NCBI GenBank assembly: GCA_022562795.1
Contig: JADFOP010000017.1
Location: 1-36,034, forward strand
Origin: Nitrospinota bacterium
GTDB lineage: Bacteria; JADFOP01
Length of the DNA stretch: 36,034 nt
Reading direction: 5' to 3'
Positions 1 through 36,034 of this stretch are shown here, in pieces; position 1 is the stretch's first letter, and each line of letters begins with the position of its first letter. The position numbers and the translations under genes are program-made. A model generated the notes under the pieces. The model made no database searches. It was not told where the DNA came from and saw nothing but the letters and a program-made list of their open reading frames with translations.

Positions 1-43
1 CCTTTCCTTGAGTTTTTGCGAGACGGACCGGCGAGCTGTTCAC

Positions 44-81
44 AAAAAAACCGCACGGCGTACAACAGACGCCTGTGCGGT
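44..81 (-). terminator. Intrinsic terminator/attenuator hairpin in the leader of a gene that starts left of the window
   Basis: Minus strand reads ACCGCACAGGCGT-ctgttgt-ACGCCGTGCGGT-TTTTTT. An SD-like AAGGAAAGG lies at positions 1-9 on the same strand. Confidence 0.6.
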
Positions 82-131
82 GGCCTGTCGTTCTTGCGTC
101 GTTCTTGCCTAGTCTATCTCTTGCTCTCCAA

Positions 132-160
132 ACAATAGGACAAATGTCGGAAGAAAGCAA
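132..160 (-). promoter_or_regulatory. Putative sigma70 promoter
   Basis: TTGCTT-N17-TATTGT on the minus strand, upstream of the 44-81 hairpin. Confidence 0.4.
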
Positions 161-196
161 GACTTATTTTTGGGTCTTAGCGGATAATATTTTCCC

Positions 197-284
197 AGGT
201 AATCTTAACTCTGGCCATCAACCGGATTGTTTTGACCTGGACGCCTACCTAAAGACTAAAGGTTAAACTATATATAACGTTCTG
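197..284 (+). repeat. att-like direct repeat, copy 1 (internally deleted relative to copy 3)
   Basis: 231-284 is identical to 1331-1384. 197-219 matches 2323-2345 at 22/23. Confidence 0.9.
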
Positions 285-784
285 AAGTCGGAACCACCTG
301 ATGGCGTGGCGAGAGTGCATATTTCATCTGAAATTGCCCCTGAGCCCCAACGGTCACGAGTGATGATTACATCGTGAAGTTGATATACGGGTTGCCCTTG
401 ATTGAATAAAATTAATGGGGCCGGGTAGGTGTCCTGCCTTTTCCGGCGGCCGTCCGTAGGCCCCCCCAAGACATACCACTAACCTATCAGGTAAAAGTCA
501 ATGGCTCAAGTTAAAGGCCAACGGTCCTAACATGGAAGAAATAGAGCGGGACATCAGGAAAATGTGGGGCGTGGCTTCACTCCCGGTATCATTGGGCCAC
601 ACAGTGACAGGGTAGGCGTCCAACAACGGTTTATCGAATCGAGCCCCATGTGATTGAGTGGAGGCGAAGGGGGAACGGTGACGTTCTATTCCTTTTGGAA
701 GGACAAACTATCCCTTTGGCAAGCGCAACTTGAATGCATGCGGTTGCCGAGTGTCAAAAAGAGAGCTTGAGGGTCCGTACTACC

Positions 785-1057
785 CTATGAGGCAGCGTTC
801 TTGAGCGCCTTAGCCGCCTTGAAAGTAGGCACCCGCCGGGCCGGAATGTGAATAGGCTGACCCGTTTGAGGGTTGCGGCCCATCCTGGCGGCTCGATTAG
901 AGATGCCGAAGGTTCCGAGGCCGGCGAGGGCGATTCTTCCCCCTCCACCCAAAGTGGTCTGGATGGAGTTGACGATGTAATCCACCGCTTGGCCTGCCTT
1001 CGCCTTGGTGATGCCGCACTCATTAGCGAGGAGACTGACGAGTTCCGCCTTGGTCAT
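785..1057 (-). CDS. hup: HU/IHF-family DNA-binding protein, 90 aa
   Basis: MTKAELV...GLGTF...RAARMGRNPQTG...IPARRVPTFKAAKALK signature; AAGGAG SD before the ATG at 1057. Confidence 0.95.
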   Translation of the reverse strand: MTKAELVSLLANECGITKAKAGQAVDYIVNSIQTTLGGGGRIALAGLGTFGISNRAARMGRNPQTGQPIHIPARRVPTFKAAKALKNAAS

Positions 1058-1151
1058 TTCCTTCTCCTTCGTTCCATGGAGAAGAGCGCTTAAAAATGAC
1101 TCCCGTTGCACGCTGGCCGAGCGGACATGACTCCCTCTATGGTAACTCACA

Positions 1152-1183
1152 ATTATAAGACGACACATGGAACCACTTGTCAA
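1152..1183 (-). promoter_or_regulatory. Consensus -35/-10 hexamers with an unusually long spacer upstream of hup
   Basis: TTGACA-N20-TATAAT on the minus strand. Confidence 0.4.
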
Positions 1184-1270
1184 GCAAAAAATGCCGTCAC
1201 GACGGGCTTTCCGCCCGACCTGCTCCTTCTGAGGGCCGAAGGGAGATTAGCTTAAGCTGAGGCGTTAGGG

Positions 1271-1384
1271 GCAACTTCATCGTAAATCCTAACTTGGCAT
1301 GGGCAAGCTGGAAGGCCAGGACCGGGTTGATTTGACCTGGACGCCTACCTAAAGACTAAAGGTTAAACTATATATAACGTTCTG
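1271..1384 (+). repeat. att-like direct repeat, copy 2
   Basis: 1271-1383 vs 2403-2516: 4 substitutions and 1 indel. Last 54 bp identical to copy 1. Confidence 0.95.
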
Positions 1385-1420
1385 CTCATCGGCCCCCTGG
1401 GGACGGGCGTGCTCGCGCGA
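1376..1420 (+). pseudogene. comM: Short decayed comM (YifB) Walker-A relic
   Basis: Translates NVLLIGPLGTGVLAR versus [17 protein letters not shown] at 2509 onward. Confidence 0.65.
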
Positions 1421-1470
1421 TCCTTAGTGTAAGGCTACTCCTGCCTCGCCCACCACCAAGCTGGTTTCCG

Positions 1471-1818
1471 CTATCCCCATATAGTGTAGTTCCTATCGAC
1501 TATATCTGAGCCAGTTGCTGTGGGCGGCCATTCCCGCTCTGTATCAATGAGTTCTTCCTTCAGGGTTTTATCGTCCTTAACAATCGCTATGTACAGGAAT
1601 TTGCCTGTGGGGCTATGGCCCTTCGCCTCTTCGTAAGAAAAGGGTCCTAGCCTGTAAAGCTTGTCTCTGCTGTCACCGTAGCCCAGGATATATTTCACGC
1701 CTGCCTCTTTGGACCCCACCGGTGGTTTGCTGGGCAGCTGCAACGTAGCCGAACCGGTGGGGTGGTTGAAACGGACCACAAAAGATAGAAAAATTTCTGA
1801 CACATTATGTTCGCTCAT
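1471..1818 (-). CDS. Hypothetical protein, 115 aa
   Basis: ATG at 1818 with GGAAGGA SD; protein-like composition; no family recognised. Confidence 0.6.
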   Translation of the reverse strand: MSEHNVSEIFLSFVVRFNHPTGSATLQLPSKPPVGSKEAGVKYILGYGDSRDKLYRLGPFSYEEAKGHSPTGKFLYIAIVKDDKTLKEELIDTEREWPPTATGSDIVDRNYTIWG

Positions 1819-1880
1819 GTTGAATCCTTCCCCTACCCCTGCCGCGCCCACCATCAGGCGACCCTATTGAGGGTAGAGCC

Positions 1881-2123
1881 TCAAGGCGGGCCCTCCTCTC
1901 GATCCACCCAAAACTTTCCCATGGAGATGGAGCGCTTGATTGCTTCGCCCTTGTCTTTACAAACATGTGATTCTTGGTCCTTCACGACCTTCTCTAGTGT
2001 TTTTCCCGCTTCGTACTTCCAAGCTCTAAACCGGGCAATCCAGCCACCTCCATCAGGGTTTCTGACCGGCATAGCCTTGATAATATGGTTCCTGTATTTG
2101 ATTTTATCTATATCCTCAGCCAT
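1881..2123 (-). CDS. Small basic hypothetical protein, 80 aa
   Basis: ATG at 2123 with GGAGGAG SD (MAEDIDKIKYRNHIIKAMP...); no family recognised. Confidence 0.65.
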   Translation of the reverse strand: MAEDIDKIKYRNHIIKAMPVRNPDGGGWIARFRAWKYEAGKTLEKVVKDQESHVCKDKGEAIKRSISMGKFWVDREEGPP

Positions 2124-2322
2124 TAAAAGCCCTCCTCCGTGCCCAGGCACGCTCTTTGCTACGCGCGTGCGCGCACGTTCTTTGATATAAGGTTGCGGCT
2201 GGGCAGAAACCTTCTTTGCCACGATGTGACCTGCCCCCATTCATTGTACCACCTTTAGAGTTAGAGTTTGGTGGTTTTTCGTCTCCCTATGAGCTGGTCT
2301 TGGCCACAGGTTCGATTATCCT

Positions 2323-2516
2323 AGGTAATCTTAACTATGGCCATCCGACCGAAAAGTTCATATTTCAACAGTTATTGCCCCTGAGGTCTAATCGAGTCAG
2401 TAGCAACTACATCGTAAATCCTAACTTTGCATGGGCAAACTGGAAGGCCAGGACCGGGTTGATTTGACATGGACGCCTACCTAAAGACTAAAAGGTTAAA
2501 CTATATATAACGTTCT
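2323..2516 (+). repeat. att-like direct repeat, copy 3 (longest form)
   Basis: Contains every module seen in copies 1 and 2 and ends in ctatatataacgttct, fused to comM sequence. Confidence 0.9.
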
Positions 2517-2688
2517 TCTTATCGGCCCGCCGGGGGCGGGCAAGAGCATGCTGGCAAAGCGCCTGCCGACGATCCTTCCGGCCATGAGCCTGGAAGAGGC
2601 GATCGAGGCTACAAAAGTCCATTCCGTAGCGGGCCTGACCCGGAGCAATGGCGCCCTCATCACGCGGTGGCCAAGCGTTTGCGCGCCG
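2509..2688 (+). pseudogene. comM: Internal fragment of comM/YifB Mg-chelatase-like AAA+ ATPase, about 60 codons, no 5' or 3' part
   Basis: In-frame [43 protein letters not shown]...LITRWP..AP, the ComM Walker-A region ending where RPFRAPHH is expected. Confidence 0.9.
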
Positions 2689-2773
2689 GGGCGTTTGAAT
2701 TTGCGTCGCCCGGGGTCGTCTCCCTCCTTATCTGAGAGGCGAGGATTATCGAATCGAAGGCGTCCGGGCATAT

Positions 2774-2824
2774 CATCAACGCCGCCTTGGGTAGTTGACA
2801 AGGCCCTATCTTAGATGGTAGAAG
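2774..2824 (+). promoter_or_regulatory. bio operon promoter with possible BirA-like dyad
   Basis: TTGACA(2795)-N18-TAGAAG with TG extension; caTCAAC-N13-GTTGACA overlaps the -35. Confidence 0.4.
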
Positions 2825-2943
2825 AAAGCCCCGATTGGGCCCGCCCTAGGGCGGGCCTTGCACTATTCGGGGGCCGCCGAGAGTGCAGCCGCCCCTCTTT
2901 TTGGAGGCCGCGCTCGTGCTCCATTCCTTAATTGAGACCATCG

Positions 2944-4146
2944 ATGAACGCTGAGCCTGATACCGCCAGCGCGCCCTGGGCCAGGGCCCTAGAGGCGTTA
3001 GAGCGTCGGGGCCGCAGGCGCAGGATGCGAATAGTCGATCTTGGAGAGGACGGCCGCTGGGTGGTTGACGGCCGGCCCGTAATCCACCTCTCCAGCAACG
3101 ACTACCTGGGTCTCGCCCGACACCCGGCCGTGTTGGAGGCTGCCGAGGCGGCCCTTCGCCGCTGGGGGGCCAGCGCGTCATCGGCCCGGCTCATCGCGGG
3201 GAACCTCGAGCCTCACCGGGAGATCGAGGAGGCCCTGGCGGCGTTCGAAGGGACCGAGGCGGCCCTGCTATACTCGACGGGCTACATGGCCAACGTCGGG
3301 GTCATCGGCGCGATCGTCGGGCCGGGCGATGCGGTTTACTCCGACGAGCTCAACCACGCCTCCCTGATCGATGGCTGTAGGCTGGCGGGAGCAAAGCTAC
3401 GGACCTATCCCCACGCCGACGCCGGGGCCTTGGAGGCGATGCTGGCTGAAGATGAAGAGGCAGGCCGGTATCGAAGGCGGCTTCTCGCCACCGACGGGCT
3501 TTTCAGCATGGATGGAGACGTTGCTCCCCTGGCCTCCCTGGTAGATATAAAGGAGAGGTACGGCTGCTGGATGCTGGTCGACGAGGCCCACGCCACGGGG
3601 GTCCTGGGGGAGGGGGGTCGCGGGAGCATCGAGCAGTGCGGGGTGAGCGGCCGGGTGGAGTTCGTCGTGGGCACCCTGGGAAAAAGCCTGGGGAGCTTCG
3701 GCGCCTACGTGGCCGCCGAGCGGGACGCCATTGACTACCTGGTAAATCGGTCGAGGAGCTTCATCTTCACCACCGCTCCTCCTCCGCCGGTTGTAGCAGC
3801 CGCCCGGGCCGCCCTTGCGGTGCTCGAGGCCGAGCCCGAACGAAGGGAGCGCCTCTGGGAGAACATCCGCCGGATGGCAGGGGGCCTTGAGGCCATAGGC
3901 GCCGAGACGATGGGATCCACCACACAGATTTTTCCCCTCCTTGTGGGCGGCGACGCCGAGGCCATGGCCTTCAGCGACGCTCTTTTGGAGGCGGGGCTCT
4001 TCGCCCAGGGGATTCGGCCGCCGACGGTGCCCAAGGGGACGGCGCGCCTTCGCCTCACCGTGACGGCGGCTCTGGGGTCGGACGAGATCGGCCGCGCCCT
4101 TGAGATTATTGAGAAGGTGGGCAGGCGGCAGGGGGTGATTCGTTGA
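2944..4146 (+). CDS. bioF: 8-amino-7-oxononanoate synthase
   Basis: SSNDYLGL, DELNHASLIDG, DGLFSMDGD, VDEAHATG, GTLGKSLG, IRPPTVP motifs. Confidence 0.97.
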   Translation: MNAEPDTASAPWARALEALERRGRRRRMRIVDLGEDGRWVVDGRPVIHLSSNDYLGLARHPAVLEAAEAALRRWGASASSARLIAGNLEPHREIEEALAAFEGTEAALLYSTGYMANVGVIGAIVGPGDAVYSDELNHASLIDGCRLAGAKLRTYPHADAGALEAMLAEDEEAGRYRRRLLATDGLFSMDGDVAPLASLVDIKERYGCWMLVDEAHATGVLGEGGRGSIEQCGVSGRVEFVVGTLGKSLGSFGAYVAAERDAIDYLVNRSRSFIFTTAPPPPVVAAARAALAVLEAEPERRERLWENIRRMAGGLEAIGAETMGSTTQIFPLLVGGDAEAMAFSDALLEAGLFAQGIRPPTVPKGTARLRLTVTAALGSDEIGRALEIIEKVGRRQGVIR

Positions 4147-5507
4147 GCCGGGGCGAGGAGCACCCTTTGGAGCGGGCCGACAAGGCCTACGTCTGGCATC
4201 CCTTCACGCAGATGTCCGAGTGGGCGGCCGAGAGGCCCATTATCATCGAGAGCGGCGAAGGGGCGACCCTGACCGACATCCACGGGGTCACGTACCTCGA
4301 CGGGGTGAGCTCCCTCTGGGTCACCGTTCACGGCCACCGCCACCCGGAGATCGACCAGGCCATACGCGACCAGCTCGATAAGGTGGCTCACTCCACCCTG
4401 CTGGGGTTGGGCAACGTTCCGGCCGTGGAGTTCGCCGAGGCCCTCGTCGCCGAAGCCCCACCGGGCCTCACCAAAGTCTTCTACTCCGACGACGGCTCCA
4501 CGGCGGTCGAGGTGGCCCTCAAGATGGCTTTTCAGTACTGGCGGCGTCGGGAGCCGGAGAGCCGCCGCACCCGCTTCGTGAGCCTTAGGGGCGGCTACCA
4601 CGGCGACACCTTGGGGGGGGTGAGCGTGGGTGGCATCGACCTCTTCCATGCGGCCTTCCGCCCGCTGCTTTTTCCCACCGAGCAGATCCCTGGCCCGTAC
4701 TGTTACCGTTGCGAGCTGGGGCTCACCTACCCGGAGTGTGAGCTCGCATGCGCTGAGGCCTTGGGCCCCGCGCTGGAGCGTCTTGAGGGGGAGGTGGCGG
4801 CGGTCATCGTCGAGCCGGTGGTCCAGGGCGCTGCGGGGATGGTCACCGCCCCGCCCGGGCACCTTCGCAAAATTCGTGAGCTCTGTGATGCTCACGGGAC
4901 CTTGCTCATCTGTGACGAGGTGGCGACGGGGTTCGGCCGCACGGGGACCATCTTTGCCTGCGAGCAAGATGGGGTGAGTCCCGACATCCTTTGTTTGGCC
5001 AAGGGTATCACGGGGGGCTACCTTCCCCTCGCCGCGACCCTTGTGACCGAAGAGATTTACGAGGCCTTCCTCGGGTCATATGAGGATCAGAAGACCTTTT
5101 TCCACGGCCACTCCTATACGGGCAACCCCTTGGGGTGCGCGGCCGGGCTTGCGAGCCTCAGAATTCTCCAGCGCCCGGCTACAAAGGGTCATCTGAAGGC
5201 CCTTATCGAAAGGCTGGCCTTGGGGCTGGAGCGTATCCGGGGGCTGGCCCACGTAGGAGAGGTCCGCCAGCGGGGTCTGATGGTCGGCATCGAGCTGGTC
5301 CGAGACAAGGAGAGCCGAGAGCCTTACGGGTGGGAGGAACGGATGGGCATCAAGACCATTCTGGAGGCTCGCGCCCAGGGAGTCATCCTTCGTCCTCTCG
5401 GCAACGTAATCGTGCTCATGCCACCCGTGGGTATGACCCTTGAGCAGTGCGACAGGCTCCTTGAGGTGACCGAGGCCTCCATCCAGGCGGCAACAGAGGA
5501 GGAATAA
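4143..5507 (+). CDS. bioA: Adenosylmethionine-8-amino-7-oxononanoate aminotransferase
   Basis: VWHPFTQM, SSLWV..HGH, GYHGDT, DEVATGFGRTG, AKGITGGYLPL, HGHSYTGNPL; TTG start overlaps the bioF stop. Confidence 0.97.
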   Translation: MSRGEEHPLERADKAYVWHPFTQMSEWAAERPIIIESGEGATLTDIHGVTYLDGVSSLWVTVHGHRHPEIDQAIRDQLDKVAHSTLLGLGNVPAVEFAEALVAEAPPGLTKVFYSDDGSTAVEVALKMAFQYWRRREPESRRTRFVSLRGGYHGDTLGGVSVGGIDLFHAAFRPLLFPTEQIPGPYCYRCELGLTYPECELACAEALGPALERLEGEVAAVIVEPVVQGAAGMVTAPPGHLRKIRELCDAHGTLLICDEVATGFGRTGTIFACEQDGVSPDILCLAKGITGGYLPLAATLVTEEIYEAFLGSYEDQKTFFHGHSYTGNPLGCAAGLASLRILQRPATKGHLKALIERLALGLERIRGLAHVGEVRQRGLMVGIELVRDKESREPYGWEERMGIKTILEARAQGVILRPLGNVIVLMPPVGMTLEQCDRLLEVTEASIQAATEEE

Positions 5508-5512
5508 TAGGG

Positions 5513-6229
5513 GTGAGCCGGGGACTTTTTGTCACGGGGACTGATTCGGGGGTCGGAAAGACCCTCGTTGCCGGCGGCATAGCGGCGGCCCTCTCCGCCC
5601 GGGGGGTTGATGTGGGAGTGGTGAAGCCCGTCGAGAGCGGCTGCGTTCGGACCTCCAACGGGCTTTTCCCGGCCGACGCCGCCTTCCTCAAGCGGATGGC
5701 CGGCGCACAAGAGCCCTTGGAGGCCATCTGCCCTGTGCGGCTTGAGGCTCCCCTCGCCCCCGCCGTGGCAGCGGAGCGCGAAGGGGTGACGATCAGCCTT
5801 GAGGAGCTGGAGGCAGCCGTCCGGGCGGTCGCTTCGGGCCATGCCTTCACCCTGTGCGAGGGGGCCGGGGGTCTCTATGTCCCCCTCGACGACGACAGAG
5901 GATGCGTCATCCACCTTATCGAGAGAGTCGCATTTCCTGTCCTCGTTGTGGGTCGGCTGGGCCTGGGGACCATCAACCACACGACCCTTACCGTGCGGGC
6001 ACTCCAGGTCGCCGGAGCGTCGGTGGCCGGAATAGTCCTCTCCCAAACCGCTCCAGTGCGAGGTCAGGCGGAGGAGACGAATCCGGGCGTGGTTGAGGGG
6101 TTGACGGGCATTCCCCTCCTGGGCGTTGTTCCCTATCTGGAGGAGTTCAGTGACGGACAACGGATAGAGCGGGGGGTCCTGGCAGGAGTCATCGAAGAGG
6201 TGCTCGACCTCAGCATGGTTTTAATGTAA
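5513..6229 (+). CDS. bioD: Dethiobiotin synthase
   Basis: FVTGTDSGVGKT, KPVESG, EGAGG, LGTINHT motifs. Confidence 0.97.
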   Translation: MSRGLFVTGTDSGVGKTLVAGGIAAALSARGVDVGVVKPVESGCVRTSNGLFPADAAFLKRMAGAQEPLEAICPVRLEAPLAPAVAAEREGVTISLEELEAAVRAVASGHAFTLCEGAGGLYVPLDDDRGCVIHLIERVAFPVLVVGRLGLGTINHTTLTVRALQVAGASVAGIVLSQTAPVRGQAEETNPGVVEGLTGIPLLGVVPYLEEFSDGQRIERGVLAGVIEEVLDLSMVLM

Positions 6230-6299
6230 TATATAAGGTCAACGATTATAATTAATTGATAATTAAGATTATAACTTACCGCATAGTGGAGCATTAAAT

Positions 6300-8045
6300 G
6301 TGACGGAGCCGATGGGGTACTTTACCTTCGTTTTGCACGCCCACCTCCCTTATGTCGTCGGCCACGGCCGTTGGCCTCACGGGATGGACTGGCTCAATGA
6401 GGCCGCGGCCGAGACCTACATACCATTGCTCAACGTCCTCTACTCCCTCGTGGATGAGGGCATCTCACCCGGGGTAACCATGGGCCTCACCCCGGTACTC
6501 TGTGAACAGCTTCGGGACGGGACCTTCATCGCCGAATTTCAGGAGTATCTGGTGATGAAGATGGAGGCGGCAGTTTCCGACGAGCGGCACTTCGCAAAGA
6601 TTGGCGATGCCCCCATGTTGCGCCAGGCGTCCATTTGGCGCGATACTTACCAGGGCCTGCTTAGAGACTTCACCGAGCGCTACGGCCTGGATATCGTCGG
6701 GGCCTTCTCCGCCCTCCAGGAGGCTGGCCATATTGAGATCATTACGAGTGGGGCCACCCACGGCTACCTTCCGCTCCTAAGCCAGGACCGCTCAATCCAG
6801 GCCCAGGTTCGCCAGGGCATTCGGAGCCATGAGCGCCACTTCGGCCGACCGCCCCGGGGGATGTGGTTGCCCGAGTGCGCCTACCGGCCTGGGTACCCCT
6901 GGAAACCGCCTATTGCCGGGTTCTCCGATGAGCCGTACCCACGAAAAGGGGTGGAGGAGTTCCTGTCGGAAAACGGCATTGACTATTTCATCATCGATTC
7001 CCACATGCTCAAGGGCGGCCGCCCCATTGGCGTCTACCTATCCCGCTTCGAGGCCCTAAAGCAGCTATGGGGCCAGTTTGAGAAGTCTTACCAGCCGCTG
7101 CCCGAGGACGTGACGAAGACGGCCTACGAACCCTTCCTCGTCTCATCCAGCCTGAAAAGCCAGAGGCCCGTGGCCGTATTCACTCGTGACCCGGAGACCG
7201 GCGTTCAGGTTTGGAGCGGGGAGGCGGGGTACCCGGGTGACGGCAGCTACCTCGATTTCCACAAGAAACGCTTCCCCGGTGGGCTTCGCTATTGGAAGGT
7301 CACGGGCCCCAAGACCGACATGGCCGACAAGGAGGTTTACGATAATGGGGCCGTCGAGGCGCGGATTAAGGAAAACGCCTCCCACTTCGTCGGGCTCGTT
7401 AAGGGTGTATTATCGAAGCACCGCTCCGAGGCTGGAAGCCCCGGCATCCTTACGGCCCCCTTCGATGCGGAGCTCCTCGGACATTGGTGGTTCGAGGGCC
7501 CCCGGTGGCTCTATTATGTCCTTAAGTGGTTGGCTGCCGACCCGGAGCTGGAGCTCACCACCTGCGGGAAATATCTCGAGAGGCGCCCGACGAAAACGGA
7601 AATCTCCATCCCCGAGGGTTCGTGGGGCGAGGGAGGCTTCCACTGGATTTGGCTCAACGAGTGGACCGAGTGGAGCTGGAGACACATCTACGCTGCCGAG
7701 GAGCGTATGATGAAGATTGCCGGGGATTATGCCGACAGGACCGAGGACTCGTACCTCCAGCGGATTCTCAAGCAGGCCGCCCGCGAGCTGCTTCTCCTCC
7801 AGGCCTCCGACTGGCAGTTTCTCATATCCACCTGGAGCGCCAGGGACTACGCTGAGCTTCGGCTCGCCTTGCATGCCGAGGACTTCAATCGTTTGGCCGC
7901 GATGGCTGAAAGCATGGGCAGTGGGAAGGGGCTTGGCGAAGGCGATGAGGCGTTTCTGGAAGCTTGTGAGGCGCGAGATAAGCTATTCCCTGACATTGAT
8001 CCTCAATGGTGGGCCCGCCTGGATTATCCGGCGGGGGAAGAGTAG
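6300..8045 (+). CDS. GH57 1,4-alpha-glucan branching enzyme (GH57 + DUF1957)
   Basis: HAHLPYV, ETYIPL, THGYLPL, WLPECAY, APFDAELLGHWW, ASDWQF conserved regions. Confidence 0.92.
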   Translation: MTEPMGYFTFVLHAHLPYVVGHGRWPHGMDWLNEAAAETYIPLLNVLYSLVDEGISPGVTMGLTPVLCEQLRDGTFIAEFQEYLVMKMEAAVSDERHFAKIGDAPMLRQASIWRDTYQGLLRDFTERYGLDIVGAFSALQEAGHIEIITSGATHGYLPLLSQDRSIQAQVRQGIRSHERHFGRPPRGMWLPECAYRPGYPWKPPIAGFSDEPYPRKGVEEFLSENGIDYFIIDSHMLKGGRPIGVYLSRFEALKQLWGQFEKSYQPLPEDVTKTAYEPFLVSSSLKSQRPVAVFTRDPETGVQVWSGEAGYPGDGSYLDFHKKRFPGGLRYWKVTGPKTDMADKEVYDNGAVEARIKENASHFVGLVKGVLSKHRSEAGSPGILTAPFDAELLGHWWFEGPRWLYYVLKWLAADPELELTTCGKYLERRPTKTEISIPEGSWGEGGFHWIWLNEWTEWSWRHIYAAEERMMKIAGDYADRTEDSYLQRILKQAARELLLLQASDWQFLISTWSARDYAELRLALHAEDFNRLAAMAESMGSGKGLGEGDEAFLEACEARDKLFPDIDPQWWARLDYPAGEE

Positions 8046-8054
8046 GGTGGCGAC

Positions 8055-8116
8055 TTTTTCCACAACATATTGTGGAAAAACACGGAAATCCGTGGAAAAA
8101 ACGCAATATATAGCAG
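8055..8116. promoter_or_regulatory. Tandem NrdR-box-like sites overlapping inverted DnaA-box-like 9-mers
   Basis: CCACAACATATTGTGG (8060-8075) and ACGCAATATATAGCAG (8101-8116); TTTTCCACA (8056-8064) and TGTGGAAAA (8071-8079). Confidence 0.6.
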
Positions 8117-8122
8117 TTTCCC

Positions 8123-8151
8123 TTGACAAAGAAGGCGTCCCCGATTATATT
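8123..8151 (+). promoter_or_regulatory. sigma70 promoter of mutL
   Basis: TTGACA-N17-TATATT. Confidence 0.7.
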
Positions 8152-8197
8152 GTTGAACATTCGGCGCACTCGAAGCAACCTTTCGTGTAGACGTCTT

Positions 8198-9985
8198 ATG
8201 GCCACCGCAACGTCAGGTCGCCGCATCCACATTCTCCCACATTCCCTGGCCAATCAAATCGCCGCCGGGGAGGTGGTGGAGCGGCCGTTCTCTGTGGTCA
8301 AAGAGCTCGTCGAGAACGCCCTCGACGCCGGCGCCACCTCTGTCGAGGTGACAGTCGAGGGGGGAGGGGTCCGCCTTATCCGCGTGGCCGACGACGGCTG
8401 CGGCATGGGCCCAGAAGATGCGCAAGTCGCCTTCGAACGCCATGCCACGAGCAAAATCTCATCGGTCGATGACTTGGAACGGGTAGCCAGCCTGGGCTTC
8501 CGAGGAGAAGCGCTTCCCTCCATCGCCTCTGTTTCCCGATGCACCCTGACGACGGCGCTGCCCGAAGATGTGGGTGGAACTCGGGTGGAGGTTGAGGGGG
8601 GACGGCTTATAGAGTCCAAGCCGATGGGGTGTCCACCGGGCACCGTCGTTGAGGTCCGCGACCTCTTCTTCAACACCCCCGCCAGGCGCAAGTTCCTGCG
8701 CGCGCCGGCTACGGAGCTGGCCCAGATAGCCCAGACGGTGACCGCTCTGGCCCTGGCCCACGAGGGGGTGGCATTTAAGCTGGTCAGCGCCGGGCGCTCC
8801 GTGATGGCTATCCCGGCGGTCGAGACCCTGGCCGAGCGGATCGCGAGCCTCTTCGGCAGGCAAATGGCCGAGGCCCTCCTCCCTGTGGATGGAGAGGGGG
8901 AATGGCTTAGTTTGCGCGGCATGGCATCACCTCCCACCATCACCCGCTCCAGCCGCGACCACCAGCACCTCGTTCTCAACGGGCGTCCTTTCCGAGATCG
9001 CCGGCTCGCCTTTGCAATCTCTAAAGCGTACGAGGGGCTCCTGCCGCCGGGCCGTCATCCGGTGGCCGTCATCAGGCTGGCGGTTGACTCTGACATGGTG
9101 GACGTCAATGTACACCCGACCAAACAGGAGGTGCGTTTCCAGAAGCCGGGGGAGGTCTTCGACCTCCTTCGCGGCTCGCTGAAGGCGTCCCTGGAGGGAG
9201 TGCGGCCCGTGCCCGCCCCGGCTCCTCCTCCGCGTCCTCTAGCATCGGAGTCCGAGAGGCGCCAGAGGGTTGGGCAAGCAATCGAGAGCTTCTTGGCCCG
9301 GTCTCGCCCGTCCGGAGAGGCCCTCCATCCTGAGCGCCCAGGCCTCGGGGCGCTTCGGCAGCCGACCCTCTCTATCGCTCGGCCCCAGGAGGAGCTTCCT
9401 TCGGTCCTCGACGGAGGCCGCTACGTGGGTCAGCTGTACAAGACCTACCTCTGCTTCGAGACGGAGGCCGGGCTGCTCCTTGTAGACCAGCACGCGGCCC
9501 ACGAGCGGGTTTTGTACGAGCAGTTCGCCTCCCAGAGTACCGATGATCGTGTGGCGACCCAGGAGCTCTTGGTGCCCCTGTCCCTGGAGGTTTCTCCTGC
9601 CGAGGCGGCGGTCCTGGAGGACCGGGCGGAGATTTTAGGCGAGATGGGCCTTGGGGTGGAGCCCTTCGGGGGCCAAACGGTGCTGGTCAAGCGGGTGCCC
9701 GCCCTGTGGGGCGAAGACTCCGTGGAGGAAAAGGTCCGCTCCCTTTTTGAAGCCCTCATCGCCCTAGACGGCGCTACCCCCGAGGAAGAGGCCAGGGAAA
9801 AGGTTCTCATCGCCACGGCCTGCCAGGCGGCGCTCAAGTCTCGCCGCACGATGGGCGAGGCCGAGGCCCGCTCGCTGGTTGAAGCCTTGGCCGACTGCCG
9901 CTCCCCGCTGGTCTGCCCCCACGGCCGGCCGGTCGTCCTTGTAATGGAAAGAGCTGAAATGGAGCGGCGCTTTCAGGTAAAATAG
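8198..9985 (+). CDS. mutL: DNA mismatch repair endonuclease MutL
   Basis: IAAGEVVERP, GFRGEAL, DVNVHPTK, endonuclease motifs DQHAAHER and CPHGRP; start moved to the ATG at 8198, downstream of the promoter. Confidence 0.97.
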   Translation: MATATSGRRIHILPHSLANQIAAGEVVERPFSVVKELVENALDAGATSVEVTVEGGGVRLIRVADDGCGMGPEDAQVAFERHATSKISSVDDLERVASLGFRGEALPSIASVSRCTLTTALPEDVGGTRVEVEGGRLIESKPMGCPPGTVVEVRDLFFNTPARRKFLRAPATELAQIAQTVTALALAHEGVAFKLVSAGRSVMAIPAVETLAERIASLFGRQMAEALLPVDGEGEWLSLRGMASPPTITRSSRDHQHLVLNGRPFRDRRLAFAISKAYEGLLPPGRHPVAVIRLAVDSDMVDVNVHPTKQEVRFQKPGEVFDLLRGSLKASLEGVRPVPAPAPPPRPLASESERRQRVGQAIESFLARSRPSGEALHPERPGLGALRQPTLSIARPQEELPSVLDGGRYVGQLYKTYLCFETEAGLLLVDQHAAHERVLYEQFASQSTDDRVATQELLVPLSLEVSPAEAAVLEDRAEILGEMGLGVEPFGGQTVLVKRVPALWGEDSVEEKVRSLFEALIALDGATPEEEAREKVLIATACQAALKSRRTMGEAEARSLVEALADCRSPLVCPHGRPVVLVMERAEMERRFQVK

Positions 9986-10107
9986 GGCGGCTGCGTAGTT
10001 GGGAGCATCTGAAAATCTAAAGACTGAGGCGGGGTGGGACGGCGCCTCGCCGGTTGTGGTGGCAACGCAGGAATAGCTATCATTCCTTGGAAGAGGAGTA
10101 TTCACCA

Positions 10108-11574
10108 ATGTTAAACCCCGAGGAGCTTACCGAAGGGCTCACCTTCGACGATCTGTTGCTCGTTCCGGCCCACTCGAAGGTTTTGCCCGGCGATTGTGAC
10201 ACCTCCACCCAGCTGACCCGCTCGATTCGGCTCAACATCCCCCTTGTGAGCGCTCCGATGGATACGGTGACGATGGCGCGCCTGGCGATCGCACTGGCCC
10301 AGGAGGGCGGCATCGGCATCATCCACCGGAACCTCTCGCCGGAGGCGCAGGCAGGCGAGGTGGATAAGGTCAAACGCTCCGAGAGCGGCATGATCGTAGA
10401 CCCCATCACGATGCGGCCCGACCAACTGGTCTCCGAGGCCCTCGAGCTAATGGCCCGCTACCGCATCAGCGGTGTGCCCATCACAGAGGGCCCCCGGCTT
10501 GTCGGCATCCTCACCAACCGGGACCTTCGCTTTGAGACCGAGATGACCAAGAAGGTCAGTGAGGTCATGACCAAGGAGGACCTCATAACGGCGCCCGAGG
10601 GCACGACCCTCGATGATGCCATTCGCCTGCTTCACGAGCACCGGATTGAAAAGCTCCTCGTCGTGGACGACGACTTCAACCTCAAGGGATTGATCACCAT
10701 CAAGGATATCGAGAAGCGCCGCAAGTACCCCCTCGCCTGCAAAGACTCTCTGGGGCGGCTCATGGTCGGAGCCGCCGTTGGGGTCGGCCCGGAGATGGAA
10801 TACCGTCTCAAGGGCCTTGTCAAGGCCGAGGTGGACGTGGTGGTGGTGGATACCGCCCACGGCCACTCCGAGCGAGTCCTGGAGGCGGTGGAGACCATCA
10901 AGGGCTGGTACCCCGACCTTCAGGTGGTGGGCGGCAACGTGGCGACGGCCGAGGGGGCCGAGGGCCTAATCCAAGCCGGGGCCGACGCCGTCAAGGTGGG
11001 CATCGGACCAGGCTCCATCTGCACCACCCGCATGATAGCCGGCGTGGGGGTGCCCCAGATGACAGCCATCATGGATGCGGCACAGGCCGCCGAGCGCCAC
11101 GGGGTGCCTATCATCGCCGACGGAGGCATCAAATTCTCCGGGGACGTAACCAAGGCAATGGCCGCAGGGGCCTATTCGGTAATGATCGGGAGCCTCTTCG
11201 CCGGAACCGAAGAGAGCCCCGGCGAGATGGTTCTCTATCAGGGCCGCTCCTACAAGGTCTACCGGGGGATGGGCTCCATCGGGGCGATGGATGAGGGCGC
11301 CAGGGACCGCTACGCCCAGGAGGAAACTTTCGAGGCCTCGAAGCTCGTGCCCGAAGGCGTGGAAGGCCGCGTCCCCTTCAAGGGCTCCGTGGCCGATAAC
11401 GTCCGCCAGCTCGTCGGTGGCCTCCAGGCCGGAATGGGCTACTGCGGGTGCCAAACCGTCGAGGAGCTAAGGCAGAACGCCCGCTTTATGCGGATAACCC
11501 AAGCGGGGCTCCGCGAAAGCCACGTCCACGACGTCATCATCACCAAGGAAGCGCCCAACTACCAACGCGAGTAG
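10108..11574 (+). CDS. guaB: IMP dehydrogenase with CBS pair
   Basis: [41 protein letters not shown]. Confidence 0.98.
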
Positions 11575-11577
11575 GAC

Positions 11578-13179
11578 ATGGACGACTCCGCCTGCTACCG
11601 AGACCGAATCCTTATACTTGATTTCGGCTCGCAGTACACCCAGCTTATCTCGCGGCGGGTCCGCGAAGCCGAGGTCTACTGCGAGATAGTCCCCTACGAC
11701 TGGCCGCTCGAAGAGATTCAGGCGTGGGCCCCTCAAGGGCTCATCCTCTCGGGAGGGCCGGCAAGCGTCACTGACCCAGCATCACCCAGCCGGGGGGCTG
11801 AGATTTTCGACCTGGGAGTTCCCGTCCTCGGCGTCTGCTACGGGATGCAGCTTATGGCCAAGGAGCTGGGGGGCGAGGTCGAGGCCGCTGGCGAGAGGGA
11901 GTACGGCCGGGCCCACCTTGCCGTGGACGACGAAAGCGACCTCTTCGCCAATCTTCCTCCCGACGCGTTTGTGGCCGACGAGGCCCTCGATCCAAGCGGG
12001 GCTCGGCCCATCGTACCTGTCTGGATGAGCCACGGAGACCGGGTCGCCCGCCTGCCGGAGGGTTTCGAGGTCATCGGCCACACGTCGGGTTGCCCCGTGG
12101 CGGCTATGCGTCATCGGGCCAAACGGCTCTACGGCATCCAATTCCACCCGGAGGTGGTCCACACGCTCGGGGGGGCCGAGATGCTGAAGAACTTCCTCTA
12201 CGGCGTCTGCGGCTCTAAGCCCTCCTGGACCGTGAGCTCCTTCGTCGAGGCGGCCACCGAGGCCATCCGCGGGAAGGTGGGTGGCGAGCGTGTGCTCTGC
12301 GCCCTGTCCGGCGGGGTCGATAGCTCGGTAACCGCCGCCCTCCTCCACCGCGCCGTGGGGGATAAGCTGACTTGCGTCTTCGTCGATAACGGCCTGCTTC
12401 GAAAGGGCGAGGCCGACGAGGTCATGGAGGTTTTCTCCGACCACTTCAACATGGACGTCCGCCTGGTGAAAGCCGCCGGGCGATTTTTAAGCCAGCTCAA
12501 GGGGGTTGAGGATCCGGAGGAGAAGCGCCGCCGGATTGGCGCTGAGTTCATCGCCGTCTTCGAGGAAGAGGCCAGGAAGCTCGGCGGCTTCGCCTTCCTC
12601 GCCCAGGGGACCCTCTACCCGGACGTCATCGAGTCGACCTCCACCCGGGGCCCCTCGGAGACGATTAAGACCCACCACAACGTCGGAGGGCTGCCCGAGG
12701 AGATGGAGTTCGAGCTCGTCGAGCCCCTGCGGGAGCTCTTCAAGGACGAGGCGCGGGCCGTCGGAAGCGAGCTGGGTATCCCCGAGGTCATCGTGGGCCG
12801 CCACCCGTTTCCGGGCCCGGGCCTGGCCGTCCGCATCCTCGGCGAGGTGACCGAAGAGCGGTGCGACCTGCTTAGGGAGGCCGACGCCATCTTCATCGAG
12901 GAGCTACGCCGTAGCGACCTCTACGATAGCTGCTGGCAGGCATTCTGCGTTCTGTTGCCGGTCAAGAGCGTCGGGGTGATGGGCGACGAGCGGACCTACG
13001 AGCACGTCGTCGCCGTCAGGGCTGTGACCAGCGTGGATGGGATGACGGCCGACTGGGCTCATCTCCCCCCCGAAGTCTTGGGACGTATATCCAACCGGAT
13101 CATCAACGAGGTCAAGGGCGTCAACCGCGTCGTCTACGACATCTCCTCCAAACCCCCCGCGACGATTGAGTGGGAGTAG
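11578..13179 (+). CDS. guaA: GMP synthase (glutamine-hydrolysing)
   Basis: [39 protein letters not shown]. Confidence 0.98.
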
Positions 13180-13198
13180 GGGAGGCACATTAGGAAGC

Positions 13199-14404
13199 AT
13201 GCCTCTTTTACAGAAACCGGTAAGTGAAATTGGAGAAGCTGAACTTCAAGGGCTTTGTGATGCACAGGTTCCTGAAGGACCTACATTAGAGTTCAAGGGA
13301 ACATCATACTCACGTTCCGACCGTGACACACGTGAGATGATACGTGACATATCTTCGTTTGCAAATGCATCCGGTGGACACATCGTAATTGGAATATCTG
13401 ATAAAGATGCTAAAGCGGACGAGCTTGTCGGAATAGAGGACGCAGAGTCTGAATTGTCTCGTATAATATCTACTGCCTTGGCTTGTATTCAAGAGAGAAT
13501 ATTTGGGCTGGATTTTAATGTTGTTAGCTTAAGTTCTGGGCGTGAAGCAATTGTAATACGCATACCTCGGAGCGCAAGGCGACCACATATGGTTACTTTC
13601 AAGGGAGAGAATCGATTTTGGAAACGCCACGGAAACCAAAAGTCTCGGATGACCGTAGATGAAATCCGAGAACTTTTCAATCAAACTTCTGGCATTCAAG
13701 AAAACATTGAAAAGTTCTTAGAAGGGCGAAGGGGGATTCGTTCATTTGGCGATATTCCGCCCGATGGATTTCAATTATCATCCACTCCATTAAGTTTAAG
13801 CCCAGGGCTAGTTAACCCTCTTTCAAGCCAGATTAAGCAGCTCTTCACGAACCCTCCCTACGTGCAAGAAGGATATAATGTTACTTCAGTGGAGATGGTG
13901 AGACCATTCCTTCATGGTGCTTCTCAAGAAAGAGAAAACCAACAGCGACTTGAAGTATGGAGAAATGGCCATGTTGAACTCAGCGTTGCGGGTGATTATT
14001 TATTGTTGCGTAGTATTGACCTTGGTGATGAAAAGCAAGCTCAAGAAGAATCGTTATTACTTGATCCATATGCTGTATGTGGATTCATTCTAAGCTTTCT
14101 TCACTTCTCTAAGGCAGTATACGAACAAAGTTCAATTTATGAGACACTCGTAATAAGAGCTAATATGCCACAGGCCATAAAATGGGTTTTAAGAGAAGGG
14201 CATCCAAAATCTTATGCTTATCGACCCGGGCCAGGTACAATTGGTAAGTATAATCTTCGAGAAGGGCTATATGTGGAGCTTTTTCAGGTATCTCCCGCTT
14301 TCGTTCCTGGCAAGGTGGCAGCGGAGATATCTGATCGAATATGGAATGCCTTTGGCATAGAAACATGTCCAATGTTTGATGATAATGGTGAGTTAATAAG
14401 GTAA
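13199..14404 (+). CDS. Schlafen/AlbA_2-domain protein with uncharacterised C-terminal domain
   Basis: EGPTLEFK...ISSFANASGGHIVIGISD AlbA_2 signature; visibly AT-richer than the flanking genes. Confidence 0.85.
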   Translation: MPLLQKPVSEIGEAELQGLCDAQVPEGPTLEFKGTSYSRSDRDTREMIRDISSFANASGGHIVIGISDKDAKADELVGIEDAESELSRIISTALACIQERIFGLDFNVVSLSSGREAIVIRIPRSARRPHMVTFKGENRFWKRHGNQKSRMTVDEIRELFNQTSGIQENIEKFLEGRRGIRSFGDIPPDGFQLSSTPLSLSPGLVNPLSSQIKQLFTNPPYVQEGYNVTSVEMVRPFLHGASQERENQQRLEVWRNGHVELSVAGDYLLLRSIDLGDEKQAQEESLLLDPYAVCGFILSFLHFSKAVYEQSSIYETLVIRANMPQAIKWVLREGHPKSYAYRPGPGTIGKYNLREGLYVELFQVSPAFVPGKVAAEISDRIWNAFGIETCPMFDDNGELIR

Positions 14405-14432
14405 TAATAACTATTATTTTAAGGGATAATTA

Positions 14433-17400
14433 GTGCGCCACTCGGATTTCGTTCATCTCCATCTCCACACGCAGTATAGCCTGCTGGATGGGGCGATTCG
14501 GCTGGGGCCGCTCTTTGAGCGCCTAAACGAGCACCGGATGCCGGCCGTCGCCGTGACCGACCACGGAAACCTCTTCGGCGCCATCGAGTTCTACCGGAAG
14601 GCCCTCGATGCCGGCATCAAGCCCATCATCGGCTGCGAGGTCTACGTCGCCCCCGGCGACCGCCGTGAGCGCTCCCAGGCGTCCGGCGGAGAGACCAACT
14701 ATCACCTGACCCTGCTCGCCAAAAACCTCACTGGCTACAAGAACCTGGTCAAACTCGTCTCGGAAGGGTATCTGACCGGGTTTTACTACCGGCCACGCAT
14801 AGACAAGGAGCTCCTCAAAGAGCACTCGGAGGGGCTCGTCTGCCTTTCGGGGTGCATGAGCGGGGAGATCGCCACCAACTTCGTCCGCGGCCAGCCTGAT
14901 GTGGCCCGACGGGCGGCCCTATTTTACCGGGAGCTTTTCGGCGACCGCTTCTACATTGAGCTTCAAGACCACGGTATCGCCGCCCAGAGGGAGCTCAACG
15001 AGACCCTGCGCGGGCTCGCCCGCGAGCTCGGCTCGCAGGTCGTCGCCACCAACGACTGCCACTACCTGAGCGGCGACGACGCCCCGGCCCACGAGGTGCT
15101 GCTCTGTATCCAGACCGGCAAGACCATGAGTGACCCGGGACGGATGCGCTTCGCCACAGAGGAGTTCTACGTCAAGAGCGCCGAGGAGATGAAGGCGACT
15201 TTCGGGGCGCTTCCCGAGGCGGTAGAGAATACCCTGGCGGTGGCCGAGCGTTGCAACCTGGAGCTTAGGTTCGACCAGGTAAACCTTCCCCGCTACGCCG
15301 TCCCCGACGGCGAGAGCCTCGACGGCTACCTCGAAAAACTCGCAGCCGAGGGGCTCGAGCGGCGACTCGCCCACATCCGTGATAAGGAGGGCCGTCGGAC
15401 CGACGAGGCGGCCTACCACGCCCGTCTTGAGAAGGAGCTCGCCACCATCACCGGGATGGGCTACGAAAGCTACTTCCTCATCGTTTGGGACTTTATCGAC
15501 TACGCCAAGCGCCGGGGCATCCCCGTGGGGCCGGGACGCGGAAGCGCCGCAGGAAGCCTCGTCGCCTACGCCCTGGGAGTCACCGACCTCGATCCGCTCA
15601 GCTACGGGCTGCTCTTCGAGCGGTTCTTGAACCCCGAGCGCATAGGCATGCCCGACATCGACGTGGACTTCTGCGTGGAGCGCCGGGACGAGGTCATCGA
15701 ATACGTCGTCGGCAAGTACGGCCGCGACAACGTGGCCCAGATTATCACGTTCGGCTCCATGATGGCCAAGGCGGTTATCCGCGATGTGGGCCGGGCGTAC
15801 GATATGCCCTACGGCGATGTGGACCGGATCGCCAAGCTCGTCCCCGACCGGCTACAAATAACCCTCGCAGAGGCCCAGGCCGAGCAGCCGCGCCTGAAGG
15901 ACCTAAGGGAGCGCGACGAGCGGACCGATACGCTTCTCGGCACCGCCGAGCGGCTTGAAGGGCTCCTCCGCCACGCCTCGACGCACGCAGCAGGGGTCGT
16001 AATAAGCCCCTGGCCGCTGACCGAGATGGTCCCTCTTTATAAAGGGGCCAAGGGCGAGGTGACCACCCAATACGCCATGCACTACGTAGAAGCCCTGGGG
16101 CTTTTGAAGATGGACTTCCTGGGTCTCAGGACCCTCACCCTCATGGCAAACGCCCTGAGGCTTATCGAGGCCTCCCGAGGGCTCAAGCTCGCCCTGGCCG
16201 ATATCCCCCTGGATGACCCTGCCGCGTATCAATTGCTATCCGAGGCCCGCACTTTCGGCGTCTTCCAGCTTGAGAGCCGGGGCATTAGGGAGCTGCTTAG
16301 CAAGCTAAAGCCCACCGCGATAGATGATGTCATCGCCACAGTGGCCCTCTATCGTCCGGGGCCCCTGGGAAGCGGGATGGTTGACGACTTCATCCTCCGC
16401 AAGCACGGACAGGTTGATATAACCTACGAAGTCCCGGAGCTCGAAGAAGTGCTGCGCGAGACATACGGCGTCATCGTCTACCAGGAGCAGGTCATGGAAA
16501 TCGCGAGCCGCCTGGGGGGCTTTACGCTCGGGGAGGCCGACATCCTCAGGCGGGCCATGGGAAAGAAGCGTCCTGATGAGATGGCCCTTCAGAGGGAGCG
16601 ATTTCTCAAAGGGGCCGCCGAAAGGGGCATCGATCAGGCCAAAGCCGAGCGCATTTTCCAACGGATGGAGTATTTTGCGGGCTACGGGTTCAACAAGTCC
16701 CACAGCGCCGCCTACGGGCTCATCGCCTACCAGACCGCTTTTCTAAAGGCCAACTACCCGGTTGAGTTCATGGCGGCCCTGCTTACGAGCGAGGCCGAAA
16801 ACACCGACAAGGTCATGGTCTACATGGGCGAGTGCCGCGAGATGGAAATTACCGTCTCGCCCCCCGACGTCAACGAGAGCGACAAGCAATTCACCGTCGT
16901 TGGAGATACGATTCGATTTGGCCTTGCCGCGGTCAAGAACGTAGGCGGGTCGGCCGTGGACGCCATTTTGTCGGCTCGCGCCGAGGGTGGGGCATTTACG
17001 AGCCTGGCCGACTTCTGTCGCCGGGCGGATCTCAGGGCCGTCAACCGACGGGTGGCCGAGAGCCTCATCAAGTGCGGGGCATTCGATTCCCTGGGCCTGA
17101 GCCGACAACCCCTCCTTCAAGCTCTCGAGGCTACGATGGAGGCCGGCCAGCGCCTTCAACGCGACCAGGCGATAGGCCAGATGGGGATGTTCGCGCCTGA
17201 GGCGGGCGGCCTCGACGAACCCTCTCTGGAAGGGCCCGAGTGGAGCGACGCCGAGAGGCTCGCCAACGAGAAAGAGGCCCTCGGTTTCTACATCACTGGC
17301 CACCCCCTTGCCGCCTACACCAAGGCCATCCGCCGATTTGCGACGGCCACCACCGCCTCGGTTGCTGAGATGAGCCACGGCGAGGAGGTCGCCATTGGGG

Positions 17401-17894
17401 GCCTCGTCGTCAAGAATCGAATTCTGACGACCAAACACGGCGACCGCATGTCCTTCATCACCCTGGAGGACCTCCACGGATTCCTGGAAATAGTTGTGTT
17501 CCCGGAGCTCTTTAAGCAGGCCGAGGAGCTCCTAATGGCCGTCGAGATGGGAGAGGAGCAGCCGGTGATGGTCCGCGGCACGGTAGATGTCGCCGATGAC
17601 GCTGTCAAGGTGATCGGCGCGGCCGTCACCCCCCTGAGCGAGTACGCCGAGCGGGTGGCCACTCGTGTCGCTGTTCGGGTGCCTACGACGGGGCTCACCA
17701 GTAAAGACTTGGCGGAGCTCAAGTCTATTCTTAAACGCCATCCTGGGGATGCTAGGGTAGAGCTCAAGCTCACCAGCGCGGACCGACGCCAGACGACTCT
17801 CGCCCTCAACCGCGACCTCGGAGTCGCCGCCTCTTCGGAACTCATCGAGGAGGTGGAGGCCCTATTGGGCCAAAACCTAGTTCATTTCGACTGA
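14433..17894 (+). CDS. dnaE: DNA polymerase III alpha subunit
   Basis: FVHLHLHTQYSLLDG PHP domain, GRGSAAGS, PDIDVDF, YGFNKSH, OB fold; no intein-sized insertion. Confidence 0.98.
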   Translation: MRHSDFVHLHLHTQYSLLDGAIRLGPLFERLNEHRMPAVAVTDHGNLFGAIEFYRKALDAGIKPIIGCEVYVAPGDRRERSQASGGETNYHLTLLAKNLTGYKNLVKLVSEGYLTGFYYRPRIDKELLKEHSEGLVCLSGCMSGEIATNFVRGQPDVARRAALFYRELFGDRFYIELQDHGIAAQRELNETLRGLARELGSQVVATNDCHYLSGDDAPAHEVLLCIQTGKTMSDPGRMRFATEEFYVKSAEEMKATFGALPEAVENTLAVAERCNLELRFDQVNLPRYAVPDGESLDGYLEKLAAEGLERRLAHIRDKEGRRTDEAAYHARLEKELATITGMGYESYFLIVWDFIDYAKRRGIPVGPGRGSAAGSLVAYALGVTDLDPLSYGLLFERFLNPERIGMPDIDVDFCVERRDEVIEYVVGKYGRDNVAQIITFGSMMAKAVIRDVGRAYDMPYGDVDRIAKLVPDRLQITLAEAQAEQPRLKDLRERDERTDTLLGTAERLEGLLRHASTHAAGVVISPWPLTEMVPLYKGAKGEVTTQYAMHYVEALGLLKMDFLGLRTLTLMANALRLIEASRGLKLALADIPLDDPAAYQLLSEARTFGVFQLESRGIRELLSKLKPTAIDDVIATVALYRPGPLGSGMVDDFILRKHGQVDITYEVPELEEVLRETYGVIVYQEQVMEIASRLGGFTLGEADILRRAMGKKRPDEMALQRERFLKGAAERGIDQAKAERIFQRMEYFAGYGFNKSHSAAYGLIAYQTAFLKANYPVEFMAALLTSEAENTDKVMVYMGECREMEITVSPPDVNESDKQFTVVGDTIRFGLAAVKNVGGSAVDAILSARAEGGAFTSLADFCRRADLRAVNRRVAESLIKCGAFDSLGLSRQPLLQALEATMEAGQRLQRDQAIGQMGMFAPEAGGLDEPSLEGPEWSDAERLANEKEALGFYITGHPLAAYTKAIRRFATATTASVAEMSHGEEVAIGGLVVKNRILTTKHGDRMSFITLEDLHGFLEIVVFPELFKQAEELLMAVEMGEEQPVMVRGTVDVADDAVKVIGAAVTPLSEYAERVATRVAVRVPTTGLTSKDLAELKSILKRHPGDARVELKLTSADRRQTTLALNRDLGVAASSELIEEVEALLGQNLVHFD

Positions 17895-17909
17895 ATTAGC
17901 CGGAAGGAC

Positions 17910-17938
17910 TTGACTTTCTAGTCCCCCTGGAATATCAT
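17910..17938 (+). promoter_or_regulatory. Internal sigma70 promoter for accA
   Basis: TTGACT-N17-TATCAT. Confidence 0.55.
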
Positions 17939-17982
17939 TGGCTTTTCGTTTATCAAACTTTCCATAACTAGGAGCTATTATA

Positions 17983-18942
17983 ATGCCTCTTCAATCGGTT
18001 GAATTTGAACGTCCTATCGTTGAGATTGAGAAGAAGATCGAGGAGCTGAGAATTATCGCCAACGGCGGCGGGATGGATGTGGACGAGGAGATACGCCGGC
18101 TGGAGAAGAAAGCCCGGCAGATGACCCGAGACCTCTACCTCAAGTTGAACCGCTGGCAGCGTACCCTCTTGGCCCGCCACCCCAAACGGCCGTACACGCT
18201 CGACTACATCCGGCTTATGTGCTCGGATTTCATTGAGCTCCACGGCGATCGCTCCTACGCCGACGACCGTTCCCTGGTAGGGGGCATGGCCTGGTTTGAA
18301 GGCGTGCCCATCATGGTAATGGGCCAGCAAAAGGGACGCACCACCAAGGAGAAGGTCTACCGCAACTTCGGCATGGCCCATCCCGAGGGCTACCGGAAAG
18401 CCCTGCGCTTGATGAAGATCGCCGAGAAATTCGGCCGACCGATTCTAACCCTGATCGACACCCCCGGCGCTTACCCAGGCATCGGCGCAGAGGAGCGTGG
18501 CCAGGCCGAGGCGATCGCGCGGAATCAGTTTGAGATGGCCACCCTCCGAGTGCCTTTTATCGCCGCCGTCATAGGCGAGGGGGGCAGCGGAGGCGCCTTG
18601 GCCCTTGGCGTCGGCAATCGGGTCATCATGCAGGAGAACGCCATCTACTCGGTCATATCCCCAGAAGGCTGCGCCTCCATCCTCTGGCGCGACACCGCCA
18701 AGGCTCCCGAGGCGGCTGAGGCCATGAAGATTACGGCCAAGGACCTTTCAGAGCTCGGGGTTGTGGATGAAATTGTCAGAGAACCCATGGGAGGGGCCCA
18801 CCGCGACCACAATCGGGCCGCCTCGCTGCTGCGCCGGGTCATCCGCCGCCACCTGGGGGAGCTCATGGCCATGAGCCCCGAGGAGCTTATCGCCCATCGC
18901 TACGATAGGTTCCGACGCCTGGGTGTCTACACCGAAAAATAA
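17983..18942 (+). CDS. accA: Acetyl-CoA carboxylase carboxyltransferase alpha subunit
   Basis: ARHPKRP, NFGMAHPEGYRKA, DTPGAYPG, GEGGSGGALA, SVISPEGCASIL; conserved dnaE-accA order. Confidence 0.98.
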   Translation: MPLQSVEFERPIVEIEKKIEELRIIANGGGMDVDEEIRRLEKKARQMTRDLYLKLNRWQRTLLARHPKRPYTLDYIRLMCSDFIELHGDRSYADDRSLVGGMAWFEGVPIMVMGQQKGRTTKEKVYRNFGMAHPEGYRKALRLMKIAEKFGRPILTLIDTPGAYPGIGAEERGQAEAIARNQFEMATLRVPFIAAVIGEGGSGGALALGVGNRVIMQENAIYSVISPEGCASILWRDTAKAPEAAEAMKITAKDLSELGVVDEIVREPMGGAHRDHNRAASLLRRVIRRHLGELMAMSPEELIAHRYDRFRRLGVYTEK

Positions 18943-19207
18943 GGTCCGGCTTCCCGCTGCTGGGTTATTCCTAAAGACCCTCCACGGGCTTCTTTCCTCG
19001 ACCCGCCGGACCTGTTACCGTTTCATATGACCCCCGATATTCCTTCCAGGGACCGATAGGCTAAGCACGGTTGCTCTCTCATAGCAAGGAAGCATTTCTA
19101 GGAGAGACAGGACCTCTGCCCCTTATTCGTGGAAAAGCCGGCGGGGGAAATCTACATCAGATGGGAAGCCCTCATCCCTGGCTGTCTCGCAGTGGGTAGA
19201 GGTGTTC

Positions 19208-19639
19208 CTAATAGAGGCCTTGCTCCAGGTACCTGAGCTCCAGCTCAAGCTCCAAGGTACGGGCCCTGGCGCGCTCCCGCTCGATCTCCAGCTCCAGATA
19301 CCTCTGCTGGTTAGCCTGGACAACCACCACCTGCGGCTGGGCCGTCGGATGGGGCTGGTTGACCAAGGAGCCTACGACGAGCCCTAGCATCGTTCCGCTG
19401 GCCAGCGCGACAAAAGCGGCTCCGTTGTCATGCCTCTCGATGATTGTGGTGGACGATGAATGGATGGGGATGGCATGGTGGCGACCGCGGAAGCCGTGAT
19501 GGCCGCGGAAGCCGTGGCCGCCGTGGATAGCGGAACCACCGCGGATACCGTGGCGACCGTTACGGGCCCAGGCCGAGCTCATGGGTGCCAAGCAAAGGCT
19601 AACAACCAGGGCGAGAGTCGTCGTCTTTAAGAACTTCAT
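19208..19639 (-). CDS. Exported His/Gly/Arg-rich protein with glycine-zipper-like segment and charged helical tail, 143 aa
   Basis: Signal peptide ending AWA; HGFRG repeats; AGGAGAGG SD; N-terminus paralogous to the upstream gene. Confidence 0.8.
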   Translation of the reverse strand: MKFLKTTTLALVVSLCLAPMSSAWARNGRHGIRGGSAIHGGHGFRGHHGFRGRHHAIPIHSSSTTIIERHDNGAAFVALASGTMLGLVVGSLVNQPHPTAQPQVVVVQANQQRYLELEIERERARARTLELELELRYLEQGLY

Positions 19640-19678
19640 GATGTCCTCTCCTAACTAAGCGTCTGCCGCATTATGGGG

Positions 19679-19990
19679 TCACCTCGGGAAACGATGACCG
19701 CGGAAGTCGTGGCGGGCGCGGAAGTCGTGGCGGGCGCGGAAGCCGTGACGGGCGCGGAAGTCGTGGCGGGCGCGGAAGTCGTGGCGGGCGCGGAAGCCGT
19801 GGCGATGGTGGAAGAAGTGGCGACGGTGGGTTTTGTGGTGACCGTGGATTCCGTGGTAGGGGTGGAAGGCGTGAAGGCCAATGATACCGTGCCGGCTGTG
19901 GCGACCGCTACGGGCCCAGGCAGGGCTCATGGACGCCAAGCTGAAGCCAACAGCCAGGGTGAGAATCGTGAGGGTCTTAAAGGTCTTCAT
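19679..19990 (-). CDS. Exported His/Arg-rich tandem-repeat peptide, 103 aa
   Basis: MKTFKTLTILTLAVGFSLASMSPAWA signal peptide; ARH[DG]FR repeats; GAGGAG SD. Confidence 0.8.
   Translation of the reverse strand: MKTFKTLTILTLAVGFSLASMSPAWARSGRHSRHGIIGLHAFHPYHGIHGHHKTHRRHFFHHRHGFRARHDFRARHDFRARHGFRARHDFRARHDFRGHRFPR
19700..19804. repeat. 18-bp coding tandem repeat, about 5.8 copies
   Basis: Unit GCGGAAGTCGTGGCGGGC starting at 19700, 19718, 19736, 19754, 19772 and 19790 (partial). Confidence 0.95.
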
Positions 19991-20039
19991 GATGTCTTCT
20001 CCTCTATGTGAGCCTGAATCTAAGGCTTCTGCCAAGAGG

Positions 20040-20064
20040 AACCCACGGGGTTTAAGAAAGTTGC
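20040..20064 (-). promoter_or_regulatory. Putative ECF-sigma promoter of the His-rich peptide genes
   Basis: GCAACTT-N12-TGGGTT, same conserved blocks and spacing as 21861-21885. Confidence 0.75.
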
Positions 20065-20087
20065 GGCAGGTAAGGAGAAATAATTGC

Positions 20088-20528
20088 TCAGCGGTATCGA
20101 GGAAGGAAGACGGAGGGCCTACGGGGCTGGTTGAAGGTACGGTTTCTAGGAACGATGGGGTTGCGGGGCGGAATAATCACGGGAGGCCGGAAGGGAGGTC
20201 GCTGTTGTTCGATTAGACTGCGGCGCTCCCTGTGCGGAAGCTCGCGGAATTGGTGATACTTCCTTCGCATGTGGGCCCTCTTTTCCGCATTCATGTCCTG
20301 CCATTGATTCCAGCGGCGGTTGAACTCGAGCTTCTCGTCGCCCGGGAGCCCCTGATATTCCCTCCACAGATTGATTAGACGCTGACGATCTACGGGTGAA
20401 AACGCTCGCCATCGCTCCAGGCGGCGCTGGTAGTCTTCCAGCGTCGGGCCACGTTGAGCGAATGCCGGAGCGGCGAAGAATCCTACAACCAGGGCCAATG
20501 CGGTAAGCTGACGCCATGCTCGTTTCAT
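20088..20528 (-). CDS. Exported DUF3106-like helical-repeat protein
   Basis: Signal peptide ending AFA; repeated W/Y/F-xx-L-[SP]-xxx-R units; typical third gene of ECF/anti-sigma operons. Confidence 0.75.
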   Translation of the reverse strand: MKRAWRQLTALALVVGFFAAPAFAQRGPTLEDYQRRLERWRAFSPVDRQRLINLWREYQGLPGDEKLEFNRRWNQWQDMNAEKRAHMRRKYHQFRELPHRERRSLIEQQRPPFRPPVIIPPRNPIVPRNRTFNQPRRPSVFLPRYR

Positions 20529-20676
20529 CAGGGCTCCCTTGCCTGGGCTTGACGTCGACATAGGGGGTTCCTCAGCTGAAGGGTTCTGGGCTTCGTCCCA
20601 CAGGGGAGTCTAGCAAAACCAGGATGACGAGGATTGATCCTCGCCGCTTCCAAACCCTCCAAATCCACAAGTCGCC

Positions 20677-21171
20677 TCACTGTTCCCGGACCACATCCTG
20701 GTGCTCCGGGAGGTCGATTTTCTCTAACAGGTCGAAATATTTAATGATGTCGTACTCTTCGAGGAGATCGAGATTAGCCACCACCTGACGCTCCTCAACT
20801 GAGAGGCTCGCCAGCTGTGGCGCCTCCCGGGAGGTACGATGGAGGTCGAAATCCCCGAAAATTATCAGCACCGCCGCTGCCGAAGCGAGGGCCAGGGCGG
20901 CCCACCGGTACCAAGTTGGGAATCGAGGAACCCTGCTCAGCCCGGAACGACCCTCGTCCCGTGCCCGCTCGAGCGTGCGGCGGGCGAGGTCGGGCGGGAC
21001 CTCCACAGGCTCGTCGTCGGCCAAGAGCTCCCATACGCCGGTGAGGCGGTCGGCCTCGGCGCGACAGGCCTCACATATGGAAAGATGCTGAGCGACCTTC
21101 GCCGCCTCCGGGGGCTTCAAAAAGCCCTCGCTGTAGGCGGCAAGCTCGTTGCGAATCTGCTCACACGACAT
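20677..21171 (-). CDS. Zinc-binding anti-sigma factor (zf-HC2) with one TM helix
   Basis: MSCEQIR...HLSICEAC (HxxxCxxC) and hydrophobic WAALALASAAAVLIIF; follows the sigma gene. Confidence 0.9.
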   Translation of the reverse strand: MSCEQIRNELAAYSEGFLKPPEAAKVAQHLSICEACRAEADRLTGVWELLADDEPVEVPPDLARRTLERARDEGRSGLSRVPRFPTWYRWAALALASAAAVLIIFGDFDLHRTSREAPQLASLSVEERQVVANLDLLEEYDIIKYFDLLEKIDLPEHQDVVREQ

Positions 21172-21232
21172 AATGGGCCTCTCTAGTCCCGTAAACTCCA
21201 TAGGGAGGTGAAAGTTTCGTGTCTCTTATCGA

Positions 21233-21808
21233 TTATTTGTCTCCCTCCACCAACGGAGCAAGGCGCTTCGCCAAGGTGCGGCGTGCTCGAACCAGAAGAC
21301 TTTTTACCGCCGAGACCGTTGTTCCCAGCGCTTGGGCAATCTCCTCGTACGAAAGCTCCTCGTATCGTCGGCAGATTACTGCCATCCGCTGGGCCGGGGG
21401 GAGGTCTTGAATGGCCGCCCTTACTAACGTAGCCCGCTCGGCCGAAAGGAGCCGATCTTCAGGTAGCGGTTCCTCCGAGGCCAGGCGGGCTATTCCTCCA
21501 CCGGACGGGCCCTCGCCGAGCTCCTCGTCGATGGAAACTTCCCGTCCGACGCGGCGCAACTCATTCCAACATAGCCGCCTTACGATTGTAAATAGCCAGG
21601 TTCGGAACGCGGCGGTCGGCTCGTAACGGGGAGCCGCCCGCCAAACTCGGAGGAAAACCTCCTGGGTCAACTCTTCGGCCCGGCCCGTATCGCCCACGAA
21701 CCGTCGGATCGTATTTAGTACGACCGAGCTGTGACGGGCGATCAGCTGTTCGAAGGCCGCCTCGTCGCCAGCCGCCAAAGCCTCCATCCAACGATGTTCT
21801 GGCTCCAT
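21233..21808 (-). CDS. ECF RNA polymerase sigma factor
   Basis: AEELTQEVFLRVW, FRTWLFTI, LSYEEIAQALG..VSAVKSLLVRAR (regions 2 and 4 only). Confidence 0.95.
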   Translation of the reverse strand: MEPEHRWMEALAAGDEAAFEQLIARHSSVVLNTIRRFVGDTGRAEELTQEVFLRVWRAAPRYEPTAAFRTWLFTIVRRLCWNELRRVGREVSIDEELGEGPSGGGIARLASEEPLPEDRLLSAERATLVRAAIQDLPPAQRMAVICRRYEELSYEEIAQALGTTVSAVKSLLVRARRTLAKRLAPLVEGDK

Positions 21809-21860
21809 CCGTCAATCTCGCTTTATTCCGACACACCTCTCCACGCCTCCGTTAAATACA

Positions 21861-21885
21861 AACCCATCGGCCGAGAGGAAGTTGC
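21861..21885 (-). promoter_or_regulatory. Putative autoregulatory ECF promoter
   Basis: GCAACTT-N12-TGGGTT ending 52 bp before the sigma ATG. Confidence 0.75.
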
Positions 21886-22280
21886 GTAGAATTCGAAGCG
21901 CCCGACTTCTTAGTCCTTATCTAACCCGACAAGCGATTGAAGGCCCTTTGATCCTGGTGCTGGCTCAGATATTGTGACCCCTGTAGCCCTTGCACATGCC
22001 GCAAGAGCATGTACCTTCCAGCGTGCAGCATTTATTTGAGTACCCAAAGGATGAAAGGGTTGAATCCAGCAGCGGGTTTTCTCCTGGAACGGAGGAAAGG
22101 ACGACGTAAGGGCAGACCTAGGCGATTAGTCGTTCGGAAGGGGGCCAACGGCCCTCTGCTGAATTATCAATATTCACGGGTTCGGCTATCTTGAGTTATT
22201 AACTCTTTCATTTTAAGGCGTTTAGGGGAGATGATATCGTCAAAATATGTCCATTAAATAGATTTGCGCTTATGCATAGC

Positions 22281-22311
22281 AAAGGGCCGGGCCCTTTCCA
22301 GGACCCGGCCC
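22281..22311 (-). terminator. Probable intrinsic terminator of fbp
   Basis: Minus strand GGGCCGGGTCC-tggaaa-GGGCCCGGCCC-TTT, about 30 bp after the stop; U-tract is short. Confidence 0.6.
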
Positions 22312-22343
22312 ATATCCACTTAGCTACTTTTTGAAACGTCTTC

Positions 22344-23450
22344 TCAGCGGACTTTGAACTTAGTCTCCAGCTTTCCAAGCCGCTCGACGATGCCTCCGTA
22401 CTCGAGTTCCGAGTATGGGAGCATCGCCACGCCCGAGAAGCCCTGGGTGCGGATTTCGATGGCCTTCTGGCTTACCAAATCTCTAACGTGGTCCCAGAAG
22501 GGGTGGTCGAAGACGTCGGCCGCCTCGGTAAACTTGCCGTTGTGGACGCAGAAAGCGGCAGACGAGACGATTGGTGGCCCGTCAAAGAAACTGATGGAGG
22601 AGTTTTGCTTAACCGGCATCAGGGGCCCTGTGTGGCTGCCCCGCATGTAGCCGGCCACGTAGTGACCCAGGCGGAAAGGGCTTAGGATCTCGCCGGTGGC
22701 TGGAAAGGCCCCCTGGGTGCGAACGAGCATGACCGGGTCGTCCTTGCCTGTGTAGCGGCCGGCGATGAGGCTTAGGCGGGTCGTGGAGACCGACACACAC
22801 TGCTCCATGTTGGTCCGGGAGTGGATGCTATCTACCACGAAGCGCTCGTTGTCGCGCAAAAGAGCCGTAATATCGTAAAGGTCCTCGGGGGCGTTGAGCT
22901 CGATTACCTTGTCTCCCTCGGTGTGTGTCACATCCATGATGGTGAACTGGAAGCCCTCGCTCATGGCCGGCGAAAGCATGAGGCCTGTATTGTGCATAGG
23001 GTCGGCGAAGGAGAGGTAGATCGGGAGGTTGTAGGCACCCGGGTCTGTCTTGTCGGCAGCGAAAAAGAGGAAGGGCTCGTTGGGCCGCTCGACGAACTCC
23101 AGCTCAGCCACCGCCGGGCCCATCCCCTTGATGTTGCCGCTGAAAGAGTCTTTGAGGAGGTCCTGGCCCGCCCCGTAGAGGCCTTGCTCCTTGGCCGTCT
23201 CGGTGCCAACCAAGAAGGCGTCCCAGGCCATCTTGTGGATCGCTTCGTCCTCCACACCCCGATCGTGGGCCATGAGGATGGCGATGTCGTCGCCGGTGTG
23301 GGAGATGAAGGAGTCCGTAATCAAGCCCCGGCCCTCCTGCTCGACGAACTCGGTGACCCGGTCGAGCAAACGCTGGGAGGGCTTGATGTGTCCCCCGATG
23401 CTCCCGATATCGGCTTTGATTACGCTGATGGTGGTTTTGCCTTCCGCCAT
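22344..23450 (-). CDS. fbp: Bifunctional fructose-1,6-bisphosphate aldolase/phosphatase (class V FBPase)
   Basis: SVIKADIGS..GH, GDD, YGAGQDLL.DSFSGN, DKTDPGAYN, YTGKDDP (Schiff-base Lys), MRGSH, FDGPP. Confidence 0.95.
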   Translation of the reverse strand: MAEGKTTISVIKADIGSIGGHIKPSQRLLDRVTEFVEQEGRGLITDSFISHTGDDIAILMAHDRGVEDEAIHKMAWDAFLVGTETAKEQGLYGAGQDLLKDSFSGNIKGMGPAVAELEFVERPNEPFLFFAADKTDPGAYNLPIYLSFADPMHNTGLMLSPAMSEGFQFTIMDVTHTEGDKVIELNAPEDLYDITALLRDNERFVVDSIHSRTNMEQCVSVSTTRLSLIAGRYTGKDDPVMLVRTQGAFPATGEILSPFRLGHYVAGYMRGSHTGPLMPVKQNSSISFFDGPPIVSSAAFCVHNGKFTEAADVFDHPFWDHVRDLVSQKAIEIRTQGFSGVAMLPYSELEYGGIVERLGKLETKFKVR

Positions 23451-23613
23451 TTGACGCCTCCTTGGCCTTTAGGGTAGGCTTGATGAGAGGCTGGCCGGCC
23501 TTGCGCCGGCTGCTCGCGTGTAGCGAGAACGATAGCCTGCCCCGGAGCGATTGTTTGGTTCGCTATGGATTTCGACATCCCTGTTACGTCTGTGGATTGT
23601 ACGCTCGATGGAC

Positions 23614-23693
23614 ATAATACGCTACCCCGGGTTGAAATGCAAGCCTCCCCTAGGGGGAGTCCCTTGACAGTCGGGGACCGAACCTGATAGAAG
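23614..23693. promoter_or_regulatory. Back-to-back promoters for fbp and trxA with a central dyad
   Basis: Minus strand TTGCAT-N17-TATTAT (23642-23614); plus strand TTGACA-N18-TAGAAG (23664-23693); CTCCCC-TAG-GGGGAG at 23645-23659. Confidence 0.5.
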
Positions 23694-23768
23694 GTGTAAA
23701 CGCGGCAGGGGCTCTTCAAGGTGGTCTAAAATTGTTGATAGACGTAACGGTAAAGGAGCGTTCCAGCT

Positions 23769-24095
23769 ATGAGCGGTAATATTCTTGAGCTGACTGACGA
23801 GAACTTCGACGAATTTCTAATACAAGACGGTTTGCCCACGATGGTTGATTTTTGGGCCGAGTGGTGCGCCCCCTGCAAGACCCTCGCACCCGTGGTCGAA
23901 GACCTGGCCGAAGAGTACGCAGGCAAGCTCAGGGTGGGCAAACTAAACGTTGACGATAACCCGAAAACCGCATCCCGATTTTCCATCCGTGGTATCCCGA
24001 CTCTGCTTATTTTTAAGGGTGCGGACGTCCAGGAGCAGATTGTCGGCGCCCAACCCAAGGGCTCCATAAAACAGTCTATGGACAAGGTAGTTTAA
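23769..24095 (+). CDS. trxA: Thioredoxin
   Basis: VDFWAEWCAPCK, LNVDDNP, IRGIPTL; AAGGAG SD. Confidence 0.96.
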   Translation: MSGNILELTDENFDEFLIQDGLPTMVDFWAEWCAPCKTLAPVVEDLAEEYAGKLRVGKLNVDDNPKTASRFSIRGIPTLLIFKGADVQEQIVGAQPKGSIKQSMDKVV

Positions 24096-24375
24096 AAGTT
24101 AAATTTTAGTCTAAACATGTCCTTTGCAAGAGCTTGATATAGTGCATGTAACACGGGCTAGAACACTTATTTCATGGTCTCCCCTAAAGGCTCTTGCGCC
24201 GACCTCGTTCATCGCTTTCCATAAATCCTAAACGAGCTCCTCGAGCGGTCGATCCAGCCCTTGCCTGCCTGAGCAGGTTCAGGGACAAGCGCTCAGCTTG
24301 CGATTATCCTCGTCATGAAATCGAGGGAGGGGGAGGATTGTCACGTTTTTATGAAATGGGAAGGTTAAGAGAGGG

Positions 24376-24918
24376 CTATGGGATGGACTCCAGGAATCCC
24401 TTCACTACTTCGTCCGGGTCGAGCCCCAGACACGAGGCGTAGGTTTTTAGAAAGCCTCGGAGGAAGAAAGGGCCGGGAAGGGCTTCAATATCTTCGGCCT
24501 CGATGGCTTCAAGATGGCTAACTTTAATCTTCGTTTCGTAAGAGATTGTCTCCAGGTTGATTCCTAGGGCCTCTCGGTGGCGCTTTAAGTTTGGGCCTCG
24601 GAATTTCTTGGGCGCCTTTGTAGGGGTTATCGGCTTCGCCTCAACAAATTCAGCTGTTTTCGGCGCTGATTCATCCTCATGGCTTAGGGAGTGGTCGTAC
24701 CTGGCCCGGCTTCCGGAGTCCATGAGAGTTCGGTAGGCTACGTAGAGCTGCTGGCGCATTATCGCCCTCTCCTCCTCCTCCACAACGTTGTGTGCGGCGA
24801 TGGAGTCGGGCCCGTAGGTTGCGAGCCCAGCGTGGTAAGCTCTCTGAATTTCCTTTGCGCTGGCCCATAGCTCTACGTTGAGCAGTTCGTAGCAGGTGAG
24901 CTCTGCTAGGGGTTTCAT
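24376..24918 (-). CDS. Degenerate J-domain plus RodZ-type (HTH_25) helix-turn-helix protein
   Basis: YELLNV..AS.KEIQRAY...R..YD at the N-terminus; LKRHREALGINLETIS..TKI...LEAIE...LPG..FLRGFLKTYA..LGLD at the C-terminus. Confidence 0.8.
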   Translation of the reverse strand: MKPLAELTCYELLNVELWASAKEIQRAYHAGLATYGPDSIAAHNVVEEEERAIMRQQLYVAYRTLMDSGSRARYDHSLSHEDESAPKTAEFVEAKPITPTKAPKKFRGPNLKRHREALGINLETISYETKIKVSHLEAIEAEDIEALPGPFFLRGFLKTYASCLGLDPDEVVKGFLESIP

Positions 24919-25886
24919 CGGCTCTGCTCTACAGCGTTAATTCTGCGGCCGCCTTGCTCCGTCATGCTGAGCAGAGTGCGGGTTATCGTCTCGATGGATG
25001 CGGCCGACCGGCTGGCCGGATACTCTGTCAGCAGCGGCTTAAACCGTTTGATGGCTAGGTGAACCTGCTCGTCGTATGGGATGGCCCCAACGTATCGGAG
25101 GTCAACCCCCAGGTACTTCCGAGCGATGTCTTCGATTGCCTGGCCCAAATCGATATCCTCTTCGCGCCGGGTTTGGTTTAGAATAAGGACAGGGCGGAAC
25201 TCCCGCATGGCCCGCTCCAGGCGTTCGGCGACGACCCCGTTGTATGGCCGGACCTGTTGGATTAGGTCGTGAATGGTCTTGATCTCTTGGCCGTTGGCTT
25301 GGGCGAGAGCCTTTCGCATGGTTTGTTTGAGGTCGCGCCCGTCGGCTGTCCGGTAGAGCTTGCGAAGGATGGCGCTCTTTAGAAATCGGTAGGCGTTCTC
25401 CACGCTGGTGGGCTCTGGGTTGGTGAGCATAATTCCTGTATTGGCGCTAAGGAAGAAGTCCACGATGTTGAAACTTGACCCCCCGCCGATATCGACGATG
25501 ATGAACTCGGCGGGCAGCTTCTGGATGTGGCGAATCAGGCGCAGCTTTTGTTGGAACCTGGGGTTGGCGATTTCGAAAACGTCCCTGGCGGCGCTTATGA
25601 GCTTGAGCCCCTCGACGGGCGTGTCCAAAAGGAGCTCTTCAAGGGAAGGGACGTCGCCGGAGAGAAAATCCGCCAGAGTCGCCTTGGGCGACTTGATCCC
25701 CAGGCAGGTGTGGAGATTGGCCGCCCCCAGGTCGGCGTCTACGATGACTGTATTTCGGCCGAGCCGGGCAAGCTGTATGCCCAGGCTGGCCGTAAGAAAG
25801 CTCTTTCCCGTACCACCCTTACCGCCGCCGACGGCCCAGGTGTATTTCCTCTCCTGGAGGGCAGGGAGAGCCTCTTGGCCGGCCAT
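24915..25886 (-). CDS. MinD/FlhG (ParA superfamily) ATPase
   Basis: Deviant Walker A GGGKGGTGKS, VDADLGAANL, PEPTSVENAY; stop overlaps the next start. Confidence 0.88.
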   Translation of the reverse strand: MAGQEALPALQERKYTWAVGGGKGGTGKSFLTASLGIQLARLGRNTVIVDADLGAANLHTCLGIKSPKATLADFLSGDVPSLEELLLDTPVEGLKLISAARDVFEIANPRFQQKLRLIRHIQKLPAEFIIVDIGGGSSFNIVDFFLSANTGIMLTNPEPTSVENAYRFLKSAILRKLYRTADGRDLKQTMRKALAQANGQEIKTIHDLIQQVRPYNGVVAERLERAMREFRPVLILNQTRREEDIDLGQAIEDIARKYLGVDLRYVGAIPYDEQVHLAIKRFKPLLTEYPASRSAASIETITRTLLSMTEQGGRRINAVEQSR

Positions 25887-25997
25887 CCGATGCCATCCTC
25901 TCTGCTACGATACCTGACGGTATCGGCCGCGCCCATGCAGGGAGCGAATTTAGCTTTGAGAACGTTAATTTACGCGCTTGAGAGATTCTGCGAAACC

Positions 25998-26026
25998 ACT
26001 ATACCAGCGTTAATTCGGAAAATCAA
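25998..26026 (-). promoter_or_regulatory. sigma70 promoter for the MinD-like operon
   Basis: TTGATT-N17-TATAGT with TG extension. Confidence 0.55.
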
Positions 26027-26127
26027 GGAAAAAGATTGTAGGTCGATATTCGGAAAATCGCGGAAAATCGCGGAAAAAACGAAAAAAGAGCGAAAATGGA
26101 CCGGTTGGACGAGCGTGTCGCCGAACC

Positions 26128-26814
26128 TCAATCGCTCAAGCGATATCTGACGAGGGTCCAGAGCGCCACAAATCCGTCACGCCAGGTGATTTTCTTCCCC
26201 TCGTCGTAACTGCGGCCGTAGTAGGCGATGGGCACCTCGAACACCCGGCAGCCGCGTTTCAGAACCTTCGCCGTCAGCTCCGGCTCGATGTCAAACCGGT
26301 TGGCCTTGAGCTTTAGGCTCTTGAGCAGCTCGGTCCTGAAGACCTTGTAGCCGGTCTCCATGTCCGAGAGGGTGGAGTTGAAGAGGAGGTTTGTTACGAA
26401 GGTCAGGAACTTGTTGCCCACGTAGTGCCAGAAGAGATGGACCCTTTGGACCTTGCCCCGCGCCAGGCGGGTGCCGTAGACGACGTCGCACGGGCCTTTG
26501 CTAAAGGGAGCGAGGAGGTCGGGATAGTCGTCGGGGTCGTACTCGAGGTCGGCGTCCTGAATGATGGTCAGCTCGCCGGTGACGTGGGCAAGGGCCGTCC
26601 GGATGGCGGCGCCCTTCCCCCGGTTGCTTGGATGGTAGATGACCTTGATTCCGCCCTCCGCCTCCAGCTTAACAAGGACCTCCCTGGTGCCGTCGGTCGA
26701 GCCGTCGTCAACCACGATGATCTCTTTATCAATCGGGACGGCCTCGACGCGTCGAAGGATCTCCTCGATGAAGGCCCGCTCGTTGTAGGCAGGGACGATG
26801 ACTGAAAGTTTCAT
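26128..26814 (-). CDS. GT2 glycosyltransferase, DPM-synthase-like
   Basis: LSVIVPAYNE, VVDDGSTDGT, NRGKGAA, QDADLEYDP, DMETGYK, GKKITWRDG. Confidence 0.93.
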   Translation of the reverse strand: MKLSVIVPAYNERAFIEEILRRVEAVPIDKEIIVVDDGSTDGTREVLVKLEAEGGIKVIYHPSNRGKGAAIRTALAHVTGELTIIQDADLEYDPDDYPDLLAPFSKGPCDVVYGTRLARGKVQRVHLFWHYVGNKFLTFVTNLLFNSTLSDMETGYKVFRTELLKSLKLKANRFDIEPELTAKVLKRGCRVFEVPIAYYGRSYDEGKKITWRDGFVALWTLVRYRLSD

Positions 26815-26918
26815 TCGGCTGCGCTCTCTTTCCTCAAAGCATCCAAACTCCACGAGCTCTCTTTCAGTATACCAGCCCCGCCTCGGAGGAGGGAAGGGGA
26901 TTAAGCGGTCCGGGTAAT

Positions 26919-27161
26919 TCCGCCTCAGGCGGACGACATCGTCGTGTGCCTTTGTAGGGACAGGGTTTACCCTGTCCGTGGGTTAGACGGGCAGGTCGCT
27001 GTCCTAAAGGCCGGAGACCCCCTGTTCTAAAAGCCGGACAGCCTAAAGGCTGTCCCTACATGGTTTTGTGCCCCTGTAGGGACAGGGTTTACCCTGTCCG
27101 TGGGTTAGACGGGCGGGTCGCTGCCCTAAAGGCCGGACACCGACAATCCGCCTCAGGCGGA
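26919..27161. repeat. GTAG-family REP cluster (BIME/REPIN-like) flanked by two TCCGCCTCAGGCGGA palindromes
   Basis: GTAG+GGACAGGG-TTTA-CCCTGTCC at 26954-26977 and 27076-27099; inverted variant at 27036-27059; 63-bp direct repeat 26953-27015/27075-27137 with 2 mismatches. Confidence 0.85.
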
Positions 27162-27259
27162 GACCCTGACTCCACATCCCCCTTGCGCCGGGTCCGCTCT
27201 GGGTGGTTTAATAACCGCTGGTTTTTGGGGCGCATGGCCGCACGCTCGTCGAGGAAACT

Positions 27260-28363
27260 ATGCCGATCCCCGCCTTCGATCTCACCCGCCAGTACGCCTC
27301 CATGAAGGAGGCCATCGACGGGGCCGTCCGCCGGGTCGTCGAAAGCGGCCAATTCGTCTTAGGCGAGGAGGTCGAGGCGCTGGAGGCGGAGGTCGCGGCC
27401 TTCTTAGGCGCAAGCCACGCCGTGGGCGTGGCCTCCGGCACCGACGCCCTACACCTGGTCTTGCGGGCCGCAGGCATAGGGCCGGGCGATGAGGTTCTCG
27501 TTCCCGCCTTCACCTTCATCGCTCCGGCCGAAGTGGTCGTCTACTGCGGCGCCACGCCCGTCTTTGTGGACATCGACCCTTCGACCTTCGCCCTCGACCC
27601 CGATGCCGCCGCCGCAGCTCTTACCGCCAGGACGAAGGCCATCATCCCCGTGCACCTCTTCGGACACCCCGCTCCTATGGAGGAGATCGGCGCCCTGGCA
27701 GACCGGCACGGACTCGCCGTCGTGGAGGACGCCGCCCAGGCCTTCGGCGCCCGCTGCGGGGGAAGCATGGTCGGCTCCCTGGGGCTCGCCGGTTGTCTTA
27801 GTTTCTTCCCGACGAAGAACCTGGGGGCCTACGGCGACGGCGGCATGGTGATAACGAACGATACGGCCCTGGCCGACGAGGTCCGCCGGCTTCGCGTTCA
27901 CGGCTCGGCCGAGCGCTACCTCCACCGGGTGGTGGGATACAATAGCCGCCTAGACGCACTCCAGGCGGCCATTCTTCGGGCGAAGCTCCCTCACCTCGAG
28001 GGGTGGAACGACGCCCGGCGCCGAATCGCCTCTGCATACACGGCCGGGCTTGAGAAGGTTGAGGGGCTCATTTGCCCGAAGGAGGCCGAGGGGGCGTATC
28101 ATGTATACCATCAGTACACAGTCCGGACTCCCCGACGCGACCTCCTTAAGGAGCGATTGGCCGAGGAGGGCATATCCACGGCCGTCTACTATCCCGTGTC
28201 GCTTCCGGCCCAGGAGGCTTTCGAGGGGGAGGGCTACCGGGAGGGGAGCTTCGTCGAAAGCGAGCGGGCGGCCAAGGAGGTCTTGAGCCTTCCCATGTTT
28301 CCGGAGTTGACGGATGAAGAGGTCGAGCGGGTGGTGCGGGCCGTCCAAATCATGATGTCATAA
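27260..28363 (+). CDS. DegT/DnrJ/EryC1/StrS nucleotide-sugar aminotransferase
   Basis: SGTDAL, EDAAQAFG, SFFPTKNLGAYGDGG, NSRLDALQAA, LSLPMFP. Confidence 0.95.
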   Translation: MPIPAFDLTRQYASMKEAIDGAVRRVVESGQFVLGEEVEALEAEVAAFLGASHAVGVASGTDALHLVLRAAGIGPGDEVLVPAFTFIAPAEVVVYCGATPVFVDIDPSTFALDPDAAAAALTARTKAIIPVHLFGHPAPMEEIGALADRHGLAVVEDAAQAFGARCGGSMVGSLGLAGCLSFFPTKNLGAYGDGGMVITNDTALADEVRRLRVHGSAERYLHRVVGYNSRLDALQAAILRAKLPHLEGWNDARRRIASAYTAGLEKVEGLICPKEAEGAYHVYHQYTVRTPRRDLLKERLAEEGISTAVYYPVSLPAQEAFEGEGYREGSFVESERAAKEVLSLPMFPELTDEEVERVVRAVQIMMS

Positions 28364-28376
28364 GCAGGTTGGCCTC

Positions 28377-28402
28377 TCCGCCTTAGGTCCGCCTAAGGCG
28401 GA
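28377..28402. repeat. Hairpin downstream of degT containing a TCCGCC-N3-GGCGGA unit
   Basis: TCCGCCTTAGG-TCCG-CCTAAGGCGGA; no U-tract. Confidence 0.6.
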
Positions 28403-28486
28403 ACCCCCTCCCTACATATCTCAGCGTTGTGCCTGAAGAGATGGTCGAGTACAATTTGGGTTCGTTGTTCAATCGAGGGACGGCGA

Positions 28487-29521
28487 GTGAAACGAGGCCA
28501 CGTCATTGCTGGATTTGCGCTGAGCATCCTCCTTTTAGGCTGGGTACTTCGAGGGGTTGGGTGGGCCCAGCTCCGCCTGGCCTTCACACACATCCGGCTG
28601 GAGTGGCTGGCGCCAATGGCTGCCCTCAGTGCGGGAGTCATCGGCATTCGGGCGTGGCGGTGGACCTATCTTCTGAGGCCGGTCCACCCGTTGGGGCTCG
28701 GCCTGTGCATCCGGGCCACGGGGATCGGGTTTCTCGGAAACATGGTGCTCCCCGCCCGGGCGGGCGAGTGGGTGCGGGCCGTGGTGGCAGGGGAGGGAGG
28801 TGGCGTGCCGACAAGCAGCGTCTTCGCCACCGTGGTGTTGGACCGCCTTGTAGACGCCATCTCGTTTCTGCCACTGATGGTCCTCGCCCTGGGATGGGTC
28901 GACCCACCCTTGATGGGCTCCGCCGTGAAGTTTTCGATGCGGGTAGGCGCGGGGATCTTTGGCGCCGTCGCCCTCATCGGTGGGCTGGTACTGTGGGGGA
29001 TGGCTCGAAGCCCTGAGAGGACCTCTTCTGTCCTGCGCCGGGCCTTGAGCTTTCTTCCCGCCCCGTGGGTGGAGAAAGTGGTTGGGTGGGGGGAGGATTT
29101 TGTCGGTGGTCTCCGTGGCGTGCCAGCAGCCAGAGATATGCTTCCCTTTCTCTTCCTGACTGCGCTCATCTGGGGGATGTTGTTGGCCATCAACCTCTGC
29201 CTCTTCAGGGCGTTTGACGTGGCCCTTCCGCTCTCGGCGGCTATCATCCTTCAGTTCCTCCAGATCCTGGGGGTGAGTCTCCCCTCAGCGCCTAGCTCCG
29301 TCGGGACCTTGCACGCCGCCACCATGGGCGGGCTGCTCCTCTATGGGCTGCCCCGCGCTCAAGCCCTCTCAGCCGCCCTGGTCTACCATGCTGTCGTTTC
29401 CGTGGCCATTGTCCTCGCTGGCCTTGCCTGCCTCCTGGCGGAGTCGGTATTGTCCGGCCGGCGCCTTAAGCTCACGGCGCTGGCGCGGGCCGGCTCGGCG
29501 CCGGGCCCTGAGGCGCTCTGA
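28487..29521 (+). CDS. Lysylphosphatidylglycerol-synthase TM family (UPF0104, flippase-like) membrane protein
   Basis: RAWRW..LL, GFLGNMVLPARAGE.VR, ATVVLDRLVD, PSAPSSVG; GTG start inferred from the SD. Confidence 0.85.
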   Translation: MKRGHVIAGFALSILLLGWVLRGVGWAQLRLAFTHIRLEWLAPMAALSAGVIGIRAWRWTYLLRPVHPLGLGLCIRATGIGFLGNMVLPARAGEWVRAVVAGEGGGVPTSSVFATVVLDRLVDAISFLPLMVLALGWVDPPLMGSAVKFSMRVGAGIFGAVALIGGLVLWGMARSPERTSSVLRRALSFLPAPWVEKVVGWGEDFVGGLRGVPAARDMLPFLFLTALIWGMLLAINLCLFRAFDVALPLSAAIILQFLQILGVSLPSAPSSVGTLHAATMGGLLLYGLPRAQALSAALVYHAVVSVAIVLAGLACLLAESVLSGRRLKLTALARAGSAPGPEAL

Positions 29522-29632
29522 CCCCTCGCCCTATATGAATTGGATATCGTCTCAAAAGTGTCGCCCGTGGTCGTTTGCCGCTCCTTTTGTGGCGACTTCT
29601 CTCACCATTTCCCAATAAGCTCGATTTTCCCC

Positions 29633-29676
29633 TTGACACTATTTTATAAGCGGTTATAATCGTTCAAAAATTGAAC
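29633..29676 (+). promoter_or_regulatory. Consensus sigma70 promoter with operator dyad at the expected start site
   Basis: TTGACA-N16-TATAAT (29633-29660), then GTTCAA-AAA-TTGAAC (29662-29676). Confidence 0.75.
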
Positions 29677-29903
29677 ACCCCCATCTACCTGGGGTTGTTC
29701 AGGGGGGCTCCTACCGCCGGGGATGTGAGGGTTGCCATCCTTGGTCGCGGGAGCAGCGCCACACCCGTTTCCTCTAGTTTTCGGTTACAAAGCCCTGTAA
29801 CCCACGGGGCGAAGCTGTGCCGCCTCTCATCAATAGAGCCCCCCTCCCAAGAGCTCTCTCTCCAAGCATTAGGTTCCCACACGGGGCCCCAGTTTAAAGG
29901 ACT

Positions 29904-30497
29904 ATGGATAAGGAATACCTCCGCACACTCCAGCTCTTGACTGAGATTGAGAGCGACGTCAAGATTACTCAGCGTTCGCTTTCGAAGTCGCTGGGTATCG
30001 CCCTTGGTTTGACCAATGCCTACCTGAAGCGTCTCATCAATAAGGGATTCGTCAAAATTCACCGGGCGGGCGCCAATCACATCCGCTACATTCTGACCCC
30101 TTCGGGACTCATGGAAAAGTCCCGTCTTACCTACGAGTATCTCCAATACTCCTTGAGCTTCTATCGGAACGTGCGCCAGGAGATCCAAAGCCGCATCGAT
30201 GCTCTGCGGGGCCGGGGGGTCAAGCATCTCGCATTTTACGGAGCCGGCGAGGTGGCGGAGATTGCTTACGTCTGTATGCATGGGTCGGACCTGGAGATTG
30301 TTGGTGTTGTCGATGACCGCCGGGCTGGAGAGACCTTTTTTGGTCATCCCGTCCATGAGCGGTCGGCGCTGCACGAGCTCATCTTCGATGTTGTCTTCGT
30401 AGCCTCGCTGGAGCACGAGGCGCCGATGATCGAGAACCTCCTGAGCATGGGGATCCTGGAAGAGAACATTGTTCACCTTGGGGAGAAGAGCGAGTGA
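29904..30497 (+). CDS. EPS-associated MarR-like winged-helix regulator with C-terminal Rossmann-like domain
   Basis: ITQRSLSKSLGIALGLTNAYLKRLINKG...YILTPSG..EK; AFYGAGEVAE...IVGVVDD. Confidence 0.88.
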   Translation: MDKEYLRTLQLLTEIESDVKITQRSLSKSLGIALGLTNAYLKRLINKGFVKIHRAGANHIRYILTPSGLMEKSRLTYEYLQYSLSFYRNVRQEIQSRIDALRGRGVKHLAFYGAGEVAEIAYVCMHGSDLEIVGVVDDRRAGETFFGHPVHERSALHELIFDVVFVASLEHEAPMIENLLSMGILEENIVHLGEKSE

Positions 30498-31771
30498 AGA
30501 GCAGGCCGGTTTCTCTCGGCACCCCTCTCCCGTTTGCCATTCCCCATTGGGCGTCGCATGCGCTAGGGCATCTCGAAGCCGGCCAGTTCGTCGCCCTCGC
30601 TATCATGATTGTCGCCCTGCCGCTCAGCGAATCGGTCAAAAATGTCGCTTTCGCCCTGGCGGTGGGCTGTTGGATTCTACGCCTTCTGATTGGCGATGCG
30701 CCACGTGCCCGGCTTACGGTGGTAGGCGCCGCTCAGGCGCTCATAGTGGCCGTCGCCGTTGCAAGCGCCTTTGTGGCCCTCAACCGCCTGCAGGGGTTCC
30801 GAGGCGCGTGGGATATGGCTCGGGCCTGGTTAACCTTTCTTCTGGTCCTGAACACCGTGACCTCGTGGGAGAGGCTCAAGAGGTGCTGGGCCCTCTTTGG
30901 TGGGGCCGCCGCTGTGGGGTCCATTGTGGGGCTGTGGGGGTTTCTCGCCCGGCTCCCGCAGGCCATCGAGGCTCGAACTCATGCCGACGCCGTCGCTGTG
31001 AAAGTCCTCTCCTTGGGCCATCCCAACCACACGGCGACATATCTCCTTATGATGATCGCTTTGGCCTTGTCCTACCTCATTTTTTCAGGGGACCTCAAAG
31101 AGCGACGCTACTGGTGGTTGTTCGCGCTAGGAGCGGCGGTAATGATTCCCTCGATGTTCTTCACGTTTTCGCGCTCGGCGGGCCTCACCTTCCTCGTTAT
31201 TCTCCTCGTCCTTGGGTTAGCCAGGGGTAGGGGTCGGCTTGCGATGGGGGTGGTGGCGGCCCTGCTCGTAGGTTCCGTCGGGGTCACCTACCTTCCGGTC
31301 GTCAAGCGACATTTTCTCAGCGCTTCTCACCCTTTCTACACGGGGGCCATTACCGTCCGGCTTAAGACGTGGCGGGGGGCGTTGCTCTTCGCCGACGAGC
31401 GCCCCCTTTTGGGGGCTGGGCCGCGCAACTTTAACTATATTGATAGGCAGCGCTACCCGGTAAATAGGAATATGAACCACGCCCACAGTCTCTACTTCAA
31501 CGTCTTGGCGGAAATGGGGTGGCTCGGCGTAGGCGCTCTTGCCCTCTGGTTAGGCTCTATCGTGGTTGTGGGGTGGCGGTCCCGCCGATTCTTCACTACG
31601 CCCTGGGGACAGGTCGTCTGGATGGGAACCCTGGGGTGCTTTATCACTATCACGCTCTCCGGCGTTATGACTACGACTTTTCACACCGAAGGCGCTATGG
31701 CCTTTTCCGCGATTATCGGCCTATTGCTGGCCGCTCCCCACCTACCGGCAGAGGAGCCTGGGCATCCGTAG
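30494..31771 (+). CDS. O-antigen ligase/polymerase family (Wzy_C) membrane protein
   Basis: Multiple TM segments; HPN, TFSR, PLLGAGPRNF, HAHSLYFNVLAEMG. Confidence 0.88.
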   Translation: MKSRPVSLGTPLPFAIPHWASHALGHLEAGQFVALAIMIVALPLSESVKNVAFALAVGCWILRLLIGDAPRARLTVVGAAQALIVAVAVASAFVALNRLQGFRGAWDMARAWLTFLLVLNTVTSWERLKRCWALFGGAAAVGSIVGLWGFLARLPQAIEARTHADAVAVKVLSLGHPNHTATYLLMMIALALSYLIFSGDLKERRYWWLFALGAAVMIPSMFFTFSRSAGLTFLVILLVLGLARGRGRLAMGVVAALLVGSVGVTYLPVVKRHFLSASHPFYTGAITVRLKTWRGALLFADERPLLGAGPRNFNYIDRQRYPVNRNMNHAHSLYFNVLAEMGWLGVGALALWLGSIVVVGWRSRRFFTTPWGQVVWMGTLGCFITITLSGVMTTTFHTEGAMAFSAIIGLLLAAPHLPAEEPGHP

Positions 31772-31897
31772 CCTTGGGTCATCGTCGCTTGAGCATAGTT
31801 TGTCTGAGCCACCTTGCTGAGTGGACGTCCAGTTAATTCAACGCATAATTCTACAGGGTTTAACTTCTTCGCTATGAAACGGGCCTTTGGTTAGGGC

Positions 31898-33037
31898 ATG
31901 AACGTCCTCATCGTCACTGGAATTTTTCCACCCGATATCGGTGGCCCAGCGACCTATGTGCCTCAGGTATCAGCGGCCCTTTCCGAGCGGGGCCACGATA
32001 TTACCGTAGTGACGCTGAGCGATAGTGTGGACCCCCATCACGATAACGAAGATCACCCTTTTCGGGTGGTGCGCATCCCACGGCGGATGTTTAGGCCGTG
32101 GCGTTGGCTCCGCACCGTCGTAGAGATCATCCGATTGGGGCGAGATACCAGTCTACTATTCGTGAACGGGATGTGGATGGAGGCGGTTTTGGCCAATATT
32201 TTCCTACGGAAGCCCTTGGTTCACAAGGTCGTGGGGGACCACGCCTGGGAGCGAGCAATCAACCTAGGCTGGGCAAGCGACAACTTTGAGGACTTCCAGA
32301 AAAAGCACTATGGCGTGAAGGTGGAGGCCCTAAAAGCGCTGCGGTCATGGTGGGCACGAAAAGCCGACATGGTCGTTGTTCCCAGCCGCTACCTCGCCCG
32401 ATGGATCGTCAGATGGGGCGTAGCCGAGGAGAGGCTGGTCGTCATTTACAATGGGGTAGAACCGCTCAACGGCGTCCAGCCTGCCGAAGTACCCTTGTCG
32501 ACTCCGATAAACCTTGTAACGGTCGGACGGCTTGTCCCTTGGAAACGTGTGGATATGGTGATCGAAGCCATTGCGCGACTAGAAAATTCTGGCTTGATCG
32601 TTGTAGGGGATGGTCCCGTGCTTAAGTTTCTCCAGGGGTTGGCGCGGAGGTTGGGAGTTTCCGACCGGGTCTATTTTGCTGGGCGGCGGAGCAAAACGGA
32701 GACGCTAGCCTTGATGGCGGCATGTGACATTTTCGTTTTGAACTCCACCTACGAGGGCTTTCCCCATGTGGTCTTGGAGGCGATGAGCCTTGGCTTGCCT
32801 GTCATTGCCACAGCCGTGGGCGGAATACCTGAGATAGTGCAGGATGGGGACAATGGGCGATTAATTGCGCCAACGGATGAAGAGGCGCTTTCTGGGGCCC
32901 TTTTGAAACTCGTCTTTTCTCCATGGGAACGACAGCGTCTGGCTGACGGGGCAAAGCGCACGGTTCATAAATTTAGCCGTTCTAACATGGTTGTGGAAAC
33001 TGAACGCGTCCTTAAATCAGTTTCTAGGAGACAATAG
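31898..33037 (+). CDS. GT4 glycosyltransferase
   Basis: FPPDIGG, VGRLVPWK, EGFPHVVLEAMSLG (EX7E). Confidence 0.93.
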   Translation: MNVLIVTGIFPPDIGGPATYVPQVSAALSERGHDITVVTLSDSVDPHHDNEDHPFRVVRIPRRMFRPWRWLRTVVEIIRLGRDTSLLFVNGMWMEAVLANIFLRKPLVHKVVGDHAWERAINLGWASDNFEDFQKKHYGVKVEALKALRSWWARKADMVVVPSRYLARWIVRWGVAEERLVVIYNGVEPLNGVQPAEVPLSTPINLVTVGRLVPWKRVDMVIEAIARLENSGLIVVGDGPVLKFLQGLARRLGVSDRVYFAGRRSKTETLALMAACDIFVLNSTYEGFPHVVLEAMSLGLPVIATAVGGIPEIVQDGDNGRLIAPTDEEALSGALLKLVFSPWERQRLADGAKRTVHKFSRSNMVVETERVLKSVSRRQ

Positions 33038-33043
33038 TCCCCC

Positions 33044-34441
33044 ATGAAGAATTCCGCTAAAGGGATGACCGCTCAAGCGCTGTCTTGGCAGGGTCTATGG
33101 GAGGCCTTCCGTGCGAAATTCGTCGGGCGGAAGTTTGTCCAGGACGTGGGAGTGCTGACGGCAGCCAACGCAGTGGGGGTTGTCTTAAGTTTCATCCAGG
33201 CTATCCTGGTAGCCCGCTGGCTGGGCCCGAAGCTCTACGGCGTTGCGGCCCTGGTTATGGCCTACCCCTCCGTTTTATTCGGCTTTGTTGACACACGTTC
33301 AGGCGCAGCGTCTGTTAAGTATCTTGGAGAGTTCGAGGCGAAACGGGACTCGGCGCGGGCCCTGGCAGTATGCAAACTGGGCTACACGGTGGACATGGCC
33401 GTAGCGATATTGGCCTTCATGTTGGTTGCAGCCACGGCGTGGTGGGCAGAGAAACGGATTGTCCAGATGCCTGGCATGACGTCCCTAATGATTCTCTACG
33501 CGGCGGCATTTCTCCCCAGCTCCCTCGCTAGGACTTCTTCGGCGGTTATGAGGACCTTCGGCCGTTTTCCAGCCCTGGCGAAGATAGACGGCATTTGCTC
33601 GGTCGTTCGGACAACCCTGGTGGTAGGGCTGGTTTGGATGGGATACGGCGTTGCTGGGGTGGTTTGGGGGAGCGCTTTAGGCCTGGCTTTAAGAGGACTG
33701 ATGCTCAGCCTCATCTCGTACCCTGTGGCGAAACAGGCCTGGGGCTCGTCTTGGCTCTGGGGCCGGTGGCATACGCTCCGAGGGGTGCGCAGGGAGATAG
33801 CGGGGTTTTTCTTTTACAACAACCTGAATGCGGTAATGGGTGTCTTCGTAAGACGGCTTGACCTCATCATTTTGGGTTACTTCCGAGGCCCTACAGAGGC
33901 GGGATACTATAGTTTGGCCAAATCTGTTGGGGCCGTGCTAAACAACCTTCGAGGTCCGTTACGATCGGTTTCTTATCCACGTCTGGCTAGATTGTGGGGA
34001 GGGGGCCAGTATGATGAACTGAGGGGGACAGTAAAGCGGTATGCATTGTTGGGTGTGGGGATATCTTTCGGGGCATTGGCGTTGGTAGCCGTTCCGCTGC
34101 TTCCAACAGCCATCGGTATTGTGGTCGGTGAGAAGTACCTACCAGCTGCTTTTGCCAGCCAGATTCTCTTTCTTGCAGGAGCAATCTATCTTGGAATGTT
34201 TTGGGTCAGGCCCCTTTACCTGGCCGCCGGAAAGGTCCGATCTTGGTTTGGACTCGGTTTAATAAGCGGCGGCTTTGCAATTATGGCGTATCCTGTAGGA
34301 GCTGTGCTTTGGGGAGCTAGCGGCGTGGCCTTAGGTCGAATGGCGGCGGGCATAATTCGTCTCGGTTTAGCCACTATTCAGATCTTACGAGGACGAGTGT
34401 ACCATGAAAGTACAACCAGCGCTGAAACGGTTCATTCTTAA
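33044..34441 (+). CDS. Wzx-type polysaccharide flippase
   Basis: ARWLGP..YG, RLDLIILG...EAGYYSLA, YPRLA; many TM segments. Confidence 0.85.
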   Translation: MKNSAKGMTAQALSWQGLWEAFRAKFVGRKFVQDVGVLTAANAVGVVLSFIQAILVARWLGPKLYGVAALVMAYPSVLFGFVDTRSGAASVKYLGEFEAKRDSARALAVCKLGYTVDMAVAILAFMLVAATAWWAEKRIVQMPGMTSLMILYAAAFLPSSLARTSSAVMRTFGRFPALAKIDGICSVVRTTLVVGLVWMGYGVAGVVWGSALGLALRGLMLSLISYPVAKQAWGSSWLWGRWHTLRGVRREIAGFFFYNNLNAVMGVFVRRLDLIILGYFRGPTEAGYYSLAKSVGAVLNNLRGPLRSVSYPRLARLWGGGQYDELRGTVKRYALLGVGISFGALALVAVPLLPTAIGIVVGEKYLPAAFASQILFLAGAIYLGMFWVRPLYLAAGKVRSWFGLGLISGGFAIMAYPVGAVLWGASGVALGRMAAGIIRLGLATIQILRGRVYHESTTSAETVHS

Positions 34442-35282
34442 ATCGCGGATTGGCAGGAAAATTGTCAATCTCCTTAAACACCGGATTGGCAGGAAAATTG
34501 CCAATCTCTACCGTCACTATCATACCGATTGCTATGTAATATCATATCCAAAATGTGGCAGAACTTGGCTTAGGGTAATGCTAGCTAAAGCTCTCGCTCT
34601 CTACTTTGGAGATCCGAGAGATATAGTATTCGACCCTATAGATGTGATCCGTAATAACTACCAGCGGGGGCCTCTCATCCGGTTCACCCACGATGGTATT
34701 TTTAAATCCCCAGCCATAGTAACCAAACCGGGCGAGAAGCGATACCAGCAGTATACCCGCAAGAAAGTTGTTTTTTTGGTCCGGGACCCTAGGGACGTCT
34801 TGGTTTCAAATTACTTCCAACGGGCCAGGCGCAGAAATGAAAGCTACGATCTTGGATATTTTGTTAGACATCAGTGGTGGGGGATAGATAGAGTCGTTGC
34901 CTTTATGAAAGGATGGTATGAACACAGGCATGTTCCTTCAGATTTCCTCCTTGTCCGATATGAAGACTTGCACCGTAATCCTGCTGGGGAGCTTCACAGG
35001 ATACTCACATTCGTCGACCTAGAGGATGTCTCAGACGAGATAGTCAGAACCTCTGTTGATTACGCCAGCTTCGACAATATGCTCAAGATGTCATTGAACG
35101 AGTTAAGTGAGGAACCTAGACTTGCGCCAGCAGATCCGCAGGACCCAGAGAGCTTTAAAATGAGAAGAGGGGAGATTGGGGGGTACAAGAGATACTTGTC
35201 GGCCGCTGATGTGGAGTATGTCGAAGAGAGAATTCGCCGCGAATTACCTTTGTCTTTTGGATACACCCATTCTGGATCGTGA
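34404..35282 (+). CDS. PAPS-dependent sulfotransferase
   Basis: ISYPKCGRTWL (5'-PSB), RDPRDVLVS (3'-PB), RYEDL, RRGEIG. Confidence 0.9.
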   Translation: MKVQPALKRFILKSRIGRKIVNLLKHRIGRKIANLYRHYHTDCYVISYPKCGRTWLRVMLAKALALYFGDPRDIVFDPIDVIRNNYQRGPLIRFTHDGIFKSPAIVTKPGEKRYQQYTRKKVVFLVRDPRDVLVSNYFQRARRRNESYDLGYFVRHQWWGIDRVVAFMKGWYEHRHVPSDFLLVRYEDLHRNPAGELHRILTFVDLEDVSDEIVRTSVDYASFDNMLKMSLNELSEEPRLAPADPQDPESFKMRRGEIGGYKRYLSAADVEYVEERIRRELPLSFGYTHSGS

Positions 35283-35531
35283 TGATAAAAGTAGACTGGA
35301 ACGAGTATACCTCCAAACTTAAAGGTGCTACCGGAACTGATATTGAGTTGATACAACAGGTAATGCAAAGCGACATTTTGTACTAGGTAAGATTTCAGAT
35401 GCATCCTCTGAGAGAATAAAAAAAGGAGTCAAGCAAAACAATTTTTTTAAATTGACTTCAGCCTATTACTAAACGGATTATGGAAATCCTTAAGGGCAGT
35501 AAACAGTATAAGGAAGGGTGCTTATAATCAA

Positions 35532-36034
35532 ATGAAAGCAGTGTTTATTGGAGGTTGTACCAGGAGTGGTACCACGATGCTGGGGGCAATGCTGGGTGCC
35601 CATTCAAATGGTTTGTGCGTTCCGGAAATGAGGTTTAAATTTTCCGCGCTGCGCCGGTGGGAATGGGACAATACGGGTGTCAACACATTAAGTGTACTGA
35701 AGTGGCTTCAAAACCATTGGCGATTTAAGATTTGGGAATTGGATATAGACCTATGTTCTGTGATCCCCAATGAAGTGACCTACCGAGAGTTTATAGAGCT
35801 GATCGTTAAACTATATGGTGAGAAGGCTGGTAAGCCTACACCGAAATTCTGGATTGACCACACTCCGGTGAATATAATGTATGCATGGACAATATTTAAC
35901 GTGTTTCCGGACGCAAAAATGGTTCACATCGTAAGAGACGGTCGCGCGGTAGCGGCTTCTGTTATGCCATTAGACTGGGGACCAAATGAAATACACAGAG
36001 CTGCACAATTCTGGGTGAGAGGGATAGCGTATGG
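35532..36034 (+). CDS. Second sulfotransferase, truncated by the window end and absent from the ORF track
   Basis: My translation: MKAVFIGGCTRSGTTMLGAMLGAHS...WIDHTP...FPDAKMVHIVRDGRAVAAS; open to the window end. Confidence 0.88.
   Translation, partial: MKAVFIGGCTRSGTTMLGAMLGAHSNGLCVPEMRFKFSALRRWEWDNTGVNTLSVLKWLQNHWRFKIWELDIDLCSVIPNEVTYREFIELIVKLYGEKAGKPTPKFWIDHTPVNIMYAWTIFNVFPDAKMVHIVRDGRAVAASVMPLDWGPNEIHRAAQFWVRGIAY

Follow-up and report, generated by a model that had tools for sequence, protein, structure and literature searches.

Recombinase-less cassettes of the SCC/pseudo-SCC type at rlmH of staphylococci carry direct repeats of target-gene origin, and their mobilisation occurs in trans; the SCC recombinase is the serine recombinase Ccr, and the arrays stay at the target gene. 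Streptococcal ICE/IME islands, in the passages of PMC5704250 that deal with accretion, contain CIMEs without recombinase genes that keep att sites repeated in direct order, and a new unit enters at an attR holding part of the target gene. The ssrA islands of Dehalococcoides, as outlined in the relevant parts of PMC3146451, lie in tandem in a hypervariable region, and a directly repeated piece of the target gene delimits each of them. Some of them have no integration genes and are discussed there as cis-mobilizable; the repeat is the 20-bp 3' end of ssrA, the islands follow an intact gene, and 16 islands carry the serine integrase DsiB. As for comM, the sections of PMC10293859 on this target place both Tn6022 (TnsF) and Tsy in the Walker B region, not at Walker A as a sequence-only reading of the present locus had stated. 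Tsy elements are described there as encoding tyrosine recombinases and leaving comM 5' and 3' pieces on either side, with no inverted repeats detected.

Here we analyze a stretch of 36,034 nucleotides (hereafter the window) from a Nitrospinota bacterium, contig JADFOP010000017.1 of assembly GCA_022562795.1 (genome G000). We favor, with a probability of roughly 0.55, the reading that the window holds a decayed stack of comM att junctions built by site-specific tandem accretion. Among described systems, the tandem accretion of cis-mobilizable elements fits better than an integron. As in the published account of the CIME arrays, direct att-like repeats delimit units without integration genes; the units of the window are, however, only ~1.1 kb long, the site targeted lies within a protein gene (comM, ahead of Walker A), the stack adjoins neither an intact nor a split target gene, and repeats of a second kind are interleaved. 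Compared with the ssrA islands in the cited parts, the comM pieces here measure 28 to 200 nt, their alleles differ, and no integrase was found. The use of comM as a dedicated target is common to Tn6022, Tsy and this system, but the joint here lies before Walker A instead of Walker B and, unlike what the cited sections report for Tsy, the element ends form inverted repeats on either side of an 8-bp repeat. The SCC/pseudo-SCC arrays differ from the window stack in recombinase type, target, host and array position.

Organization of the stack

Two repeats structure the left part of the window (1-4146): R, of ~64 nt, and X, of ~105 nt, the latter consisting of an A half and a B half. The features are as follows.

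1-188, minus strand: upstream/leader region of a cold-shock (csp) gene located beyond the contig's left end
189-226, plus strand: A half of a split X repeat (nhmmer profile positions 3-40), left partner of R copy 1
221-284, plus strand: R copy 1, core AACGTTCT at 276-283
284-311, plus strand: alpha stub, 28-nt diverged right partner of R copy 1
312-378, plus strand: B half of the split X repeat (nhmmer profile positions 41-106, E 2.4e-13)
668-1259, minus strand: cargo 1, copy of the chromosomal HU gene with flanks, 86% to C33:67068-67667
785-1057, minus strand: coding part of the HU paralogue (PF00216, E 1.5e-28)
1260-1320, plus strand: tail of an X B half (to ~1288), then block A2, which precedes R copies 2 and 3 as their left partner
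1321-1384, plus strand: R copy 2, core at 1376-1383
1384-1408, plus strand: beta comM remnant; core and remnant make up 33 nt of an older comM allele
1471-1854, minus strand: cargo 2a, 127-aa ORF (115 aa from the second Met), no family
1881-2240, minus strand: cargo 2b, 119-aa ORF; sole match weak and below cut-off (CV_2116 domain, E 1e-5)
2314-2417, plus strand: complete X repeat with A half, 13-nt spacer and B half (nhmmer E 7.8e-27)
2418-2452, plus strand: block A2, left partner of R copy 3
2453-2516, plus strand: R copy 3, core at 2509-2516
2509-2688, plus strand: gamma comM fragment, ComM residues ~215 to ~270 including Walker A, truncated on the right
2816-4146, plus strand: core genome resumes, with the bioF upstream region from 2816 and bioF at 2932-4146

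The small genes between the R copies, namely the HU paralogue and two ORFs without a family, are all on the minus strand, as had been noted from the sequence alone. GC content is 47-56% within the stack vs 63-68% outside, and a Rfam scan of 1-3000 at E up to 1 gave no match. The leader stretch 1-188 is repeated in the genome (97.8% to C60:1-225 and 78% to C66:3132-3345), and the metagenome contig L056 extends leftward from it into a CspA-like ORF. C60 has the same flank as 189-226 of the window, but its X is unsplit.

The three right partners of R differ in their relation to comM. The alpha stub shows weak identity to the resident comM (28/40) and is conserved at 92-95% in the metagenome contig L055 and in contig C432 of the sister genome G001; judged from this similarity, it is possibly comM-derived. 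The stretch 1376-1408 is 88% identical to the resident comM on contig C11, and R with the beta remnant is 97.7% identical to L056, where the same allele continues for ~200 nt. The gamma fragment matches PF01078 at 57 bits. On the far side of the stack, the sequence from 2912 on is 80% identical to G001:C553, and 2816-2866 is likewise conserved. The bioF upstream region of G001 contains no array; mazG, which lies upstream of bioF there, was found in G000 by neither blastn nor tblastn.

Partner reassortment at repeat R

A repeat search of the window returned three direct copies of R, spaced by 1100 and 1132 bp, the copy at 1321-1384 at 97%. The earlier description of three direct copies at 231, 1331 and 2463 thus stands, except for its 53-mer core, which is exact only at 231 and 1331 (0 matches in 100 shuffles); the copy at 2463 has one substitution and one inserted A. 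The final 23 nt of R, GGTTAAACTATATATAACGTTCT, are exact in 3/3 copies, with 0 expected, and the motif ATAWATAGTTTAA occurs three times in G000, in each case at an R copy. R ends in the 8-bp core AACGTTCT. At 2509-2516 this core is in frame with N-V-L of ComM, in agreement with the earlier reading of AAC GTT CT in this copy as the codons just ahead of Walker A.

R also occurs away from this locus, whereas a repeat present only here would have spoken for a purely local event: we compared nine copies, three in the window, three in G001 and three in metagenome contigs. R is 84-100% alike across them, with the core identical in 7/9 (one substitution in G001:C282, replaced outright in G001:C641). 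Within the window each R copy has a different right partner: a 28-nt comM-like stub, 33 nt of an old allele, or 180 nt of near-resident comM. Across the nine copies the two left partners (A, A2) and the two right partners (alpha, comM) occur in 4/4 combinations, with the breaks at the R edges. A direct example is L056 compared with window copy 1, where the left flank is 93% and R 100% identical and the right partners are different.

The same data could be read as local duplication with later homologous recombination between dispersed repeats and a mixture of strains, in which case R would have no site-specific activity. R copies 2 and 3 have 139 nt in common (1271-1408 vs 2403-2541, 92.8%), so part of the structure could be plain duplication; assembly-breaking repeats are also abundant, 23 of 29 X matches lying within 3.5 kb of a contig end, and a 265-bp deletion between 8-bp repeats is seen in three runs. 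Against this, identity falls from 84-100% in R to 52-65% between partner classes over the 40 nt exactly past the core, copies 2 and 3 bear different comM alleles, and the same joint flanks the split comM of G001 on either side (see below). Because all four partner combinations exist and break at the R edges, the pattern speaks for site-specific exchange rather than plain duplication, and we regard the duplication account as unlikely. Reassortment of this kind, taken from sequence comparison, fits exchange at an att-like site.

That the structure is an assembly artefact of the metagenome bin is very improbable. The contig end at which the window starts does form a fork with C60, and repeats are collapsed elsewhere, but independent metagenome contigs reproduce the arrangements A-R-alpha, A-R-comM and X-A2-R-alpha-B. 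Moreover, four runs, one from each of four studies, have contigs over the cargo, and in three of these runs contigs also cross the break at 2688. The best-covering metagenome run may be the source sample itself. Among the assembled contigs of the four runs over 1-3400, the joints seen stem either from further X copies or from the variant with the 265-bp deletion; no circular or excised joint and no joint of R core to left end are listed.

The comM gene in the host and in a sister genome

The statement that no intact comM is present is valid for the window. The host's own comM is intact (509 aa) and located on contig C11 of G000, a different contig, and, contrary to what the earlier interpretation implied, the array lies outside this gene: its right end is a 180-nt piece of comM upstream of bioF. 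Given the intact gene elsewhere in the genome, the window holds a displaced, decayed stack. The fragment 2509-2688 aligns with C11:18468-18292 at 95.6% over 181 columns, with 143/145 identities in the first 145 nt after the core. The remnants represent distinct alleles of comM, their identities to the resident gene being 143/145 for gamma, 123/146 for beta, which contains stops, and 117/148 for the G001 remnant.

In G001, comM is split exactly at the His-Asn/Val-Leu codons before Walker A, so that the insertion joint lies at HN/VL ahead of GPPGAGKS. The left junction, on contig C490, reads comM-5'...CACAACGTGCT followed by non-comM DNA; the right junction, on C282, reads X-A2-R-AACGTGCT followed by comM-3'. 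The 8-bp AACGTGCT is present at both junctions, and AACGTTCT occurs once in the intact comM of G000. The element ends are inverted repeats, the first bases of the left end matching the reverse complement of the R end at 14/15. With both junctions carrying AACGTGCT between inverted terminal arms, the suggestion of an element end, R, joined to comM is supported. G001 consists of 780 contigs, and since it is so fragmented, the split gene is read from two short contigs, C490 and C282, whose ends fork; the interior of the element is unassembled.

A strict pattern for the uninterrupted junction is found at one place in G000 (C11) and at none in G001 (85% complete); the phylum-wide pattern search covered three genomes. 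Nothing in G000 matches the left end of the G001 element; the joints seen there are of the right type only, and no element is flanked by both comM halves. Searched in G001, the left end returned only its own contig and, in C44, 98 nt of paralogous sequence continuing into ordinary cargo. Neither R nor the left end matched any viral contig (0 matches each).

Dispersed repeat X and candidate recombinases

The earlier account had not set the stretch 2314-2417 apart. It is a copy of a separate, dispersed repeat, X, which has 29 matches in G000 by nhmmer. The gene adjoining the B side of X is on the opposite strand in 18/25 rows. X material lies beside R in 9/9 copies, either as the A half directly or as A2 following an X copy or a B-half tail.

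No tyrosine recombinase is encoded in the window, and its units, stacked in direct order with three R copies and no integration genes, lack a recombinase; both points had been recognized from the sequence. The 3/3 PF00589 matches of G000, two Xer-like genes and one 383-aa integrase, are on other contigs, and no recombinase was found adjoining any R copy. G001 encodes a 214-aa tyrosine recombinase (P0001, PF00589, Xer-like; not a HUH transposase) with 5 paralogues. Two of the five genes lie between 67-68-bp inverted repeats, which have two boxes, ATATTTCA.C and CATCGTGAAAT, in common with the X B half at the same spacing. X is a candidate for a dispersed REP/MITE-like repeat that has a cognate recombinase. 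Two small G001 contigs, C314 and C331, considered as pieces of an element recombinase, both proved to be the host xerC next to hslV; C743 carries an unplaced 70-aa C-terminal recombinase piece.

These observations allow R and X to be viewed as one system, in which R would be a long-spacer variant of X, the P0001 family would have made all joints, and the comM Walker A site would be a pseudo-site. The constant presence of X material beside R and the boxes of the recombinase-bearing inverted repeats suit such a view, and by eye comM AAC/GTTCT..ATCGGCCC loosely resembles CAAC/AGTTATTGCCCC of X. The terminal arm of R (AAACTATWTATAA), however, is unlike both X boxes, and in profile searches X matches the inverted repeats weakly (E 1e-3 to 1e-2). 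G000 lacks such a recombinase, its best match to the 214-aa protein reaching 42% identity, and block A2, tried as a diverged A half, agrees with A at 53% over 45 nt, which is background. We consider a single system quite improbable.

The locus had also been likened to an integron cassette system. Its resemblance to integrons and CALIN consists of small co-oriented cargo with recombination-site-like repeats in between and no integrase at hand, and the orientation of genes at the X B side adds to it. If the locus were a classical cassette array minus its integrase, R or X would serve as attC. The best TIGR02249 score in G000 is, however, 82.9 bits and that of the G001 214-aa recombinase 100.6 bits, vs a cut-off of 265, so neither is an integron integrase by this profile. 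R shows no attC-like fold (z -0.3 to -0.5). X folds weakly: one copy has z -2.6, 16 B halves range from -2.3 to +0.5, and RNAalifold gave no consensus fold for 14 X copies. The window thus has neither IntI nor an attC fold; its repeat contains a fragment of a protein gene, and among the cargo is a copied host gene together with the upstream region of that gene. A CALIN is hardly credible on these grounds, and the integron-like interpretation gives way to tandem accretion, which fits better.

Proposed origin of the stack

In the accretion model that we prefer, a family of site-specific integrative elements would use R with its core AACGTTCT as the attachment site at their right end and would target the His-Asn/Val-Leu codons directly before the Walker A box of comM. 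The stack would comprise two ~1.1-kb units, one with the HU copy and one with the two small ORFs, and a terminal R/comM scar, none of which encodes a recombinase. Repeated exchange at the core would have built it, presumably by a recombinase acting in trans. The stack now lies upstream of bioF and would have departed from comM.

A more far-reaching version, which we put forward as speculative and think improbable, takes the R core as the receptor of a comM-derived cassette-gathering platform. Small promoter-carrying units, among them copies of host genes such as HU and csp, would be recruited serially and shuffled at X, with a catalytic-domain-only Xer-like recombinase acting in trans. If this were true, the locus would be a functional integron analogue of independent origin in a barely sampled phylum.

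Under the accretion model, the joint before Walker A would add a second dedicated insertion point in comM to the described Walker B one. The stack would likewise extend island growth by accretion to a very small scale, that of ~1-kb units, in a phylum represented here by three genomes. The X repeats, with their likeness to the repeats of a minimal tyrosine recombinase, suggest that a site-specific system may organise the variable part of the genome. For metagenomics, these repeats account for where contigs of this lineage break.

Repeat R and the cargo of the stack

A repeat search of the window returned three direct 64-nt copies of R at spacings of 1100 and 1132, confirming the three direct copies described in the sequence-only reading. 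The 53-mer noted there has exact occurrences at 231 and 1331 (100 shuffles gave 0 matches), and copy 3 differs from the others by one substitution and one additional A. The last 23 nt of R, ending AACGTTCT, are exact in 3/3 window copies, and the homology of copies 2 and 3 extends past R (1271-1408 versus 2403-2541, 92.8%). Up to 2800 the GC content is 47-56%, after that 63-68%, with a jump from ~50% to ~67% at ~2800.

Features of the stack, the row of R units upstream of bioF, and of its surroundings
221-284: R, copy 1
785-1057, minus strand: HU-family gene (PF00216, E 1.5e-28)
Between the R repeats, minus strand: two ORFs without any family in family searches
1321-1384: R, copy 2
2314-2417: X, a ~105-nt repeat upstream of R copy 3 and not part of R
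2453-2516: R, copy 3
2506-2664: PF01078 match; comM begins at 2509
2932-6229, plus strand: bioF, bioA and bioD downstream of the stack, named by eye from translations

The segment 668-1259 copies, at 86%, the chromosomal HU locus of the same genome, G000 (C33:67068-67667), upstream and downstream flanks included. On metagenome contig L057, the stack-side HU copy is joined to C33-like downstream DNA. Two further metagenome contigs, L056 and L055, carry csp, methylglyoxal-synthase-like, DJ-1-like and STAS-like genes, named by eye. All three PF00589 genes of G000 lie on other contigs and none in the window. Upstream of bioF, the sister genome G001 has no insert like the stack; for the mazG-like gene located there (C553, 1-921), neither blastn nor tblastn finds a counterpart in the G000 assembly.

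The window is the beginning of contig C26 and opens inside a repeated csp upstream region (window 1-224; C60:1-225; C66:3132-3345; C57; C23). C26 and C60 are 97.8% identical over this region and diverge from the X/R boundary, an assembly fork. A 265-bp deletion (window 301-567) between two GGCGTGGC copies takes out the B half of X; L057 shows this variant, as do contigs from three runs, each of a different study. A 28-nt motif over the ribosome-binding site and start of a 119-aa ORF (window 2227-2254) recurs identical or near-identical beside other X copies (C66:1437-1468, C12:1383-1411, L055) and may be a shared leader.

Resident, fragmentary and split comM

The resident comM of G000 is whole (509 aa, contig C11). 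Window 2509-2688 is 95.6% identical to it, and gamma, the right partner of R copy 3, matches it at 143/145 in the 145 nt that follow the core, the 8 bp at the end of R that read into comM. By the sequence of the resident ComM protein, the R/comM joint lies at the Asn codon directly before Walker A.

Searching G001 with the G000 ComM returned comM in pieces. Contig C22 encodes residues 1-183, while C490 (308 nt) carries comM through GGCCACAACGTGCT, then unrelated AT-rich DNA and a terminator-like hairpin. On C282 the order is X-A2-R-AACGTGCT, A2 being a left-partner block of R, followed by comM onward from the same codon as the C490 break; C282 overlaps C21, which holds the remainder of comM, by an identical 55 nt. 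The C490 and C282 junctions thus indicate that comM of G001 is interrupted exactly where R meets comM in the window, with the same 8 bp at both sides. With a strict pattern for the uninterrupted comM junction, a single site was found in G000 (C11) and no site in G001 (85% complete). At its start, the left end agrees with the reverse complement of the R terminus at 14/15 positions, and the motif ATAWATAGTTTAA has three occurrences in G000, all at R copies. From the split comM in G001, the inverted ends and the junction pattern, we conclude that R is the putative right terminal arm of an inverted-end element inserting at AACGTKCT in comM. The intact comM of G000 is the empty site.

The G001 assembly is highly fragmented, and C282 forks to a second path (G001:C11) on which comM ends after ~150 nt; G001 thus has the true right junction and also a comM scrap resembling that of the window. 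A ten-C run in comM after R on C282 lengthens Walker A by a proline codon (GPPPGAGKS) and is either an assembly error or the mark of a disabled comM copy.

Nine copies of R and their partners

The genomes covered were G000 (2.15 Mb, 84 contigs), G001 (same genus) and G002 (same class), the phylum's only three genomes in the collection. R occurs three times in G001, and a metagenome scan found it on three contigs that come from close strains. With the three window copies this made nine, which were compared in four segments: the 45 nt preceding R, 56 nt of R itself, the 12 nt after these and 40 nt further right. R is 84-100% alike in every pairwise comparison. The 12-nt segment holding the core is the same in 7/9 copies; G001:C282 has a single-base difference there, and in G001:C641, whose end is unlike that of the other copies, other sequence takes its place.

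To the left, R adjoins either the A half of X behind a csp unit (window copy 1, L056, L057) or block A2 (window copies 2 and 3, L055, all G001 copies). To the right lies either the 28-nt alpha stub and then the B half of X (copy 1, L055, L057, G001:C432) or comM sequence (copy 2, copy 3, L056, G001:C282). The alpha stub is 92-95% conserved between genomes, and immediately past the core the two right-partner classes are down to 52-65% identity. Window copy 1 and L056 agree at 93% in the left flank and 100% in R; to the right, L056 continues with ~200 nt of comM and then B, window copy 1 with alpha and then B. All 4/4 combinations of left and right classes occur among the nine copies.

The comM remnants are different alleles when compared with the resident gene: 123/146 with stops for the beta allele of L056, the first 33 nt of which equal those of window copy 2, and 117/148 for the G001 remnant. 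Alpha may be a much older Walker-A remnant, at a weak identity of 28/40.

Exchange at the edges of R would give the near-identical R and the four partner combinations. Plain duplication with drift would neither keep R near-identical beside such divergent partners nor yield all four combinations.

The dispersed repeat X

X gave 29 nhmmer hits in G000, 25 with E < 1e-8, a total into which the copy split by R (189-226 and 312-378) enters as two hits. Copies were seen in the window and on C3, C10, C12, C17, C32, C42, C60, C64, C66 and others. By our own count a contig end is no more than 3.5 kb away from 23/29 hits, versus ~27% expected, and X is covered ~10-50x as deeply as neighbouring cargo in four public runs. 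The B-side gene, called with a home-made gene caller, is on the opposite strand in 18/25 rows (17/24 with the split copy counted once), which places X mostly behind gene 3' ends. Near two X copies on C42, consecutive G000 segments have their counterparts (77-90% identity) on four different G001 contigs; directly next to one of the segment boundaries is an X-type site in G000 and a related one in G001. X is thus a marker of mosaic, variable regions and of synteny breaks with G001.

A 214-aa Xer-like recombinase in G001

A 214-aa tyrosine recombinase, consisting of the catalytic domain only and most like XerC/XerD, is present in G001 as five paralogues with 76-100% protein identity. In 2/5 the gene and a small upstream ORF, of ribbon-helix-helix look by eye, lie between 67-68-bp inverted repeats.

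Recombinase modules of G001 (~1.27 kb; gene and small ORF between inverted repeats)
L037, 1313-2581
L040, 633-1935

These inverted repeats and the B half of X have two boxes in common at the same spacing, at a profile E of only 1e-3 to 1e-2; the arm of R is unlike either box. No such gene turned up in G000, where the best match was 42%, but repeat-bounded 1.3-kb elements would give contigs shorter than any in the bin. A search of the protein collection returned 306 relatives of the family at E <= 1e-10, most of them from metagenome contigs of ~1 kb; among species genomes, 5/75 loci are close relatives (at least 55% identity). Solo sites of the recombinase-flanking type occur in G000 at C80:382-460, C4:12892-12973, C31:19956-20039 and C53:9908-9989, with no recombinase gene nearby.

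Proposed mechanism and comparison with known systems

Most likely, site-specific recombination inserts members of an element family into comM at AACGTKCT; their 13-nt inverted arms around a short spacer would resemble a simple tyrosine-recombinase core. The right junction R-core-comM of an inserted element would again be a substrate, where later units would enter while older ones decay, leaving successive R-core joints separated by small cargo. The window would be the end state of such accretion: unit 1 (alpha, B, HU copy, A2, R), unit 2 (beta remnant, two ORFs, X, A2, R) and, at the end, a third R running into 180 nt of comM close to the resident gene. For the window stack, this analysis found no recombinase, no left end and, among the contigs of four runs, no circular form.

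Accretion at the right junction of an element is the route described for streptococcal islands (PMC5704250), and the ssrA islands of Dehalococcoides follow the same pattern (PMC3146451). Every tested feature of the stack fits such accreted cis-mobilizable elements, except that it does not adjoin the target gene.

The sequence-only reading had taken Walker A as the target of Tn6022 and Tsy; PMC10293859 instead gives a 10-bp region within Walker B of comM for Tn6022 (TnsF) and Tsy, whereas the site here lies before Walker A. The same paper reports that inverted repeats were not detected for Tsy, in contrast to the inverted-repeat ends here. That reading's view of R as an element end at comM before Walker A is supported, but its integron-like cassette system is not: no IntI was found in G000, no fold in R, a weak and inconsistent one in X, and no Rfam match in the stack region of the window. 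The array is not an integron. A Walker-A target in comM, tiny units and an interleaved X system are notable in a phylum that is almost unsampled.
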